From the NCBI GenBank assembly GCA_947625115.1, contig CANQND010000005.1, positions 1,891-65,890 on the forward strand: 64,000 nt of DNA. The letters are read 5' to 3'. This document shows positions 1-64,000 of this stretch, one piece after another. The notes beneath the pieces are model-generated. The model worked only from the letters and a program-made list of their open reading frames with translations, was not told where the DNA came from and ran no database searches. The DNA comes from an uncultured Clostridia bacterium (lineage in GTDB: Bacteria > Bacillota > Clostridia > Christensenellales > CAG-314). The translations under genes were made by a program, and so were the position numbers. How positions within the stretch are numbered: the stretch's first letter is position 1; the number at the start of each line of letters is the position of its first letter.

Positions 1-228
1 GGCGGTCTTTCGAAACCCAACGTTACTGACTTGCAAATTTACTCGGCTTTTCGTGAAGCCATAAGCGAGTACGAAGTGCATGGTTCTTTTACTGTGCAAA
101 TGACTGCAACTTACGAGGGTCAAACTTACACGTCAAGTACGAAAAGTATCGACGTTACTTTTGATGGTGACGCATTGTTCTTGCCTGTCAGTGAGTTGGC
201 ATTGGATCAAGACCACATTCTCGCATAG
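1..228 (+). CDS. Phage-element protein, partial (5' end outside window)
   Basis: Frame is open from base 1 to TAG at 226-228. Beta-rich; C-terminus LPVSELALDQDHILA resembles that of the next ORF. Confidence 0.65.
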   Translation, partial: GGLSKPNVTDLQIYSAFREAISEYEVHGSFTVQMTATYEGQTYTSSTKSIDVTFDGDALFLPVSELALDQDHILA

Positions 229-238
229 GGGGGCAATT

Positions 239-826
239 ATGGACAAGCAAGAAAAAATAATTACGATCGTGACGGTTGCGTTGCTTGTCCTCGCTGCCGT
301 CATAGTAGTGCTTGTGTGGGGCGCGTACAGCAATTGGTTCAAAACCGATTTCGAGTACTTGTACCTTACGTCGAATGGTGAACGTCTGCAACAATTTGAA
401 ACCTATCGCTTGGGCGATGTGCAGTTGGACGTTCACCAATTCGGCGGCAAAAGCGGTTTTTCCGTTCGTGTAGTGGCTCTTGCGGAAGAAGATTTCACTT
501 ACACCGTTGACGGCAAGTACTACAACTTTGTTGATGAGCTTGCATGCAAGGACGTAACCGAGGCTTTCGGCGTTGTTTCGGGCAAAAGAAGTTTTGTATT
601 GCATGCCCGTAGCGATATACTCGACATTTTGCAAGCTATCTATCCGAATAGCGTTGTCGCGCTCATTAGCGATCTCGATCAGCCGATACACTTTCATCTT
701 GTAGTCACGGACAAGGCGGCGAAACATAGCTTTGAACTGACGTTTTGCTGCAAAATGCCCGTGACTGACATCGAGATAGATCCTGATCACGTATTTACAA
801 GTGGAGGACTGTTATGCGTAAGTTAG
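239..826 (+). CDS. Phage-element membrane-anchored protein (N-terminal TM helix)
   Basis: GGGGGG RBS then ATG at 239 (MDKQEK). Hydrophobic IITIVTVALLVLAAVIVVLVWG; overlaps the next ORF. Confidence 0.75.
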   Translation: MDKQEKIITIVTVALLVLAAVIVVLVWGAYSNWFKTDFEYLYLTSNGERLQQFETYRLGDVQLDVHQFGGKSGFSVRVVALAEEDFTYTVDGKYYNFVDELACKDVTEAFGVVSGKRSFVLHARSDILDILQAIYPNSVVALISDLDQPIHFHLVVTDKAAKHSFELTFCCKMPVTDIEIDPDHVFTSGGLLCVS

Positions 827-2871
827 CAATTGTTTTATTGGCAGTATTGTTTGTTGTCGCTTTGGGCGGCGGATATTCCGCTGCCTTTGCTGATGACATT
901 AACGAGAATTTTGCCACCTCGTATGTGTTGGATGATCTCGCCGGGGCTAATATAGACGGCAAGGTTTTCAACGTTCAAGACTATCCGCAGGACGTCAAGG
1001 GCGAGTTGCGGTTGATTGCTTTTATGGAATATGCTTACAGCGAAAAGGAGGATCTGCGAGATTACTATGGGTTGTATTTCTACCTGTACAATCCCCGTGC
1101 AATTCAATTTACCGACGACGAGCGCAACAAGGTACAGATTGCCACGGAATACGAACAGCAGGGGAATGAGCTGATACCCACCAAATGGGAAAAGTTCAAC
1201 CTCAAACTGTGCAGCATATCCGCCGAGCGATTGTTTGTTAAGTTCAGAGTGGACAACGTTGCCGCTATCTACGAGCGAGTATCTCAACATCCTGAACTAC
1301 GTCGTTATGATATTTCGGGTTTGGAACTTGTAACTCCCAGTAGCACCAATGCCAAAGAGTACGGTGTTGGCGGAACGTGGCAATATTCAGGCTACGCCCG
1401 CGGCTGCGGCGATGACGTCTTGGAAAATACTTTGCAGTGCAACGCAAGCACCACGCAGGTTTTGCAGCTTGACGATCTGCACCATACATATTACCGTAAT
1501 TGGATAGAGGAGTACAAAAACGGGTTCAATAGTGACGGAATAATAGCCGGCAGAAAGGCGCAACAACTTAATTCGGTGTATTTCAGTGTTCCCAACTACT
1601 ATGTAGAGCAGTATAAACGTTTGTACAGCATTCAAGCGGAAACATACCGTTATTTGACGTCGCCGATTGTAGTCATTACAGATAAATATATTACAAGCAA
1701 TCAAGCCGACTCTTACTACAATCGGTTGCTTTCTCAGCGTAATCTTTATGACCCGTCTAAGCGGGATAATGCAATGTCTGCAACTTTGTATTGGGACTAC
1801 GGCTCTGGCTTGGTTCATTCTTCTAACGTTGGCAGAACTGCGTATAACTACTTCGACAGGGAGTACAGCGACACGTTGCACACTCTCGCTTGGGTTTTCC
1901 GTCAAGATAAGCGCGCTGATGAGGTGAGCGTTGAGTCTGCCGATCTGTTGAGGTATATGTCTGAGTACAGTGATTTATTTGATGATCATTCTATTCGTGG
2001 CAAATATGCTTCGGATTTATTTGCCGATCATTATTACAGTTATGGAATGAATTACAGTTCGTTCTCTAACGGTTACTACCCAATAGATTTGGACGTGTCC
2101 GGGGATAAAGATTTTGTCTTTACAGAAAGCGATAGTACGCAATCTGCTTGGGACAGGTTTTTCAACGGGCAAAACCATGTGGACGGCAAACCTTTTTCGC
2201 CCATAGTGGAAGTGAGCTACAACGATGTGAAAGGGTTGACCGACGACGAGCTTGCTCAGAAGTATTACATAGCTAAAGAGGACGCAACGGACTTTTACAA
2301 TTACGTGTGGAGTAACTCGGACAGGACGGTGTACTTGTTCCACTTTGCTCAGAGCGACTACTATTCCAATGACGTGCGTGCTTATGCAAAATTTTCAGTG
2401 TATGAGAATAACAATGTCGGTTTTGTTGCCCAAGAGGTTGCCTATCTTGATTTTGATATAATCTCTATGGGGTACGAAAACGATATGGGACATATTGAGA
2501 TAATTCCGGTTGTAAGCAATCCCGTTGACATAGTTTCTTCCATTGAGTCGGGCAGCCCTGTAACGGGTTGGGATAAGGTTTTGGACGAATTGGAGGACTT
2601 TTGGAACAGGGTCGAGAACTTTTTCAACCGTGTCGGAAACTTTGCCACAGAAAATTGGTGGCTTTTCGTCATACTCGGAGTGTTAATACTGTTCGGAGTT
2701 CTCAGTTATTTCTTCCCCGTACTGCGAGTAGTTTTCAAGTGGCTTTGGATAGGGCTTAAATGGCTGCTGAAAATCTTGTGGTGGATAGTTTCCGCCCCTG
2801 CGCGTCTGATCGTGCTGATTGCTAACAGCATAAAGAACCGAGCGGAGAGAAGATCCGGCACAAAGACATAA
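814..2871 (+). CDS. Large secreted, C-terminally membrane-anchored phage protein (pIII/spike-like adsorption protein candidate)
   Basis: GGAGG RBS; signal peptide MRKLAIVLLAVLFVVALGGGYSAAFA; Trp-rich C-terminal TM/amphipathic segments followed by a basic tail; located upstream of the ATPase. Confidence 0.7.
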   Translation: MRKLAIVLLAVLFVVALGGGYSAAFADDINENFATSYVLDDLAGANIDGKVFNVQDYPQDVKGELRLIAFMEYAYSEKEDLRDYYGLYFYLYNPRAIQFTDDERNKVQIATEYEQQGNELIPTKWEKFNLKLCSISAERLFVKFRVDNVAAIYERVSQHPELRRYDISGLELVTPSSTNAKEYGVGGTWQYSGYARGCGDDVLENTLQCNASTTQVLQLDDLHHTYYRNWIEEYKNGFNSDGIIAGRKAQQLNSVYFSVPNYYVEQYKRLYSIQAETYRYLTSPIVVITDKYITSNQADSYYNRLLSQRNLYDPSKRDNAMSATLYWDYGSGLVHSSNVGRTAYNYFDREYSDTLHTLAWVFRQDKRADEVSVESADLLRYMSEYSDLFDDHSIRGKYASDLFADHYYSYGMNYSSFSNGYYPIDLDVSGDKDFVFTESDSTQSAWDRFFNGQNHVDGKPFSPIVEVSYNDVKGLTDDELAQKYYIAKEDATDFYNYVWSNSDRTVYLFHFAQSDYYSNDVRAYAKFSVYENNNVGFVAQEVAYLDFDIISMGYENDMGHIEIIPVVSNPVDIVSSIESGSPVTGWDKVLDELEDFWNRVENFFNRVGNFATENWWLFVILGVLILFGVLSYFFPVLRVVFKWLWIGLKWLLKILWWIVSAPARLIVLIANSIKNRAERRSGTKT

Positions 2872-3014
2872 AAAAACACCCCGGACACTTGTCCAAGGTG
2901 TTGCGGAGCCTCACAGCCAGCCTTCTTGGGAAGGTACTTTCACTCTCATAAGCTACTCCGCTCGGTCGGTCTTAGCTTGCTTTCCGACTTTAGCCGTTGT
3001 ATGGCTACCGAGAG
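2870..3014 (-). ncRNA. Candidate structured antisense sRNA inside the prophage
   Basis: Minus-strand TTGACA(3044-3049)-17 bp-TAGAAT(3021-3026) with extended TG. Several stems, ending in hairpin AACACCTTGGAC/GTCCGGGGTGTT plus a U tract. Confidence 0.6.
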
Positions 3015-3048
3015 GATTTAATTCTAACATAAAAAGGAGATGTTGTCA

Positions 3049-3387
3049 ATGGCTAAAATTGTAAACAGGAAAAGAAAACCTAACGAAGCAAACCTCGCCG
3101 GCTTAATGGTTGTGGGGTCTGAGGTCGCGTGGGATAAGTTTCACAAACGTTGGCGTAAGGGAGTTTATGGCGCCGTGGACAAAGAATTGCCATTTATTAC
3201 CACTACCGTGCAGTCCAAGGACGGCACGCGGCGCAGAAAATTTGTAAATGACGTCACGGAACTGCCGAACGTCACGAAGGAGCGGGTAATGGCTTTCTTT
3301 GACAATAAGCAAAACGCCCAACGTAGCAAATGCTACCTTGTAGATAAGGCTCTTTACGACGAAATGCTTAACGGGCGCAAAAGATGA
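3049..3387 (+). CDS. Small basic phage-element protein, unknown function
   Basis: AAGGAG RBS at 3034-3039 favours ATG 3049 (MAKIVN). Stop overlaps the ATPase start (ATGA). Confidence 0.7.
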   Translation: MAKIVNRKRKPNEANLAGLMVVGSEVAWDKFHKRWRKGVYGAVDKELPFITTTVQSKDGTRRRKFVNDVTELPNVTKERVMAFFDNKQNAQRSKCYLVDKALYDEMLNGRKR

Positions 3388-4301
3388 TCACTATTATTTT
3401 CGGCAAACCGGGTGCGGGCAAGACGGCGTATTTAGTCAGTCAGATGTTACGGTTTCTTGGCAACAGCCGCGAGGCTTACGAGCTACTTTGGAATTGTCGG
3501 GACAGAGTGATCGCTCTGGATCAGCGCGGCTTGCAGTACACCGTTCCCACCACTCCGCCCGTCTACACCAATTTTCCCGTGTCGGCGCACGTTGGATACA
3601 ACAAATGGCGTAGTAGCTTATATGTAGACGGCTTTCACCTCGGTTTGGAAAACGACTTCGTACCAATTACCAATGTATTGCCGGGCGCGGTGATTGGCTT
3701 GACCGAGGTGCAACGGTACTACAATAGTAGAAACTCCAAGGACAGCAAAAAGGCTTTGCCCGATTGGGTCAGCAGGTTTTACGAGGAACACCGCCACTAC
3801 GGCTTGCAGATCTACTTGGACCTACAACGCATTGGGCTGTGCGACTTGAATATCCGAGAACTTGCAGGGCGCATTGTTGAGGTGTACGACCTGCAACACG
3901 AGGTTGATCGCCGCGGCAACATTCTCGCCTCGAAGTTTTCTCTCCGTTGCTGGGACACTCTTGCCGCCGCCGAACGTTACGTGGACAACGATAGCTTGAC
4001 CAACTTTGAGCACGAGGAGTATATCTTCGAGGGCAACGTGTTCGAGGCGTACACCTCGGCGTGTTATTTCGACGCTTTTTTGCCAAGCTGCGGCAGGGAC
4101 TTTTCCCTGCGTACCCACACCGAAGCGTTGCGGAATGACGCCACGTTGCAGTTAGAATTTTCAAAACAGATCTATCGGCAAAGTGCGCCACGCGGATTTT
4201 ATCCCGGCGAGGCGGAAGATCTCCGCAAAGAGTGGCTCAAAAATGGCAAAGACGAAACGTTGCAAGAATACATTTTGAGGACGGTTTATGGAACTACATA
4301 A
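3384..4301 (+). CDS. Zot-like / inovirus pI morphogenesis ATPase (no TM segment)
   Basis: N-terminal Walker A GKPGAGKT, VYTNF, Walker-B-like IGLTEVQRYY, HRHYG, LQR and DLNIR motifs typical of the Zot_N family. Confidence 0.85.
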   Translation: MITIIFGKPGAGKTAYLVSQMLRFLGNSREAYELLWNCRDRVIALDQRGLQYTVPTTPPVYTNFPVSAHVGYNKWRSSLYVDGFHLGLENDFVPITNVLPGAVIGLTEVQRYYNSRNSKDSKKALPDWVSRFYEEHRHYGLQIYLDLQRIGLCDLNIRELAGRIVEVYDLQHEVDRRGNILASKFSLRCWDTLAAAERYVDNDSLTNFEHEEYIFEGNVFEAYTSACYFDAFLPSCGRDFSLRTHTEALRNDATLQLEFSKQIYRQSAPRGFYPGEAEDLRKEWLKNGKDETLQEYILRTVYGTT

Positions 4302-4737
4302 CTTTTTAACTCAATACTACGAACTCTTTTCTGAGTTGGAGATCAACAAGGCGCAACTGCCCGAAGAGTTCTATGTGGTAAGCCGCAAGTTGTTACTTAG
4401 CCAATTTGAGCAAGCAACAACTACTTTTCTTGACGAGCAGGAGCTTCAATTTGCCGAGAAACGCTTCAAGCTGAAATTCGATGTCGCGAATTACACCCCG
4501 CGCCGTCGTTTAATCTTTTGGTGGAACCGTAAAGCAAAGGCTTTACTCAAACAATACCGCGCTGAATTAGAGCTTTATCTTTCGGAGATCTCCAAGGAAA
4601 CACGCGACACCAAGGCAGACAAGAACATTTTGGACGACCTGCCCGCGCAGAGTTCGATTTCAAGCCCCTCAACGTTGCCTGCGCCTACTACTGACTCAAC
4701 CGACCAAACACCTGCACCGCCTCCTACAACACCGTAG
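4288..4737 (+). CDS. Hypothetical phage-element protein with Pro/Thr-rich tail
   Basis: 149-aa ORF with GAGG RBS, overlapping the ATPase end. Confidence 0.65.
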   Translation: MELHNFLTQYYELFSELEINKAQLPEEFYVVSRKLLLSQFEQATTTFLDEQELQFAEKRFKLKFDVANYTPRRRLIFWWNRKAKALLKQYRAELELYLSEISKETRDTKADKNILDDLPAQSSISSPSTLPAPTTDSTDQTPAPPPTTP

Positions 4738-4740
4738 AGA

Positions 4741-4897
4741 GGCAGGTAAGGCTTCTGCGGCGATTGTCAAGAGAGACGGCGGGCTTTATGCTCACGCCGT
4801 AGGCGGGAGGGATAAATCCGTCGGCGACCTTGACAAGAAAGCCGTCAGAGGTTAGGCTCTCCGCTCGGGTGGACGCGTGCGTCCGCCCCTACCTGCC
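4741..4897 (+). other. Long imperfect palindrome, single-strand-origin/packaging-signal-like
   Basis: Nested pairs GGCAGGTA(4741)/TACCTGCC(4890), CTTCTGCGGC/GCCGTCAGAGG, TTGTCAAG(4764)/CTTGACAA(4829), GACGG/CCGTC and TTTAT/ATAAA in the gap before rep. Confidence 0.6.
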
Positions 4898-4995
4898 ACA
4901 CCAAACAAACACTTCACCGCAGCAGCAGCGCTGCAACGAGCGCAGCCGTGCGCGCGGCTGTGGAGGTGAGATCCTTTGGCCCGCGCAGCGGGCCG

Positions 4996-5024
4996 TGTGC
5001 CACCTACTTGATACTGGTGGCACA
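4996..5024 (+). other. Rolling-circle double-strand origin (nick-site hairpin)
   Basis: Perfect 9-bp stem TGTGCCACC/GGTGGCACA. The loop TACTTGATACT contains CTTGATA, the phiX174/pC194-type nick motif; ~70 bp upstream of rep. Confidence 0.8.
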
Positions 5025-5092
5025 ACATACAGGCAAATGGGCATTTTTGCCGTTGCCTATGGCATTTTTTACAAAAATTTCGAGGTGAAAAA

Positions 5093-6157
5093 ATGAATTA
5101 TCTGTATGACAAAGACACAGGCGAGAAGATCCCCAACGTTTATGAAAAGGACGGGCAAATTGTAACGATTGAGTATGAGTATTTCGACAGTGTGATTAGC
5201 ACAACGGAGTCCACCGGTGTTGAAGTTTTGAAGTTTGCTAAGCCGTTCCGAGTTCCCCGCCACGTGGCACTTGACGCCGAAATGTGTTCAGACTACTTTA
5301 CAAATTTTGAGTTTGCTGAGGCGGTAAGTACCCAGCGGTGGAAGTCGGTAGGCGGAACATTGGTTCCGACAGATCCAATGGTAAAAGTGGCAGATTTGTT
5401 GGCTTCGAGGCAACAAGCAGCAAGGGAGAGTAAAAGGCGATTCTACAACTACGCTTTGGGTGAAAACAATTGGCAGTACTTTTGTACATGGACTTTTGCC
5501 GATCCTCGCTGCCGTTCCGACAAAGATTTACTGTATGCTACATACAGCAAGTTTTTGGCGGTCATCCGCAAGTCTAACCCGGACGTAAAAGCGATTGCAA
5601 CGTACGAAGAGTTTGAGAAGGGCGGTTACCATATGCACGCATTGCTTGGCAATTGTTTGCTGCGTTTGACACCGGCACTGAACCCGCATACCGGCGAGTT
5701 TGTTTATTCCGAGTTTGGTAACCAAATATTTAACTGTATCGACTGGCAGGCGGGTTTCAGCACGGTGTGCTGTATTGTTCCGGGATCTACCAAGCAGCAA
5801 GTTGTTAATTACTTGGGAAAGTACTTGACCAAGAAATGCCCGGCTCCGTATCGTTGTAAACGGTTTTTCCATACTCTCAACTTGGACTACCGTGACTGTT
5901 ATATGTTCAACAGTCAAAATAGAAGTGATCCGGTTGTTCGTTTTCTTCTGAATGTCAAGGACGAACTTAACAACGGTGAGCGTCCCAATGTTATCCGAGA
6001 AATGGTTGACGCTTTTGATTTGGAACAGGTGAAGCGTAGTGAAACCGTTACTGTTTACCGCTCGAAAGTAGATATTGCCGGTTACTTGGACAACTATCCC
6101 GATGTGTTCACTCCGAAAAAAAAATTAGTGTCAAATTTAGTGTCAGAGCAAAAATAA
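5093..6157 (+). CDS. HUH rolling-circle replication initiator (Rep)
   Basis: Motif 1 FCTWTF, motif 2 YHMHALL, motif 3 YLGKYLTK (two Tyr); GAGGTG RBS. Confidence 0.88.
   Translation: MNYLYDKDTGEKIPNVYEKDGQIVTIEYEYFDSVISTTESTGVEVLKFAKPFRVPRHVALDAEMCSDYFTNFEFAEAVSTQRWKSVGGTLVPTDPMVKVADLLASRQQAARESKRRFYNYALGENNWQYFCTWTFADPRCRSDKDLLYATYSKFLAVIRKSNPDVKAIATYEEFEKGGYHMHALLGNCLLRLTPALNPHTGEFVYSEFGNQIFNCIDWQAGFSTVCCIVPGSTKQQVVNYLGKYLTKKCPAPYRCKRFFHTLNLDYRDCYMFNSQNRSDPVVRFLLNVKDELNNGERPNVIREMVDAFDLEQVKRSETVTVYRSKVDIAGYLDNYPDVFTPKKKLVSNLVSEQK
6125..6145 (+). repeat. Tandem TTAGTGTCA direct repeat, putative integrase arm-type sites
   Basis: TTAGTGTCA-AAT-TTAGTGTCA about 80 bp from the tRNA 3' end. Confidence 0.55.
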
Positions 6158-6222
6158 AGGGAAACACTTTTTAGGTGTTTCCTTTCATTTTGGGCTGTTT
6201 TCGCCTGTTTTTGCCCATTTTT

Positions 6223-6311
6223 TGGCGGAGAGAACAGGATTTGAACCTGCGGAGGCTGTTAACCTCGCACGCTTTCCAAGCGTGTGCCTTAAACCGCTCG
6301 ACCATCTCTCC
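6223..6311 (-). tRNA. tRNA-Ser(GGA)
   Basis: GGAGAGATGGTCGAGCGGTTTAAGGCACACGCTTGGAAAGCGTGCG...GGTTCAAATCCTGTTCTCTCCGCCA. Long variable arm, anticodon GGA, encoded CCA. Confidence 0.97.
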
Positions 6312-6342
6312 ATAAAGGCGATACGACTTTTGTTGCCATATA

Positions 6343-6371
6343 AGAATACCAAAAAATTGACATTTAGTCAA
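6343..6371 (-). promoter_or_regulatory. sigmaA-type promoter of tRNA-Ser
   Basis: TTGACT-17 bp-TATTCT. Confidence 0.65.
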
Positions 6372-6437
6372 TAGAATTGAAGTAAAAATATCTTTTCGAC
6401 GACCGAAACGCATTTGAATGCGGTGGTTGCGGGGATT

Positions 6438-6604
6438 CCTCTTCCACCACTGCGTGGTCCCCCTCCCCCTCGTCGCCGCACGGCTTTGGTTAGCACCAAG
6501 CGCGTAAACGCGCTCGGTACCGCTAACAGTCGGCGGCTCCTCTTCCCACACAAGTATTAGCGTACTTGCACGGGGACCCATTTTGCTTATCGACGGGGAC
6601 GGTC
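6438..6604. repeat. Hairpin-rich intergenic element (REP/MITE-like, possibly nested)
   Basis: GC-rich stems ACCAC/GTGGT, GTTAGC/GCTAAC enclosing AGCGCG/CGCGCT, CAAGTA/TACTTG; no credible ORF. Confidence 0.4.
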
Positions 6605-6692
6605 TGTTTGGTGAACACGTCTTGCGACGAGGAGGGTATTTTCAACAACGGGGCTACTGTCTGAGGGAGCGGGATATGTTCAAGATATGTGC

Positions 6693-6725
6693 AAAACAAA
6701 GGACCCGCCAAAGCGAGTCCTTTGT
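6693..6725 (-). terminator. Intrinsic terminator of the lipoprotein operon
   Basis: ACAAAGGACTCGC-TTTG-GCGGGTCCTTTGT followed by T's on the minus strand. Confidence 0.75.
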
Positions 6726-6817
6726 AAAAGGCAAAAGATTTTTGAGTTGCCGCCATTGGGTTACGACTTACATCTTTGTGCTTTTTCAGTCAAAATGCGG
6801 CAAACAAATCGTTCAAG

Positions 6818-9800
6818 TTATGCGTCAACGCGCGTAAATTGTCCCGAATAGGGGTCCCCAGATGTGTTGCAAAGTTCCAGCGCGCCGCTCTCCAACTCCG
6901 CCAAATACAACTCCAAAGAAAATCCGCCCGTTTTTGTTATCTTAAACGTATATAAGTTTACACAAGTTCCGCTACCGCTGTAATAATAAGTATCTTCCGT
7001 AGTCGCTGTAACCGTTTCGGTAATTTTGTCGCCGCCGTCAACGGTGTAGGTGAGAGTAAGTTCTACCGCGCCGTCCTTGTTTGCAACAACAATTTCCGTA
7101 AATACATAGGTACTACTCACAAATCCACTACCCTTAAACGAAACGTTACCCTCGTACTTTGTTCCCTCAACGGGATCAACGGGCTGTGCGAGTTCGGGGT
7201 TTTCAAGAGTCATTTCGCCGATAGTGTCGCCACTAACCACAAAGCTCAACTTGGACTTGTCCGCTGTTCTGCCAACAGAAAAAGCTGTGGTTGTCTTATA
7301 GGGTTGGACAGACTTGTTCACAAAAGGATACAATTTCCACCAAACCGCAACGGTTGTTGAACCTTTCCAAGTGCTGAGATTTTGCGTCAAAAAAGTACCC
7401 GTACTATTACGATTGTCTGTTTTACTGAAAGTGTCAGTGTACTCTTGTCCGCCAAGAATAAATGTCACTGTCGCTTGCGTATCATCACCGTCTATCAAAG
7501 TTACAGACTTGAAAACAATCGTATACTCATTAGACGTAGGCGTGTACGAAACTTCGCCGACATATTTAAGCAGATTGCTATCCTCAGACGCGGAAGCGTC
7601 CTTTTGGAAAATTCTTGCAACCGCGTTGTCGTCGCCCGTTGCGGAGTAACCCGTAAGTTGATCCTTGCCCTCATTGAGAGTGAGAATAAACGTTGTTTTT
7701 GCTGACGACAAACTGTAAACTATTACCGCATACTTGTCAATACGATACAGCGTTGCAGGATTGTTTTGTGAGTTGATATTGTAGGTAACCACGCCCAACG
7801 CACTAATGGTAAAATAGGACGTACCGCTATCGGCGTTCCATTTGCCCACAAGGTCTTCTGCCGCAACATCTTTGAGTTCGGCAGTCTTGCTGAACACCGT
7901 GCCGTCAATGGAAATACTGTCGGCAGAAGTTACAACAATACGAAACGTGTCAACGCTATCGGGGTCGAGGTACTTGTTTACCGCTTCCAATGTCAACGGG
8001 TGGAGATATTTTCCGTCCTCAATAGCGGAGCCAACAACGTCACTGCCGCTTGCACCCGCCTCGGAGATCACGATTTCTTTGTTGCCGCTCTTCCAAACAC
8101 CGCAAATATCGGCAAGGGATACAGATGCTCCCTCTTCCCAAATAGCATACAACGGCAACGTGAAGCCACCCTCGCTTTCTACAAGATATTGCTGATAGGT
8201 ACCATAATTTACGTTCGTGATAGAACCATTATTGATAATGATAGTACCTTGCTCATCGTAGGACCAACCCTTGAAAGTGTGACCTGCATAGGTAAACGGA
8301 CACACCGCGGGTAACAGAGAGCCGATGGAGGCTTCCATTGTAAAGGTGATATCTTTTTGAACTTCACCTGTGGCTTCGCCGGGGTTCAATGCCAACGTTA
8401 TTGTTGCTTTTGTCCAAGAAGCCATTATGCGAATGTCTTCGTCGGGCATTTGGTAAGTTGCGTCGGGTTGCAAGTCCGTTGCTATTTTCTTCCAACCTTG
8501 GTCTGTGTTGTGTTGAATTGTCCACCCTGCAAAAGTGTAACCTTGGCGTTTCCAAGTACATTGCGGAAGAGTGATCGTTGCACCCGCCTCATAGTTACCT
8601 GCGCCCTCGGGTTCGCTTCCCGAAAAGCCAGCCTCACTATTAGCACCTCTGTAATACTCTACCGAGTGACCCGTGGCGGGAGGGATAACCTCTCCGCTAT
8701 CTTTTGTGAAAACGGCAGAACATTCGCTACCCAAAAGGTCAATGGTAATAGTCAATTGACCCTCTTCCGCGACAACGGTCAGCGTGTAAGCGTCCTCAAA
8801 TGTTCCCGTACCTACGTTACCGTCCCAAGTAAGCGTGTAAGTATCTTGCCACTCTGCACTAATCAGTTTGAGAGTGTCGCCGTTAAGCTCGGCACTTGTG
8901 AAATTGTAACTTTCTCCGTAAGAGTCTACCAAATCGGGCATTCCGCTCGGATTGCTGTACTTTCCGTCAGCGTCAGCGGGTTTGGTTGACGGTGCTGTCC
9001 AAACACATACTACCGTAACGTCACTGTTAAGAGTATAATCGTTGATAGTTTCGCTCGTGTAGGATTGTCCCAGAATATTGTAGGACAAGGGGTTATTTCT
9101 CTCCGAATCCATACACCAATAAGCAATATAGTCCGCACTAAGGTTACTACCCTCTTCTAAGTAGATAACGAAATCGTTCCCTGCCTTGTCGGAATTTTGG
9201 AAAGTTACCGCCACAAGGTCTACCTCAAAGGTATAATTTTGACTGTCGCTTTCATTGTTGAACACAAGAACGAGCTTGCGCCCTTGCAATGTACCCGAAA
9301 CAAACGTTATTCCGCAACCATCGTTCATTTCGTCGTAGCCAACAACCGTAATTTTGCCGTCGGCTGAAATGGTATATTCAAAGTAGTATTCGGTATAACC
9401 GCCGTCAAACATATCACCTTGAAATTGCGCACAAGAATAGTCTTCCTCAAACAATTGCAACAACAACATTGTGTCGTCGTCTTGTGTGTGAAGAACGAAC
9501 GCGTTAAACGGTTCTGTTGTAAACGGTTTCCCCGTGGGGGGGGTGACTTCACCCTCCCACACACATTCGATTTCGGTATCTTCTGCGGGTACTATGTAGC
9601 TTCCAAAGTCTTCCGCGTCAGATTGCACGCCGCCTACCTTGTAGAACGGGGGACAATTGTCTTGTTCATCGTACGTATATTGCGTTATGTCAACAGCCGT
9701 ACCTGCGGGATAATACACGTTTTTGTCCGTGCCTTTGTTATCGATGTTTTTAAGAGTGATTTGCACCAAATTGCCCGCAAACGTGTATTGAGTTGTGTTT

Positions 9801-12800
9801 CCTGACGTGGTAAAGCTGAATACCAATTTCAACGTACGTCCGTGCAACGAACCCGATACAAATGCCAAGCCTACCGAACCATCAAAATCGGCAACGGTTA
9901 CTGTGCCGTCGGTTGCAATCGAATAGGTAAATCCGCCGGATATGCCCCATTCTCCCATGCCGACACCGCCGACAAGTTGAACCATACCGGACATTCCCTC
10001 TTGTTCTTCCGAGAACAACATTACCGCACCCGAAACATCGCCGTCGCTCAACACCATTGCGGCGTCGATAAGTTCTGTCGTGAACGGAGCTTCTGTGCTT
10101 TCGTTCCATACGGCAACATAATGCGTTGTTGCGGTGATAGTGACTGTGGAACCAACAGCGTGCAACGTTTTGGGTTCCGCCTCGTCGGCTTTGTCGTTCC
10201 AACCGCCGAAAGTGCCGCCGACATAGGGGTGATCGTCCGCATCGGGGAAAGTTACTTCCAAAGAGCCGTCGTCGTCTTCGTCCCAAATAACGGTCGCGTC
10301 GGTGCCGTCAAGATAGTCGAAAGTAGCGGCAACACGGAATTTTGCCGTGAGCGTGATTTCTTCGGTTATGGGTGTGCTACTAATATCAAACACCTCGCCG
10401 TCCTTTAACCAAGCGTAGAACAGCTTGCCTTGGGGGGCTTTGGATTCGATACCGTCGTAAGTGAAGAGCGTACCGTACTCTACTTCAACGGTTTCGGTTT
10501 GATCGTTGATAGAAAGAGTAACAGTGATGTTGTACACGTAGTCGCCGAAAATATATTTTTCGCCGCCGACAGTAGCAAGACCGCTGAATCCTATAAAATA
10601 TCCATATTGCGATACTGCCGTCAATTCAAAGACGTCGCTGCCGAAAGTAAAGCCGACAGTAGCAGTTTCTTCTTCTGCCGACGTACTCTTGACGGTGTAC
10701 GTGCCTTGTACGGGGTCACTTGCCGCCTTGAAAGTTGCCTTTCCGAAACCGTCCAAAGTCAATGTGGCCTTTTCGTCCTTGGAGGTATAAGTTCCCTCGT
10801 AACCGTCAGAGAACACGGCTTTGCCGTTTTCGGTTTTGAATATCATTTGTGAGGAATAGGTTGTGACGGTGTACAAACCCGTGCCGCCATCGTAGGTGTA
10901 GGGATATATCGAAGAATAGCTTTCGGAATAGAAAATTTCCACATAGCCGTCATCGCGCACCACTACCTTTGTGTATCTGCCGCCCTCATCTACTTGGAAA
11001 GTCTGTTGGAATACGGCAACAATTGTAACGTCGCCTTGTACGGTTACCGTTGTTCCGCTGATCAAATCTTCATAGTCCTCGCGTTTCCAACCGAGGAAAG
11101 TCCAACCGTCTTTTTCGTAGGTACATTCGGGCAATTCAATGGGTTCTCCCGCAACGCCTTGTTTGGCGTCAATTTTGTCGGTGTGACCGTCAACGCTGAA
11201 AGTAACGGTTACGCGTTTTGCCCAAATTGCATAAAGCGTGAGATTGTCCTTAACTTCGGTACCATCAAAATCGAAATAAGTTGTTGAATCACTACTTATT
11301 CCCCAACCCTTGAATTCGTAACCGTCGCGGGTGGGTTGTTGTGCGGGACGAGTGGCGTGTCCGCCGTAGTCGAACGTTTGCGGTTCGGGCAAGTTGCTTA
11401 CGCCATCGCCGTTAGCCTCAAATGTTACCGTTACGGTAGAACGCTCTTCCCAATGAGCAACAAATGTTGTATCTTCTTTGATAGTGTAGGGGAACGTGAC
11501 TTTTTGATTGTCTACAAACCAACCCGTAAACGCGTGTTTATCCCATTCGGGCTTGGTGGGTTCATATATGCTGTTGCCGGGATACACTTGTTGAGGACTC
11601 GGAGCAACGCCGTCGGGACATTCGCCAAGTTCAAACGTTGCCGTTACTTGTTCCGCCCTGTGGAATGTTTTATCAAACGAATAATCCCAAGTGGCTTCCG
11701 CATGCATTGTAAACTCTTCGAGAGAGTTCAACGTAAGAGTGACTGTATAAGCCCCTATCGTGAAAGAAACAACCGTTTTTCCGTCCACAACAGAAGTGCC
11801 TGTGGGGGAAAGATCGCCGCTGTAATCGTAGTTAAGCTCGTGGAAAGAGATTGTGCCGTCTTCGCTTACTTTGAGCAAGTCGTATGTGCTAAGAAGCTCA
11901 AATGTTTCGCCGCAAGACCAAATGCCCTCAAAGTCGGCGAGATCCAAACCTTGCTCTTCTTCGGCAAAAGTCAACTCCAATATTCCGCCTTCTTCGGTAA
12001 CTTCGGTGTAGCCCTCGCCTGCGGCTATCGCGGCTCCCTCTGCCGTCAAATCAAGCGGTTCGTCATTGAAAGTTGCGCTTTCCACTTCGTTGCTACTTGA
12101 ACGAGCAGCCACTAACCAATAGATAGGTGCACCAACGTTGAGATAGAACAACTCTTCCTCTTCGGGGCCACCAACGATGATGATTTCTGCCATTTCACCT
12201 GTGATCTCAACCGCGTCGTCGCCGACTTCCAAAGCGATATACACAAGCGTACCCTCGATACTGCCGTAGCCGACAGGTTCGTCACTTTGGAAAACAGTGA
12301 TTGCACCCTCTTCAATTGAGTAGGCATATTCGCCTTTCAATTCCAAAGAGTCGGAGTCGCCAAGTTCGGAAATAAACAAAGTGAAATAGTCGCCGCTTGA
12401 TTCTGTGGTGAATATTACAGCATAGCCTTGTTCCAAATCGACAATTGCGCCGTCGAAAGGTTCGGTGGTGAAAGGTTCGTCCTCTCCCGAGCCGTCCTCG
12501 GTGTATTGCGCAGTGTAGGTTACGTCGCCTGCGGGCATTTGCTTTTGAGAACCGGCAGGAGCGTAATCACCATTGTTGTCTATCCAAACTTCAAATATCC
12601 AGCCATCTTCCGCATCGGGTCCGTCGGGCAACGTGTAGGTTGCGCCCTTTGCCAACTGTTGAGTTGCAGGTACGGTTGCGCCCTCTGCCGCGTGATCGCC
12701 GAGTTCGTATTTAAGCGTGTACTCGGTGACGGTGGAACCTGTTTGTTTCCACTGTGCAGTGAGAGTTTTTTCGCTTGCGGGCATTGTGTAGGTTGCGCCT

Positions 12801-13288
12801 GCTTGATAGACGGTTGTGCCGTCGCTCCAACCGTTAAACTCCCAGCCATCTTCCGCATCGGGTCCTGCGGGCAACGTGTAGGTTGCACCCTCTGCCAACT
12901 GTTGAGTTGCAGGTACGGTTGCGCCCTCTGCCGCGTGATCGCCGAGTTCGTATTTAAGCGTGTACTTGGTGACGTCGGAACCCGCATCGGTCCATTGCGC
13001 CGTGAAAGTTACGTCTGCAACCAGCGTGTACTCGGCACCCGCTTGATAGACGGTTGTGCCGTCGCTCCAACCTGCAAAGTTGTGGTTTGCATACGTAAAC
13101 GTGTTACTTGGGAGGTGTATTTTTTCACCGACGTTTGCCGTGATAGGCTCGGGGGCGTTCCCCGTTGCGCCATCGCCTCCCACAAAGGTTGCGGTTGCGG
13201 CTTGGTCGCAGGCAACAAGCGAAAGACTTGCTACCAATGCAACAACAAGAACCAGACAAAGCAACCATCGCGTTGTTCTTTTTGTCAT
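6818..13288 (-). CDS. Large surface lipoprotein with InlB B-repeat/Listeria-Bacteroides-type repeats
   Basis: GGAGGG RBS before MTKRTT; lipobox LSLVAC; many FxGW...TxxAxW repeats; acidic; ~2156 aa. Confidence 0.85.
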   Translation of the reverse strand: MTKRTTRWLLCLVLVVALVASLSLVACDQAATATFVGGDGATGNAPEPITANVGEKIHLPSNTFTYANHNFAGWSDGTTVYQAGAEYTLVADVTFTAQWTDAGSDVTKYTLKYELGDHAAEGATVPATQQLAEGATYTLPAGPDAEDGWEFNGWSDGTTVYQAGATYTMPASEKTLTAQWKQTGSTVTEYTLKYELGDHAAEGATVPATQQLAKGATYTLPDGPDAEDGWIFEVWIDNNGDYAPAGSQKQMPAGDVTYTAQYTEDGSGEDEPFTTEPFDGAIVDLEQGYAVIFTTESSGDYFTLFISELGDSDSLELKGEYAYSIEEGAITVFQSDEPVGYGSIEGTLVYIALEVGDDAVEITGEMAEIIIVGGPEEEELFYLNVGAPIYWLVAARSSSNEVESATFNDEPLDLTAEGAAIAAGEGYTEVTEEGGILELTFAEEEQGLDLADFEGIWSCGETFELLSTYDLLKVSEDGTISFHELNYDYSGDLSPTGTSVVDGKTVVSFTIGAYTVTLTLNSLEEFTMHAEATWDYSFDKTFHRAEQVTATFELGECPDGVAPSPQQVYPGNSIYEPTKPEWDKHAFTGWFVDNQKVTFPYTIKEDTTFVAHWEERSTVTVTFEANGDGVSNLPEPQTFDYGGHATRPAQQPTRDGYEFKGWGISSDSTTYFDFDGTEVKDNLTLYAIWAKRVTVTFSVDGHTDKIDAKQGVAGEPIELPECTYEKDGWTFLGWKREDYEDLISGTTVTVQGDVTIVAVFQQTFQVDEGGRYTKVVVRDDGYVEIFYSESYSSIYPYTYDGGTGLYTVTTYSSQMIFKTENGKAVFSDGYEGTYTSKDEKATLTLDGFGKATFKAASDPVQGTYTVKSTSAEEETATVGFTFGSDVFELTAVSQYGYFIGFSGLATVGGEKYIFGDYVYNITVTLSINDQTETVEVEYGTLFTYDGIESKAPQGKLFYAWLKDGEVFDISSTPITEEITLTAKFRVAATFDYLDGTDATVIWDEDDDGSLEVTFPDADDHPYVGGTFGGWNDKADEAEPKTLHAVGSTVTITATTHYVAVWNESTEAPFTTELIDAAMVLSDGDVSGAVMLFSEEQEGMSGMVQLVGGVGMGEWGISGGFTYSIATDGTVTVADFDGSVGLAFVSGSLHGRTLKLVFSFTTSGNTTQYTFAGNLVQITLKNIDNKGTDKNVYYPAGTAVDITQYTYDEQDNCPPFYKVGGVQSDAEDFGSYIVPAEDTEIECVWEGEVTPPTGKPFTTEPFNAFVLHTQDDDTMLLLQLFEEDYSCAQFQGDMFDGGYTEYYFEYTISADGKITVVGYDEMNDGCGITFVSGTLQGRKLVLVFNNESDSQNYTFEVDLVAVTFQNSDKAGNDFVIYLEEGSNLSADYIAYWCMDSERNNPLSYNILGQSYTSETINDYTLNSDVTVVCVWTAPSTKPADADGKYSNPSGMPDLVDSYGESYNFTSAELNGDTLKLISAEWQDTYTLTWDGNVGTGTFEDAYTLTVVAEEGQLTITIDLLGSECSAVFTKDSGEVIPPATGHSVEYYRGANSEAGFSGSEPEGAGNYEAGATITLPQCTWKRQGYTFAGWTIQHNTDQGWKKIATDLQPDATYQMPDEDIRIMASWTKATITLALNPGEATGEVQKDITFTMEASIGSLLPAVCPFTYAGHTFKGWSYDEQGTIIINNGSITNVNYGTYQQYLVESEGGFTLPLYAIWEEGASVSLADICGVWKSGNKEIVISEAGASGSDVVGSAIEDGKYLHPLTLEAVNKYLDPDSVDTFRIVVTSADSISIDGTVFSKTAELKDVAAEDLVGKWNADSGTSYFTISALGVVTYNINSQNNPATLYRIDKYAVIVYSLSSAKTTFILTLNEGKDQLTGYSATGDDNAVARIFQKDASASEDSNLLKYVGEVSYTPTSNEYTIVFKSVTLIDGDDTQATVTFILGGQEYTDTFSKTDNRNSTGTFLTQNLSTWKGSTTVAVWWKLYPFVNKSVQPYKTTTAFSVGRTADKSKLSFVVSGDTIGEMTLENPELAQPVDPVEGTKYEGNVSFKGSGFVSSTYVFTEIVVANKDGAVELTLTYTVDGGDKITETVTATTEDTYYYSGSGTCVNLYTFKITKTGGFSLELYLAELESGALELCNTSGDPYSGQFTRVDA
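12599..12974 (-). repeat. Near-identical intragenic direct repeat (period 243 bp)
   Basis: 12599-12731 vs 12842-12974 both encode YTLKYELGDHAAEGATVPATQQLAxGATYTLPxGPDAEDGW. Confidence 0.9.
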
Positions 13289-13345
13289 TATTTTTCCCTC
13301 CAAAATAGATTTTTGTTTTTTTATTAACTCAACGAGTAGCCCCCG

Positions 13346-16300
13346 TCAGGAGAGCTGCTCGTAGGTAAACGTGTTATTGTCGAAATTCAGGGTCAAAACG
13401 TACACTCCGTCAAAATCGCTCGTTTCGCCGCTTGGGGCGCGAACAGTTACTGTGAGTACGTTGCCGTGAGTTTCGGTTATTTGAGCGGCAATTTGCAAAC
13501 TGCCGTTGGACGTCGGGAAAGAAATGCTCAATCTCAACACTTTGCCGTCGGTTGATACCAACGCCGTTATGAGCAAGCCGTCCGACGAATGAAGATAACA
13601 GTAAGAAGCAAATTTCGTCCACTCGTAAGTGAAAGAGTCGCCGTCTACGTGTATGATAATTTCATACTTGACAGCTTTCCAATTGATTGTCCAATCGATT
13701 GTCCACGTGTAGGTGTTTTCGCCTATCTTTGTGAGAGCCCAACCATAAGAATCAACTGTTTGCAAACCGTTGCCGTACGGACCCGCAATGCCGTCTACAT
13801 TTTTCAGGTTGCCGACAGCGTGTACATAATTGCCCTCATAAATGGTAAGCGATGAACCGTCTGCCGCCGTGTAGGTGTGTTCCTCAACTACTTTGCTGAC
13901 CGTGTAGTTAAAGGTGAGGTTTCCGTTGTTGTTGAACAACGTCAATTGATAGACGTTGCCGTCGTAGGTGAACTGCATACGGTAGTTGACTATCTGTACG
14001 ACGACGGCGTTGCCGTTGAACTCGCCCTCTTGCGTGCCTGCCGTAACGGTGAGGCGTTGCGTTGCAGACGAAACATAGGAGTAGGTGAGTTGTGTGCCGT
14101 ACTTAACAAATGAGTAAGGCGAATCGTCGTACTGCAAGCCCGTGAGCCAACCGTTGGAGTTGACGACGAGGGTCTGCTTGCTATCGGAGTAGTTGCCCGT
14201 GTAGCTGTTGTACTCGAACCAGAACACTTGGAGAGTGCTGTCGTTTTGCCAACGGTACAAGCCGCCGAGCGCGCCCTCGCCGAAAGAGGCGTTGTCGCCG
14301 AGAACAAGGGTTATCGCAAAGTTTTCAACGCTGTACCAAGTTTGTTGTTCGGCGTTGGTGCTTACGCGCAGGTATCTGAGATAGGGCTGCCACGTGCTGT
14401 TTTGAGCAAAGCCGACGCCCGCTTCGTAACTGTTGACGTAAATGCGTACTTGGGAGCCGTAAAACGGTGTTTGACCGAGTTCGGGCGGGGTTGAGCCGCG
14501 CAAAACAATGATGAGTTGATGTTGCTCGAAAGAGCTTTCGTCCGCGTTGGGAGTGACAGCGCACAGAGAAAACGCCATTGCGCCCACCAAGGCGAGATCT
14601 GCACCCGCGGTGAAACTCACCAGACCGAAGCAACGAATAAACGCGTTGTCGCCGATAGACGTGAGTCGGTCAAAGGAGAGTTCGGTAAGAGAAACGCATT
14701 GGTAAAACGCTTCTGCACCGATAGTTTCAAGATTGTTTCCCGTTACGCGCGCCAACGCTTCGCAACCGTAAAACGCACGCGCACCCACCGATACAACGTT
14801 GTTGAGGTTGACGGCGACAATGTAGTCCAAGGTGGCAAACACGCCGTCGGCAATGGAGATGACGTCATCGGGAATATCTACCGTTACGGAAGAGGGGTTC
14901 TCGTCGGTGTTGTTGTAGGACACAAGAACGCCGTCCACCACTTCAAACAAAGGTTTATTTGCCTGTTCGGCATTGCTTGTTACAAACGCCGCGTAACCGT
15001 TAGGCTGACTTGGCGTTGCCGCCGCCCAAGTGGGGGCTGTGCGGTAAGCCTGTTCGCTGCCGTCGGGGACAAATATCTTGAAATTGGAACCCTTGATCCA
15101 ACGGAACACGTCCTCGCCCAACTCGGGAGGAGTTGCGCCGAGGAAGTAAACGGCTTTGAGCGTGTTAGCACCGCCCGAACCCGTGCCGTTTTCAAAGGCG
15201 TGATCGCCTATGCGAATCAGGCTTGCGGGGAACGTTACCGACGTGAGTGATTTGTCTTTGAACACGTCTGCCGCTATTTCCGTTACGCCCTCGGGAATGA
15301 CTATCACCGACGAATTGCCGAGATATTGCGTTACAACGTGGTCTACAATGACGAGATTTTCTTCAAAAACGGTGTAACTGCCGTACTCCTCGTCGGCGGC
15401 GTAGGTGATTTCGATAGCCAACTCGCCGAGTTGCTCGTTGTAGAACGTGATGACAACAACAGCCGTTGCGCCATGCTCTTCGATAGTGTAACTGCCCAAC
15501 TCGCCGTCCTGGTCCGCTTCGGCAGTCAAATACTGAGCCATACCGTAGCCGTCAAGCACTATTTGCGGATACTCGCTTTGTTCGCTTTGCAAATACACGC
15601 CGTTTTCGTCGCCGCGTTTAAGGAAAATGTAGTACGATTCACCATCGTGCGGCTCCGTACGCCACAGGAAGTAGAATTGAACTTCGTCGTTTACCACGAA
15701 CTCGTATTGGAGATAGCCCGAATCGGGGTCGAGGAAGTAGTTTCCGCGAGCAAGCTCTATCAGCTCGTTTTCGCCGCTATCGGCGGCACCGATCTCGTAC
15801 AAAATGCCGTTGCCGTAACCGTCAAGATACAGTGCTTCGTCTTGGAAGTCGCCGTTACGCACAAGTTGCCAATACACATTGCCCTCGACGCCGAATTCCA
15901 TAAAGTAGCCGTCCACGTCCGAATCGACCGCGGACGTTTCCTTGACAACCTTGAAATACGTGCGTACCACTTTGTCGGGTTGAGAGGGGTGGAAATAGGA
16001 CACGTAGTAATCGCCGAGTTTGGTAAGTTCGTATTTTGTTATGACGTAGTACGCAACGCGACCGTCGGGAGAGGAAGCGTCCACTTCGCACAAAGTACCC
16101 GTCTTGTAGCCGTCAAATGCCAAAATGCGCGTTCCGAACGCGTCGTACAGATATTCGTACTCTTTGTAAGTGCCAACAAGATCCTCGTCGCGGTATTGGA
16201 AGAGGTTCTTTTCCATACTTTCCGCGTCGATACGAGCGTAGTAGACCGTTCCGTCCACGTTGAAATCCATATCCGCGCCGATAAGGTAGTTATCGACATA

Positions 16301-17620
16301 GGACAACGTGAGGAAACCATCGTATTCTTTGCCGTTTTTGACAAGAGTTGCCGCGCCCAAGCCCGTAAAGTTACGGCGGAGATTGATAACGTCGCCGCTA
16401 CCGTCGGCGTCTTGGTACACGTCCATAATGACGGGGTAAAGGGTTACGTCCGATTTGAGCGTTATCGACGAACCGAACTCGCAATCGCGCCCGTTGCCCG
16501 TTTGCGAAGTGCAGTAGGAAATTATCTTTTCCGTTGGGTTGTCGTTTTGGGGAGTGCGCACCTCGACGCTTTGACCCCACTTGGCTTGTTGCGTGAAGCC
16601 GTCCTCGCTGTAAGTGAGGGTAAACGTGCGCAATGCGTAGTAACTGCTAAGGATCAAGCCGTCTTCCGCCACCACGCCCGCGTTTACGCTGCCGTCGTGC
16701 GCCGAGTCGAGTACGTACTTGCCGTCATCGGGATTGACGCTTTCGGCTGTGCTGCCCACGATTGCGGGGAAAGAACCGTCCTCGTGCGCGACGTATTGAC
16801 CGTCGGCAGAGTCGCTTTCGACCCAAGTGCGTTGAGTTACGCCAACACGCCAAACGGCGTAGAGAGTGACATCGGACGTGAGAGTGATTTCCTGCCCCAC
16901 TGCGTAGGACGTGCCGCTGTTGTTCAAAGCGTCGTTGTAGCCCACGAACTCCGCCGTCTGCGAAACGTAACCGCATTCGGGCAAGAGTACGCTTTGACCG
17001 TACTTGCAATTGAGAGATTGCATTTCGCCCGTTGCCGCCGTTGCCGCGCCCTTGCTGAAAGACACCGTGCAAACGGCAAGTTTGTAGTACAATTTGAGCG
17101 TTACGCCCGTGCCGTTGACGGTTGCGGAAGTGACGTTTTTTGCCGTTTCGTCGTAAACGTAGCCCTCTATTTGCTCGGGTTGAACGGTCACGTCGGAACC
17201 CAACGCCGATTGAAGAATACGCGTGCGAGCGTTGTCTTTGACAAATTCGCCCTGTTCGTTTTCCAACCAAATTTCCACTTCGTAATCCGCCAACCAATGC
17301 GCGGTTACCGTGAAATCGCTATCCGGCGCAAGAGTTTGCACCGTGACGGGTTCGCCGCCGAAATAGTACGCGACAAACGTGTAGGGGGAAATGGGCTTGG
17401 GTATATCTTGCAAATCGAAATAGAAACTCTTGCCCGCTTCCGCTTGGAACGTGGCGGACTGCGCGCCCTCGATACCGAAATCGACAGTGACCGTTACCTG
17501 CTTGGCAGGCAAATTTGGATCGACGGGTTCCTGCGGTTGGCAAGCAACCAACAAAACCGTTGCCGCAAGCGTCAACAGGACGAGAATTGCTATTGAGATG
17601 TGTTTCGTTTTGTTTGTCAT
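13346..17620 (-). CDS. Surface lipoprotein with B-repeats, LDGYG repeats and BspA-type leucine-rich repeats
   Basis: Lipobox VLLVAC; LRR_5-like IPEGVTEIAADVF, IGDHAFE, VGARAFYGC, IGAEAFYQC; repeated LDGYG. Confidence 0.85.
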   Translation of the reverse strand: MTNKTKHISIAILVLLTLAATVLLVACQPQEPVDPNLPAKQVTVTVDFGIEGAQSATFQAEAGKSFYFDLQDIPKPISPYTFVAYYFGGEPVTVQTLAPDSDFTVTAHWLADYEVEIWLENEQGEFVKDNARTRILQSALGSDVTVQPEQIEGYVYDETAKNVTSATVNGTGVTLKLYYKLAVCTVSFSKGAATAATGEMQSLNCKYGQSVLLPECGYVSQTAEFVGYNDALNNSGTSYAVGQEITLTSDVTLYAVWRVGVTQRTWVESDSADGQYVAHEDGSFPAIVGSTAESVNPDDGKYVLDSAHDGSVNAGVVAEDGLILSSYYALRTFTLTYSEDGFTQQAKWGQSVEVRTPQNDNPTEKIISYCTSQTGNGRDCEFGSSITLKSDVTLYPVIMDVYQDADGSGDVINLRRNFTGLGAATLVKNGKEYDGFLTLSYVDNYLIGADMDFNVDGTVYYARIDAESMEKNLFQYRDEDLVGTYKEYEYLYDAFGTRILAFDGYKTGTLCEVDASSPDGRVAYYVITKYELTKLGDYYVSYFHPSQPDKVVRTYFKVVKETSAVDSDVDGYFMEFGVEGNVYWQLVRNGDFQDEALYLDGYGNGILYEIGAADSGENELIELARGNYFLDPDSGYLQYEFVVNDEVQFYFLWRTEPHDGESYYIFLKRGDENGVYLQSEQSEYPQIVLDGYGMAQYLTAEADQDGELGSYTIEEHGATAVVVITFYNEQLGELAIEITYAADEEYGSYTVFEENLVIVDHVVTQYLGNSSVIVIPEGVTEIAADVFKDKSLTSVTFPASLIRIGDHAFENGTGSGGANTLKAVYFLGATPPELGEDVFRWIKGSNFKIFVPDGSEQAYRTAPTWAAATPSQPNGYAAFVTSNAEQANKPLFEVVDGVLVSYNNTDENPSSVTVDIPDDVISIADGVFATLDYIVAVNLNNVVSVGARAFYGCEALARVTGNNLETIGAEAFYQCVSLTELSFDRLTSIGDNAFIRCFGLVSFTAGADLALVGAMAFSLCAVTPNADESSFEQHQLIIVLRGSTPPELGQTPFYGSQVRIYVNSYEAGVGFAQNSTWQPYLRYLRVSTNAEQQTWYSVENFAITLVLGDNASFGEGALGGLYRWQNDSTLQVFWFEYNSYTGNYSDSKQTLVVNSNGWLTGLQYDDSPYSFVKYGTQLTYSYVSSATQRLTVTAGTQEGEFNGNAVVVQIVNYRMQFTYDGNVYQLTLFNNNGNLTFNYTVSKVVEEHTYTAADGSSLTIYEGNYVHAVGNLKNVDGIAGPYGNGLQTVDSYGWALTKIGENTYTWTIDWTINWKAVKYEIIIHVDGDSFTYEWTKFASYCYLHSSDGLLITALVSTDGKVLRLSISFPTSNGSLQIAAQITETHGNVLTVTVRAPSGETSDFDGVYVLTLNFDNNTFTYEQLS

Positions 17621-17711
17621 TGTTCTTACATTTTACCTTATCAAGGTATTTTTGACTACCGTTTGGGGCTGTCTGCGCCCAAATAGAGAATTTTTGCCTT
17701 GTTATACCGAC

Positions 17712-17830
17712 AAAAAAAGGACGTCGAAACGCCCGTTACTGTATACAACTTGCCTCAAAGATAAGGCGTTGTTATTCCATTAAAGGCTATTCGTTGTAAA
17801 CATTATATAGTAAACTGTCAAAAAATGCAA
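17712..17830 (-). promoter_or_regulatory. Promoter plus leader terminator upstream of the lipoprotein operon
   Basis: TTGCAT(17825-17830)-17-TATAAT(17802-17807), then GGGCGT-TTCG-ACGTCC-T7 (17712-17734) about 90 nt before the start codon. Confidence 0.6.
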
Positions 17831-18009
17831 ACATTTTTGACCCGAAATGCGAAAAAAACAAGCGAAATATTTATTTTGAGGACAAAACGCCGCAAAACCG
17901 CCAAAAAAAGGCGCGAAAAATACCGATTTAACGCAAAAGTCGGCTTTTGTACTCCGTTTTGCTTACGCGCCACGACGTTATATCGCAAAACGGTATCTTG
18001 CCGAAAAGA

Positions 18010-18651
18010 TCAATCGCAAAAGCGTTGCAACAACGCGATACGAGTAGGATAATCGGGAACGTCCGACAACACAAGCGCGTCCGCCTCGATTACAGCGGTG
18101 TCTTGAAACAGCGACAAAAACTTGTCTACTCCGTCTATGTTGAAGCTATGCTCCGCCGTTTTGTAGTGCATTGGGACAACTATCTTGGGGCATACCGCGT
18201 CTACCCACCTCTTTGCGCCTGCCGCGTCTACGGTAAAGGTGCCGCCCACGGGCAAAAGAAGCACGTCGCATTGACGAATTTTTTGCGCGAGTGCCTCGTC
18301 GAAACAACCGATGTCGCCCATATGCACCACGCTGATACCGTCCACGTCAAAGCGGAAAACCAAGTTGCCGCCGCGCTTGGCTCCCCTTACGTCGTCGTGG
18401 AAAGAGGCGTAACTTTCTACCGAAACGTCGTCGGCGGTACAAAAGCCCTCACTGTCCAACACGGCGGGGTTGCCGAGTATGGAATCCAAACAGTCGTGGT
18501 CGGAGTGTCGGTGAGATACCGTTACCGCGTCGCACCTGACGGGAGTCATCGCAAAACCCACCGCTTTTTCGTCGAACGGGTCGGTTACTATCGTTGTACC
18601 CATTTCGCTTATCAATCTGAAACAGGAGTGTCCGAGATATTGCAGTTTCAT
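18010..18651 (-). CDS. MBL-fold metallo-hydrolase
   Basis: YLGHSCF, TDPF, SHRHSDH, HMGD, PVGG and PMHY motifs. Confidence 0.9.
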   Translation of the reverse strand: MKLQYLGHSCFRLISEMGTTIVTDPFDEKAVGFAMTPVRCDAVTVSHRHSDHDCLDSILGNPAVLDSEGFCTADDVSVESYASFHDDVRGAKRGGNLVFRFDVDGISVVHMGDIGCFDEALAQKIRQCDVLLLPVGGTFTVDAAGAKRWVDAVCPKIVVPMHYKTAEHSFNIDGVDKFLSLFQDTAVIEADALVLSDVPDYPTRIALLQRFCD

Positions 18652-18908
18652 TTTTATCCCCCTTACGGTTGCTTAATTCGATTAAATTGTAGTACAATAC
18701 GTTGCGATTGTCAAATTTGCAAAAAAATTTTTTGCGAAAAACGAACGACGTATCGGCGGTTCACCGCATAGAACAGGCTTGCGACAAAGCAATTTTCAAA
18801 AATTGTAGATTTTTTTTCGCATATCTGCTATAATGGTATTGTCCGTTGAGGAATGGGGTTGAAAACCTCTCCTGCGTTTAGCGTTGACGGACATATCTCG
18901 GAGGTTAT

Positions 18909-19922
18909 ATGAAGGCTTGGATATTGGAATCTCCCCAAAAGCTCAAACTTGAAGAGTTTGCGCCCACCGAAATAGCCGAAAACCAAATAAAAGTTAAAAT
19001 CGAAGAGGTGTTGATAAGCAACTCCGACTTTGAAGTGTACACGGGAGCAAGCAAACGCAAATATCCCTTTGTTATGGGAAGAAACGCCGTGGGCGTTGTG
19101 TCCAAAGTGGCGGGGGACAACCCGTTCTTCAACAAAATGGATCGAGTTGCAATAGAACCGTACATTCCCTGCGAGGCTTGCGACGAATGTAAAAACGACG
19201 AGTACGAAAAATGCTCGAATATGCAGGAGCTGGGCTACAATTGCAACGGACTGCTTCAAAACTTTGTGGACCTGCCCTACACGCTGTTGCACCGCCTCCC
19301 CGACAAACTGTCCACCGACAAAGCCCTGTTTGTGCCGTATGTGGCGTTTTGCCTCAACGTGATTGACGCATTGAACTTGGAAAAGGGACGGCATATCGCG
19401 ATATTTTCTTCCACCAAAACGGGGTTGATACTTGCGCAACTTGTGGCGTACTACCAAGCCGTGCCCGTGTTTATCAGCAACAGAGAAGAACTGTTGGACA
19501 CCGCGCGCGAATTGGGCATATTTTACAGCTTTAACCCCGACACTACCGACGTTGAAAGCGAAATTCTCGCCATTACGGGCGGCAGAATGTGCAACGAATT
19601 GGTGCTGTTTTCCAACTCCGACTTCAATATGAAAAACGTCTACAACGTGGCGGCGGTGAACGCAAACATCTGCCTTGCGGGCTACTCCAACAAAGAAAGC
19701 AAACTGTCCGTGGCGCAAATTTGCAAAAAACACCTGAATATCTTCGGCGTGTACAACGGCGCGGGAAGCTACTCTTCCGCCATTAACTTGCTTGTGACGG
19801 ACACCGTAAACGTGGATTCGCTCATCGGCAAAAAAGTACCTTTTGATAAGTTGGACGACGAATTGGCTAAAACCAAAGAGGACGAATTGGTGCTTAAATC
19901 AAAAATAGTGAAAATAAATTGA
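18909..19922 (+). CDS. MDR (Zn-alcohol/sorbitol dehydrogenase-like) family protein with degenerate active site
   Basis: MDR fold with structural Zn motif CEACDECKNDEYEKC. Catalytic motifs read ISNSD and GRN instead of ICGSD and GHE. Confidence 0.8.
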   Translation: MKAWILESPQKLKLEEFAPTEIAENQIKVKIEEVLISNSDFEVYTGASKRKYPFVMGRNAVGVVSKVAGDNPFFNKMDRVAIEPYIPCEACDECKNDEYEKCSNMQELGYNCNGLLQNFVDLPYTLLHRLPDKLSTDKALFVPYVAFCLNVIDALNLEKGRHIAIFSSTKTGLILAQLVAYYQAVPVFISNREELLDTARELGIFYSFNPDTTDVESEILAITGGRMCNELVLFSNSDFNMKNVYNVAAVNANICLAGYSNKESKLSVAQICKKHLNIFGVYNGAGSYSSAINLLVTDTVNVDSLIGKKVPFDKLDDELAKTKEDELVLKSKIVKIN

Positions 19923-19933
19923 CAAATCAAGCA

Positions 19934-19971
19934 AAACCCCTCCCCGAGAACGCTCGGAGAGAGGCTTTTTT
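19934..19971. terminator. Bidirectional intrinsic terminator
   Basis: CCTCCCCGAG/CTCGGAGAGAGG stem flanked by A and T tracts between convergent genes. Confidence 0.65.
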
Positions 19972-19977
19972 GTAAAA

Positions 19978-20535
19978 TTACTTTATCTTTTTTCCGTCGG
20001 AAAAGGCGTTGCCCACTTTTTCGCCTATAACGCGGTAGTCGTGAGCGGCGGAATTGTAGGTTATCACTCCCGCTTTGCCCAAGTCGAGATTGCCTTTGTC
20101 GTCCAAGACGCGTTCGTCCGCGCTTACGTTTACTATGTCGCCGACGATAATGCCGTCCTCGTTGATATGGTTGAGCTTACACTCCAACGCAATGGGGAAC
20201 TCCTCGACGACGGGAGCGCAGACGTGTTCCGCCTCGGACACGTGCAGCCCCGCGCGCGAAATCTTGTCGGGAACGTCGTTGCCCGAAACAATGCCCACGT
20301 AGTCGGCTTCCGTTACGTGCGCCGCGTCGGCAAAACTTACCGTAAACGCCTCGTTGCGAATGATGTTTTTGGTTGTGGCGTGGTCGTCGCTCAGGCACAG
20401 CATAACTTGATTTGTGTCGTAAATGCCTCCCCAAGCGGCGTTCATCGCGTTTGGCGAACCGTCCTCGTTGTACGTTGCAACGATAAGCACGGGGCAAGGA
20501 AACAGCCAAGTCTTTTTTCCGAAATTTTTACGCAT
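19978..20535 (-). CDS. Flavin reductase-like (flavoredoxin) family protein
   Basis: PCPVLIVATY...PNAMNAAWGG, FTVSF, GIVSG and ALEC motifs. Confidence 0.88.
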   Translation of the reverse strand: MRKNFGKKTWLFPCPVLIVATYNEDGSPNAMNAAWGGIYDTNQVMLCLSDDHATTKNIIRNEAFTVSFADAAHVTEADYVGIVSGNDVPDKISRAGLHVSEAEHVCAPVVEEFPIALECKLNHINEDGIIVGDIVNVSADERVLDDKGNLDLGKAGVITYNSAAHDYRVIGEKVGNAFSDGKKIK

Positions 20536-20678
20536 AATTCACCTCTTTGTTTTTTTCGATTATATCACATTGCCGCGGCGACAGCAACGATTTTGAAACT
20601 TTTTTGCCGTTGCATTTTTGTGTTGACAACGGCGGGCAAGGAGCGTATACTGTAAAAAAACAAAAATGAGGTGTCGCT

Positions 20679-21227
20679 ATGAAACAGGCAGTACTTGTTG
20701 TAGATATGCTAAATGACTTTGTTACGGGTGCGTTGAAGTGCGACAGAGGGCTTGCTATCGTCCCGAAAACGGCTAAATTGCTGGACGGCGCGCGTAGGGC
20801 GGGCGTTCCCGTTATCTTTTGCAACGACGCGCATCTGAAAGGCGTCGATCACGAACTCAAACTGTGGGGAGATCACGCCATTGCGGGTACCGAGGGGGCG
20901 CAAGTAATACCCGAACTCGGGCTGTGCGACAAAGATTACGTTGTTCCCAAACGCCGTTACAGCGGATTTTTCCACACCGACCTTGACCTGCTGTTGAAAG
21001 AACTCGGCGTTGACACCGTTGTGCTGACGGGCTTGCACACGCATATGTGCGTACGTCACACGGGTGCGGACGCATATCAATTGGGCTACGACCTTGTGGT
21101 TGCAAAGGACGCTACCGACAGCTTCACCCAAGAGGACTACGACTACGGCATAAAATACTTTGTTGCCACCTACGGCGCAAAGATTACCGACGTTGACTCT
21201 CTGTTGAAAGAGTGGAACGTAATCTAA
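20679..21227 (+). CDS. Cysteine hydrolase (isochorismatase/nicotinamidase family)
   Basis: VVDMLNDF, KRRYSGF and TGLHTHMCV give the Asp-Lys-Cys triad. Confidence 0.9.
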   Translation: MKQAVLVVDMLNDFVTGALKCDRGLAIVPKTAKLLDGARRAGVPVIFCNDAHLKGVDHELKLWGDHAIAGTEGAQVIPELGLCDKDYVVPKRRYSGFFHTDLDLLLKELGVDTVVLTGLHTHMCVRHTGADAYQLGYDLVVAKDATDSFTQEDYDYGIKYFVATYGAKITDVDSLLKEWNVI

Positions 21228-21243
21228 CAAACGGAAACCGACG

Positions 21244-21274
21244 AAAAGAGCAAGCGCACCGCTTGCTCTTTTTT
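21244..21274. terminator. Bidirectional intrinsic terminator
   Basis: AAAAGAGCAAGCG-CAC-CGCTTGCTCTTTT. Confidence 0.8.
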
Positions 21275-21299
21275 ACTTGTCGTTTTTTGCCGAATTTTG

Positions 21300-22439
21300 T
21301 TACTCGGGCGTTTTGCCCTGTTTTGCGGGAGGTTTTGGTCCGTTGAACGTGTAGTAACTGCATTTTATGCCCGCATTGTAGATGTACCGCTTTTTGTCCG
21401 CGCGGCGACCGAATTGCTTTTCAAAATCTTGCAACGGACTCAAAAAATAGAAGTTCCATTTGTCCAAAGTACGATACAGCTTGCCCATATCCGCCGCAAG
21501 CGATCGCGCCGTTTCGACGTCGCCGAGCCTTTCGCCGTAGGGCGGATTGGATATGTTGACCCCGTAGCTTGCCCTGCTGACAAACTGACGAGCGTCGCGC
21601 AGGTTGAATTTCACGTACTTGTCCACACCCGCTTGTTTGGCATGAAAACGGGCAATTTCCACCGCGCGTTCGCTCACGTCGCCGCCGATAATGTTCAATT
21701 GCCGTTCCACGCGCGCGTCCCGCGCCTCTTCCGCCGCCAAACGATAGGCGTTTGAATTGACGCAACCCCATTTGAGAAAGGCAAACGCGCGGTTTAGCCC
21801 CGAGGCGATGTTCAACGCTTTCATTGCCGCCTCTATCGGCAGGGTGCCGCTTCCGCAAAACAAGTCCGTAAAAGTTTTGTCGGGGTTCCAAACGGATAGG
21901 TCCACAAGCGCGGCGGCTGTCGTTTCTTTGAGAGGAGCGTCGTAGGGCAACGTGCGGTAACCGCGTTTGTGCAGTCCGTCGCCCGACGTATCCAGATTGA
22001 CGGAACAAACGTCGTCGGTCAAGTCCAACTCCACGCGATAGTCCGCGCCCGTTTCGTCCAACACGCCGTACTTGGCGTTCAACTTGTCCGCAATCGCCTT
22101 TTTGCCGACGGACTGAATGGAATGGTGCGCAAACAGCTTGCTGTTGACGCTCTTAGTCACCACCGTCACTTTGCCGTGTTCGTCCACAAAGTCCTGCCAA
22201 GATATGCTTCTTACGCCGTCGAACAACTCGTCGAAAGTTGTTGCGGGGAACTCCGCAAGTTTAATCAACACCCTTTCGCCGCTACGCAAAAATATATTAA
22301 GACGAGCCACGTCTTGCCAAGAACAGTCGTCCACGGCAACTCTGCCGTTGATCGCCTTTGAGTTGTGATAGCCCAACGAGTCAAGTTGACGTTTTACCAC
22401 CGCTTCTATCCCCGTGGCTGTGGGAACAAGTAATTTCAT
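21300..22439 (-). CDS. THUMP-domain class I SAM-dependent RNA methyltransferase (RlmL/YpsC-like)
   Basis: LDTSGDGLHKRGYR, APLKET, DLFCGSGT, NPPYGER. Confidence 0.9.
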   Translation of the reverse strand: MKLLVPTATGIEAVVKRQLDSLGYHNSKAINGRVAVDDCSWQDVARLNIFLRSGERVLIKLAEFPATTFDELFDGVRSISWQDFVDEHGKVTVVTKSVNSKLFAHHSIQSVGKKAIADKLNAKYGVLDETGADYRVELDLTDDVCSVNLDTSGDGLHKRGYRTLPYDAPLKETTAAALVDLSVWNPDKTFTDLFCGSGTLPIEAAMKALNIASGLNRAFAFLKWGCVNSNAYRLAAEEARDARVERQLNIIGGDVSERAVEIARFHAKQAGVDKYVKFNLRDARQFVSRASYGVNISNPPYGERLGDVETARSLAADMGKLYRTLDKWNFYFLSPLQDFEKQFGRRADKKRYIYNAGIKCSYYTFNGPKPPAKQGKTPE

Positions 22440-22586
22440 ATTTTTATTGTAACACAACGCGGCAAATTACGCAAACGCCGCGCAAAAACCTCACGGGCGA
22501 ATTGACGACCGCATTTTTCCATTAAATTTCGCGCTACTGCCGTTAAAAAAGCCCCGTCGCAAACGCGCGGAGCAAAGAAAGACAAA

Positions 22587-23225
22587 TTATTTTACTATCT
22601 TGCGCACAGTTTTGGCGGCGGCAATCAAACATCCGCGCAACAGCAAGTCGTACAGAGGGACTGCCACCTGCGCCGCGACTACCGTCAACCAAAACACCCA
22701 CGTCATCGAATAAAAACGCTCGAACACCGCAGGAGTTACCGCCCAAGTAACGACAAAAGTGAGAACCAACCCCACCTCCAACAAAACGTAGTACAACAAC
22801 CACTTTACCGCTTTGTTGAAGCGCGGCTTGCCCTTTAACTCAACGCGAATGACCTTGGCGGCTTCTTGCCCGTCGAAAGGGCTTTCCAACGTTTCGGTGT
22901 GTTCCACTCGCGCCGTTACCGCAACCGACTCGCCGCACACTTTTACTATCGCAAAAGGTATGCAGAACAACGCTACGGGCGCAACGGCGAAAATGTTTCC
23001 GATAAATATCCCGCTGACGGAGGCAACGGCAAGCGTCGCAAAGTAGGTCAACAGCGAATAACCGACGTTTTTGCCGTCTACGAGCAGAGGCACGACCGTG
23101 GCTACGGAAGCCATAACGCCGAATATCAACGCGGCATAAGGCACAAGGCTTGTGAGCAAAAGAGCTACGCAGGATATTGCGCCGCACACGCCGCTCAAAG
23201 CAATGTTACGGGCAGAACCTTTCAT
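22587..23225 (-). CDS. Multi-pass membrane protein
   Basis: Start MKGSARNIAL overlaps the upstream stop (TGATG); ~6 hydrophobic segments. Confidence 0.75.
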   Translation of the reverse strand: MKGSARNIALSGVCGAISCVALLLTSLVPYAALIFGVMASVATVVPLLVDGKNVGYSLLTYFATLAVASVSGIFIGNIFAVAPVALFCIPFAIVKVCGESVAVTARVEHTETLESPFDGQEAAKVIRVELKGKPRFNKAVKWLLYYVLLEVGLVLTFVVTWAVTPAVFERFYSMTWVFWLTVVAAQVAVPLYDLLLRGCLIAAAKTVRKIVK

Positions 23226-23851
23226 CAACAGCCGCCACCGCCCATACATTGACAGCAATTGCAACACATATTGCACAACAGACAGTCCGTACAGGTACTG
23301 CCCGTGCATGTTCCGTTGCCCGCACCAACGCGAGGACCGTCGTCAACGGGACGGGACGTGGACCGCAATTGATCGGGACTGATTGTGTTGGACGCCAAAA
23401 TTTTTGTCAATTTTTCCAAACTTTGCTTGTAGCGTTGATTGTCAGGTTCCATTTCGCAGGCAAGCTCCAATTGACGTTTGCTTTCCAAAAACCAATTGCG
23501 CTTGTAGAACAAAACGGACTGCATATAGTGCCATTCGGCGTCGCGAGATACGCGCTCGTCCAATTTGGCTTGCGCTTCGTCCAACTTGCCGTCGGTAAGC
23601 AACTGCTGAATTTCCGTGTAGTCGGATTCGTCGCCGACGCTCTTGTCTTGTTGCTGTTCTCGGCGTTCGTTGATTATGTCGCGATAGGCGACTTCCAGAC
23701 GTTGAAGTTTTTCGGAAGCCTCTTCGCCCTCTTCGCCCACCTTGAACCGATCGTTTTGATACTGCGTTTTCAACTCGTTGTAACGAGCGTCTATCTCTTC
23801 TTGGGTGGCGGATTCCGTCAATCCTAAAATTTCGTATGCGTTGTAGACCAT
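23225..23851 (-). CDS. J-domain-like/TPR protein with Cys-rich C-terminus
   Basis: GGAG RBS before MVYNAYEILGL; J-like helices without HPD; AEWHY TPR; CTDCLLCNMCCNCCQC tail. Confidence 0.8.
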   Translation of the reverse strand: MVYNAYEILGLTESATQEEIDARYNELKTQYQNDRFKVGEEGEEASEKLQRLEVAYRDIINERREQQQDKSVGDESDYTEIQQLLTDGKLDEAQAKLDERVSRDAEWHYMQSVLFYKRNWFLESKRQLELACEMEPDNQRYKQSLEKLTKILASNTISPDQLRSTSRPVDDGPRVGAGNGTCTGSTCTDCLLCNMCCNCCQCMGGGGC

Positions 23852-23936
23852 TTTTTCTCCGTTAAACTGCCGATATGTTTTCTTTTTGCCGTTTTGGCGC
23901 GCTTGCGTGCGGCTACGGCTTTTGCTGTCGTTATCG

Positions 23937-24800
23937 TTACTTATTCGCCTGTTCGGGGGCGTATTTGGAAAGTATTTCTTTTGTTTTGTCGCGAATGGCG
24001 TCGTAAAGTACGTTTTGCAAAATACAATTGTACTTGCCGATATTGAGGTCGTTGTAGGACATTGCCACTCGGTTGAGTACCGCAAACATCAAAAATTGCA
24101 CTTCGTCGTACTTGGCGGACAGCTCGTTGGCTTTTTTGATTTTGTAACAGCTGATAAAGGGGTTGTAGTTGCCGCGTTTTAGATCCTTTTCAACGTCGTC
24201 CAACGCGTCGATGAGGTATATCCACTTGCCGAGATTGTAACACAACGCGTCAAGATGTTCGTTTGTTTCCTGCCCCAACACGTAAAATGCAAATTCCTGC
24301 GACAACAACGCGAAACTGTGGGATACTGCGTCCAAGCTGTCAACATTACGCTCTTCCATTTGCCGCAGTTGTTCGTAACGCCGAGAGAGCATATCGTCCA
24401 AATCGGGCAAAAGCCGCCGCGCCTTGCCATATGCTCCGCGCAACGCGCGATATGCCGTTTTCTTTTTTACTCCGCCGCCGTCAACAACGTCGTCGTAGAG
24501 GTTCCAATAGGTGAGCAGTACGTTTGCAACGGACATTTTGTCCACTAACGGCGTTTGCTCCAAAACGGAACGTTTTTTGAAAGGGGAACTGAAACAACGT
24601 CGCTGTTCCACCTGCACGTCCGCGTTTGTTACGCCGTGAAACAGCACGTTGAAAAAGTTTACGTCGTTACTGATAAACAGACGCGGTATGTTGCCGAATT
24701 GCTTTTTGGTGGAAAAGCACATTCCGCACATAAAAGTTTGCCAAACGCCCTGTTTGTCCTCTTGTAGCTTTGCCTTTTCTATGTTCAAATATCCAAACAT
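23937..24800 (-). CDS. DUF5685-like conserved protein
   Basis: MFGY...CGMC...G...LGKWIYLIDALDD..KD...GNYNPF pattern. Confidence 0.75.
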   Translation of the reverse strand: MFGYLNIEKAKLQEDKQGVWQTFMCGMCFSTKKQFGNIPRLFISNDVNFFNVLFHGVTNADVQVEQRRCFSSPFKKRSVLEQTPLVDKMSVANVLLTYWNLYDDVVDGGGVKKKTAYRALRGAYGKARRLLPDLDDMLSRRYEQLRQMEERNVDSLDAVSHSFALLSQEFAFYVLGQETNEHLDALCYNLGKWIYLIDALDDVEKDLKRGNYNPFISCYKIKKANELSAKYDEVQFLMFAVLNRVAMSYNDLNIGKYNCILQNVLYDAIRDKTKEILSKYAPEQANK

Positions 24801-25816
24801 CAGCGACTTTTGGGGACAAGCCCCACTTTGCGATATACCTTTGAAAGCGTTTTACAAGCTATATGCTCCGCTCTTTCCGCGCCCTGCTTCAAAACGCTTT
24901 CCAGATAAGCCTTGTCGGCGGCAAGACGTTTCTGTTCGGACTGTATCGGTTGCAACACGGATATAACCGCGTCGGCTACCGCGTCTTTGAACTGACCGTA
25001 ACCTTTGCCCTCGAAAAGGCGTTCGGCTTCGGCGACGCTTGTTCCCGTACACAGCGAATAGATGTTGAGCAAGTTGCTTACGCCCGGTTTGTCTGCCGAA
25101 TAACGCACACAGTGCGCGTCGGTATCGCTGTCTGTAACGGCGCGGCGCAATTTGCGGCGTATGGAATCGGGGTCGTCGGTAAGAGTGATAATGGCGTTGT
25201 CGTTGGGATCGGACTTGGACATCTTTGCAGATGGGTCCTGCAAACTCTTGATACTGCTGCCTGTTTTGGAAATCAAACACTCGGGAACGACAAATGTGTC
25301 GCTGTAACGGGCGTTGAACCGTTGCGCAATATCGCGCGCGAGTTCCACGTGCTGAATTTGGTCCTTTCCTACGGGGACGTACTGCGTTTGATAGAGCAAA
25401 ATGTCGCTTGCCATCAAAACGGGGTAATTCATCAACCCCATATTTATGTTGTCGGCGTGTTTTTTGGACTTGTCCTTGAACTGCGTCATACGGTTAAGTT
25501 CGCCCACGTACGCTACGGTATCCAATATCCAACAAAGTTCGGAATGCTCGTGAACGTGCGACTGAATGAACAACGCGCTTTTTTCGGGGTCTATGCCGCA
25601 AGCAATATATAGCGCAACAAGGTCGAGAGTGTTTTTGCGGAGTTCGGCGGGAACCTGCGTAACGGTGAGAGAGTGCAGGTCCACCACGCAGAACAGACAT
25701 TCGTACTGCTCCTGCAACGGGGTCCAATTCCTTATCGCGCCGAGATAGTTGCCCAAAGTGACTTTTCCCGTAGGTTGAACTCCCGAAAAAACCCGTTTTT
25801 TTACTTCTTCTGCCAC
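24800..25816 (-). CDS. trpS: Tryptophan--tRNA ligase
   Basis: SGVQPTG, TLGNYLG, YPVLMASDIL, VPVGKDQ, KMSKS; probable GTG start after GAGGTG. Confidence 0.97.
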   Translation of the reverse strand: MAEEVKKRVFSGVQPTGKVTLGNYLGAIRNWTPLQEQYECLFCVVDLHSLTVTQVPAELRKNTLDLVALYIACGIDPEKSALFIQSHVHEHSELCWILDTVAYVGELNRMTQFKDKSKKHADNINMGLMNYPVLMASDILLYQTQYVPVGKDQIQHVELARDIAQRFNARYSDTFVVPECLISKTGSSIKSLQDPSAKMSKSDPNDNAIITLTDDPDSIRRKLRRAVTDSDTDAHCVRYSADKPGVSNLLNIYSLCTGTSVAEAERLFEGKGYGQFKDAVADAVISVLQPIQSEQKRLAADKAYLESVLKQGAERAEHIACKTLSKVYRKVGLVPKSR

Positions 25817-26032
25817 AATTGCACCTCGTCGCCCATTATAATTTTTTAACAAGTATATCACCGATACGCTTGTTTGTCAAGAGTACGCGCTACGCGCGTG
25901 TCGCGCAATTTGGCGAACAAAAGCGCGTACGCACACCAAAACCCGCTCGCTTTGCCGCAAGACATAGAACTACCACGCAAAAAGGCGACAAAAAAACGCT
26001 CAACCGAAGTTGAGCGTTTAACGAAAATCCGA

Positions 26033-26452
26033 TTATCTTGCGGCGTTGATCGCGGCTTTGGTTCCCCAATAAATGAGCTTGCCCGATTGCTTTACCGTCC
26101 AATCGCCGTCCGTGTCGTCTTCTGTATTATTTTCGGCGTAGTCCTTTACCTTGTCAAAAGCCGACTTGGCGGAATCTGCACTGTCAAAGTAAACGATGGT
26201 AACAGTTTCAACCTTGTTTTTGTCGTCCTCTTTAACCGTTTTGGAGCCTTTAACGACTGCCTCGATTCCTTTTACGCCCAAAATTTTCAAAGCATTAGGG
26301 ATAACGGTGCCGTCTTTAACCGCGGTATACTCGTGTTTTTCCAACGCTTCCACCGCTTTGTCGGGGTCGGCAGCGGGACCGCATGCCGCAAACACTGCAA
26401 GGCTCATAATTGCAACGAGAGCCAACGCTGTAATCGATATAATCTTTTTCAT
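26033..26452 (-). CDS. Small lipoprotein
   Basis: AGGAGG RBS; MKKIISITALALVAIMSLAVFAAC lipobox; terminator at ~25989-26019. Confidence 0.85.
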   Translation of the reverse strand: MKKIISITALALVAIMSLAVFAACGPAADPDKAVEALEKHEYTAVKDGTVIPNALKILGVKGIEAVVKGSKTVKEDDKNKVETVTIVYFDSADSAKSAFDKVKDYAENNTEDDTDGDWTVKQSGKLIYWGTKAAINAAR

Positions 26453-26643
26453 AAAAAATACCTCCTGTTTTTTCAATCTTATTCTACCACTTTTACAGGT
26501 TTTGTCAATCACGCTAAGAGTGAAAAACGGGTTTTCTTTTTCACTTGTGAGTACGCCCCGCGCGGCAGATAAAATCGACGTTTTTTGCGTAGCAAAAGCG
26601 GAAAGCGCGGACTGCGACAAACGCGTATTTTTCAGTTTTCTCC

Positions 26644-27558
26644 CTATTGGTTATCCGAATGAAGCAAGGACAAATACCTGTCGTCGCCGTCGGGGAAAAG
26701 AGTAACGATATTTTTACCCTTGTAGGCGGGATCCTCCGCGATACGTATGGCAACGGCTATGTTGGCGGCGGAACTTATTCCGCAACTGTAACCCTGTTTG
26801 AGGTTCAACGTTCTGAACATATCCAACGCTTCGTCGTCCGTTACCAATTCCACTCTGTTTACAAGCTGTCTGTCGTAGATAGCGGTTACAAAACCCGCGC
26901 CTATGCCTTGAATTTTATGCGAACCCTTTTGTCCGCGCGAAATGACGGGACTGCCCGACGGCTCCACGGCAACGATTTCCACGTCGGGAAAGCGTTCGCG
27001 CAGTTTTCTGCCCGTGCCGATAAGCGTTCCGCCCGTGCCTACGCCCGCCACAAATACGTCTACCCTATCCAACTGCTCGGCAATTTCTTCGCCTGTCGAA
27101 AGATAGTGAGCAAGCGCGTTTGCGGAATTTTCAAACTGTTTTAGCCACACGTGTCCGCTACGGTTTGCGTACTGCTCGACGGCTTCGATCGCGCCTTTCA
27201 TACCCAACTTGCCCTCGGTAAGCACCAATTGCGCGCCCAAGCCCTGCAATAGTTGGCGACGTTCCACCGTCATACTGTCGGGCATTGTGAGCAACACTTT
27301 GTAGCCGCGTTTTAGCCCAACGTACGCCAGAGAAATACCCATATTGCCGCTTGTGGCTTCCACTATTGTGTCGCCTTTGTGCAAAAGACCGTCGTCCTCC
27401 GCCGCGAGGATCATTCCGAGAGCGGCTCTGTCCTTTACGCTGCCGCTTGCGTTCATCGCTTCATTTTTTATGTATATGTCTGCGTCAAAATCTTCTTCGT
27501 AGGGGACAAGCGGCGTGTTGCCGATACCCAACGGACGGGCGTTTTTGTAGAAATCCAT
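26644..27558 (-). CDS. cysK: Cysteine synthase (O-acetylserine sulfhydrylase)
   Basis: IGNTPL, SGSVKDR, EATSGNMG, GVGTGGT, HKIQGIG. Confidence 0.92.
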   Translation of the reverse strand: MDFYKNARPLGIGNTPLVPYEEDFDADIYIKNEAMNASGSVKDRAALGMILAAEDDGLLHKGDTIVEATSGNMGISLAYVGLKRGYKVLLTMPDSMTVERRQLLQGLGAQLVLTEGKLGMKGAIEAVEQYANRSGHVWLKQFENSANALAHYLSTGEEIAEQLDRVDVFVAGVGTGGTLIGTGRKLRERFPDVEIVAVEPSGSPVISRGQKGSHKIQGIGAGFVTAIYDRQLVNRVELVTDDEALDMFRTLNLKQGYSCGISSAANIAVAIRIAEDPAYKGKNIVTLFPDGDDRYLSLLHSDNQ

Positions 27559-27619
27559 ATCTTTTTCTCCTTGAAACAATTTAACCGCGCGCAGAACGAG
27601 ACCGTCTGTTTGCGCCGAT

Positions 27620-30049
27620 TTACACGATTATGTTTACCAACCGACCGGGAATAACTATCACGTTCTTAACGGGGGAGCCGCCGATAGCTTGTTTTACGCT
27701 TTCGTCGGCAAGGACAAACTCTTGCAGTTCTTGTTTGGGAAGCGTGGCGTCCACAGTGAGGCGCACTTTCGGGCGGGAATTGATCTGAACGAGAATTTCC
27801 GTTTCCTCCGCTTGAAGCGCGCGTTCGTCGCATACGGGGAAAGCACTTACAACGATACTGCCGCTATGCCCCGTCTGTTGCCAAAGTTCCTCGCAAAAAT
27901 GCGGAGCCAACGGGCAGAGCAATTTGAGCAAATCGTCCGCCGTTGCGCGATAGAGATTTGCGTTTTTGACGGGAAGAGCGTCGTACTTGGACAGTGCGTT
28001 GACGAGTTCCATCATACGCGCCACCGCCGTGTTAAAGCTGAAAGAGGGGTAATCGGCGTCTACCGCCTTGATAGTGGCGTTGCGTACGCGGTTAAGCTCC
28101 TTTTCGTCGCGACCCGTTTTGTCGGTGACGGCGTAGTCGCCATAGGCGGCGGTTACGTACCTTTCCACGCGGTCGAGCCATTTGTTTATCGCCTTGATAC
28201 CGTCGTCCGACCAAGGACCGCCCTCTATGTAGCGGAAACCGAACGCCAGATAACAGCGGAAAACGTCCGCGCCGTAGACGTTGACGTAATCGTCGGGAGA
28301 TACCACGTTGCCGTGAGTTTTGCTCATTCGGTTGCCGTCGGGGCCTAAAATTACGCCTTGGTGTACCAACGACTTGAACGGTTCGTCAAAGTGCAGATAG
28401 CCCATATCCCTGAGTGCCTTGGTTATGAAACGCGCGTACAGCAAGTGCATACAGGCGTGTTCCGCTCCGCCGACGTATTTGTCTACGGGGAGCATTTTGT
28501 CTATCCACTCGGTGTCGAAAGGCTTGTCGGAATTGTGGGCGTCGGGGTATCTCAGATAGTACCAACTGCTGCAAACAAAGGTGTCCAGCGTGTCGGGATC
28601 TCGCGTGGCAGGCGCGCCGCATTTGGGACATACGACATCGTGAATGAATTTGCGGTGTTTGGCGAGAGGACTTGTGCCGTCGGGGCGGAACTCCACGTCG
28701 TAGGGCAACGTGACGGGCAGGTTTTCGTCCAACACCTCGCCGCAGTGAGGACAATATATTATCGGAATGGGCGCGCCCCAATAACGTTGACGGGAAACAA
28801 GCCAATCGCGCAGACGGTAGTTTGTTTTCAGTTCGCCTTTGCCCTTTTCGGCAAGTTTTTGCACCACGGCAAGTTTGCCCTGTTCGCTTATGAGTCCGTC
28901 AAATTCGCCGCTGTTGCACATAACGCCGTAGTCGCAGAAAGGCAAACTGTCGTCCACGTCCGCCGTTGCGCCCTTTATGACGCGCTTGATCGTCAAACCG
29001 TGTTTTTTTGCGAACAGGTAATCGCGCGCGTCGTGCGACGGTACGCCCATAACCGCACCCGTTCCGTAACTGTTAAGCACGTAGTCGCCTATCCACACCT
29101 GAACTTTGTCGCCGTTTATCGGGTTAACGGCGTACGCTCCCGTAAACACGCCTGTTTTTTCCTTGGCGGTGGAAAGACGCTCGATTTCGTTTGTCTTTGC
29201 CACTTCCTCAATATATGCGTTTACTTCCGCCCTGTGTTCGGGTAGGGTGATCTTTTCAACGAGTTCGTGTTCGGGAGCAAGCACCACGTAGGTACAGCCG
29301 AACAGCGTATCGGCGCGGGTGGTAAACACTTTGAAACTGCCGCTTCCGTCGGCGAGATCGAAAACTATTTCGCCGCCCTGCGATTTGCCTATCCAATTGC
29401 GTTGCATTGCCTTTGTCTTTTCGGGCCAATCCAAGCCGTCCAAGCCGTCCAACAACTCTTCGGCATAGTCGGTTATTTTGAAAAACCACTGCGTCAAATC
29501 TTTTTTTACGACCTGACTGTCGCACCGCTCGCAATGTCCGTCCACCACTTGTTCGTTTGCAAGCACCGTGTTGCAACTCGGACACCAATTGACGGGAGCT
29601 TTTTTGCGATAGGCAAGCCCGTGTTTGTACAGCTCGGCGAATATCCACTGAGTCCAACGGTAGTACTCGGGCAAGCAGGTTTTTATTTCGTGATCCCAAT
29701 CGAACATCGCGCCGATGTTTTTGAGCTGGGTTTCCATTACCTCGATATTGTGCAAAGTGCTGTCCTGCGGGTGAACACCCGTTTTTATCGCGTAGTTCTC
29801 CGCGGGCAGACCGAATGCGTCAAAGCCCATCGGCTGAAAGACGTTTTTGCCTTTCATTATCTGATAACGGGCAAAGCTGTCCGTCAGACCGTAGTTGTAC
29901 CAATGCCCGACGTGCAACTTGCTTCCGCTGGGATAACTGAACATTTCCAAAACATAGTACTTGTTGTCTACGTTCTTTTTGTCAAACTTGTAGACTTGAC
30001 TTTTTTGCCAAAGTTCGTTCCACTTGCGTTCTACTGCTATTTTATCCAT
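27620..30049 (-). CDS. leuS: Leucine--tRNA ligase
   Basis: [40 protein letters not shown]. Confidence 0.97.
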
Positions 30050-30336
30050 AAAAACCTCGATGATATTTGTAACAAAATTGTAGTCCAAGGCAAAGGAAAT
30101 GTCAAGAAAAAGACATATATCAAAAAAACCGTCTTTATTTCGATTTTTGTTCGAGTTTGTTTTGAATAAATGTCGAAATTTGTCATTTTTTTACGAATAA
30201 TGCGGTATATTGTCGGTATGAATGAAATAAATTGCGCATTTTTTCATTAAAAGAATTGGATATTTTTGTAAAAAAGTGTTGTATTGTGTAAAAATTTGTG
30301 CTATTATTATTTCAAACAGCAACAGGAGAAAAGGCT

Positions 30337-30774
30337 ATGTCAAGCATCGAAAACAACCGCTTTTTGCACGGCAAAGAATTGTATGACAGTATTGTAGGCA
30401 GCGACATTTGTGATGTAAACGTGCTTGTCGGACAACTGTTGATGGGACTCGGTTTCAAAAACAAACTGATAGGCACGCGATTTTTGCACGACGCGATACT
30501 CTACCGCTACGAAAGAGCCGACGAGGCTCACGTGAGTTACTCCAACGAAGTATATTCCGCCGTAGCCGAAAAACAGAACTCCACCGCCAGCTGTGTGGAG
30601 CGCGCAATACGCAACGCCATCGTTGATTGCAAAAATTTCGGCAATTTGGACGCGTTGGACGAACTGCTTCACGGCAGAGTTTCCGTTTTCGGGTACACGC
30701 CGTCCAATTCGGAACTGATAAGCAGTATCGTCGGGTGGCTGCAAATCGAAAAGGAAAAAGGACATATAAAATAA
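30337..30774 (+). CDS. Stand-alone Spo0A C-terminal (effector) domain protein
   Basis: STASCVERAIRNAI HTH and PSNSELI match Spo0A_C; no receiver domain. 0A-box TGTCGAA at 30171-30177. Confidence 0.85.
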   Translation: MSSIENNRFLHGKELYDSIVGSDICDVNVLVGQLLMGLGFKNKLIGTRFLHDAILYRYERADEAHVSYSNEVYSAVAEKQNSTASCVERAIRNAIVDCKNFGNLDALDELLHGRVSVFGYTPSNSELISSIVGWLQIEKEKGHIK

Positions 30775-30833
30775 TTGCGTTGCGGTCTTGTTTTTTGACT
30801 TTGTGCGGAGTATAATAGACGCAAGAGGTGCGT

Positions 30834-31736
30834 ATGCCAAAATACGACGCAAAAGAATGGACAAAACGCGACTGCTTGCAGTGCCTCGCGTGGCGCGAGG
30901 GAGATTGCAACAAGGGGGATTTCGGCTACATCGCGTTGGTGGGCGGAAGTCTGAAATACAGCGGAGCGGCAAAACTTGCCAACATCGCGGCGGCGGCAAT
31001 GAGAAGCGGCGCGGGAGTAGTGAAACTTGCCGTACCCAAGACTATCGCAAACGCCGTTGCGCCTTACCTGTGCGAAAGCACGCTTTTTCCGCTGTCCGAC
31101 GAGGACGGAGAAATTCTGTTTGACGAAAAGGAAATATCCCTGTTGACAGCCAACGTCAACGCGGTGGGCATAGGTATGGGTTGCGGTACGGGCAACGGAG
31201 TTAAAGAAACGGTGCGCTTTCTGTTGCGGGAGTTCGACGGAAACTTGGTTGTGGACGCAGACGGGCTGAATTGCATTGCTCAAACGGGTGCGCAAGTGCT
31301 TGACGGTTGCAAACCGCGCGTTGTGCTTACGCCTCACGTAAAGGAATTTTCGCGGCTGACGGGCAAAACCGTCAATGAGATAACGGATGACCCGCAAACT
31401 GCCGCCAAAGAGTTTGCGGCTCGGCACGGAGTGACCCTTTTGCTGAAAGGAGCCGTAACCGTTGTTACGGACGGAAAAGAAACGTACGCGGTAAAACGAG
31501 GTTGCGCGGGTATGGCAACCGCGGGAAGCGGCGACGTGTTGTCGGGGATAGTTACGGCGTTGCTCGGTTACAATCCCGACAAAACGTTGCAGGCAACGGC
31601 AACGGCGGCGTACGTCAACGGTTTTGCGGGAGAGCTTGCTCAAAAAAACCTCAACCCCATATCGATGATCGCAAGCGACACCGCTATGCAAATAGCGCGA
31701 GCGATAACGCTACTTACCAAAACGGACGACGTTTGA
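30834..31736 (+). CDS. nnrD: ADP-dependent NAD(P)H-hydrate dehydratase
   Basis: NKGDFG, GGS..YSGAA, VVDADGL, LTPHVKEFSRL, LLKGA, MATAGSGDVL. Confidence 0.93.
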   Translation: MPKYDAKEWTKRDCLQCLAWREGDCNKGDFGYIALVGGSLKYSGAAKLANIAAAAMRSGAGVVKLAVPKTIANAVAPYLCESTLFPLSDEDGEILFDEKEISLLTANVNAVGIGMGCGTGNGVKETVRFLLREFDGNLVVDADGLNCIAQTGAQVLDGCKPRVVLTPHVKEFSRLTGKTVNEITDDPQTAAKEFAARHGVTLLLKGAVTVVTDGKETYAVKRGCAGMATAGSGDVLSGIVTALLGYNPDKTLQATATAAYVNGFAGELAQKNLNPISMIASDTAMQIARAITLLTKTDDV

Positions 31737-31784
31737 ATTACACGCCGTCCGTTTTTTTACAACTTTTTTACGATTTTCGGAAAA

Positions 31785-32690
31785 TTATTTTACGAGTTCC
31801 GCGAACTCCGCCGCAGCCAAGCCCGCAATCGCGCCGTCGCCTATCGCTGTTGCGCACTGCCTAACCGATTTGGTACGGCAATCTCCCGCGGCAAAAACGC
31901 CCTTGCAACTTGTGCGACAGTCCTCGCCGGCAACGACGTAGCCCTGCTCGTTCAAATTGACCAACTCGGCGAAATCTTCGTTGTGAGGCTCCTGCCCTAT
32001 CGCCACGAATACGGCGGCGCAGTCGATACGCCGTTCACGGCCGCCGTCGTCGATACCTATCAAACCGTCGACGCATTCGCTACCCGTTATTTCCGTGACG
32101 CGCACGTTCCGCACCCAATCGATCTTGTCGCAGAGGCAAAGACGCCGTTCCAATTCTCTGTCGCAAAACAATTTGTCGAATATAGTTACGAGCGTCACTT
32201 GGGAACATATTTCCGAAAGGTACAACGCGTACTGCACAGCACTGTTGCCGTCGCCAACAACGCACACGGGCTTGTCCTTGTAAAAAGCCGCGTCGCAAAC
32301 GGCGCAATAACACACGCCCTTGCCACGCAAATGCTCTTCGCCCTTGACGTTGAGCGTTTTGTGAGTAACGCCCGTGGCAAGTACCACCGCCTTGCAAGAG
32401 TAAGTTGCGTACTCGGTGGTTACGACAAATCCGTTTTCGGAAAGGCTGACTTTTCCGCGCCCCATATCAAATTCCACCCCGTGAGAGGTGGTTTGTTCAA
32501 ACATTTTGTCGGCAAGTGCCGCGCCCGTTGTTTCCGCCACGGAGGGAAAGTTTTCCACGCGCGGAGAAGTAGCTATTTGTCCGCCGAAAGCGTTCGCCTC
32601 CAACAGCATAACCTTTTTGCCTGCGCGCGCCGCATACAGAGCGGCGGTCAGACCCGCAGGTCCGCCGCCGATAACAACAATGTCGTACAT
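31785..32690 (-). CDS. trxB: Thioredoxin reductase
   Basis: GGGPAGLTAALY, YCAVCD, VGDGNSA, FAAGDC. Confidence 0.92.
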   Translation of the reverse strand: MYDIVVIGGGPAGLTAALYAARAGKKVMLLEANAFGGQIATSPRVENFPSVAETTGAALADKMFEQTTSHGVEFDMGRGKVSLSENGFVVTTEYATYSCKAVVLATGVTHKTLNVKGEEHLRGKGVCYCAVCDAAFYKDKPVCVVGDGNSAVQYALYLSEICSQVTLVTIFDKLFCDRELERRLCLCDKIDWVRNVRVTEITGSECVDGLIGIDDGGRERRIDCAAVFVAIGQEPHNEDFAELVNLNEQGYVVAGEDCRTSCKGVFAAGDCRTKSVRQCATAIGDGAIAGLAAAEFAELVK

Positions 32691-32703
32691 TACAGTACTT
32701 CTC

Positions 32704-35067
32704 CTACTTTGCGCTTTCGATGTACTTGCGTACATTGGAAGCGTTTTCGTACATTTTGTAGCTGTCGCCGTCCGCAACGATCAACGTGGGAGTCAACTTT
32801 ACCTGAAACTTTTTGGTAAGTTCGACGTTTTGCATAGCGTTGATCTCTTCTACGTCAAGGTGAGCCTTTTGCAACATAAGTTCCGCCATACGGCAATTGG
32901 GGCAGTTGTCCTGAACAAAGAGCAAGGGTTTAAGTATGCACGTTTGAGCCTTTGTTTCCTCCTCCTCGTGCGCGACAAGGCATTTCTTTTGCACACTGCG
33001 CTCGGGTTCGTAGGTTTTACGTTCTTTCCACTCCTGCTGTTTGCCGTCGTTCCAATTTTGTACGGGACGATAGTAACCTGTTATGCGGCTGTACACTTCC
33101 GTCTTTTTGTGGCAATGCGGACACTCGTACACTTCTCCCGCAAGGTAACCGTGATCGGGACATACCGAATACGTGGGAGAAAGCGTGTAGTACGGCAGAC
33201 GATAGTTTTCCGCAATTGTACGCACCAACTTCATTGCCGAACGCCAATCGGGCAAACGCTCGCCGAGGAAGCCGTGGAACACCGTACCCGACGTGTACAG
33301 GGTCTGCAATTCGTCCTGAATGTCCAACGCGTCGAAAATATCGTAAGTGTAGCTTACGGGCAGGTGAGAACTGTTGGTGTAGTAGGGGGTTTCGCCCTTT
33401 TTGCTTGCGAAGATCATATCGGGGTACAACTTTTGATCGTGCTTGGCAAGGCGGTAAGCGGTAGACTCGGCGGGAGTGGCTTCGAGGTTGTACAAATCGC
33501 CGTACTTTTCCTGATAGTCGCTCAAACGTTCGCGCATATGGTTGAGTACCTTTTTGGTAAAGGTTTGCGCGCGCACGTCCGTCATATCGCAAGCCAGCCA
33601 AGCGGCATTGAGGCAAGCCTCGTTCATACCCACCAATCCGATAGTGGAAAAGTGATTGTCAAAGGATCCCAAATAACGCTTGGTGTAGGGGTACAGCCCC
33701 GCCTCCATAAGTTTGGTTACCGTTGTGCGCTTGATTTTGAGAGAACGGGCGGCAATGTCCATCATCTTGTCCAAGCGGGAGAAAAATTCCTCTTCGTTTT
33801 TGCTGAGATAGGCAATACGCGGCATATTTATGGTAACTACGCCGATGGAACCAGTGGATTCGCCGCTACCGAAGAAGCCGCCGCTCTTTTTGCGCAGTTC
33901 GCGCAAGTCCAAACGCAGACGGCAACACATACTGCGCACGTCGCTGGGCTTCATATCGCTGTTGATATAGTTGCTGAAATAGGGCGTGCCGTACTTGGCG
34001 GTCATTTCAAACAACAACTTGTTGTTTTCCGTTTCGCTCCAATCGAAGTCCTTGGTTATGGAATAAGTGGGAATGGGATATTGAAAACCGCGCCCGTTGT
34101 AGTCGCCCTCTATCATAGTTTCGATAAACGCTTTGTTTACCATATCCATTTCCTTTTTGCAATCCTTGTAGCGGAAAGGCATTTCCTTGCCGCCTACAAT
34201 GCAGTGCAGTTCCGCCAAGTCGTCGGGAACGGTCCAATCCAACGTTATGTTGGAGAAAGGAGCCTGCGTTCCCCAACGGCTGGGAATGTTCACCCCGTAG
34301 ATAAAGGATTCGATACATTTTTTCGTTTCGTCGTAGGTGAGGTTGTCCGCCTTTACGAATGGTGCCAGATAGGTGTCGAAAGAGCTGAAAGCCTGCGCGC
34401 CCGCCCATTCGTTTGCCATAATACCGATAAAGTTTACCATTTGGTTGCACAGCGTAGCCAAGTGTTTGGCGGGAGCGGAAGTGATTTTGCTTGTAACTCC
34501 GCCCAAGCCCTCTTGAATGAGCTGTTTCAAACTCCAACCCGCGCAATAACCGCTGAGCATACCGAGATCGTGCAGATGCATTGCGCCGCTACGATGAGCC
34601 TCGGCGATTTCCTCGTCGTACACCTCGCTCAACCAATAGTTGGCGGTTATGGCTCCGCTGTTGCTGAGGATAAGACCGCCCACCGAATAGGTAACGGTGC
34701 TGTTCTCCTTGACGCGCCAATCGGCGATTTTCAGATAGTTGTCCACCACCGACTTGTAGTCGAGAATGGTTTCGCCCGCCCTACGCGCGTTTTCGTGGTT
34801 TTTGCGGTACAAAATGTATGCCTTGGCAATGTCGGCGTAACCCGTTTGGATCAACACCGTTTCAACGCTGTCCTGAATGTCCTCTACCGACACAATGCCG
34901 TCCGTTACCTTGTCCAAGAAATCTGCGGTAACTTTGAGCGCGAGCATATCGATAATGTCTTGCGAATAGGGCTTTTTGCACCCCTCGAAAGCGGCTTTGA
35001 TGGCGTCGCTGATTTTTGAAAGTCTGAATTCGATAATTTGACCGTTTCTCTTTCTTACCTGATACAT
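32704..35067 (-). CDS. nrdD: Anaerobic (class III) ribonucleoside-triphosphate reductase with N-terminal ATP cone and C-terminal glutaredoxin-like domain
   Basis: VRKRNG ATP cone, SMCCRL, EATPAES, CPDH..CPHC, YSRITGYYRPV glycyl site, then CPNC...TPTL. Confidence 0.95.
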   Translation of the reverse strand: MYQVRKRNGQIIEFRLSKISDAIKAAFEGCKKPYSQDIIDMLALKVTADFLDKVTDGIVSVEDIQDSVETVLIQTGYADIAKAYILYRKNHENARRAGETILDYKSVVDNYLKIADWRVKENSTVTYSVGGLILSNSGAITANYWLSEVYDEEIAEAHRSGAMHLHDLGMLSGYCAGWSLKQLIQEGLGGVTSKITSAPAKHLATLCNQMVNFIGIMANEWAGAQAFSSFDTYLAPFVKADNLTYDETKKCIESFIYGVNIPSRWGTQAPFSNITLDWTVPDDLAELHCIVGGKEMPFRYKDCKKEMDMVNKAFIETMIEGDYNGRGFQYPIPTYSITKDFDWSETENNKLLFEMTAKYGTPYFSNYINSDMKPSDVRSMCCRLRLDLRELRKKSGGFFGSGESTGSIGVVTINMPRIAYLSKNEEEFFSRLDKMMDIAARSLKIKRTTVTKLMEAGLYPYTKRYLGSFDNHFSTIGLVGMNEACLNAAWLACDMTDVRAQTFTKKVLNHMRERLSDYQEKYGDLYNLEATPAESTAYRLAKHDQKLYPDMIFASKKGETPYYTNSSHLPVSYTYDIFDALDIQDELQTLYTSGTVFHGFLGERLPDWRSAMKLVRTIAENYRLPYYTLSPTYSVCPDHGYLAGEVYECPHCHKKTEVYSRITGYYRPVQNWNDGKQQEWKERKTYEPERSVQKKCLVAHEEEETKAQTCILKPLLFVQDNCPNCRMAELMLQKAHLDVEEINAMQNVELTKKFQVKLTPTLIVADGDSYKMYENASNVRKYIESAK

Positions 35068-35175
35068 TTTGTCCTCCGTTGTTGCTCCGATTTTTCACGC
35101 CGCAATCTTCTCGGCGGCGCAAGGGGTGAGCCTCTTTATTGTAGTACAACCGATAACTTTTTGTCAACGGTTAAA

Positions 35176-35223
35176 ACACAATATATTGTGTTAGTTTTTC
35201 ACTTTTGCCACAATATATAGTAT
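35176..35223. promoter_or_regulatory. Tandem NrdR boxes
   Basis: ACACAATATATTGTGT (35176-35191) and CCACAATATATAGTAT (35208-35223), 32 bp apart, next to the nrdD promoter TTGACA-18-TACAAT (35138-35167). Confidence 0.85.
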
Positions 35224-35269
35224 GTCAATCATAAACATATTTCAGACATACTCGGCGCGCTTCGGCAAC

Positions 35270-35377
35270 AAAAAAAGAGGCGACTTCGTTGGTCGCCTCT
35301 TCAAGAAGGAGGGTTCGGTCAGAAAAACTGATATCTAAGGGGTAAACGCTTTGAAGCTACCCGAGAAATTCTTAACC
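35270..35377 (-). ncRNA. Candidate stand-alone sRNA with anti-Shine-Dalgarno motif
   Basis: TTGACA(35407-35412)-17-TATACT(35384-35389), two stems, CCCTCCTTC, terminator AAGAGGCGAC/GTCGCCTCTT plus T tract. Confidence 0.55.
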
Positions 35378-35477
35378 TTACATAGTATAGCATTGCTTTT
35401 GCCCAATGTCAATACCGATTTTTGTGAACGTTGCAGATTATTTTTTCGCGCTTGACGTATTCGGGCGAAAAACGGGT

Positions 35478-35663
35478 CTACTGCTCCACTTCTATTGCGT
35501 TGACGGGGCAAACTTCCGCCGCCTCGTAGGTTTTGTCGGGGAAGTTTTCGGGGTTGCCCACAACGGAAGAAAAACCGTCGGAACCTATCTCGAACACTTC
35601 GGGACAAACGTCCGCGCACATTCCGCAACCGATACAATCATCTTTTTTTACAAACGCTTTCAT
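35478..35663 (-). CDS. Single-cluster ferredoxin
   Basis: GGAGG RBS; CIGCGMC...CPVNAI; 61 aa. Confidence 0.92.
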   Translation of the reverse strand: MKAFVKKDDCIGCGMCADVCPEVFEIGSDGFSSVVGNPENFPDKTYEAAEVCPVNAIEVEQ

Positions 35664-35763
35664 AGTCGCCTCCGAATATTCTGTACGAATATTGTACCCT
35701 ATCCTAAGGAAAAACAAACGTTTGTTTGCTCGTTTTGCGGCGACCTTTGACGAAAACGCGGCG

Positions 35764-37248
35764 TTAATTGCGGGAGTACTTTGCAATCAAGTAGTTTACG
35801 TAGTAGTCGGGGTTGAAATCTTCACCCGTTGCCAAACGCAAAATTTCGTCGGGATATTTGCTTGCGCCGTACTTGTGGACGCGCTCTTTGAGCCAAGCGT
35901 TGACGCGCGCCGTTGTGCCGCTTGCAAGGCTTTGCTCCACGTTGAAATCTTTGCTCATTGCGTGATACAACTGCGCCGCTATCGCGCTGCCGAGTGCGTA
36001 GGTGGGAAAATAGCCGAAATCGCCGTAAGCCCAATGCACGTCCTGCAACACTCCGAGAGAATCGTTGGGCGGGGTTATGCCGAAGTACTCGGTAAACTTT
36101 TTGTTCCAATACTCGGGCAGATCGGCTGTTTCCAACTCGCCCGAAATGAGTTTCTGCTCGATTTCGTAACGCAACATTATGTGGAGCGGGTAGGTCAACT
36201 CGTCCGCCTCGGTGCGAACGAAACTCGCTTCCGTTCTGTTTACGTACCCGACAAATTCCTCAACGCTCACGCCGTCCAGCTTGGGCGCGAAAACGCTTTG
36301 CAATTTGGGATAATGTACGCGCCAGAAAGCCTCGCTACGACCGATAATATTTTCGTAGAAACGCGATTGACTTTCGTGCATACCGAGGCTTGCGCCGCCT
36401 CCGCAAAGAGTACCGTTGAGCTTGGGATCGACCTGACGTTCGTAGGTGGCGTGTCCCGTTTCGTGAATGACGGAAAACACGGACGAAACAAAATCGTTTT
36501 CGTAGTAGTGAGTGGTTATTCGCACATCGTCGGTGCCGATACCGCTTGTAAAGGGGTGTTCGCTTTCTTTCATTATGCCGAAATTTTTGTCAAAACACAT
36601 CACGTCGCGAATATATTCGCAAAATTCGCGCTGTTTTTCCTTTTCGATCTTCTGCTTTGCCCACTGCGGTACGGGAGCGACGCGCGCCGTCTTTTGCTTT
36701 ACAAAGGGAACAAGCCTGTTGCGCAACACGTCGAAAAACGCGTCGTACTTTGCCTGCGTGAAATGCGGTTCGTACATATCCAACAAAACGTCGTAACCCT
36801 TTGCGGAATCGCTTTCCAACCACACCGTAAGTTTGCGGCAGTAACGGACGATACGTTCAAGATACGGCTCGAACAGCCGAAAATTGCCCGTTAGTTTTGC
36901 CTCGACGTAGACGGGGTACGCTTTGGCAGTAAGTTCGCCGAAAGCGGAGTACTCGTTCATCGGGATCTTTTTTGTGTCGGCAACGGACTTGTGCGTGACC
37001 TCTATTTCGTGGCGTAACGCTTCGTCCAAAGTTTCGCGATTTGCATACAACGCTTCGACGCACCGCTCGAACTCGGGGTCGGTGGTCAGCTTGTACTCCA
37101 TTTCCGCCAAAACCGACTGATACGCGCTATCCGCCGCTATGCTGCCCGCCGCGGCGTCCGTCTGCGCGTCCCAACCTGTCAAAAAGTCTATGTAGTTGAA
37201 AGCCGACAATTTTTTTCTCTGTTCGAGGTAAAATTCCAATTCTTTCAT
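35764..37248 (-). CDS. Carboxypeptidase Taq (M32) metallopeptidase
   Basis: HPF, DVRITT, HETGH, HESQS, VRTEADE, QDVHW, GYFPTYALG. Confidence 0.95.
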   Translation of the reverse strand: MKELEFYLEQRKKLSAFNYIDFLTGWDAQTDAAAGSIAADSAYQSVLAEMEYKLTTDPEFERCVEALYANRETLDEALRHEIEVTHKSVADTKKIPMNEYSAFGELTAKAYPVYVEAKLTGNFRLFEPYLERIVRYCRKLTVWLESDSAKGYDVLLDMYEPHFTQAKYDAFFDVLRNRLVPFVKQKTARVAPVPQWAKQKIEKEKQREFCEYIRDVMCFDKNFGIMKESEHPFTSGIGTDDVRITTHYYENDFVSSVFSVIHETGHATYERQVDPKLNGTLCGGGASLGMHESQSRFYENIIGRSEAFWRVHYPKLQSVFAPKLDGVSVEEFVGYVNRTEASFVRTEADELTYPLHIMLRYEIEQKLISGELETADLPEYWNKKFTEYFGITPPNDSLGVLQDVHWAYGDFGYFPTYALGSAIAAQLYHAMSKDFNVEQSLASGTTARVNAWLKERVHKYGASKYPDEILRLATGEDFNPDYYVNYLIAKYSRN

Positions 37249-39815
37249 TATTTTCCTCCGTTTGTATCCGATTGAGAGTCGTCCTCTTGTTGCGTTGATT
37301 GCGACGCGTCAACTGCGCCGCGCTTTGCCGCACGGCGAGCCGCAACGGCTTTTTCCACTGCGGGGACGGCAAATTTAAGCCCGATGATAATGCCGCCCAT
37401 AACAACGGCGTTGACGGCGATAAACAAAATCGAATAGCCGTCGATTTTTACATACATCGGCGTAGGTTCCGCGCCGCCCAGCCAACCGTTGATAAGTCCG
37501 AGTGCCCACGGAAATACGATATAGCACAACACCGTCCCCACGGTTCCTATCGCGCCGACGGTGAGATTGTACCAACCGTAGGGGTACAGCAATATCCACA
37601 ACGCGACAACTCCCGTTGCCGTCATAGAGAACATCGCGACAGTGCTGATTTGTTCGGGAGTGAGTCCCAGCAAATCTTTGAACGCGTAGGTCATTGCCAC
37701 CGACAGGAACATCGCCGCGCCGCTGGGCAAGGTGCGTTTTAGCGTGTTGGCTACAAAGTTGCCCTTTATCAAGGCGTGATTTGGTTTTAACGCCAACAGG
37801 AATGAACATATTCCTATCACGAAAAACTCCATTGCATACAGGTGTTGCGGCTCGAAAGGATAGGTCACCGACATAAACAGGCACAAAATCGTCGTGAGTA
37901 CCGTCATAGACGTTTTCATCAAAAACAGCGACGAACTGTTTTGTATGTTGTTGACGACTTGTCTGCCCTCTGCGACCACCTTGGGCATAGAGCTGAACTT
38001 GTTGTCCATAAGCACCAAGTTAGCCACCGTTTTGGCGGCGTCGGTGCCGCAACCGACGGAAATTGCGCAGTCGCTTTCGCGCATAGCGAGAATGTCGTTT
38101 ACTCCGTCGCCCGTCATAGCCACGGTTCGTCCCGCCTTTTTCATAGAGCGGACGAGTATCGCTTTCTGCTCGGGAGTAACCCTGCCGAAAACGGTGTATT
38201 TATCGGCGGCTTCCGCCACCTGCTCGTCGGAAAGCCCCTCCAACGAAATGTATTTGTCCGCGTCTTTAACGCCCACTTTTGCGGCGATAACAGATACGGA
38301 AAGAGGATTGTCGCCCGAAATTATTTTGACGGCGACGTCGTTATCGCGGAACCAACCGATAATTTCGGGAGCGTCCGAGCGGATAGTGTCCTGCAAAACA
38401 ATTATGGCAATAGGTTCCAACCCCTCTACGGCGCCGTCGACAATGGGCTTGGAAGATTTGCCCACGGCAAGAACGCGCAACCCCTGCGCAAGCAGATCGT
38501 TACACTGTTTGGTAAAATCTTTGGAAGTTTTTTTGAACATAAACTCCGCCGCGCCTATCGCCGCAGTACCCTTGCCCTGCAACGTTGCCGCGCTGTACTT
38601 GCGCGCGGAGGAAAAGGGAACGCAAACCGTGCTGTCGTAGGGTTCTACGCCGTCAAGATACCTTTTCAGGGCTTGCGCGGTCATATTGTCGTCGCCCGTG
38701 GCGGCTACAACGCTTTTTACTATCTTTTCCGTTTCTTCAAGAGAAATTTTTCCCAACGGAATGATTTTTTCCACCGTCATACTGCCGTCTGTTATGGTGC
38801 CTGTTTTGTCCAGACAAAGCGTGTCCACGCGCGCCAACATTTCGATACAGGGCAATTCTCTCACAAGTACCTTTTTGCGGGCGAGTTTAAGCGCGGCAAC
38901 CGCCAAAGCCACGCTTGTCAACAACACCATTCCGCTGGGAACCATACCTATCATACTGCCGCTCATAGCTCGTATCGCGTTGTTGACCCAATCGGTCACG
39001 TTGATGTTGTTGCCGCTTATATCAACGCCCAAATGACCCCAATAGCAGTTCCAGACGTTTATATCCGCGCCCAACAACACGCGCATTTGTTCGCTGCAAA
39101 AAAACGTGGCAATGCCGAGTGGAAAGATAATAAAGGAAATGAACTTTATTATGCTCCTGATACCTTTCATAAGTTGGCTGTCTGGAGTTTTGGCTTTTTT
39201 TACGCGAGAAGAGAGCTGTTCCACGTAGTTGTCGCGCCCCACTTTGTCGCAACGCGCGGTGCAATTGCCGCTTACGATAAAACTGCCGCTGAAAAGCATA
39301 TCCCCTTTGCGCTTTTTGACGGGTTCGCTTTCGCCCGTAAGCATAGATTCGTTTACTTCAACTTCGCCCACAAGCAACTCGCTGTCACAGCAAATCTGCT
39401 TGCCCGCCGAAAAGAGCAAAATGTCGTCTGCCACAATATCTCTTGTGGAAACGGTTTGTTTTTCGCCGTTGCGAACAACTTCCGCAGTCGGTTCGGAAAC
39501 AATGGAAAGTTTTTCCACGGCACGTTTACTGCGTATTTCCTGAATTATTCCGATAGCGGTGTTTGCAACGATAATAACGATAAACATCATATTGTTGTAG
39601 CTGTTGCAAAGCAACATTAACAAAAAGATGATAAAGCCGAGCAAATTGAAAAAAGTAAAAATGTTGGAGGCAAAAATTTGCAAGTAACTTTTGCCCACCA
39701 CCCTTTTGGTGCGGTTGATAAGTTTTGCTTCGCGCCGAAGCCGAACGTCCAAATCGGTAAGTCCCTCGTTTATATCGGGAGTATATCTCACCAAAGTACC
39801 GTTGTTCTTTTTCAT
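37248..39815 (-). CDS. Cation-transporting P-type ATPase (CtpE-like)
   Basis: LTGES, DKTGT, ISGDN, MTGDGVND; ~10 TM helices. Confidence 0.92.
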   Translation of the reverse strand: MKKNNGTLVRYTPDINEGLTDLDVRLRREAKLINRTKRVVGKSYLQIFASNIFTFFNLLGFIIFLLMLLCNSYNNMMFIVIIVANTAIGIIQEIRSKRAVEKLSIVSEPTAEVVRNGEKQTVSTRDIVADDILLFSAGKQICCDSELLVGEVEVNESMLTGESEPVKKRKGDMLFSGSFIVSGNCTARCDKVGRDNYVEQLSSRVKKAKTPDSQLMKGIRSIIKFISFIIFPLGIATFFCSEQMRVLLGADINVWNCYWGHLGVDISGNNINVTDWVNNAIRAMSGSMIGMVPSGMVLLTSVALAVAALKLARKKVLVRELPCIEMLARVDTLCLDKTGTITDGSMTVEKIIPLGKISLEETEKIVKSVVAATGDDNMTAQALKRYLDGVEPYDSTVCVPFSSARKYSAATLQGKGTAAIGAAEFMFKKTSKDFTKQCNDLLAQGLRVLAVGKSSKPIVDGAVEGLEPIAIIVLQDTIRSDAPEIIGWFRDNDVAVKIISGDNPLSVSVIAAKVGVKDADKYISLEGLSDEQVAEAADKYTVFGRVTPEQKAILVRSMKKAGRTVAMTGDGVNDILAMRESDCAISVGCGTDAAKTVANLVLMDNKFSSMPKVVAEGRQVVNNIQNSSSLFLMKTSMTVLTTILCLFMSVTYPFEPQHLYAMEFFVIGICSFLLALKPNHALIKGNFVANTLKRTLPSGAAMFLSVAMTYAFKDLLGLTPEQISTVAMFSMTATGVVALWILLYPYGWYNLTVGAIGTVGTVLCYIVFPWALGLINGWLGGAEPTPMYVKIDGYSILFIAVNAVVMGGIIIGLKFAVPAVEKAVAARRAAKRGAVDASQSTQQEDDSQSDTNGGK

Positions 39816-39824
39816 ATTTTCTCC

Positions 39825-40853
39825 TTAACGGTGAGGTTTTTCGCCACGCAACTTCAACGTGGGACAGGCGTTTAGCGCGAGATCGGAAAACTCTTTTTTT
39901 ACAAACATATAGTAGCCGCGAGAGGCTATCATCGCGGCGTTATCTCCGCACAGGGCAAGTTTGGGCAGACAAACGCGCAACCCGTCGCGCTCGAACTCCG
40001 CCATTCGCGCGCGCAAATAGCCGTTTGCTCCCACGCCGCCCGCGACGGCAACCGTACGCGCCCCGTTACGCTCCGCCTCGCCGCGCAATCTGTCTACGGG
40101 ACCGTCTATCGCCGCAACGGTAAAGCTCTTGGCTACGTCCGCCTTGTTGAGCGTTTCGCCGCGCTGTTCGGCGTTGTGCAGTAAGTTTATGACCGCCGTT
40201 TTCAGACCGCTGTAACTGAAATTGCCGTTGGAAGTTACAACGGAGTGAAACGGATAGACGTTTTCGCCCGTTTGCGAAAGACGGTCTATTTGCGGACCGC
40301 CCGGGTAGGGGAGCCCCAACACGCGCGCAACCTTGTCGAACGCCTCGCCTACCGCGTCGTCCACAGTGGAACAAACCACGTCGTACACGTCGTAGTCTAT
40401 GACGTTGACGATTGCGGTGTGACCGCCGCTTGCCAACAGGCAGACGTACGGAGGCGTCAGATCGGGATAAGTGAGGTAGTTTGCGCAGATATGCCCCTCT
40501 ATATGATTGACCGCCAACAGCGGCAAATTCGCCGCCTGACATAGCCCTTTGGCGTAGGAAACTCCCACGAGCAACGCGCCCACCAACCCCGCGCCGTAAG
40601 TTACGGCAACGGCGTTAATATCCGACAAAGAAAGGTTCGCCTCTTCCAACGCCGCTTTTACCACTTTGTCCACAACTTCCACGTGGTTGCGCGAGGCGAT
40701 TTCAGGCACAACACCTCCGTACAAACGGTGAATATCTATTTGGGAAAGCACAACGTTCCCGACGATTTCTCTGCCGTTTTTGACGACCGCCGCAGCCGTT
40801 TCGTCGCAGGAACTTTCTATACCCAAAATATAAATATCATTATAGTGTTTCAT
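39825..40853 (-). CDS. tsaD: tRNA N6-adenosine threonylcarbamoyltransferase
   Basis: GIESSCDET, GGVVPEIASRNH, NHIEGH, SGGHT, GEAFDK, DNAAMI. Confidence 0.96.
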   Translation of the reverse strand: MKHYNDIYILGIESSCDETAAAVVKNGREIVGNVVLSQIDIHRLYGGVVPEIASRNHVEVVDKVVKAALEEANLSLSDINAVAVTYGAGLVGALLVGVSYAKGLCQAANLPLLAVNHIEGHICANYLTYPDLTPPYVCLLASGGHTAIVNVIDYDVYDVVCSTVDDAVGEAFDKVARVLGLPYPGGPQIDRLSQTGENVYPFHSVVTSNGNFSYSGLKTAVINLLHNAEQRGETLNKADVAKSFTVAAIDGPVDRLRGEAERNGARTVAVAGGVGANGYLRARMAEFERDGLRVCLPKLALCGDNAAMIASRGYYMFVKKEFSDLALNACPTLKLRGEKPHR

Positions 40854-40955
40854 CTCTAAAATAATACGCCTCGCAAACGTTTTTGTCAATGCTCTGCGCC
40901 AACGGTGATAAAACGAAAAATTGCGAACCCGTTTGACGAGTTCGCAACCTGAAAG

Positions 40956-42332
40956 CTATTTAAGTTCCTTGGGCGCGCGCGGATACAACAACACGTCGCG
41001 AATGTTGGACATACCCGTAAGGTACATAACCATACGGTCCAGCCCCATACCGAAACCGCTGTGAGGAACAGAGCCGTAACGGCGCAAATCGAGGTACTGC
41101 TTGTAGCCCTCCACGGTGATACCCTTGCTACACATTGCCTGCACAAGTTTGTCGTAGTCCGTTTCGCGCTCGCTGCAACCCACTATTTCGCCGATACCCG
41201 GCACAAGCAGGTCCGTTGCCGCAACGGTTTTGCCGTCGGGGTTTTGCTTCATATAAAAAGCCTTGACGTCCTTGGGATAGTTGGTGACGAAAACGGGCTT
41301 TTTGTACACCTGCTCGGTGAGATAACGTTCGTGTTCGCTTTGCAATTCCGCACCCCATTTGGGTTGATAAACGAATTGTACGTTTGCTTGGCGCAGTTGC
41401 TCTACCGCGTCGGAATAGTCCAACACCACAAATTTAGATTGCACCACATTGCGCAGTTTGTCCGTCAAACCTTTTTCATAGAACCTTTCAAAGAAGTCCA
41501 ACTCGGCGGGGCAATGTTCCAAAACATATCCTACGATAAATTTTACGTAGCTTTCCACTATCTCGATAATATCGGGCAGTTCGGCAAAAGCCACTTCCGG
41601 CTCTACTTGCCAAAACTCCGCAACGTGACGGGAAGTGTTGGAGTTTTCGGCGCGAAACGTGGGACCGAACGTGTAAATTTTGCCCAACGCCATTGCCGCC
41701 ACTTCGCCCTCCAACTGTCCCGAAACGGTCAGATAGGCACGTCTGCCGAAAAAGTCGTCGGCGTAGTACTCCTGTTCGTTGGCGGCGGTATCGTTCCAAT
41801 GCTTGGTTGTGACGTTAAACACCTCTCCCGCGCCCTCGCAGTCGCTACCCGTAATTATGGGCGTGTGTACGTAGGTAAAGCCGTTGCTCTGAAAATACAC
41901 GTGCGTGGCGTAGCTCAATGCGGAACGGACGCGTTGCACGTTCATATACGTGTTGGTGCGTACCCTGAGGTGCGGTATCGTGCGCAAAAACTCCAAGCTG
42001 TGACGCTTTTTTTGCAATGGGTAATCTGCGGGACACTCTCCCAAAATTTGGTAAGAATCCAATTGCAGTTCGCAGACGTTTTGCGGCGATTCCGCAAGAA
42101 CACCCGTGAGCTTCACGCTGCAACCGACGGAAAACACCGTCGGCACCTTGTCGTCGAAACGCGATTTGTCTATTACCGTTTGAAGATTTTTCAGACAAGT
42201 GCCGTCGCTCACCTCGATAAACGCAACGTTTTTGGAGTCGCGCGCGGTGCGTACCCAGCCGCATACGGTAATTTGCTTGCCGACCAACTCTTTGTACTTA
42301 TCAAAAACCTCTTTGATGTCGATATGTTTCAT
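40956..42332 (-). CDS. asnS: Asparagine--tRNA ligase
   Basis: GWVRT OB fold, SDCEGAGE, YLTVSGQL, GPTFRAENSNTSRH, PHSGFGMG. Confidence 0.96.
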   Translation of the reverse strand: MKHIDIKEVFDKYKELVGKQITVCGWVRTARDSKNVAFIEVSDGTCLKNLQTVIDKSRFDDKVPTVFSVGCSVKLTGVLAESPQNVCELQLDSYQILGECPADYPLQKKRHSLEFLRTIPHLRVRTNTYMNVQRVRSALSYATHVYFQSNGFTYVHTPIITGSDCEGAGEVFNVTTKHWNDTAANEQEYYADDFFGRRAYLTVSGQLEGEVAAMALGKIYTFGPTFRAENSNTSRHVAEFWQVEPEVAFAELPDIIEIVESYVKFIVGYVLEHCPAELDFFERFYEKGLTDKLRNVVQSKFVVLDYSDAVEQLRQANVQFVYQPKWGAELQSEHERYLTEQVYKKPVFVTNYPKDVKAFYMKQNPDGKTVAATDLLVPGIGEIVGCSERETDYDKLVQAMCSKGITVEGYKQYLDLRRYGSVPHSGFGMGLDRMVMYLTGMSNIRDVLLYPRAPKELK

Positions 42333-42463
42333 ATTCTACTCCGTTTGCTATCGGCAAAAGCCGAATTTGCCGCCCGCTCGTTGCGCCAAGCGACAAGTAC
42401 AATTATAGCAACATTGTGTAAAAAAAGCAATATTTGCAACGGCTATTTCTCAAAATCCGTTGC

Positions 42464-42495
42464 AAAAAGGGGAGCGTGCAAAGACGTTCCCCTTT
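42464..42495 (-). terminator. Terminator of the giant-protein operon
   Basis: AAAGGGGAACGT/CGCTCCCCTTTTT on the minus strand. Confidence 0.65.
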
Positions 42496-42512
42496 GAAAC
42501 AGCCAAACAGAC

Positions 42513-44312
42513 CTATTCTTCCGTTTTGGGCGTTACGAAGATCCCGGGAGCAATTTCCTGCGGTTCTTCGGGCTGAGCTTCGGTTGCGGCGGCTTCCTCT
42601 TTGCCTTGGTTGAAGATAGCCTCTTCCTCGGCGGTTTTGATGTTGCGCTTGATGAGTCCCTTTTTGATAAGTTCCACAATGCCCTCGTATGGCATATAGA
42701 AATCTTCCGAGATATGCTCTACGCGCGGCAAACCGAGTTTTTCCATTGCGATACCGATAAGCTCGATTGCGTACTTGATACGCTTTTCGTTCTTGATACG
42801 GTACATAGACGGAGTTTCAACATTGGAGGGCGTGTTGCTTACGTCTTCGAGCTGGTACTTCGTTTCGGCAAATTCCGCAGGATCCAAAGGCAAGTACAAG
42901 CACATCGTCTTGCCGCGGAAAGCGATTTTTGCCACAACGACTTTGCCCGACTTGTACGTTTCGCGCTTCCAACTGTAACGGTCGTGAACTTTCTTGTAGG
43001 AGAGCAATTCGTTTTTCAAATCGGTGTACCAACGTTTTACGTCGTCGTCCGATTGAATGAGGCGCGCTTGGAAACTCTTATCATAGCGCAACGTTCCCGC
43101 CTCAGCCGATTCCTCTTCAATGATGATGGGTTCGCGTTTTTTACGCTCCTCTTCGGGCAGAGCGTTTACAGTGATACGGTAGCCCACGGATCTGTCCTGA
43201 TAAACAACGGTTACGGTGGGGTTGCCCTCCTTGCTCATATCGGGAGCAAGTACGGAGTAGTCGTCCACGACCACTTCGGTGGGTTCGGTGTTGAACACAG
43301 CCGTAACTATCAAACCGTCGTGATTGAGCGCGTCGCCCGCGTAAAACTCTTTCTGCACGCCGTCGGTGTTGAGCGTGATGTACAACAGCGTACGTTCGGG
43401 TTCCTCTTCCTGTTCGGGTTCGGTAACTGCAATCGTGTAGTAAGCGGTCATATTCTCGTACTTTACGGTGACGGTTTTGATGCCCGCTTCGGACAAATCG
43501 GGCGTAACGACGTAGCAACCCGCAATTTCATTTGCATTGGCGATACGTCCGAACAATTCTTCGTCCACAACAGAGTACTCAACGATGGATTCCGTAGTGG
43601 GGTCGGCGTTGAAGTTTGCCGTGATGACCAAGCCCTCGCAATTGAACGTTTCGCCTACGACAAATTCGCGCTTTACAACGCGTACGTCGATGGAGATACC
43701 CACCAACTCGCGCTCGGGTTCTTCCTCAACAGCGGGAACAACCGTTTCAACGGGTTGTTCTTCTACTGCGGGAGCAGGTTCTTCAACAGAAATCGTGTAC
43801 AGCGTGGATACGGTGTTGAAACGTACGCCGACAGTAACCTTGCCCGCCTGAGATAAGTCGGGCTTGATGACATAGCAACCTTGCGCGCTTGCGTCGGGTT
43901 CCTCGTCCACAACCGTGTAGTAGGACACTGTTTCCGTTGTGGGCGCGGCGTTGTACTCCGCGTGTATGACAAGTCCCTCACAGTTGAACTCGTCGCCTAC
44001 GGTAAACTCTCTTTGCACTACGCCGAGATCGAGAGTCAAGCCTGTAAGTTCTCTCTTTACTTCTTCCGCTTTGGGTTGTTGAATTACCACAACGCGCGGT
44101 TCTGCCTGTTGCGCAACGTTTTGAACGGGCTGTTGCGCTTGTTCGTCGTTGTTTTTGTTCTTGCGATTTGAACGCAATATCAGCGTGCAGAAAACCGCAA
44201 TTTCGATCAGGATCAATACACCCTGTATCACCAACAGCCAAAACATAGCCGTGCTTGCGTCCCAATCCAGCTCATAGCCGAAAATAGAGATCGTACTTAG
44301 AAAATTTAGCAT
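42513..44312 (-). CDS. N-terminally membrane-anchored protein with three bacterial Ig-like (Big_3-type) repeats and a conserved basic C-terminal domain
   Basis: Single TM near aa 23-46 followed by RSNRKNK; 3x (V..EF.VG..F...GL...A.Y/F...PD.S..G..TV.V); C-terminal KSFQARLIQS...LKNELLSYK...SWKRE domain. Confidence 0.8.
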   Translation of the reverse strand: MLNFLSTISIFGYELDWDASTAMFWLLVIQGVLILIEIAVFCTLILRSNRKNKNNDEQAQQPVQNVAQQAEPRVVVIQQPKAEEVKRELTGLTLDLGVVQREFTVGDEFNCEGLVIHAEYNAAPTTETVSYYTVVDEEPDASAQGCYVIKPDLSQAGKVTVGVRFNTVSTLYTISVEEPAPAVEEQPVETVVPAVEEEPERELVGISIDVRVVKREFVVGETFNCEGLVITANFNADPTTESIVEYSVVDEELFGRIANANEIAGCYVVTPDLSEAGIKTVTVKYENMTAYYTIAVTEPEQEEEPERTLLYITLNTDGVQKEFYAGDALNHDGLIVTAVFNTEPTEVVVDDYSVLAPDMSKEGNPTVTVVYQDRSVGYRITVNALPEEERKKREPIIIEEESAEAGTLRYDKSFQARLIQSDDDVKRWYTDLKNELLSYKKVHDRYSWKRETYKSGKVVVAKIAFRGKTMCLYLPLDPAEFAETKYQLEDVSNTPSNVETPSMYRIKNEKRIKYAIELIGIAMEKLGLPRVEHISEDFYMPYEGIVELIKKGLIKRNIKTAEEEAIFNQGKEEAAATEAQPEEPQEIAPGIFVTPKTEE

Positions 44313-44323
44313 TTGTAGTTACC

Positions 44324-47300
44324 TCACTTTTTTTTGTTTTTGCGATTTAGGACGATTGCCGCCACAATCAATATTATTATTTGTCCAAATATATACACCA
44401 CTGCGGGTCCGAAATCGCCGTAATCCGTGTTGTCGGACGGAGCCGCGTTGGCAATATCAATTTTAATGGAGTAAGTTTCTCCCTCGAACTCAACCATTGC
44501 GGTAAAGGTTGTGTAGTCGCCTTTATCTTCGCTTGTTACGGTTGCGTCTACAATTTCTCTGTTACCGCAAATGGAGCAAGTAAACGTTGCGGTCGCCGCG
44601 CTGTGATCATCGCTCCACTGCCAAGTGGGTTCTTCCGACCAAACGTGGAGATGATCGCCGCCTATTACCTTGGTTTCAATTACGTCGCAGTTTTGGCAAT
44701 GGCGAGATTCCGTCTTGCCGTTAGGATCTATCGTCCACTCCGACCAGACGTGTCCGCGAGCGGGTATATCGCGCGTTTCCGTTTTGCCGCACACCGTGCA
44801 AGTACGTTGCTCTTCGCCCTTGTTGGTGCAGTCGGGAGTTTTCGTTTCAGTCCATACAGTCCAGCTGTGCGTTTCAGAGGGTTCGCCCCTTGCTCCCTGC
44901 TTGCTTTGATAGAACGGCGAGCCGTCCAGCGTTGCGTACGCGGTGTACACAATGTAGGCACCTTCTTGGCAGGTTGCGGGGATAGTGTTGGTAGTGATGA
45001 CCGTCGGAACCGTTTGTACGTCGTTGCACTTGGTGCATTTGAGGTGTACCGAAGCCGACGTGTAGCCGTTTTCGGGGTCGCCTACCCAACTCCAACCGTC
45101 GTCGCCCAACGACGTGTCCACAATCCAATTGTGACTTTCGGCGGCAACGTAGTCTACTTTGGTGGAGATGTAACTTTGTCCGTCCACAACCACTTCCGCG
45201 GTGTACACAATAGTGTGCGGATTTGTGCAGGAACCCTCGCCTGTACGCACTTCGTCGGGTTCTTCGTCCGTTTCGGAGCGAGTTGCCTCGCAACCGTTTT
45301 TGCACACGAAGTGAGCCGTTGCCGTCCACTTGCCGTCCGTTTCCGTCCAAATCCAACCGTTTTCGCTGTCGGGATAGTCGGTATCCAATTCCCAAACGTG
45401 CGCGTCGAGATCTACGGGTATGTCCGCCGAGAGTTCTGCGGTAAATTCCTTTCCGTCTTTACTTGCTACCGCCGTGTAGACGCGCGTTCCTTGAAGTTCG
45501 CAGGTGGGAGCAACCGTTACGCGGCTGTCCACAGACGCTACCGCGCTGTCTTCCAAACCGCAATCGGGGCAGACGAGATACACGGTAACCGTGTAACTGC
45601 CGTCCTCGTTAAGTTGCCACAACCAACCGTCGGCTGTTCCGTCGGTATCCTCAACGGCGTCGGCGTTGACCGTCCAAGCGTGACCTTTTGCGTCGAAATA
45701 TTTTTCGGAACCGCTCAAAACGTAACCACATTCTGTACACTTTTGACGGGTGTAACCGCCGCTTGTGCAGGTGGGATCGGATTTATCCGTTTCAAAGGTA
45801 CATTCTTCTGTCTTTTGCAATTCGTTGCAGATCGAGCAGCGAATTTCGTGTTTATGCACGCCGCCCTCTTCTACGTGTACATAGCGGTCGAATACGTGAT
45901 CCGTTTTCGTTCCCTCTATGTACTCGGTGTACGAAGCCGTGTACACAACGCCGTCCAAGCTGACTCTTGCGTCGAGAATATCCAAACGGTCAGACGTACA
46001 CGTTGCCGGTTGAGATTTTACGTTGACGTCGGCTTCGAGAGTTTGCTTTTCGTCACAGCCGTCGTTTGTGCATTTGAAGTGCGCTTTTGCCGTCCATTTA
46101 TCCGAGGCGGGGTCGCGTTCCCAAGTCCAACCGCTCTTGCCCTCGCTTACGTCGAGAGTCCAATTGTGTCCCGTAGCGGGAACCGTTTCGGTGAGAACAT
46201 TTTCGTTTTCGTAGGTGGTTCCGTCATAGACGAAACTTGCCTTGTAGGTGCGTTCGCCGTCCTCTTCGCAGGCGGGGCTGAGCATTTCTGCCGTGACAGT
46301 GACTTCGGGTTTGTAGGAGAATTCGCATTTACGGCATTTGAGTTCCGCTTCTACCGTGTGAGTTTCGCTGTTCCACTCGCCCCAAACCACGTAGTAGTCG
46401 TGACCCGTGGCACTTGCGCCGCTTTCCGTGTAGGAGTAGCCGCAACGCGCGCAGGTAAACGTTGTGTAACCGTCGTCCTCGCAGGTGGGTTCGGTGACAA
46501 CTTCGTCAAACGTGCAGTCCTCTTCGAGCTTGCCCTCGCCGCAGCGGGTGCAGGTGTATGTGTGGAAATGTCTTCCGTCCACGTTGTGATGTTCGGGTTC
46601 GCCGTCAAAGACGTGTCCCAACACGGCGTTTTCTTGACGGTAACTTGTACTAAACGAGTTGCCCTCCACTTGGAGAAGTACGCTCAACGACACAACGCCC
46701 TCTTCCGTACAGGAGGCTGTGCTTTCCGCCTCGACAACTATCTTGCCGCTTACGTCGTAGTCGCTCGGCGCGCTGTCGCCCAAGGTGAGCGTCTGGCTGA
46801 CAATGCCCACCGTGTCGGCTACAACCGTCAACGTGGCTTCGCATTGACTGCAAGTAAACGTTGCCGTAACCGTGTAGTGGCTGTCATCTACGTTCCAAAC
46901 CCAATCGGGTTCGTTTACAAATTTGTGTCCCGTTGCTGGGAGCGTTTCGGTGAAAGACGACCTATTTGTGCCGTCGAACTCAACCGTTACCGCTGCCACT
47001 GCCGTGTAGTCTTGCGAACCCTCCGCAGTGCAGGTGGGATCTTTCCTTGTGCCTGCCACAACCGTGCCGTCGAAAGAGAGCAATTCGCCGCAACGCTCGC
47101 ACCTGAGGTGAAGAGTGGCATGCCATTCGCCGTCGGAATAGGTCCATTCCCAACCCTCTTGCCAACTTTCGTCTGTTACCGTATCGGCAACCCAACTGTG
47201 ACCGAGCGGGGAACGCTCTTCAACTATATGTTCGTTGGAGAACGTGGAACCCTCCAAGTTGATGGTGACTTTGCGCGTTTCTCCTCCGCCCACAGTGCAG

Positions 47301-50300
47301 GTTCCATCTCTCTTTGTAACCTCGATACTTCCGCTCACTTCTACGGTCAAAGATACGTCGCCGTGTCTGTCGGAAACCGTATAAGTGGCTTCATTATCCG
47401 TAGTCACCGTAACGTCCAACGCCGTGCCGCAATCGTGTTCGCACTCGAAGTGTGCAACCACACTGTTGGCGGCGTCGTACCAATTCCAGCCGCGGGTGCT
47501 ATCCGTGTAGTCGGTATCCAACACCCAACTGTGACCGCGAGGAGCTATTGTTTCCACGTGTTGAGAGGTTTGTTCTTCCGCGCTCACGTTGTACGCGTTT
47601 ACGTCGTCGTTGACGAGATTTACGCTTGCGGTGTAGGTGATTGTCCCATCGGAAACGCAATCGGGGTAGGTCTTTTCGCCCGCAACGACTTTGGCGTTTA
47701 CGTTCATTGTGTGTTCGCCGTCGTGTTCGCACACAAGGTGCAACACCGCGCTCCACTTGCCGTCGCCGTCTTGGCTCCAACTCCAACCGTTGTCGCTGTC
47801 GGCGTAGTCAACGTCCACTACCCAACTGTGTCCGAGTGCGTCGATGTGTTGCAACTGAACGGTGCTTTCCCACACAACGCCGTCAAATACGTCTTTTTCC
47901 GTAACATTGGGTTGCGTGCGAGCGACGCTTTCGGACAAGGTTCCCTTGTAGGTTGTGTAGCCGTCCTCGGTGCAGGTTACGTCTTGCTTGTTAAGCATTG
48001 ACGTTTCGGCTGTGAGCAGAAGCGTTTCGCCGCAGTCGCATTTGAGCGACAACGTTGCGCCGCTACCGTCCTCTTGCCAAGTCCAACCGTTTCCATTCAC
48101 GCTTGCGTCGGCATACCAATGGTGACCCGTGGCGGGGATAGCGATAACCTTATCCTCGCTGACAGCCGCAGGCGCAGGATCTCCCGCCTTGCTTACGGGC
48201 GGCGTTGCGGTAGCCGTGTAGGTCTGCTTGCCGTCCTCGGTGCAGGTGGCGGGTTGAATAACGTTGGTGACCGTTGCAACAACATCTTGTTTGTTGTGAC
48301 AGTTGCCGCACTCGAACGTAGCCGTAGCCGAGTAGCCGTCGGCTTCAATCTGCCAATTCCACACGGGTTCGCCCCAATTGTGACCCGTTGCGAGTACAAC
48401 GTTGAACGTGCGGCGTGCGGTCAGGCTTTCGTCGAGAATAAATACGAATGTGTCGCGGTCTGTCCGTTGCAAGAGTGCCACAATCGCTTCGCGAGTTACC
48501 GTTACCGTTGCCTCGTCCATCCCGTCGTTTTCGCAACCGACGGGAATGTTTACAATACTGCTTGTGGTGTAGGTGGAGTGTTGTTCGCCGCAGTTGTTGC
48601 AGATAAAGTGTACTGTGGCGCGAGTGAAGTCCTCGCTCCAAGTCCAACCGTCCCCGTCGGAATCTGCCGCGTCCGTAGTGTCGATACGCCAATCGTGTCC
48701 CGTGTAGGGTACGGTTACGACGTCGCTGGACGTGTAGGTGTGCTGAGTTTCGCCCTCGATGGTGTCGTTTACCGTAAACGGATCGCCTTGACTTTGAACG
48801 TAGATACGCACTATCGCGGTGTAAGTTACGTAAACGTCCCTTGTACATTCCGCAGAATATCTCGGGCTGTCCACCGTCGCGCTCAAAGCGTGTTCTGTAC
48901 CGCAAGTTTCGCAGACAATATGCACCTGCGCCGTGTGACCGCCATCGTGCGACCAAGTCCAGCCGTCCGTTCCCTTGCTTGTATCCAAAACCCAAGTGTG
49001 ACCGAATGCGGGTACGATAGCTGTTTTTTCACTGTAATTTCTAACGCCGGGTTCGTAGCTGAACGTAGTCGAGCCGTAAGTGGCGGTTGCTGTAAAGTAG
49101 ATTTCTCCGTCCGTCGTACACGTTGCGTCCGTCTTGGTGTGCGCCGTCAACACGATTCCGCCAACGCCGCTTTCTCCCGCCATCTTGATGACGTCTTTGA
49201 TTGCGTTGTTGGACTCTTGCATTATGCCGAGTTCCACTTCGTAAGTGTTGCCTTTCTTAGTCCAACGCCAACCGCTTCCCTCGTCGCCGTAGTTCGTGTC
49301 TACGATCCACACGCGCGAAGAAATTTCAACGTTTTCAAATGTTTGCACCGCCTGACCGTCGGCAAGTTCGTAATCCGCAACGCTTGCGCCATACAAAGTT
49401 ACGTTGACGGTTACAACGTGATCTTTTCTAATGTCAGGCTCGTCGAACACGCCCGACGCAAGAACGTTGAGGCTGTCCGTGCCGTACAAACCGAGTTCGT
49501 TTACCGCAAGTTCGGCTTTGTTCTCGATTTCAAACTTGACTCCACTTATATCCACAGTGGCTATTATGTTGTTGTCGAACTCTTTGTTCAGAACTTTGAT
49601 ACCGACAACTTTCACTTTGGCTTTGTTGATGGTAAAGCTGAATTCCGTGTTGACCAACTTGTAGTTTGCGGCAAATTCGGGATCCAATTCGTCTGCGACT
49701 ACCTTGTACACGCCTGCGTGCAAAGCCGTCGTCAAATCGTAAGGAGCGTCATTGAAAGTTGTGATCTTGAAGCCAAGCGTATTCTTGTCGCCGCCAACAT
49801 CTTCCCAACTTGCATGTATGCTACCCAATTGATCGGTGCCGTTGTAAACGAGCGATCCTCCGTCTATTGTCCATTCCACGCTGACTTCTTTGGACGTTAT
49901 TTCGCTTGCTACGGTTACAACGTACACGTTCTGTCCGTCATATTCGCCCGTATCGAGATTGGCGTCGCCGCCCAACCTGTAATTTACGCCCAACTTGATG
50001 TAGACATCGACGTTCTGTCTGCCTACCGCCACGCCCTTGAATACGGCTTTTATTACCGTTTCGAGATCGCCGTCAAACAAGCCCGAGCGTCCGCTTATGC
50101 TAACGTTGTTGTTTTCGCACAAGTCCGTACCGTCGTACACCTTGGACAGTACCGCTACCGTCAAGGTAACTTCGGCTTGATTGATCGTGTAGTTGTGAGT
50201 GGTTGCCTCCACAAATGCGTAGTTGCTGTTAAAAGCCACTTCGCCGCCCCCAGCCAAGTATTCGATGTACCCGCTTTCATCGGCAAGTTTGAATGTGTAC

Positions 50301-53300
50301 GTACCCGCGTCCACAAACGCCTTTGTTGCGGTTCCGTCTTGATCGTACGTAGCCACTTTCAGATACACCGTTCTGCTACCGTCGTTGTCGATGGTCGTGT
50401 AGTACGCCAATTTCGTCAAGTCGAAGTTGGGGGTTTGCCCTCTGTACGTAAATTCTTGGTCGTTCCAATGCAACTCAACTTGTTTAGGCAAGATTTTTCC
50501 CGCTGTCTTGTTGGGGTCTGTCCATTTGGTGGTTACCTTTGTGCCACCGTTGTCCACAAGCGTGTAGTTGCCCGCGTCTGCCCCCGTCAACGTGTAGGTT
50601 ACGGTTATGTTGTTCGCCGTTGCAACGTTTTTGGTGTTGTACTCGCCCGTAACGTCGAGAGATACCTCGTCGTCGTGAATTATGCCCGAAAGAACAGCTT
50701 TTCTTATTGCTTCGAGATTGTTCGGAGTGGCATTTTGTGTTCCGTCGTACTTTCTGTCGGTAAACGTTGCTTTGGTGCCTATTTCGAGGACAATGGGGGT
50801 TACGTCGGCACTTGCCACCAACGACGTATCTTCAAAGTAGTAGTTCTTGCTTGCCCCCTCGTGCTTTACCTCATCCTTGACAATAGCATAAGTGAAGAAC
50901 ACCGTTACAGACTTGTTTTGTCCGACGTTCTTGCTGTCGAAGTGCGCTTCGATACCCGTAAGGTCGACTGTAAGGTAACCATCTTCGCCTTGAATGAAGC
51001 CGTTGAGCTTAATTTCTATATCCGCTATGTCGTCGCCGTTGTACTCTTTGTCGCTTGCCGCCATAGACGGAGTGAGAGTTCTGCGCGTGATCGTTGCGCT
51101 GACCGGATCGCCCGTGTAGGGATTTTCAACGTCCAGCTCGTAGTTGCCCGAATCGCTGCCAAACAACACAAAGGTCAATTCCAAACGATCTGCCGCGTCG
51201 GATTTTTGTCCCTTGTAAGTGTAGGGAGCCACTGCCGCACCGCTGTACAGCACGTTCGCGCTTGCAAAACGTGCGGTTACCGTTACTTTTACGTCGTCAC
51301 TGCCAACAAGCCCGCTGAGGTTTGTTAATCCCGTTACTGCCGTAACATCGGTGTTTGTGTACTTTACAAGAGCCGTCGTGTTGCCGTCGTAAACTTTGTC
51401 CTCTACCGTAAAGCCGCCTTTTATGGTCAACGTCGCTTTGGTGATCTCGGCGGTTGTGGTTACCACGTACACGTTCCGTCCGTCATATTCGCCCTCGGCA
51501 GGGTTGGCGTCGCCGCCTAATCTGTAATTCGCGCCCAACTCGATGTAGACTTCAACGTTCTGTCTGCCGACAACAACGTTTTTGAATACTGCCTTTATTA
51601 CCGTTTCGAGATCGCCGTCAAACAAGCCCGATTTTCCGCTTACGACAACTTTGTTTTTGTCGCACGTATCCTTGCCGTCGTACACCTTGGACGGTACCGT
51701 TACTGTCAATGTAACTTCGGCTTGCTTGATCGTGTAGTTGTGGCTCAGCGTTCCTTGCAACTCGTAGTTGCTGTCCAAAGCTCCCGCCACGCTGTCGCTA
51801 TACTGTTGATATTTGCTGTCCGCTTGAACGAGCTTCAACATATATTCGCCCGCGTTGACAAAATCTGTTGCACTGCCGCCGTCTTTGTCGTAGGAAGCCA
51901 CTTGCAGATACACTCTCGCGCCGCCGTCGATGTCGATGGTCGTGTAGTACGCCAATTTCGTCAAATCGAACTTGTGGTCTTTGCCACTATACGTAAATTC
52001 TTGGTCGCTCCATTGAACGTTAACTTTCTTGGGCAAGATCTGTCCCGTTGTCTTTTCGGGATCTTCCCATTTGGTGGTTACCGTTGTGTTGTGGTTGTCC
52101 ACAAGCGTGTAGTTGCCTGCGTCTGCCCCCGTTAACGTGTAAGTTACGGTTATTTTGTCCGCCGTTGCCACGTCTTTGCTGTTGTAAACTCCCGTGACGT
52201 TGAGATTTACCGTGTCGCCGTCAATCTTTTTGGCAAGCACAGCTTCTCTTATTGCTTCGAGATTGTTCGGAGTGGCATTTTGCGTTCCGTCGTACTCTCT
52301 GTCGTCGGTAAACGTTGCTTTTACGCTTACGTCAAGTACAATGGGGGTTACGTTGGCACTTGCCACCAACGACGTAGCTTCAAAGTAGTAGTTTTTGCTT
52401 GCGCCCGCGTGTTCTGCCGCGTCCCCGACAACGGCGTACGTGATTTTCGCGGTAACGGTTTTGCTTTGTCCCACATTCTTGTTGTTGAAGTGAGCCACTA
52501 TATCCGAAGTATCCGTGGTGAGGTAGTTATCTTCGCCCGAAATGAAGCCGCTAAGCGTTACGTGTACTGTCGCGTCGTCTTTTCCGTTGTACGTCCTGCT
52601 ATCGGCGGTCATAGAAACGTTGAGCGTTCTGCGAGTGATTGTCGCGCTGACTGCTGTTTCGCCGCTGTACGGTTCCGCTGTAAGCACGTAGTTGCCCGAA
52701 TCGCTGCCGAACAACACAAACGTCAATTCCAAACGATCTGCCGCGTCGGATTTTTGTCCCTTGTAAGTGTAGGGAGCCACTGCCGCACCGCTGTACAGCA
52801 CGTTCGCGCTTGCAAAACGTGCGGTTACCGTTACTTTTACGTCGTCACTGCCAACAAGCCCGCTGAGGTTTGTTGATCCCGTTACCGCTGTCGATTTGTC
52901 GTCATCGTATTTTACAAGAGCCGTCGGGTTGCCGTCGTAAACTTTGTCCTCTACCGTAAAGCCGCCTTTTACCGTCAACTGTTTTCTGTCGATTGTGCCG
53001 AACACCGTAACAGAGCAAAGGTTGTCGCCCTTTACTCCCTCTACGGAGCCGCTAACAACTTCTCTGCTGCCGCTCAACGTGTAGTTGTCGGACGGAAGTC
53101 GAATATAAACGGTAACGTTGTGTCCGCCCGCCGTTACGCCGTCGAACACCGCTTTGAGCAATGTCGGAGTTTCTTCGTCGAACAAGCCCGCGAAGATAGA
53201 ACCCGTAACGTTGCCTATCGGGCACTCGTCTGTGCCGTTGTAAACTTTGCTCGTCACTTTCATTCCGCTGACGGTAATTGTCGCCTTGTTTATTGTGTAG

Positions 53301-56300
53301 TTGTGGGTGTTGTTTTCCAGCGTGTAGTTACTGCTGAAAGCCTCCGCCGCTCCGCTTTCGCCGTACTGTTGCGAACCCACTTCAAGAGTGTACTCGCCAT
53401 TGTTTACAAACGTGCTTGCGTCCCCTTTACCTTGAACATACACAACAAGATAAACTTGTTTGTTGTCTACCGTGAGGTAGTACGCCAACTTGGTGAGGTC
53501 GAAATTGGGCGTTTTTCCGCTATAAGTAAACGATTTGTCGGTCCAATGTACCGTCGCGCTCTTGGGGGTGATTTTTTGATCCGCAACGGTCGCTGTTGTA
53601 GTTTTGACGGAAACTCCGTTTTTGTTGTCGAATGTGTAGTTGTTCGCGTCTGCGCCGCCCATCGTGTAGGTAACGGTTATTTGCGACGCTTCGCTGACGT
53701 TCGCGCTGTTGTACACGCCGCTTGCCGAAAGGGTCACGTTGTCGCTTTCAACTATCTCGTCCACACCGAAAGAGCCGACAGAACTTACTATCGCGGCTGC
53801 GTTTCCATCGTAAACTTTTTCGCTGAAAGTTGCGCCGCTTGCGGTGACAAGTTTGGGAGTAATCGTTACAAGTGCAATTTGACTTGTGACGCTATCCCTA
53901 CCCCTGTTGTACCTGAACTGCACGCTGACTCCCGCGTCCTCGGTTCTCGTTGCGGAAAGATTGACGCGGTAACTGCCCACTTCCAAAAGTTTCGCCGTGC
54001 TACGACTTTCGCCTTGGAACGAAACGGTGACGTGCTTTTGCAACCAATCAACCGCTTGATCCGTGTCGTTTAAGGGGTGGTCCTTACTTGTGGTTGTGAT
54101 ATTGCAAGTTTTAACAAGTTCCCAGAACGCCGTTAACAAATCGCTGTCGGAAATTCCGTAAACTTTTGTAATAGCCGCTGCGCGCGATATATCGATGTAG
54201 ATACTCGTGTTGGAAACGGTAACCGTAAAGCTGCCGCTTAGCGGGTTGTGATCCGTTGCCGTCACGGTGTAGTAGACGGTGTAAGTTCCCACTTGGCTAA
54301 GTTTGTAGTTGCCGCCCTCATCTGCAACAACGCCCGTTACCGAAGTGATTTTTACCGTGGGGTTGAAAACATAGCCGCTAAACCTGTACGTTTTTTGCAA
54401 TTCCGACGAGAAATTGCTTGCGTCGGGCGTTTCCACTTTGTAATTATTGTCGGGGTCATACGAAGAAGATATGCTGTCCACACTGCCCACAATCGTAGCG
54501 GGAGTGATGGTATAGACAAATTCCGTGCCGTTGATGAGGTCGAAGTTGCCGTCGATTGCGGCGTTCAACGCAATCGTAAGCGTGTAGGTACCTGCGGCTT
54601 GAACTCTTGTTGTATCGTTAAATTTGCCGTCCGCGCTTGCGGTGAACTCAATTGTTACCGTGTAGTTGTCGTATGTGACTGTGGCTTTGTTTCCTACAAT
54701 CTTCCACGTGCCGCTTTCGTGTTCTCCCTTGGGGGTAACGCCGCCGCCCGTTGCAACAAAGTTTACGAGCAACGTGTGTTGAGTACCCGTGTAGCGGTTT
54801 GTATAGGTGTTGCCCGCGTAGGTGCTACCCGCTTGATATTTTGTTCCGTCATCGCTCCAATCTTGGATAGTAACGCCCAAGTTTGCGGCAACTTGCGCTT
54901 GCGTGATTTCGTATTCCTTTGTAATGTTATTCGTCGCGCCCGCGAACTCGAAGTCATTGGCGCAGAATCTACCCGCGTTGTCGGCTGAAACGTCCGTGCC
55001 TGTTGCGGTATCTTTGTTTTTCAAAGTTACAGTCACGTTGTACTTACCCGCATTTACGGGAGTGGAACTGTCGCCGTCCTTGTCGTAGGTAATTGTGTAA
55101 TCGTCCGCTTGCGGCAAAAGCGTGCGGTTGGCGAAGCCGTCGCTATTGAAAATCAAACCGCTGACGGGTTGTTCCTCGGCGTTGTACACAACGGAGGAGA
55201 AATCCGCAAGGGTGAGCGTTGCCTTGTTGATAGTAAAGGTAAATTTGGCGTTTCCTGTCAGTTGGAAATTGCCGTCGGTCACTGTCACCGTCACATTGTA
55301 CGTTCCTGCATGGACGGGGCCACCTTGACGGTTGGTAACCGTAGCAAAGTGCAAATCGCCCGACGCTTGGTGAACGTAGGTAACGGTGTAGTCGGTCAGG
55401 TCGGAGTTGTACCACACGGGGACGACATCATTGCCGTCTAAGTTGGTAAACGTAAACTCCATCATTTGATTGTAACCGTTGTAGGTTGTGCTTGCGTCGC
55501 CCTTTACTGCAACGGAAACCTTGGCAGGGTCGATATGGTACGTAATTGTGAGTGTACCCGTGTAGTCGTCAATACCCGTCACTGTTAATGTGACCTCTCC
55601 GACGTTCACGTCCGCCGTTGCCATATAAGTGTAGTTGGTGTCCTGCGTCAATTCGAGGTTGTCCGTCACCATTCCCTTGGCAATAACCACCTTTAACGTC
55701 GGCTTGGTGGAGTTGCCCGTGTAGGGAGTGTTGTCCAACGTGCCCTTGGAGTCATCGACTGTGGGGGTAACGTCGGCTACCTTGTTGTGCACAAAGTGCA
55801 AATCGTTCAGAGTGAGCAGGCGCGGCATTATCGTATAGGAAACGGTGCCGTCGCGATTGGGTTCTTGTACGCCGTCTACTCCCCACGTGTAACCGAAAAT
55901 GAAGTTTTGGTTGTTGAGAGTTACGGTTGCCACATAGGAGCCGACGTGAATACAATTTGCCGCCTCTACGCTCGTTTCCGATCCGCCTCTGGGGGTGTAC
56001 TTGTACGAAACGCTGAAATCAGCTGCAACGGGAAGAACGCTTTCGTTTACGGTGTTGATAAAGGAGAACGAGATCTCGTCGTTGCTTCCGCCAAACACGG
56101 GAACGTGCGCTTTGCCGTCAAAGTTGATAGAAGAACTCGACACCTGCATGCTTACGGTAGCGGGATCGATCGTGAAGTTGGCACTTACGCTGTTGCCGTC
56201 CGCTGTCACTGTGGTTCCGTCCGCGCTGACAAACTTGAAGTTAGGCACGTTGTTGGAGTTACTTGCCGCGCCATTAGCCAAGCTCACCGTAACGGTGTAC

Positions 56301-59300
56301 GTACCTGCATTTTTGGGGAAACCGCCGTCCAGCCCCGCACCGCCGTATGTTACCGTGTACTCGTCGGCAAGTACGCCTGCAAGCGCGCCTTTCAACACGG
56401 GAACAGCGTCGTTGTTGCGCTCGTTGTTGGCAAACACAATTGCCGCCGTTTGAGTTGCCGCATTGTACACGCCGTTTGCAAAGCCGTTGAGGACGATTTC
56501 CGCCGCCGTAATTTCAAAGTCGAATTCGCCGCCCTCCGTCCAAACAAAGTTGACGGGTTTGGACAAAGCGGCGATTTTTTCCTGTTGTTCGGGGGTCAAA
56601 TGTTCAGCGGTCAAAGCCGATTGATTTATCCAATCGTGAGCATTGACATTTATCTTGCCGAGATATTTTCCCGCGTCGGTAACTGCCGCAAGACCCGATT
56701 GCGCGCCGCACGAATAAGTTACGGAAAATTCGTTCTGATCCAAAGTGGGAACGACATTTGCGTCGCGGCTGTTTGTAAAGGAAAGATTTGCGTTGTGCGC
56801 AAGGCGATTGTAGGTTTCCGACGGATTGGTTACCTTTGCGGAAACTTCGGCGGGCTTGATCTCGAATGTGCCGCGCGCCAAATTGTTTGACGACACGCCG
56901 TAGTCCGCACCCTTGATGAGCGGGAACGCGTCGTTATCCGCTTGGAACTCGTAGTTTTCGTTGCTCAAAGCTATTGCAACGTAGTACACGTCGGCGTCTA
57001 CGGGGGCAATTTCCGTGTAGAGAGCTTTGAGGTCGTCCATCTTGTCTGCCTTGACGTTGCCTCTTTCGTCGAAGTAGCCCGTGCCGTCCTTGGCATAGGC
57101 AATAGCGTCGAACACGGCTTTGGACGTGTAGCCGTAGGTAACTTCCGCAATGGTAATGACGGGTTTGGTTACGCTTGAAACCGTTTCGCCGCGCACGGTA
57201 CGCAAAATGTCGCCGTAGACAGTGTAGTCCTCAACGTTTTCAAAGCTGAGTTGCAGTTGGTGCGCCGCTCTGTCGAAGTAGTAACCGCAATATGTTGTAT
57301 CGCTGTCCCCGTTGAAATCGTATCCCGTAAAGGACGAACTTACGTCGTGAGATACGTGAGATATTTTTATACGTGCAGGACGTATACGGAAAGACACAGA
57401 CAGAGAGCCTGTGTAGTTATTTTTGCCCGTCACCAACACTTGGGCAAAAGTCCAATGGTCGCCCGTGTTGGAAACAGTGTTGTTGTCCGCCCAATCGAGA
57501 GAGTAGTCGTCGCCGTCGAGTTGCTCTATGCGCGAACTCTCCTTGTCGCTCGTGGAACCTTGTACCCCGTAGTGGTAGTACGCCACCTTTACAAGCGGTC
57601 TGTAAACATAGCTGTTGCCGGCATAGGGGAATGTTGCAAGTTGAGAAACGGCTTCCGTCGTCTGTTGCGTAGAGGAATCTGCGCCGTATTGAACGGGAAT
57701 GTAACCCTGCGCGTCAACGTCATAGCCGTCAAGCGTTTTGCCTGCCGCAGTTTGCTGTATATCCGTGGCGAAAACGTTGTCCTCCGAAATATCTTTGGGG
57801 GTTATGTTGACGGAGAGAGAGCTTGTTGTGTTGACAACGAAATTGCCGTACTGACCGTCGGTATTAGCCGAGCCGTTGAAGCCCTGACTGCTGTAAAGCG
57901 GTCTTGCTCCCTTTTCCGCGGGCTTGCCGTTGTTGTCGTCAAACGCCACTATCCACACTACGCCCGCGTTGATAGCTAATTTAGCCGTGTTTTGGTGAGT
58001 AACCAACGTTGTGTCGTCGCTAAGCGAGGTAAGCGTACTCAACGCGTAGTTGCCCACGTCGGCGTTGCCCGTATCAAAGGTGTACACGCCACCGCCGAAC
58101 GTAACATTGTTGGAAAGGAACGCTTCGTCGCTGAACGTGTAGACTGCGTTAGAAATGGTATACTTGTTTTTGCCTACGCCCACTTCGGGTCCGACGTTAT
58201 CCAGGTTTACGGGTTTGCCGTCTTTAAGGATATTGAACGGGAACACAAAGCCCTCGGCGTGCGATGGGTAACCGGGGCGGGCTGCCCAAATGCCGCCCAC
58301 GCCGTAGCCGACTTTACCCGAGCGAATGTCGGGGTCCCTGCCCTCTTGCCACTCGCCCTCCCAAGGAACGTAGTCGTCCTCGCGCGAGGTGCCGTCGTAG
58401 GCGTAGCTGACGGTGAGGGAAAGCGTAACCGTTACGGGGTCGATTTCCCAAGTTATTTCGTAGTAAGTGCCGAAGTCGTCGCTGTTTGTGACGGTTGCGT
58501 CAAACGTGTAGTTGCCCGTTGCGCCCGTCAACACGCCGTTTTCTTTCCAAGCGGGTATGTAAATGCGAGCCACAAGTTTGGTGGGCTGTTTGTCCGCGCC
58601 GACGGTTACGTTTTTGTAGTCGAGAGTCTTTTTTTCAACATCGGCGGTTTCTTCATCGAAACCGTACTCTGCTATCTTGTACCTTACAACAAAGTCGAAA
58701 TTGTCGTTGTACTGCAACGCCGAGTTGGCGTAAATTTTTTTCGCCGCGGCGTTGAAATCGACCTTATTGCCGTCAACCTTTGCGGCGGAGCCGACAAGCT
58801 GACGAGCCACGCCTGCGTTGAAAGAAAGTTGCGGCAGTTGAAATTGTCCCAAACCGTTGTAGGTTACATGGCGCGAAACGGTAACGGACGTATTTGCCTC
58901 GGGGGCGGGCGTTTCGACGTCGAAATCGTAGGGAGTAACCACTGCGGGGTCCACCGTAAACTCAAACGCCCAAAAATAGGTTGTTTTGCCCGATGTGTCG
59001 CCGTTTGTTCTGTTGCTAAGCCCCACCAACTGTGCCGAATCTTGGTCGAACACGTAGTCGTAGTCGGTGTAGTCGGCGTCAAGGTCCAACGTGATGACGA
59101 CAACGTAGTGACGGGCATTTACGGGACCGCCGTCTACTCTGTGCAAGTAGTCCAGATTGTTGCCCGCGCTTTGCGTATCGAGAATGTAAACAAGGTACGC
59201 GTCGGTGTCGTAAGCGTATTCGCGCTTGTAGTCTTTGTCGAACTCCTCACGCTTGGCGGGGAACTCGTAGTTTTCAAAGGTGGTAAACTTTTCTCCGCCC

Positions 59301-62300
59301 GAGAAAGTTATCGTGGGGGCTTCCTGATCCACGCCCTGCGGCTTTGTTCCCTTGACCCAAGCCGCCATTTGCTCAAATGTGTAGTACCTCTTTGTGCGGC
59401 GGTCGTAAACGCCCGGGGCAAAAGTGAGGTCGTCAAAGAGATAGTACTCCATATTGGCGGCGGAGTCTATCAAGGGGTTGACGCTGGTGTTGGCAGTGTT
59501 GTCGAACAGCAAAATGTCGCTATCGCTGAACGCCGAACCGCGATATGTCAAATTGGCTTGCGCCGCTTCGGTCAACTGCACTTCTGCCGTAGTCGGCTTG
59601 ACGTAGATGTTGATCTTGGTGTCGAAAGCGAAGTTGTTTGCCGCGTAATATACGCCCGTGGCGGCAAATTCTTCTTTTTCGGTTTCGCCCGCGCCCGTAT
59701 CCTCGATGTTGGCGGAGATGAATGTTACGGAGTACATTCCCGCGTGCATAACGCCGCCAACGTAGGTACCTACGCCTTGAATCTGCCCAGGTGCGCGGTG
59801 CAACGTCTGGTAACTTACGCCTGCGCCGCTGTGGGTGTTGAAATCGATGTCTTTGTTTTCTCCGAAAAACGCATTGGCGTAACGGAATTGCAACACATAA
59901 CCTGTAAATTCACTTTTGGGAATGGCGTGGTATACCTTTGTTTGCGAATCGTACACTCTCAATATGCCGTTGTTTTTGAAGTCCGCACTAAGAATGGGAT
60001 AGTAGTACTGACCGCTGTACACAAAGTAGGATTGATTGCGTTCGTCGGCATAGCCTGGCGTACTGTTAGGTTGAATAAATCCGTCGCCCGACCAGTCTAT
60101 TCCGTGAACTTCGTCCGACCCGCCCTCATCGTCGATAGTACCGTTACCGTTCCAATCCACGCCAACGCCGTTTTGCTCAGTGTTCCAACCCAATTCGCTG
60201 ACGGGTCTGCCCTTGTAGTACAACTCACTGCTTGCTTCTACGCCCGTCTGATTGATCTTTATTTTGAAACTCGGGTTGTCGTAACGAGTACCGTTCGCCA
60301 AAAGGAAAGAGTATTCGCCCGCATAGGAAATACTGTTGTCCGTTGCCTTGATAGCATTTCGCGTCGCCGTACTACCTGATTTCTCATCGGGAAACGCACT
60401 CGCTCCGCCCTCTCCGTCAACGAAATCTCTGTCGCCGAGTTTGAAACGGAAGTTGGTTTCGGTAAACCCATTTTGAATAGTTCCGCTTGCGTCAATCGAC
60501 CAATCCTTGATCAGATCGCCTACATTATTCGGTTTGGCAGCATCGTATTTATGCGCCTCCACTTTCGTGACGCGCAACATACCGTACTCGCAAGTCAAGC
60601 CGCTGTAATTGTAGGAAATTCCGCCTGCCTCGCTGTAATCTTTGCTGTTTGCCTCATCTGCATTGATAGTTATTGCTTGGTCCTTTCCGCTTTTGTCCGT
60701 TCCCGTACCCGTAATGACCCAAACGATTTTTGTTGTCGCCGTTATATTCTTGGTGGTCAGTTCTCCTTCTCCCGAACTGTTGATTACTTGGTACTTTGAG
60801 TTATCCGAGGAGAAATAGACAAAGGCGTCCCGGTCGGGATTTGCTGTGGAATATCCCGAGGTGAACACAAGGTCGTCGCCGCTATCACCGACGGTAACGC
60901 CCACGTTTGCCACAATACCGTTGGCAAACAAAGCACCGCCGATACCAATCTTGGAATAACCGGTAAAGTTCGTTCCCAATGTGTCACCCACCAGACCGGG
61001 CAAAAATCCACTTGCTACAAAACCGTATCCGAGGTGTACGTTATCGACATTACTGCCTGCCTTGTTGTTGTAAATTTGCAAAGAACCGCGAAATTTGAAC
61101 GCGTGATTGGTAACGCCATCTGTCGTTCTCCAATATTGGTCTACCGCGCCCACTGCGGGGCTGACAAACACGCCGCCGCCGCCGAGAGAATAGGAATATG
61201 ATGGATAGTCACTATCTTTTGCTGTTCCCGTATTGACGGCCTCGTTGTCCGAAATTGTGACGCTATCCAAAATACCGAGCGTGTTGCCCGCCAAAGCAAT
61301 GCCGCCGCCGCAACCTGTATATGACGGCTTTTTACCATCGAATGAAACTGCGTCGCTTGTTGACGCCGCCTTGTTGTGAACAATCTCGCCACCGTGGAAA
61401 TTGCCGTAGCTGCTTTCCGCGAGGTTTACCGCGCCGCCACAGCCGTTTGCCGCCAAGTTGTACGCCAAAACGCCGCCGTACATGGTAAAAGGACAACCCG
61501 AGCCGCTACCGAGGTTGGTAACGCCGCCGCTATTGGCTTGGTTGTCGAGAACGTAGCCGTCGTAGACGGTGACAGCCGCTTTGGAACGCTGGTAAAATGC
61601 ACCGCCAGCGCCACCGCCGTTTACATTGTTGCTGACGGTACCGCTATGCACAACAAGATCCGCCCACATTGAAAGGTTAAAACCGCCGCCAAGATTTTGC
61701 AAATTGATTTGAAAAGCAGACGGTAAATTTAGTTTGTTGCTACTGCTTGTGTATCCGCCTGTAATTGTGCCTTTGTGATTGGAAATATGAACGTTTTTGT
61801 CGTCGCTTTTGTATCCTGCCGTTGCGGCCAAGTCTTTGTCCGCGCCGTCTTTCGTTTCGATACGAGCAGAAGAGGCGTTTTCGTATGCCGTGCTGTCCAT
61901 GATCTCCAAACGGGCTTCGGAGCTGATGTGGAACACAGAACCGTAGTAGTTTGCCAAACTCGGGTTCAATGCACGGTCGATGGTGTGTCCGTTGAGGTCC
62001 AACACAATGTACACGCCCGTGGGGACGTTGATACGTCCAAAGGAGAATGCGCAATTGTCGTTGAATACTTTATGGTCGCCGCTGTCATAGTCACAGCTGT
62101 TGCTTGCGATATCCACCGAAACAATGTATTGACCGTTTTTGCCTATACGGGTATACCCCGATGTTGCTAAGGGAAGATATGTGTCACCGCCGAAAACGCT
62201 TGCGGTGTTTTTGTCTTGAAGAATGTAGTTGAATGAAGTAGTTGTAAAATTGTCCCCGTCTGCACCTACCCCAATATAGTCGGTTCCGTCAATCACGGAA

Positions 62301-63118
62301 CCCGCAAGCGGCGCAGTTGTAGTGACTTCTTTCGCCGTCCAATCCGTTTGCAGACGGACTGTTATGTACTGCCCGAGAACCTGCTGTCCGTTTACCGTTT
62401 CGTTTTTGATGAAAAAGTTGCCTTGGTACTTATTGCGTGTGTCTGTGTTTGTTCCGACGCGGAAACCTGCGTGATTTTCACCTTTTGCACTAGTGCCGCC
62501 GCAATCATTGGTTGTAGACGTTCCAGCCAAAGACGGGTCCGCAATAGCGGTAGGCTCGCCGAGAGATTGCGCAAAAGCAACGGCGTCCGCCCACACCTTG
62601 GCTGCCGTATCCGAATCGGTGATATTGAACACAACGTCGTTGCCCCTTTTCAGGTTGTACTGCGTTGCAAGCGCGTTGAGCTTGGATTTATTTGTATCTC
62701 CCGCTAAAACTTCTTCTCCCGTAAAAACGTACGAGGGAGATTTTTCCAAAATAACGTCGTTGGTGCCGTCAACATTTGCGCGCCACACTTTGTGTTGATT
62801 AGTGAAAGTGTCGCCGACGCCGCCCTCTTTTGCAGTCAGGCACTTGCCAAAAGCCCACTTCGGGTGCAAACCGATGTTGTTGTTAAGAATGTTGTCGAAT
62901 GCCACACTGTCGGCGGCGAGTACGGACGTACCGTCCGAAACGCCCAGCAAACTTGCCATTAGCAATGCCGCCGTCATTACAAGCGCGGCAAGCGTTATCA
63001 AACGTTTACGCTTGTGCGCAAAGGACTTGCTTTGCGTAGCAGCCGCGGCGGAATGTTGGTAAGACGTCCGCGCGGTTTCGTTATCCTTTCGGTTTTGCAA
63101 AGATATTCTCATTTTCAA
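44324..63118 (-). CDS. Giant (6264 aa) surface adhesin-like protein: signal peptide, beta-helix-like head, MBG/YDG-type stalk repeats, Cys/His repeats, C-terminal TM anchor
   Basis: Uninterrupted 18.8-kb ORF (ATG 63112 is an alternative start). GGG/GGA-N-rich N-terminal region, many NAG.Y and KVYDG repeats, ~20 CxxC/GH.W repeats, TM plus RKNKKK tail. Confidence 0.9.
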   Translation of the reverse strand: MKMRISLQNRKDNETARTSYQHSAAAATQSKSFAHKRKRLITLAALVMTAALLMASLLGVSDGTSVLAADSVAFDNILNNNIGLHPKWAFGKCLTAKEGGVGDTFTNQHKVWRANVDGTNDVILEKSPSYVFTGEEVLAGDTNKSKLNALATQYNLKRGNDVVFNITDSDTAAKVWADAVAFAQSLGEPTAIADPSLAGTSTTNDCGGTSAKGENHAGFRVGTNTDTRNKYQGNFFIKNETVNGQQVLGQYITVRLQTDWTAKEVTTTAPLAGSVIDGTDYIGVGADGDNFTTTSFNYILQDKNTASVFGGDTYLPLATSGYTRIGKNGQYIVSVDIASNSCDYDSGDHKVFNDNCAFSFGRINVPTGVYIVLDLNGHTIDRALNPSLANYYGSVFHISSEARLEIMDSTAYENASSARIETKDGADKDLAATAGYKSDDKNVHISNHKGTITGGYTSSSNKLNLPSAFQINLQNLGGGFNLSMWADLVVHSGTVSNNVNGGGAGGAFYQRSKAAVTVYDGYVLDNQANSGGVTNLGSGSGCPFTMYGGVLAYNLAANGCGGAVNLAESSYGNFHGGEIVHNKAASTSDAVSFDGKKPSYTGCGGGIALAGNTLGILDSVTISDNEAVNTGTAKDSDYPSYSYSLGGGGVFVSPAVGAVDQYWRTTDGVTNHAFKFRGSLQIYNNKAGSNVDNVHLGYGFVASGFLPGLVGDTLGTNFTGYSKIGIGGALFANGIVANVGVTVGDSGDDLVFTSGYSTANPDRDAFVYFSSDNSKYQVINSSGEGELTTKNITATTKIVWVITGTGTDKSGKDQAITINADEANSKDYSEAGGISYNYSGLTCEYGMLRVTKVEAHKYDAAKPNNVGDLIKDWSIDASGTIQNGFTETNFRFKLGDRDFVDGEGGASAFPDEKSGSTATRNAIKATDNSISYAGEYSFLLANGTRYDNPSFKIKINQTGVEASSELYYKGRPVSELGWNTEQNGVGVDWNGNGTIDDEGGSDEVHGIDWSGDGFIQPNSTPGYADERNQSYFVYSGQYYYPILSADFKNNGILRVYDSQTKVYHAIPKSEFTGYVLQFRYANAFFGENKDIDFNTHSGAGVSYQTLHRAPGQIQGVGTYVGGVMHAGMYSVTFISANIEDTGAGETEKEEFAATGVYYAANNFAFDTKINIYVKPTTAEVQLTEAAQANLTYRGSAFSDSDILLFDNTANTSVNPLIDSAANMEYYLFDDLTFAPGVYDRRTKRYYTFEQMAAWVKGTKPQGVDQEAPTITFSGGEKFTTFENYEFPAKREEFDKDYKREYAYDTDAYLVYILDTQSAGNNLDYLHRVDGGPVNARHYVVVITLDLDADYTDYDYVFDQDSAQLVGLSNRTNGDTSGKTTYFWAFEFTVDPAVVTPYDFDVETPAPEANTSVTVSRHVTYNGLGQFQLPQLSFNAGVARQLVGSAAKVDGNKVDFNAAAKKIYANSALQYNDNFDFVVRYKIAEYGFDEETADVEKKTLDYKNVTVGADKQPTKLVARIYIPAWKENGVLTGATGNYTFDATVTNSDDFGTYYEITWEIDPVTVTLSLTVSYAYDGTSREDDYVPWEGEWQEGRDPDIRSGKVGYGVGGIWAARPGYPSHAEGFVFPFNILKDGKPVNLDNVGPEVGVGKNKYTISNAVYTFSDEAFLSNNVTFGGGVYTFDTGNADVGNYALSTLTSLSDDTTLVTHQNTAKLAINAGVVWIVAFDDNNGKPAEKGARPLYSSQGFNGSANTDGQYGNFVVNTTSSLSVNITPKDISEDNVFATDIQQTAAGKTLDGYDVDAQGYIPVQYGADSSTQQTTEAVSQLATFPYAGNSYVYRPLVKVAYYHYGVQGSTSDKESSRIEQLDGDDYSLDWADNNTVSNTGDHWTFAQVLVTGKNNYTGSLSVSFRIRPARIKISHVSHDVSSSFTGYDFNGDSDTTYCGYYFDRAAHQLQLSFENVEDYTVYGDILRTVRGETVSSVTKPVITIAEVTYGYTSKAVFDAIAYAKDGTGYFDERGNVKADKMDDLKALYTEIAPVDADVYYVAIALSNENYEFQADNDAFPLIKGADYGVSSNNLARGTFEIKPAEVSAKVTNPSETYNRLAHNANLSFTNSRDANVVPTLDQNEFSVTYSCGAQSGLAAVTDAGKYLGKINVNAHDWINQSALTAEHLTPEQQEKIAALSKPVNFVWTEGGEFDFEITAAEIVLNGFANGVYNAATQTAAIVFANNERNNDAVPVLKGALAGVLADEYTVTYGGAGLDGGFPKNAGTYTVTVSLANGAASNSNNVPNFKFVSADGTTVTADGNSVSANFTIDPATVSMQVSSSSINFDGKAHVPVFGGSNDEISFSFINTVNESVLPVAADFSVSYKYTPRGGSETSVEAANCIHVGSYVATVTLNNQNFIFGYTWGVDGVQEPNRDGTVSYTIMPRLLTLNDLHFVHNKVADVTPTVDDSKGTLDNTPYTGNSTKPTLKVVIAKGMVTDNLELTQDTNYTYMATADVNVGEVTLTVTGIDDYTGTLTITYHIDPAKVSVAVKGDASTTYNGYNQMMEFTFTNLDGNDVVPVWYNSDLTDYTVTYVHQASGDLHFATVTNRQGGPVHAGTYNVTVTVTDGNFQLTGNAKFTFTINKATLTLADFSSVVYNAEEQPVSGLIFNSDGFANRTLLPQADDYTITYDKDGDSSTPVNAGKYNVTVTLKNKDTATGTDVSADNAGRFCANDFEFAGATNNITKEYEITQAQVAANLGVTIQDWSDDGTKYQAGSTYAGNTYTNRYTGTQHTLLVNFVATGGGVTPKGEHESGTWKIVGNKATVTYDNYTVTIEFTASADGKFNDTTRVQAAGTYTLTIALNAAIDGNFDLINGTEFVYTITPATIVGSVDSISSSYDPDNNYKVETPDASNFSSELQKTYRFSGYVFNPTVKITSVTGVVADEGGNYKLSQVGTYTVYYTVTATDHNPLSGSFTVTVSNTSIYIDISRAAAITKVYGISDSDLLTAFWELVKTCNITTTSKDHPLNDTDQAVDWLQKHVTVSFQGESRSTAKLLEVGSYRVNLSATRTEDAGVSVQFRYNRGRDSVTSQIALVTITPKLVTASGATFSEKVYDGNAAAIVSSVGSFGVDEIVESDNVTLSASGVYNSANVSEASQITVTYTMGGADANNYTFDNKNGVSVKTTTATVADQKITPKSATVHWTDKSFTYSGKTPNFDLTKLAYYLTVDNKQVYLVVYVQGKGDASTFVNNGEYTLEVGSQQYGESGAAEAFSSNYTLENNTHNYTINKATITVSGMKVTSKVYNGTDECPIGNVTGSIFAGLFDEETPTLLKAVFDGVTAGGHNVTVYIRLPSDNYTLSGSREVVSGSVEGVKGDNLCSVTVFGTIDRKQLTVKGGFTVEDKVYDGNPTALVKYDDDKSTAVTGSTNLSGLVGSDDVKVTVTARFASANVLYSGAAVAPYTYKGQKSDAADRLELTFVLFGSDSGNYVLTAEPYSGETAVSATITRRTLNVSMTADSRTYNGKDDATVHVTLSGFISGEDNYLTTDTSDIVAHFNNKNVGQSKTVTAKITYAVVGDAAEHAGASKNYYFEATSLVASANVTPIVLDVSVKATFTDDREYDGTQNATPNNLEAIREAVLAKKIDGDTVNLNVTGVYNSKDVATADKITVTYTLTGADAGNYTLVDNHNTTVTTKWEDPEKTTGQILPKKVNVQWSDQEFTYSGKDHKFDLTKLAYYTTIDIDGGARVYLQVASYDKDGGSATDFVNAGEYMLKLVQADSKYQQYSDSVAGALDSNYELQGTLSHNYTIKQAEVTLTVTVPSKVYDGKDTCDKNKVVVSGKSGLFDGDLETVIKAVFKNVVVGRQNVEVYIELGANYRLGGDANPAEGEYDGRNVYVVTTTAEITKATLTIKGGFTVEDKVYDGNTTALVKYTNTDVTAVTGLTNLSGLVGSDDVKVTVTARFASANVLYSGAAVAPYTYKGQKSDAADRLELTFVLFGSDSGNYELDVENPYTGDPVSATITRRTLTPSMAASDKEYNGDDIADIEIKLNGFIQGEDGYLTVDLTGIEAHFDSKNVGQNKSVTVFFTYAIVKDEVKHEGASKNYYFEDTSLVASADVTPIVLEIGTKATFTDRKYDGTQNATPNNLEAIRKAVLSGIIHDDEVSLDVTGEYNTKNVATANNITVTYTLTGADAGNYTLVDNGGTKVTTKWTDPNKTAGKILPKQVELHWNDQEFTYRGQTPNFDLTKLAYYTTIDNDGSRTVYLKVATYDQDGTATKAFVDAGTYTFKLADESGYIEYLAGGGEVAFNSNYAFVEATTHNYTINQAEVTLTVAVLSKVYDGTDLCENNNVSISGRSGLFDGDLETVIKAVFKGVAVGRQNVDVYIKLGVNYRLGGDANLDTGEYDGQNVYVVTVASEITSKEVSVEWTIDGGSLVYNGTDQLGSIHASWEDVGGDKNTLGFKITTFNDAPYDLTTALHAGVYKVVADELDPEFAANYKLVNTEFSFTINKAKVKVVGIKVLNKEFDNNIIATVDISGVKFEIENKAELAVNELGLYGTDSLNVLASGVFDEPDIRKDHVVTVNVTLYGASVADYELADGQAVQTFENVEISSRVWIVDTNYGDEGSGWRWTKKGNTYEVELGIMQESNNAIKDVIKMAGESGVGGIVLTAHTKTDATCTTDGEIYFTATATYGSTTFSYEPGVRNYSEKTAIVPAFGHTWVLDTSKGTDGWTWSHDGGHTAQVHIVCETCGTEHALSATVDSPRYSAECTRDVYVTYTAIVRIYVQSQGDPFTVNDTIEGETQHTYTSSDVVTVPYTGHDWRIDTTDAADSDGDGWTWSEDFTRATVHFICNNCGEQHSTYTTSSIVNIPVGCENDGMDEATVTVTREAIVALLQRTDRDTFVFILDESLTARRTFNVVLATGHNWGEPVWNWQIEADGYSATATFECGNCHNKQDVVATVTNVIQPATCTEDGKQTYTATATPPVSKAGDPAPAAVSEDKVIAIPATGHHWYADASVNGNGWTWQEDGSGATLSLKCDCGETLLLTAETSMLNKQDVTCTEDGYTTYKGTLSESVARTQPNVTEKDVFDGVVWESTVQLQHIDALGHSWVVDVDYADSDNGWSWSQDGDGKWSAVLHLVCEHDGEHTMNVNAKVVAGEKTYPDCVSDGTITYTASVNLVNDDVNAYNVSAEEQTSQHVETIAPRGHSWVLDTDYTDSTRGWNWYDAANSVVAHFECEHDCGTALDVTVTTDNEATYTVSDRHGDVSLTVEVSGSIEVTKRDGTCTVGGGETRKVTINLEGSTFSNEHIVEERSPLGHSWVADTVTDESWQEGWEWTYSDGEWHATLHLRCERCGELLSFDGTVVAGTRKDPTCTAEGSQDYTAVAAVTVEFDGTNRSSFTETLPATGHKFVNEPDWVWNVDDSHYTVTATFTCSQCEATLTVVADTVGIVSQTLTLGDSAPSDYDVSGKIVVEAESTASCTEEGVVSLSVLLQVEGNSFSTSYRQENAVLGHVFDGEPEHHNVDGRHFHTYTCTRCGEGKLEEDCTFDEVVTEPTCEDDGYTTFTCARCGYSYTESGASATGHDYYVVWGEWNSETHTVEAELKCRKCEFSYKPEVTVTAEMLSPACEEDGERTYKASFVYDGTTYENENVLTETVPATGHNWTLDVSEGKSGWTWERDPASDKWTAKAHFKCTNDGCDEKQTLEADVNVKSQPATCTSDRLDILDARVSLDGVVYTASYTEYIEGTKTDHVFDRYVHVEEGGVHKHEIRCSICNELQKTEECTFETDKSDPTCTSGGYTRQKCTECGYVLSGSEKYFDAKGHAWTVNADAVEDTDGTADGWLWQLNEDGSYTVTVYLVCPDCGLEDSAVASVDSRVTVAPTCELQGTRVYTAVASKDGKEFTAELSADIPVDLDAHVWELDTDYPDSENGWIWTETDGKWTATAHFVCKNGCEATRSETDEEPDEVRTGEGSCTNPHTIVYTAEVVVDGQSYISTKVDYVAAESHNWIVDTSLGDDGWSWVGDPENGYTSASVHLKCTKCNDVQTVPTVITTNTIPATCQEGAYIVYTAYATLDGSPFYQSKQGARGEPSETHSWTVWTETKTPDCTNKGEEQRTCTVCGKTETRDIPARGHVWSEWTIDPNGKTESRHCQNCDVIETKVIGGDHLHVWSEEPTWQWSDDHSAATATFTCSICGNREIVDATVTSEDKGDYTTFTAMVEFEGETYSIKIDIANAAPSDNTDYGDFGPAVVYIFGQIIILIVAAIVLNRKNKKK
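49900..52975 (-). repeat. Intragenic tandem duplication, period ~1545-1548 bp
   Basis: Near-identical blocks at 51139-51326 vs 52687-52874 and 49922- vs 51467-; a more diverged partial copy lies at ~53000-53830. Confidence 0.9.
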
Positions 63119-63334
63119 GTTCTCCCAAAAAATGAATACATTTTGCCGTCACCTTTCTCTTTTGTGAAAAATGATCGACATTGCGCGATATGGGGCGGCA
63201 AATAACAAAACATTGCGCTACCGTGTCGCGATTTTAGCAAATAATCAAGTGCCGACTGCAATTTTGCTTACCCATATGCAAATTTAGTTACCGCAAAAGG
63301 GTAAAATTACAGCATATTTTGATTATTCTACCTC

Positions 63335-63365
63335 AATATACCCCCCCCCCATTTTCGTTTGTCAA
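63335..63365 (-). promoter_or_regulatory. sigmaA-type promoter with G10 tract in the spacer (phase-variable candidate)
   Basis: TTGACA-AACGAAAAT-GGGGGGGGGG-TATATT, 19-bp spacer. Confidence 0.7.
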
Positions 63366-63457
63366 GGGTTTTGGCGACGGTTTTGCCCGATATGCAAAAT
63401 CCTAACCATTTCCTAACCATCTTTTGGCATTTTGAACGGTTTTTTCGCATACGTGTA

Positions 63458-63493
63458 CAAAAAACCCGCCCCTTTTGCGTAAAGGACGGGTTG
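63458..63493 (-). terminator. Intrinsic terminator
   Basis: AACCCGTCCTTT/AAAAGGGGCGGGTT followed by a T tract, downstream of the last ORF. Confidence 0.75.
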
Positions 63494-63516
63494 ACCGATT
63501 GTTGGTAAAAATGTTG

Positions 63517-63999
63517 TCAGTTGTTGAGTTTGCGCCTGCGCGAAATTGCCATCGCCGCCCAGACGAACAGGACGATTTGCACCGCCATAAGCCCGATTGC
63601 TCCGCCCAGATCCACTTCGGCATTGCCTGTAACGCCGCCGCTTGTACCGGGCTGTTGCTGTTCGGGCAAGAGATCTTCCGTCCGCGAGCTGTACGCCTTG
63701 CCGAGGAAGTGTACTGTGGCAATATGGACGACCCTGTCTTCCAACGTCTGATTGGAAATGCTTTGCGTTTCTTCGGAGTGCTGTTCGCCGCAGACCGTGC
63801 AAGTAAACGTGGCAACGGCTTTGGTGTAGCCTATGCTCCATTGCCACAGCGGACGCCCCCACACGTGTACGTGATCGCCGCCCGAGCTTCCTTGCCCGCC
63901 CGCTATTTCGTTGTCGCCAAGCACGCGGCAGGCGTAGCCGCCGCTTGTTCCACTTTCGGCGTATGCCGCCGTTGAAAAGATTGCGTCGCACGCGATTGC
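63517..63999 (-). CDS. Surface protein paralogous to the giant protein's C-terminus, partial (5' end outside window)
   Basis: Frame is open to the window edge (AIACDAIFSTAAYAES, resembling a signal-peptide end). One GGDHVHVW...WQWS...ATFTCTVCG repeat; TM plus RRRK tail. Confidence 0.75.
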   Translation of the reverse strand, partial: AIACDAIFSTAAYAESGTSGGYACRVLGDNEIAGGQGSSGGDHVHVWGRPLWQWSIGYTKAVATFTCTVCGEQHSEETQSISNQTLEDRVVHIATVHFLGKAYSSRTEDLLPEQQQPGTSGGVTGNAEVDLGGAIGLMAVQIVLFVWAAMAISRRRKLNN

Positions 64000-64000
64000 G

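Follow-up and report, generated by a model that had tools for sequence, protein, structure and literature searches.

What kind of mobile element abuts the tRNA-Ser gene of an uncultured Clostridia bacterium, and what sort of particle could it build, are the questions raised by the first lines of the window, the 64,000-nt stretch of contig analysed here. The initial annotation described an inovirus-like rolling-circle prophage integrated at tRNA-Ser in a clostridial host, and this core reading is supported: the ATPase belongs to the Zot family, and att-bounded relatives carry the same gene order. The features on which it was based (ATPase, Rep, nick hairpin, palindrome, 685-aa protein, further membrane proteins and tRNA) were all recovered at or close to where they had been placed. 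Window position 1, given as the start of the feature, is not its start, as the window holds the right-hand 6.2 kb of an element that continues into the 1,890 nt by which the contig extends further left before it ends, and this left contig end is a consensus promoter (contig position 8-36). We consider the locus to be, probably, a temperate element of ~8-10 kb that belongs to a stand-alone-Zot, inovirus-like clade of gut Firmicutes and is integrated at the 3' end of tRNA-Ser(GGA), its host being an uncultured Clostridia bacterium from rabbit gut. As a kind of prophage it is ordinary, expected and well supported, and its lineage does without the tiny coat gene that is usual in such phages; inoviruses with a stand-alone Zot have already been published from gut Firmicutes, and the element is a variant of them. 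The order of its genes is Rep, OB-fold protein, small basic protein, membrane proteins and Zot, and the reading frames of the nine visible genes are all uninterrupted and reach full length when set against those of relatives. Like the inovirus genomes whose features are given by Roux et al. 2019, it is small and made up of short, mostly uncharacterised genes (a complete relative, G029, spans 8,634 bp from one att repeat to the other, and seven of the nine visible proteins are without a family match), and it encodes the pI-like (Zot) ATPase that the same authors use to recognise inovirus-like phages.

This stand-alone Zot/pI-type morphogenesis ATPase (3384-4301, plus strand; 305 aa) carries a Walker A motif, GKPGAGKT, at residues 7-14 and matches PF05707 at 31.3 bits (cut-off 20.3; E 1.8e-7) as well as phrog_197, 'Zot-like toxin', at 3.3e-12. 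A Kyte-Doolittle scan found no hydrophobic 19-mer in it, in agreement with the claim that the ATPase is without a TM helix. The initial annotation had also asked whether it might cluster with VirB4 or FtsK rather than with Zot; it falls in the Zot family, and a Pfam search with the nine proteins listed neither VirB4 or FtsK nor any relaxase or coupling-protein family at E <= 0.1. The Zot profile search returned 812 representative clusters at E <= 1e-3, and the best 150 of these are all 113-313 aa long. Two small genes overlap the Zot gene on the same strand: p115 (3040-3387), a basic protein of pI 10.1 with same-position homologues in several relatives, whose stop overlaps the Zot start, and p149 (4288-4737), which overlaps the Zot stop, has a variable Pro/Ser/Thr-rich C-terminal tail and lies beside Zot in nearly all relatives.

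Replication functions lie to the right of these genes. The predicted two-tyrosine HUH rolling-circle Rep (5093-6157, plus strand; 354 aa) matches PF23343 at 29.9 bits against a cut-off of 27.8, and its motif I (FxTxTF), HUH motif (HxHA) and YxxxY motif (YxxxYxxK) are invariant in an alignment of six Reps of two subtypes. Related Reps were found in 17 circular inovirus records from faeces and in 27 small plasmids from Gram-positive cocci, and it has no match at E <= 1 among PDB sequences. Upstream of the Rep gene lies the predicted double-strand origin, a hairpin at 4997-5023 on the plus strand with an 8-bp stem and CTTGATA in its loop (5007-5013); a perfect nick hairpin is found upstream of Rep in 12 distinct genomes, in five stem variants that each preserve all eight pairs. 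The sso-like palindrome of the initial annotation, a GC palindrome at 4871-4884, forms together with a long imperfect hairpin, itself conserved, a candidate minus-strand origin or packaging signal (4741-4897, plus strand). The stretch 4735-5100, which includes the palindrome, folds at -94 kcal/mol (z -7.39; none of 100 shuffles was as stable), and the consensus structure from five elements has 55 pairs, seven of them with compensatory change; conservation of the region extends even across elements that differ in their Rep subtype. Between Rep and the tRNA, the sequence contains a terminator-like hairpin (6160-6182).

The element ends at an intact tRNA-Ser(GGA) on the minus strand (6223-6311; Rfam tRNA, 53 bits), whose 3' end faces it, as had been proposed, and the predicted att core is the 3'-terminal 58 nt of this tRNA (6223-6280). 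In G029, the same gene order is flanked by two perfect copies, 58 bp each, of the tRNA-Ser 3' end (7398-16031), with a PF00589 tyrosine integrase (5.8e-19) and an HTH_3 repressor (1.1e-13) on the far side. Among eight loci examined, those of four further relatives are flanked by att repeats at a different tRNA (Met, Pro or Val) and all encode an integrase as well as an HTH protein, and a duplicated tRNA 3' end together with an integrase is found in G029, G033, G031, G027 and G024. Partial tRNA-Ser copies of 55-61 nt (98-100% identical) adjoin integrases in G032, G018 and G028; the order att-int-HTH-p97a-p97b-p400 recurs in G032:C35 and G018:C61, and in sequencing run X7 a contig has its loose end exactly 58 nt into the tRNA. 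The prediction that an integrase and an att duplicate lie left of the window thus stands for the relatives, in which both are located just left of the point corresponding to the contig end. For this genome it could not be confirmed, because the contig ends there and the assembly holds no close integrase homologue: none of its integrases is closer than 27-31% to those of the relatives, and no second att copy was found in it.

The structural genes are where the element departs from the familiar inovirus plan. The protein p400 (400 aa) has a single N-terminal membrane helix, and the 3' end of its gene occupies positions 1-228 of the window on the plus strand (whole gene C5:916-2118); homologues occur in relatives, and bajarodino virus 12 encodes a protein with 22% identity to it over 394 aa (E 8e-7). 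It is followed by p196 (239-826, plus strand; 195 aa from the ATG at 239), for which the AF2 model (pLDDT 80.9) predicts an N-terminal membrane helix (2-38) and an Ig-like beta-sandwich (42-172), with generic Ig-like fold matches (best Z 7.3) and 17 homologues among 5.8 billion proteins. These two account for the further membrane proteins of the initial annotation, and its 685-aa protein is p685 (814-2871, plus strand), which begins with a hydrophobic leader resembling a signal peptide and continues with a large ectodomain of variable sequence; its membrane anchor, at the C-terminus, is conserved and has hydrophobic segments at 610-643 and 650-670. The protein is conserved only at residues ~578-684 (52-59% compared with G029, G033 and G031), and searches of Pfam, PHROGs, PDB sequences, INPHARED and the Atlas gave no match; in position, p685 is the analogue of an adsorption (pIII-type) protein.

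A small coat gene had been predicted to lie left of the window, but it is absent from the additional 1,890 nt and from G029. No ORF of at least 20 aa with a membrane helix was found outside the large genes in contig positions 1-8112, and the complete relative G029 is likewise without a small single-helix coat ORF; the short structural protein (30-90 aa, single transmembrane domain) that Roux et al. 2019 list as specific to inovirus genomes is therefore absent. Such an ORF (48-49 aa, coat-like, with a basic tail) occurs only in two more distant relatives, G027 and G024, where it occupies the p196 slot, and most surveyed relatives have an N-anchored protein of 176-206 aa instead. The coat is not the usual ~50-aa helix, and p196, which stands in the coat slot, is the likeliest main structural protein. 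We offer only tentatively the further idea that this Clostridia lineage has replaced the ~50-aa helical coat by a protein of ~190 aa, which has one membrane helix at its N-terminus and an Ig-like domain pointing outward, and that it builds its particle from this protein, an N-anchored one of 400 aa and two soluble, very basic ones (pI 10.5 and, for p115, 10.1). The particle might then be a filament whose coat polarity is reversed and whose surface is decorated with domains, or it might not be filamentous and be driven by a pI-type ATPase.

Left of the window, p97a has an all-beta model, for which the top Foldseek rows consist almost entirely of ssDNA binders with an OB fold (PriB-ssDNA, TM 0.50; a small SSB, TM 0.56; VIA Z 6.9-7.8), and the scores of both this OB-fold match and the Ig-like match of p196 are middling. 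The spacer between p685 and p115 contains a candidate antisense small RNA of ~145 nt (2872-3016, minus strand), which we regard as a lead only: a minus-strand promoter-like site (11/12) is followed by a minus-strand terminator-like hairpin, the RNA is predicted to fold at -50.4 kcal/mol (z -2.31), and the stretch recurs in contigs C55 and C80 and has no Rfam match.

In the host family, relatives of Zot were found in 21 of the 82 genomes. The host records carry the titles uncultured Clostridia, Christensenellaceae or Oscillospiraceae. Speaking against the inovirus-like reading, a pattern scan of IMG/VR found just one relative, the structural proteins gave no match to any known phage family, and the CRISPR array of the genome has 21 spacers, none of which matches the element.

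In the proposed model, a tyrosine integrase encoded beyond the contig end would, as the relatives suggest, recombine a phage site of 58 bp that has the same sequence as the tRNA 3' end and leave the tRNA intact, and a divergent HTH repressor would govern the consensus promoter at contig 8-36, from which one rightward operon would be driven. Once the element is excised, the HUH Rep is expected to nick the CTTGATA loop and to start rolling-circle synthesis of the coding strand, with p97a, judging from its predicted fold, possibly binding the ssDNA and the folded region at 4741-4897 possibly serving as minus-strand origin or packaging signal. Assembly would take place at the membrane, where the cytoplasmic Zot ATPase, p115 and p149 may thread the DNA past p400, p196 and p685. 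Excision, an ssDNA stage and lysis-free release are what we infer for the element as a whole, and exit without lysis is suggested because no protein was recognised as belonging to a lysis family.

The copy in this genome could be a decaying or left-truncated cryptic prophage that is unable to excise, as the integrase side is missing from the assembly and G028 holds a truncated remnant of the element, which indicates that decay occurs in the family. We think this unlikely: the nine visible ORFs are uninterrupted and of full length, the contig stops in the operator/promoter region at the same base as the variant contig C81, which suggests an assembly break, contigs from other runs extend ~1 kb further left, and a piece of ~1.9 kb would be smaller than the shortest contig kept in the bin (2,584 nt). 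It is very unlikely that the element is virion-less, that is, an integrated plasmid or mobilisable island replicating by rolling circle and using the Zot ATPase and its surface proteins for cell-to-cell transfer or adhesion. The absence of a recognisable coat, the adhesin-type repeats (Flg_new and Big_2) in p400-like proteins of relatives and the kinship of the Rep to those of the 27 small plasmids (from staphylococci, enterococci, Macrococcus and Mammaliicoccus) would fit such an element, but the Rep is equally akin to the 17 circular faecal virus records, the conjugation families searched for are absent at E <= 0.1, and both the order of the genes and the presence of an OB-fold protein are in keeping with a phage.

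The same temperate ssDNA element might also be released in a membrane-bounded or pleomorphic particle, with p685 as spike, p400 and p196 in the envelope and p97b and p115 condensing the DNA. We rate an enveloped or pleomorphic particle, rather than a classic filament, as quite unlikely. Every structural candidate is a large membrane-anchored protein, a small coat ORF is absent, two very basic soluble proteins are encoded, and the 176-206-aa protein in place of a small coat is shared by most surveyed relatives; against this, two relatives have a typical small coat-like ORF exactly in the p196 slot, for none of the proteins was a likeness to known envelope or fusion proteins demonstrated, and Zot/pI has so far been the marker of filamentous phages (Roux et al. 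2019, PMC6813254).

The preferred reading, a temperate inovirus-like prophage, matters since there has been hardly any characterisation of filamentous phages from Gram-positive anaerobes, although roughly one in four genomes from a single gut Clostridia family carries an element of this group. The group provides a clean set of comparable prophages: their att sites are defined and fall at four types of tRNA, their Reps are of two types and their origin hairpin is clear-cut, and a structural module without known relatives appears to replace the classical coat gene. Isolated particles would reveal how a pI-type machine can put a virion together when there is neither an outer membrane nor a secretin and perhaps no coat of the pVIII type.

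Among known systems, gut inoviruses targeted by CRISPR spacers of Firmicutes have been described that have a stand-alone Zot domain, one of them with a tyrosine recombinase at a tRNA locus (PMC8530359). As far as the published description goes, their 'Clade-1' (Sugimoto et al. 2021, PMC8530359) resembles the element in a Zot without a C-terminal membrane part, in predicted Clostridiales or Firmicutes hosts, in genomes of 5.6-9.4 kb and in single members with a tyrosine recombinase and tRNA-locus match or an unusual HUH Rep; unlike the element, its 56 genomes were chosen for a recognisable major coat protein. The inoviruses of Enterocloster (Clostridia), whose secretion was tested by qPCR and TEM (Burckhardt et al. 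2023, PMC10061712), are by their description likewise gut Clostridia prophages with a Zot-like pI, in hosts of another family. The record of bajarodino virus 12 (PQ006185.1), circular and 9,828 nt long, comes from rodent faeces and is classed under Inoviridae; the name was not found in the literature searched. Its Zot is 37.6% identical over 241 aa to that of the element, it has a p400 relative, a signal-peptide/anchor protein adjoins its Zot, integrase and repressor lie on the opposite strand, and a small coat is not annotated; it differs in having no relatives of p196, p97a or p149, and the Rep of the element gave no tblastn match to it at E <= 1. The origins of phiX174 gpA and pC194-type Reps share the two-Tyr YxxxY motif and the CTTGATA nick sequence with the element, the likeness of the proteins themselves being at motif level only. 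The Ff phages (M13/f1/fd) differ from the element in a pI with a membrane and a periplasmic part, a secretin partner, a 50-aa helical coat, a Rep of another type and a life cycle without integration, and they share with it a rolling-circle Rep, an ssDNA-binding protein, membrane-inserted structural proteins, a pI ATPase, the lack of lysis genes and a similar gene order.

The left end of the window (positions 1-6311) carries a run of plus-strand genes closed by a tRNA gene. According to an ORF scan, the window opens with the tail of a larger ORF (p400; its last 75 codons, 1-228), followed by ORFs of 195 aa (p196, 239-826, its ATG preceded by a G-rich ribosome site), 685 aa (p685, 814-2871), 115 aa (p115, 3040-3387), 305 aa (the Zot ATPase, 3384-4301) and 149 aa (p149, 4288-4737). 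A non-coding stretch of 356 nt then separates the 149-aa ORF from an ORF of 354 aa (Rep, 5093-6157), beyond which lies a minus-strand tRNA-Ser(GGA) gene (6223-6311; Rfam tRNA, 53 bits), whose 3' end faces the ORFs. The 305-aa protein matches Pfam Zot with 31.3 bits (curated cut-off 20.3) and PHROG 197 at 3.3e-12, and the 354-aa protein matches PF23343 with 29.9 bits (cut-off 27.8), so that both exceed the Pfam cut-offs. The ATPase, for which a Pfam search gives no VirB4/FtsK family match at E <= 0.1, is thus of the Zot type. Hydropathy scans find no membrane helix in the ATPase, a single N-terminal helix in p196, and a hydrophobic leader plus two C-terminal hydrophobic segments in p685. The features listed in the initial annotation (a Zot ATPase without a TM helix, a two-Tyr Rep, a hairpin, an anchored 685-aa protein and a tRNA) are borne out, and its core reading stands, namely that a temperate rolling-circle element of inovirus kind is integrated at tRNA-Ser in a host from the Clostridia. 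Modelling Zot and p149 as a complex gives a score of 0.00, which says nothing either way on their pairing. The spacer between p685 and p115 (window 2872-3049, contig C5:4762-4939) has a promoter-like site (11/12) and a terminator, both on the minus strand, which suggests that it may encode a candidate small RNA of ~145 nt; Rfam has no match for this spacer, and an 86% identical copy is flanked by unrelated genes at C55:2701-2882. Adjoining the tRNA on the other side is a minus-strand gene (6818-13303) whose product, a secreted protein of 2,161 aa, has at least seven Flg_new (Listeria-Bacteroides) repeats, which are also found in p400-like phage proteins of three genomes with relatives (G027, G024 and G050). 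Between the tRNA and this large surface-protein gene lies a ~200-nt interspersed repeat (~6425-6625), with 52 matches on 27 contigs of the same genome (G000).

Zot relatives occur in 21 of the 82 host-family genomes (G000 counted) and in 5 of the 18 genera, and eight loci carrying them were fetched for comparison. The complete relative, in genome G029, has a Zot 84% and a Rep 82% identical to those of the window, in the order Rep, p147, Zot, a 472-aa anchored protein, p188, p388, p99b and p99a. Its Rep end adjoins tRNA-Ser(GGA), and at the far end the opposite strand encodes a tyrosine integrase (PF00589, 5.8e-19) together with a protein of the HTH_3 family (1.1e-13); a perfect repeat of the 3' 58 nt of the tRNA stands directly past the integrase, so that the element measures 8,634 bp. 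At four more loci, tRNA ends are overlapped by direct repeats (30 bp at tRNA-Met; 192 nt, 87.5% identical, at tRNA-Pro; 25 bp at tRNA-Val; 173 nt at tRNA-Val), with elements of 11.2-12.8 kb that each include an integrase and an HTH protein. The remaining three loci run to the contig end, two of them (G018 and G035) with tRNA-Ser(GGA) beside Rep. Partial copies (55-61 nt) of the tRNA-Ser(GGA) 3' end are present in G029, G032 (two), G028, G014 and G018. On G032:C35, G018:C61 and G028:C10 the partial copy is followed by an integrase, an HTH protein and relatives of p97a, p97b and p400; G028:C10 stops after p400 and is a remnant. The stretches fetched around the partial copies on G032:C20 and G014:C26 hold none of the element's proteins. 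A synteny comparison shows that the flanks right of the tRNA vary between species and, because they are not conserved, it finds no empty site.

In its own genome (1.57 Mb in 83 contigs, 92.8% complete), of which the window covers C5:1891-65890, the element is present up to the start of its contig. The 1,890 nt left of the window hold a perfect sigma-70 consensus promoter (contig positions 8-36), p97a (an ORF of 89-97 aa), p97b (97 aa and very basic, pI 10.5) and the start of p400, a 400-aa N-anchored protein, and no integrase, second att copy or small membrane ORF. The initial annotation had placed a small coat gene, an integrase and an att duplicate in this direction. The coat gene is missing from these 1,890 nt; the integrase and tRNA-Ser att duplicate exist in the relative G029, and the G000 assembly has neither a close integrase nor a second att. 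Neither the G029-type integrase nor the integrase/repressor type of G032:C24 has a close copy in the G000 assembly, whose integrases are at best 27-31% identical to those of the relatives. Contig C2 has, close to one end, a 21-nt stretch copied from a tRNA-Ser 3' end, which was set aside as the element's att because it is part of a repeat-rich tRNA-Ser(TGA) region. That region (C2:77849-80300) includes a 76-nt duplicate of the tRNA downstream flank near the contig end, and its duplicates may be scars of other integrations.

We infer that the missing left end is an assembly gap, because a repressor-integrase-att piece of ~1.9 kb would be too short for the bin, whose smallest retained contig measures 2,584 nt. 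The first base of C5 is also the end of the 2.8-kb contig C81 (locus L006, 2,792 nt), an 85-90% identical variant of C5 positions 1-2804, which suggests an assembly break where the two variants converge. C81, which carries variants of p97a, p97b, p400 and p196, could be a second prophage or come from a second strain; a source-like run likewise shows two variants of similar depth. Judging from the relatives, the G000 copy would have its own integrase and att duplicate beyond this break. The stretch is present in 13 listed runs from four studies, mostly of rabbit gut, and the four best (0.81-0.93 of words) are one sample, probably the source. Four runs, all with data in the form of contigs, were compared with the stretch. 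In two studies, one contig each abuts the tRNA 3' end (contig position 8109), with a common unlike sequence on the left, and in a third study a contig diverges from the reference inside the tRNA, after exactly 58 nt (8170); in two runs, contigs extend 0.95-1.1 kb left of contig position 1. Loose ends at 8109, 8113 and 8170 fit the predicted att bounds, at which an empty attB, attL and attP look alike. The G000 assembly lacks a 16-nt motif taken from one of these ends.

An alignment of six Reps from two subtypes, whose identity to the Rep of the window is 26-82%, shows the motifs FxTxTF, HxHA and YxxxYxxK to be invariant, which identifies Rep as a two-tyrosine HUH enzyme. Upstream of it, at 4997-5023, an 8-bp stem presents CTTGATA in its loop, and when all fetched loci are scanned, 27 of them, representing 12 distinct genomes, have a perfect hairpin of the same type upstream of Rep, with the loop consensus C[TC][TC]GATA. 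The stems come in five variants (GTGCCACC, GTGCTACC, GTGTGTCC, GTGTGACC and TGGTACCA), each change being compensated on the opposite arm; that all five keep pairing across the 12 genomes is good comparative evidence for the hairpin as a functional origin. The nick presumably falls within CTTGATA, by likeness to pC194/phiX174-type origins. Folded as ssDNA, window 4735-5100 reaches -94 kcal/mol (z -7.39), a value matched by 0 of 100 shuffles, its first 160 nt forming a long hairpin and a GC palindrome. This hairpin/palindrome part is kept between elements with different Rep subtypes, and its consensus fold over five elements comprises 55 pairs, 7 of them with a compensatory change; it fits a minus-strand origin or packaging signal, as which it may serve. 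Rep has matches in 17 faecal phage records and in 27 small plasmids from Gram-positive cocci, and none among PDB sequences at E <= 1. In G024 (locus L026, 6785-9133), the initiator is of the Rep_1 type (PF01446), has a zinc-binding domain of IS91 type and stands in place of the PF23343 Rep, and replication modules have therefore been swapped within the family; the same locus also has a DNA methyltransferase (phrog_757).

The other seven proteins (p97a, p97b, p400, p196, p685, p115 and p149) have no useful match in Pfam, PHROGs or NCBIfam, and their relatives fare little better in family searches. AlphaFold models p97a (pLDDT 78.3) as an all-beta domain of five strands, and nearly every Foldseek row for it is an OB-fold protein that binds ssDNA (PriB with ssDNA, small SSBs and SsbB), with TM 0.44-0.56 but E of only 0.015-0.1, and with middling VIA Z of 6.9-7.8; from this model, p97a is likely to bind ssDNA. 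Its profile retrieves a single row from PDB sequences (E 0.96). Conservation of p685 is limited to the C-terminal ~100 residues (52-59%); searches of PDB sequences and INPHARED give no match either, and the Atlas gives a single weak unnamed cluster (score 0.78). Its position before Zot, its leader and its anchor point to p685 as a positional analogue of the adsorption protein. p196 has 17 homologues among 5.8 billion proteins, and in its model (pLDDT 80.9) a helix of 37 residues precedes an Ig-like sandwich. Phage capsid-associated proteins, pilins and S-layer domains head the fold matches (Z up to 7.3), which we read as reflecting a generic fold.

Outside the large genes, the element's contig stretch has no ORF of at least 20 aa that encodes a hydrophobic helix. 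Two relatives, G027 and G024, have between the p400-like and the anchored protein an ORF of 48-49 aa (35% identical between the two) whose product starts with polar residues, contains a single hydrophobic helix and ends in a basic tail, a form that we take to resemble a leaderless inovirus coat. This slot is filled by p196 in G000, G029, G033, G031 and both G032 copies, and by an N-anchored protein of 176-206 aa in five further loci; the absence of a small coat is therefore a property of most of the family and not an artefact of the window edge. The relatives with a small coat tie the family to filamentous phages. Excision of the element, an ssDNA form and lysis-free release are presumed.

A species-level genome collection contains 17 relatives, whose titles mostly name uncultured Clostridia, Christensenellaceae or Oscillospiraceae and whose sources are the guts of rabbit, goat, roe deer, mouse and chicken. 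The titles of three contigs are odd, two as Akkermansia muciniphila (loci L037 and L042) and one as Corallococcus sp. (L041), and are possibly mis-binned or mislabelled, since the hosts are otherwise Clostridia-type throughout. Zot matches only two of 50,697 phage records, the best being bajarodino virus 12 (37.6% identity); in IMG/VR a single-protein scan gives 0 matches and an alignment scan one distant relative. A profile of eight Zot proteins retrieves 812 representative clusters at E <= 1e-3 (127 at <= 1e-30), and the best 150 of the 812 all measure 113-313 aa and are therefore stand-alone ATPase domains. None of the 21 spacers of the genome's own CRISPR array matches the element or its relatives, the sole 15-nt match being to an unrelated locus. 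On contig C80 (locus L003, 985-2811), a CRISPR array with 22 copies of a 36-nt repeat, starting at 1350, abuts a 350-nt fragment ~90% identical to the p685 gene 3' end and the downstream spacer, which could be a prophage remnant or an assembly chimera.

Bajarodino virus 12, a circular faecal genome of 9.8 kb filed under Inoviridae, has besides Zot a p400 relative, an integrase and a repressor; a literature search for 'bajarodino' found no paper. In passages of Roux et al. 2019 (PMC6813254), pI is described as the only conserved inovirus marker and short single-helix proteins as a genome feature, and inovirus prophages with att sites in tRNAs are reported. Sections of Sugimoto et al. 2021 (PMC8530359) describe a set selected on the presence of a recognisable coat protein, in which all Firmicutes-targeted gut inoviruses have a stand-alone Zot domain, one gut inovirus has a tyrosine recombinase at a tRNA locus and one an unusual HUH Rep. 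Enterocloster inoviruses are reported to be secreted in an excerpt of Burckhardt et al. 2023 (PMC10061712), with qPCR and TEM tests. The kind of element is thus already known, and its sole unusual point is a variant structural module that does without a small coat gene.

Follow-up and report, generated by a model that had tools for sequence, protein, structure and literature searches.

The stretch of DNA analysed here, referred to as the window, comprises 64,000 nucleotides from an uncultured Clostridia bacterium and carries a small prophage with the following genes.

814-2871, plus strand: gene for a protein of 685 aa, with a signal-like segment at the N-terminus and a membrane anchor at the C-terminus, lying upstream of the basic protein gene and convergent with the RNA gene described below
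3049-3387, plus strand: gene for a basic protein of 112 aa, with its start ATG at 3049 and a GGAG at 3036-3039
3384-4301, plus strand: gene for a Zot-like assembly ATPase (Pfam, PHROGs)
4288-4737, plus strand: ORF of 149 aa
5093-6157, plus strand: gene for a rolling-circle Rep (Pfam)
6223-6311, minus strand: tRNA-Ser gene abutting the prophage

Every ORF from position 188 of contig C5 to position 6157 of the window lies on the plus strand, and the basic ORF opens a run that continues through the Zot-like ATPase and the 149-aa ORF to Rep. The Zot-like ATPase and the rolling-circle Rep were recognised by Pfam (PF05707, 1.8e-07, and PF23343, 6.9e-07), together with a match to PHROG 197. Judged by its gene content, the element is an inovirus-like prophage: it combines a Zot with a rolling-circle Rep, it is small, and its genes share one strand. 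The 685-aa protein occupies the pIII position, as do its homologues in related loci, and has no Pfam or PHROG match; no major coat protein was identified in the prophage. In Gram-positive gut bacteria, filamentous phages have hardly been characterised.

Between the 685-aa gene and the basic ORF, the minus strand carries a second set of features.

3021-3049, minus strand: sigma-70-type promoter of the small RNA, from sequence and family conservation
2869-3014, minus strand: predicted small RNA transcript of about 145 nt, from the MFE fold, the family alignment and the consensus structure
2991-3007, minus strand: hairpin P2, TAGCC (3007-3003) with GGCTA (2995-2991) around an A-rich loop
2965-2988, minus strand: hairpin P3, GTCGG (2988-2984) with CCGAC (2969-2965) around a variable 14-nt loop
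2903-2961, minus strand: long stem P4, GCGGAGUAGC (2961-2952) with GCU (2917-2915) and GCUCCGC (2909-2903)
2911-2949, minus strand: 12-codon frame MRVKVPSQEGWL, with its ATG at 2949-2947
2921-2934, minus strand: hairpin P5, CCTTC (2934-2930) with GAAGG (2925-2921)
2870-2902, minus strand: intrinsic terminator with a 12-pair stem (2902-2875), two U-G pairs and the loop AAGU

These features, through the conservation of promoter, stems and terminator in relatives, strongly support a minus-strand gene for a structured RNA of about 145 nt, hidden between two plus-strand prophage genes. It is predicted to be a stand-alone small RNA gene with its own strong sigma-70-type promoter and its own intrinsic terminator. 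The promoter has a -35 box TTGACA (3049-3044), a 17-nt spacer, an extended TG (3029-3028) and a -10 box TAGAAT (3026-3021). With 11 of 12 matches plus the TG, it is the best among the 19 promoter-like sites that a 9-of-12 threshold returned in positions 1-9000, where shuffled sequence yields 10.3. The 12-pair terminator, followed by seven T (2876-2870), is likewise the best among 22 terminator-like sites in the first 9 kb. Thus, the top-ranking promoter and terminator candidates of positions 1-9000 lie about 145 nt apart, both on the minus strand. The start of the RNA was placed about 7 nt past the -10 box and its end at the T-run. The terminator stem is continuous on the minus strand only, whereas its plus-strand version is interrupted by an internal loop and has no T-run behind it. 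An earlier note, made from the letters alone, had proposed this promoter, a terminator stem dependent on minus-strand G-U pairs, and the stems CTCGG/CCGAG, TAGCC/GGCTA, GTCGG/CCGAC, GCGGAG/CTCCGC and CCTTC/GAAGG, and we found all of them in place.

At one end of the gene, the T-run of the terminator runs into the stop codon (2869-2871) with which the convergent 685-aa gene closes. At the other, the -35 box and the ATG of the basic ORF share one base (3049), and the promoter spacer holds the complement of that ORF's GGAG, so that the ribosome site and start codon of the divergent ORF sit within the RNA promoter. The same note placed the RNA promoter exactly over this ribosome site and start; this holds for the promoter DNA, but not for the RNA itself, which begins about 20 nt away and covers neither. 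Here, as in related loci, what follows the terminator is the 3' end of a convergent gene, and no regulated gene lies downstream on the same strand, as a riboswitch or cis-regulatory leader would require.

The strongest evidence for an RNA comes from its relatives. We collected 40 distinct copies from genomes and metagenomes of gut Clostridia; the promoter is kept in the form seen in the window in 34, and a hairpin plus T-run in 38. In an alignment of 34 distinct rows fitted to the covariance model, compensatory changes affect 19 of 27 pairs and 97.9% of cells are paired, compared with 78% after shuffling and 29-41% when the partner strand is slid. A model-fitted alignment favours structure, and the unbiased count is the 15 of 27 compensatory pairs obtained from a MAFFT alignment. 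The earlier note had named a lack of conservation in related elements as a refuting outcome; instead, conservation of promoter, terminator and covarying stems among relatives clearly favours an RNA gene.

The support is spread over four hairpins and stems. In the model-fitted alignment, P2 (helix 1) has five pairs, of which two changed on both sides, with 97.5% of cells paired; in P3 (helix 2) all eight model pairs changed on both sides, and the loop sequence depends on subtype. P4 (helices 3 and 4) has ten pairs, five of them changed on both sides. It includes the pairing of GCGGAG (2961-2956) with CTCCGC (2908-2903), an invariant U-G pair (2955 with 2909) and an invariant 5-nt bulge, GUGAG (2914-2910), and it encloses an internal loop with a conserved GAAA as well as P5 (helix 5), whose four model pairs all changed on both sides (99.3% of cells paired). 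An outer stem P1, CTCGG (3012-3008) with CCGAG (2965-2961), is perfect in the window copy; we dropped it as a family helix, since its registers are ambiguous and its support across the family is weak. The family helices contain 82 G-U cells and 5 A-C cells, which identifies the minus strand as the RNA strand. Single-sequence folding does not discriminate between the strands, as z is alike for minus (-2.28, with 6 of 200 shuffles equal) and plus (-2.55), and the proof therefore lies in covariation and strand-specific G-U pairs in relatives. Taken together, the family alignments show that a four-helix structure (P2, P3, bulged P4 and P5) and the gene architecture predicted from sequence are conserved, with covariation on the minus strand. 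Long unpaired or bulged segments are also invariant in the family alignment (GAGCGRAGUAGC, GUGAG and GAAA), which suggests a protein or tertiary contact.

The RNA does not appear to encode a peptide. A 12-aa frame noticed earlier within it is indeed present, but it is confined to the window copy, 1 of 34 distinct family copies, and is therefore not a coding feature; in the closest relative, which is 95% identical, CTAAGAG replaces the TTATGAG of the window copy.

The family is sporadic, with an accessory, mobile distribution, and, as far as our searches extend, new. The covariance model R1 scores the window copy at 124.1 bits. Of 47 genomes of the genus, 13 carry the RNA, with 0-4 copies per genome; for the order the count is 8 of 151, and this distribution rules out a housekeeping RNA. 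The earlier note had also suggested an Rfam search, and this excluded a known family: none of the 4227 models of Rfam 15 overlaps 2869-3049 at E<=10, and a search of 10 related loci gave no hit on the RNA at E<=1. Rfam 15 presumably includes C4, ctRNA, SymR and IstR as well as phage and gut-metagenome motifs. The RNA pattern has 0 matches in IMG/VR, and the RNA was not found in GenBank phages. Given its 40 distinct copies, its clear covariation and the lack of an Rfam match, the claim that this is a new structured RNA family is strongly supported at the level of sequence, and the family is ready for curation. It comprises subtypes A and B, which differ in P2 and P3 and occupy the same position between homologous flanking genes. 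Copies also occur in elements that lack Zot or Rep and as chromosomal orphans, which adjoin tyrosine or serine recombinases, XRE-type regulators or Fic. In at least 10 contexts the RNA is present without the basic ORF, and several orphans keep the CTCC in the promoter spacer and a remnant or truncated ORF start.

In most loci the RNA adjoins the basic ORF, to whose predicted leader it is always antisense. Among the 12 basic-ORF loci in 401 genomes, 9 have an RNA of this family directly upstream and divergent; the other 3, which encode distant homologues, have a different promoter-plus-terminator RNA unit in the same place, so that a divergent small RNA unit accompanies the ORF in all 12. These gene neighbourhoods show a physical link between the RNA and a small basic ORF that diverges from it. 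Members of the protein family are 105-124 aa long, basic and hydrophilic, without a membrane helix; all 131 homologues are unnamed and none has a Pfam family. The window protein itself matches nothing in Pfam or PHROGs and was found neither in IMG/VR nor in GenBank phages. Its AF2 model (pLDDT 73.6) has a mixed alpha/beta fold preceded by a disordered, basic N-terminus (residues 1-13, pLDDT <50) with a conserved NRxRK motif. Structure searches with this model gave nothing at E<=0.001 against PDB with Foldseek, a best Z of only 2.8 with VIA-align wide, and only hypothetical viral proteins in the ESM Atlas (best score 0.81). The pairing with an RNA is the first functional handle on this family of 131 unnamed proteins.

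We propose that the small RNA is probably a control switch of the prophage. The best reading in our judgement, held at a little less than even confidence, is that it acts as a cis-antisense regulator or immunity RNA of the operon of basic ORF, Zot and Rep. In the scan of positions 1-9000, no plus-strand promoter-like or terminator-like site is listed in 2872-3048. The mRNA of the basic ORF would therefore have to cross the RNA gene, and its leader would be fully complementary to the small RNA. In this model, the basic ORF, Zot, the 149-aa ORF and Rep would be expressed by read-through from the upstream 685-aa gene, and the small RNA would be made constitutively in the lysogen. It could pair with the complementary leader, beginning with loop-loop contacts of the variable P2 and P3 loops, while its convergent transcription would collide with incoming polymerases. 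Pairing and collision together would hold down the assembly and replication genes, and in trans the RNA might repress an incoming phage of the same type, which would amount to immunity. Subtypes A and B take one and the same position between homologous flanks, as immunity alleles do, and the orphan copies beside integrases and repressor-like genes of other integrated elements would suit a role in lysogeny or immunity that extends to action in trans. All three roles suggested in the earlier note, namely a silencer of the basic-protein and ATPase genes, an RNA antitoxin and a superinfection-immunity RNA, are compatible with the context. If the antisense model is right, one -10 box, one RNA and one ORF would make a simple switch that may decide between prophage silence and virion output in gut commensals. 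In the portions of the literature consulted, lysogeny control in the known filamentous phages (Pf, CTX) is described as relying on repressor proteins, and the portions searched yielded no description of a small RNA in Gram-positive inoviruses; the main text of a paper on Enterocloster inoviruses (PMC10061712) makes no mention of a small RNA, antisense or repressor.

Several observations qualify this model. The RNA leaves the ribosome site and start codon free, its predicted 5' end falling about 20 nt away. Simple antisense pairing does not need invariant unpaired segments, and their presence counts against a plain antisense mechanism. Orphan RNAs without a cognate sense gene must function in trans or in a different way, and a duplex scan of the 8.1 kb phage plus strand revealed no trans target beyond shuffles, the best energy of -50.2 kcal/mol falling within the span of 20 shuffles (-41.2 to -53.9). 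One candidate target, a 10-nt complement (CTCCGCTCGG, 4859-4868) upstream of rep, was rejected since it is absent from the closest relative, L015. An 11-bp pairing of the leader with the start codon exists in the window copy; masking of the start codon by the leader was likewise rejected, as it is not conserved (mean z = -0.45 over 16 modules).

Known RNAs of three groups provide precedents for such a regulator. Phages encode cis-antisense small RNAs inside their operons, as exemplified by Sar in the arc-ant intergenic region of P22 and OOP in lambda; both are simple RNAs of about 70-77 nt that overlap a ribosome site or a 3' end. The window RNA resembles them in being short and intergenic, with its own promoter and intrinsic terminator, directed against the flow of a phage operon and predicted to be complementary to the sense mRNA, and the tie to lysogeny or immunity control proposed here would be a further likeness. 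However, at about 145 nt it is longer, its four helices covary, long stretches of it are invariant although unpaired, it does not reach the ribosome site, and it has orphan copies outside phages; by Rfam, it has no sequence or model similarity to Sar or OOP. A second precedent comes from Gram-positive bacteria, in which rolling-circle and theta plasmids encode countertranscript RNAs, such as pMV158 RNAII/CopG, pIP501 RNAIII/CopR and pT181 RNAI, that act with a small Cop protein. Here, too, a rolling-circle replicon carries a predicted multi-stem-loop antisense RNA with its own promoter and terminator in an intergenic stretch of the rep operon, next to a gene for a small basic protein. Unlike in the plasmids, rep is 2 kb away, three genes further downstream, the leader to which the RNA would be complementary belongs to the basic ORF rather than to rep, the 112-aa protein has no ribbon-helix-helix or HTH match, and no Rfam ctRNA model matches. 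Finally, the P4 CI RNA and the P1/P7 C4 RNA are immunity RNAs that are processed from longer transcripts and act on separate target sites. Like the window RNA, itself only a candidate immunity determinant, they are small structured RNAs of phages that would stand in for a repressor protein, and they come in allelic subtypes. In contrast to them, the window RNA is a predicted primary transcript with its own promoter and terminator, has no separate target site found in the phage, and has no Rfam match.

Among the alternatives, one that we consider unlikely, though worth weighing, is that the small RNA and the basic protein encoded next to it bind each other specifically. The RNA might sequester or neutralise the protein, as a sponge or as a type III-like antitoxin without repeats, or the Arg/Lys-rich N-terminus might bind the nascent RNA and alter its termination or stability. 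The invariant single-stranded and bulged segments and the invariant U-G pair resemble a protein-binding surface, and the disordered N-terminus with its NRxRK motif could provide the counterpart. The fixed company of ORF and divergent RNA in all 12 loci, with a different RNA next to the distant homologues, is also what co-evolving partners would show. However, neither fold nor family ties the basic protein to RNA binding, the RNA is kept in many loci where the protein is lost, and adjacency is equally expected under the antisense model. A type III toxin-antitoxin system proper was rejected on inspection of sequence and alignment, since the RNA is a single non-repetitive unit instead of tandem repeats.

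A broader, speculative and rather improbable proposal would unite this idea with immunity: RNA and basic protein could together make up a widespread but so far unrecognised control module, in which a structured RNA replaces a repressor as the lysogeny or immunity determinant. The allelic P2 and P3 loops would set the immunity type, the invariant core would be read by the basic protein or a host factor, and the orphans would represent domesticated immunity. If so, Gram-positive filamentous prophages and other integrated elements would share the module, and orphan RNA genes, often near CRISPR loci or integrases, would guard bacteria against this phage group.

Less probable again is a type I-like toxin-antitoxin or addiction module, in which the basic protein would be harmful in excess and the divergent antisense RNA its antidote; such a module would stabilise the prophage and other carrier elements. 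In the type I loci tisB/istR-1 and symE/symR the antitoxin RNA is divergent or overlaps at the 5' end, and the layout of the window, with its RNA gene directly upstream, divergent and complementary to the predicted 5' leader, is similar. SymE, moreover, is presumably about the size of the window's basic protein. Orphan RNAs outnumber orphan protein genes, an antitoxin-like asymmetry (at least 10 contexts with the RNA alone and 0 of 12 with the ORF but no RNA unit), although only 12 loci, a small sample, form its basis; several orphans retain just a truncated start of the ORF. On the other hand, judged by the AF2 model and the alignment, the basic ORF does not encode a small hydrophobic membrane peptide of the kind that marks type I toxins: a hydrophilic protein of 105-124 aa without a membrane helix is unlike the usual ones. 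The RNA is also larger than in type I loci and far more conserved in sequence and structure, and the basic ORF has a fixed place in the phage gene order: many phage lineages carry it with the pIII-like gene on one side and Zot on the other, as a core gene would be.

We consider it very unlikely that the RNA acts in trans on the host, for example as a decoy or regulator of a defence system carried on mobile elements, with the neighbouring ORF incidental. What speaks for this is the company of some copies: in four or five of about 25 distinct contexts, family or sister copies lie less than about 5 kb from CRISPR loci, although most loci were viewed with 1.5 kb per side, so that this proximity is an uncontrolled count, and mobile elements commonly insert near defence loci. 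The copy on contig C80 of genome G000 adjoins a type II array, that in G008 lies between cas9 and a two-repeat array, the L026 group lies at the end of a type I-C-like array, and the L078 copy is near cas9-cas1-cas2 and HipBA. In addition, at L024, L031, L022 and L014 the RNA stands in tandem arrays with other small RNA units of unknown kind. However, complementarity to the local CRISPR repeat is no better than in shuffles (28 to 133 of 200 equal). The C80 array itself shows no spacer directed against the phage: of its 18 spacers, none hits the window or another of the loci at E<=0.01. A tracrRNA was first suspected in G008 because the terminator of its cas9-adjacent RNA is 88% identical over 43 nt to that of the window. 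We have withdrawn the idea of a tracrRNA or repeat mimic, as neither the two subtypes, A and B, nor the cas9-adjacent RNA form duplexes with local repeats that outperform shuffles. A better tracr candidate in G000 is found directly upstream of cas9 (5 of 200 shuffles equal).

Most improbable of all is a DNA-level element, in which the hairpins would serve the single-stranded phage genome for packaging or as an origin of the complementary strand, with a promoter and terminator that match by accident: filamentous phages do keep structured origins and packaging hairpins in intergenic DNA, and this stretch is one of just two sizeable non-coding ones in the element, but the helices require minus-strand G-U pairs (82 cells against 5 mirror cells) where phages of this kind are expected to package the coding, plus strand, 34 of the 40 copies retain the promoter and 38 the terminator, and the unit occurs without Zot or Rep and as chromosomal orphans.

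A cis-antisense or immunity RNA thus remains our preferred reading for the copy in the prophage. Beyond it, the orphan copies of the family and the small RNA arrays that neighbour some of its members suggest a larger, unexplored layer of RNA genes in the mobile elements of Clostridia.

Judged by comparison among related sequences, the small RNA gene predicted on the minus strand is real; it represents a new and well-supported family of RNAs and forms part of an RNA-ORF module. Every sequence element listed by the earlier note was found in the window sequence. Of 19 promoter-like sites found by scanning 1-9000, the one on the minus strand at 3049-3021 (TTGACA-17-TAGAAT plus TG; 11 of 12 positions) ranked best, and of 22 terminator-like sites the best was also on the minus strand, with its stem at 2902-2875 followed by a run of seven T. 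The 12 pairs of this stem form without a break on the minus strand; read on the plus strand, the stem is interrupted. Folding energy was undiscriminating between the strands (minus z = -2.28, plus z = -2.55). Rfam 15 held no match to the RNA stretch at E ≤ 10, and a search of ten related loci at E ≤ 1 returned tRNAs and chance matches elsewhere, nothing more; by these searches, the RNA lies outside all curated families. The gene sits in the 168 nt that separate the 685-aa gene from the basic ORF, within a one-strand (plus) gene run that spans the first 6.3 kb of the window and 1.9 kb upstream on the same contig. The predicted gene content of this run is the make-up of an inovirus-like prophage:

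start of the run, plus strand: small ORFs
after the small ORFs, plus strand: membrane proteins of ~420 aa and 221 aa
814-2871, plus strand: 685-aa protein with a C-terminal anchor
3049-3387, plus strand: 112-aa basic ORF
3384-4301, plus strand: Zot-type ATPase (PF05707, E 1.8e-07)
between the Zot-type ATPase and Rep, plus strand: 149-aa ORF
5093-6157, plus strand: rolling-circle Rep (PF23343, E 6.9e-07)
6223-6311, end of the run: tRNA-Ser(GGA)

The second non-coding stretch of the prophage (4738-5092, 355 nt, G+C-rich, upstream of rep) is a candidate origin region and contains a minus-strand terminator-like hairpin at 4939-4914.

Three copies of the 201-nt stretch are present in the window's own genome, and four genomes of the genus have more. 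All of the aligned copies have a terminator and a promoter resembling TTGACA-17-TTAAAAT, and they form two subtypes (A and B), which differ in their 5' hairpins and have the 3' module in common. A degenerate pattern built from the two most conserved blocks located 9 loci in species-representative genomes, 23 in metagenomes and none in IMG/VR; flanks of 1.5-2.5 kb per side were read for most loci. RNAalifold predicted 27 pairs from 24 distinct sequences, 15 of them with compensatory changes, and with a covariance model made from this alignment the RNA was detected in 13 of the 47 genus genomes (0-4 copies each) and in 8 of 151 genomes sampled from the order, which argues that the gene is accessory rather than housekeeping. 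When 35 matches (34 distinct rows) were fitted to the model, standard pairs filled 97.9% of cells, compared with 78.0% after shuffling and 29-41% with the 3' partner slid; 19 of 27 pairs were changed on both sides (shuffle mean 13.6), and the covariation score was 0.597 (shuffle mean 0.219). Because a model-fitted alignment leans to its model, the 15 of 27 from the RNAalifold alignment is the unbiased count. Pair cells included 82 G-U and only 5 A-C, which places the helices on the strand of the predicted RNA rather than on the coding strand. Upstream, TTGAC-N16-18-TAnnnT stood at the expected position in 34 of 40 distinct copies, and a hairpin followed by a T-run was present in 38 of the 40. 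Promoter, helices and terminator are thus conserved in relatives, with covariation, and this comparative evidence establishes a predicted minus-strand RNA gene with conserved signals and structure. Two details proposed earlier fared less well: the outer CTCGG/CCGAG stem is perfect in the window copy but poorly supported across the family, and the frame for a 12-aa peptide occurs in just 1 of 34 distinct copies. The parts of the predicted RNA, in 5'-to-3' order, are:

5' end: short tail
hairpin P2: A-rich loop, then AAAG
hairpin P3: variable loop
stem P4: GCGRAGUAGC paired with GCU and GCUYCGC, with two invariant features, a GUGAG bulge and a U-G pair
internal loop between P4 and P5: conserved GAAA
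hairpin P5: after the internal loop
terminator: two to four bases past P5, lineage-specific

At most loci, a basic ORF of 105-124 aa diverges from the RNA; its GGAG lies inside the spacer of the RNA promoter and its ATG abuts the -35. The basic-protein family has 131 members, all unnamed and none matching a Pfam family. An AF2 model (pLDDT 73.6; N-terminus disordered and basic) had no match in the PDB, and a search of the ESM Atlas gave no lead. Searching 401 genomes of the order with a profile, we found 12 basic-ORF loci in 10 genomes; 9 of the 12 loci have the family RNA directly upstream. At the three most distant homologues the covariance model returned scores at noise level only; read directly, their DNA has at the same position a CTTGACAT-17-TATAAT/TAAAAT promoter over the ORF start, followed by a hairpin-rich unit of 100-130 nt and a terminator, unlike the family RNA in sequence. 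One of these sister RNAs has GGCUUGAAAGACGUAGAC in common with a cas9-adjacent RNA in G008. Taken together, the nine family-RNA loci and three sister units indicate that the conserved entity is the pair of basic ORF and divergent small RNA, in which the predicted small-RNA promoter sits on the ORF's translation start. On this sequence evidence, the coupling of RNA to basic ORF is fixed. Zot-type elements have the order pIII-like gene, RNA, basic ORF, Zot and 149-aa ORF. In the L078 element (G194:C7:135000-152000), the basic ORF of the pair heads another gene set, with DUF3846, a Listeria-Bacteroides-repeat protein and several membrane proteins; neither Zot nor Rep is present within 10 kb, and the element directly adjoins a HipB/HipA pair. 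Just past tRNA-Ser in the window, a 2161-aa ORF (6818-13303, minus strand) has many GW..GTT.Y..G.. type repeats that look like the Listeria-Bacteroides repeats identified by Pfam in the 629-aa L078 protein.

The distribution of the predicted RNA is mobile as well as accessory. It occurs without an intact basic ORF in at least ten contexts, and several of these orphans still have the CTCC of the promoter spacer together with a shortened basic start, so that in sequence they look like modules stripped of the ORF. Among the genes next to the orphans are those of a tyrosine integrase, large serine recombinases, XRE-type regulators and a Fic protein, and some orphans adjoin tRNA genes. In L005 (G015:C2) and L053 (G035:C5), two same-orientation copies 620-960 nt apart enclose a basic ORF and the truncated start of Zot (85 aa in L005); the L005 copies differ in subtype, one A and one B. 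This suggests recombination between elements at the RNA gene. The RNA also appears in cassette-like tandem arrays (L024 and L031, both ~1080-1870; L022, ~1610-1790; L014, ~2170-2330; coordinates in RNA orientation) of up to five different small units, each with a TTGAC-17-TATAAT promoter and a near-identical lineage-specific terminator. One other unit (GCGGUAUCCUGGGU...) is common to L024 and L014, and the other units had no Rfam match at E ≤ 1.

How might the RNA act? Between 2872 and 3048, the scan of 1-9000 lists neither a promoter-like nor a terminator-like site on the plus strand. The simplest route to expression of the basic ORF and of the genes that follow it would therefore be transcription continuing from the 685-aa gene, which would give them a leader exactly complementary to the RNA. 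If made constitutively, such a convergent RNA would lower their expression both through pairing and through polymerase collision, and would act likewise in trans on a superinfecting relative. A look-up of public RNA runs returned none containing the stretch. The occurrence of two allelic subtypes at one position is compatible with immunity types. In its working, the unit would most resemble P22 Sar and lambda OOP, and plasmid countertranscripts acting with a small Cop protein. Our limited search of the literature on Gram-positive inoviruses found no description of a small RNA. However, several observations argue against a purely antisense role: a gap of ~20 nt remains between the RNA and the ribosome site, the unpaired segments that are invariant in the RNA suggest contact with a protein or a tertiary contact, orphans lack a sense partner, no trans target above chance was found in the phage, and masking of the start codon by the leader is not conserved. 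We therefore hold the antisense or immunity reading tentatively, at somewhat under an even chance. Two 10-nt matches to the RNA core, an exact complement of its invariant part upstream of rep (CTCCGCTCGG, 4859-4868, plus strand) and an exact copy in the last codons of the 685-aa gene (CCGAGCGGAG, 2838-2847, plus strand), are probably due to chance, as neither is kept in a 95%-identical relative. That RNA and protein function as a pair is unlikely, and a toxin-antitoxin-like module somewhat more so. The layout resembles divergent type I toxin-antitoxin loci; the unit lacks the hydrophobic peptide that defines a type I toxin, the repeats of a type III antitoxin and the downstream gene of a riboswitch. 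A host-directed RNA is improbable. An element acting at the DNA level is very improbable.

Some copies lie near CRISPR loci. In L003 (contig C80 of the window's own genome, 1-2591), an orphan subtype-B copy (~929-1081) retains only 25 codons of the basic ORF and, from the pIII-like gene, ~270 nt at its 3' end. On one side of it is a degenerate half CRISPR repeat (856-873) and on the other a type II array starting at 1350 (19 repeats of 36 nt), none of whose 18 spacers matches the phage; a repeat-like anti-repeat candidate is at 490-522. The left junction (873/874) is spanned by independent Logan contigs (839-nt records, runs X1 and X2), and the right junction is uncovered. In L007 (G008:C8, 1501-1650, minus strand), a sister RNA is flanked by cas9 (start 1965) and a mini array of two repeats (1342-1443). 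Its promoter is of the same type, it has three hairpins, and its terminator shares 88% identity over 43 nt with that of the window; it scores 27.9 bits under the model, a 22-codon ORF remnant abuts its -35, and it has no anti-repeat complementarity. In five metagenome contigs (L026, L036, L037, L039 and L044), an orphan lies ~320 nt past, and convergent with, a type I-C-like array whose last repeat is degenerate. Upstream of the -35, homology between these contigs stops after ~22 nt, as though a variable insertion had its edge at the RNA unit. A CRISPR array and genes read from sequence as cas2, cas1, csn2 and cas9 lie ~3-5 kb from the L078 element. The family RNA was rejected as a tracrRNA or repeat mimic, the defining features being absent. 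The best tracrRNA candidate is instead the minus strand of L066 (G000:C24, ~2575-2735), a promoter-plus-terminator unit with a repeat-like segment, located in the window's own genome directly upstream of cas9, whose duplex with the repeat is -18.2 kcal/mol (5 of 200 shuffles as good).
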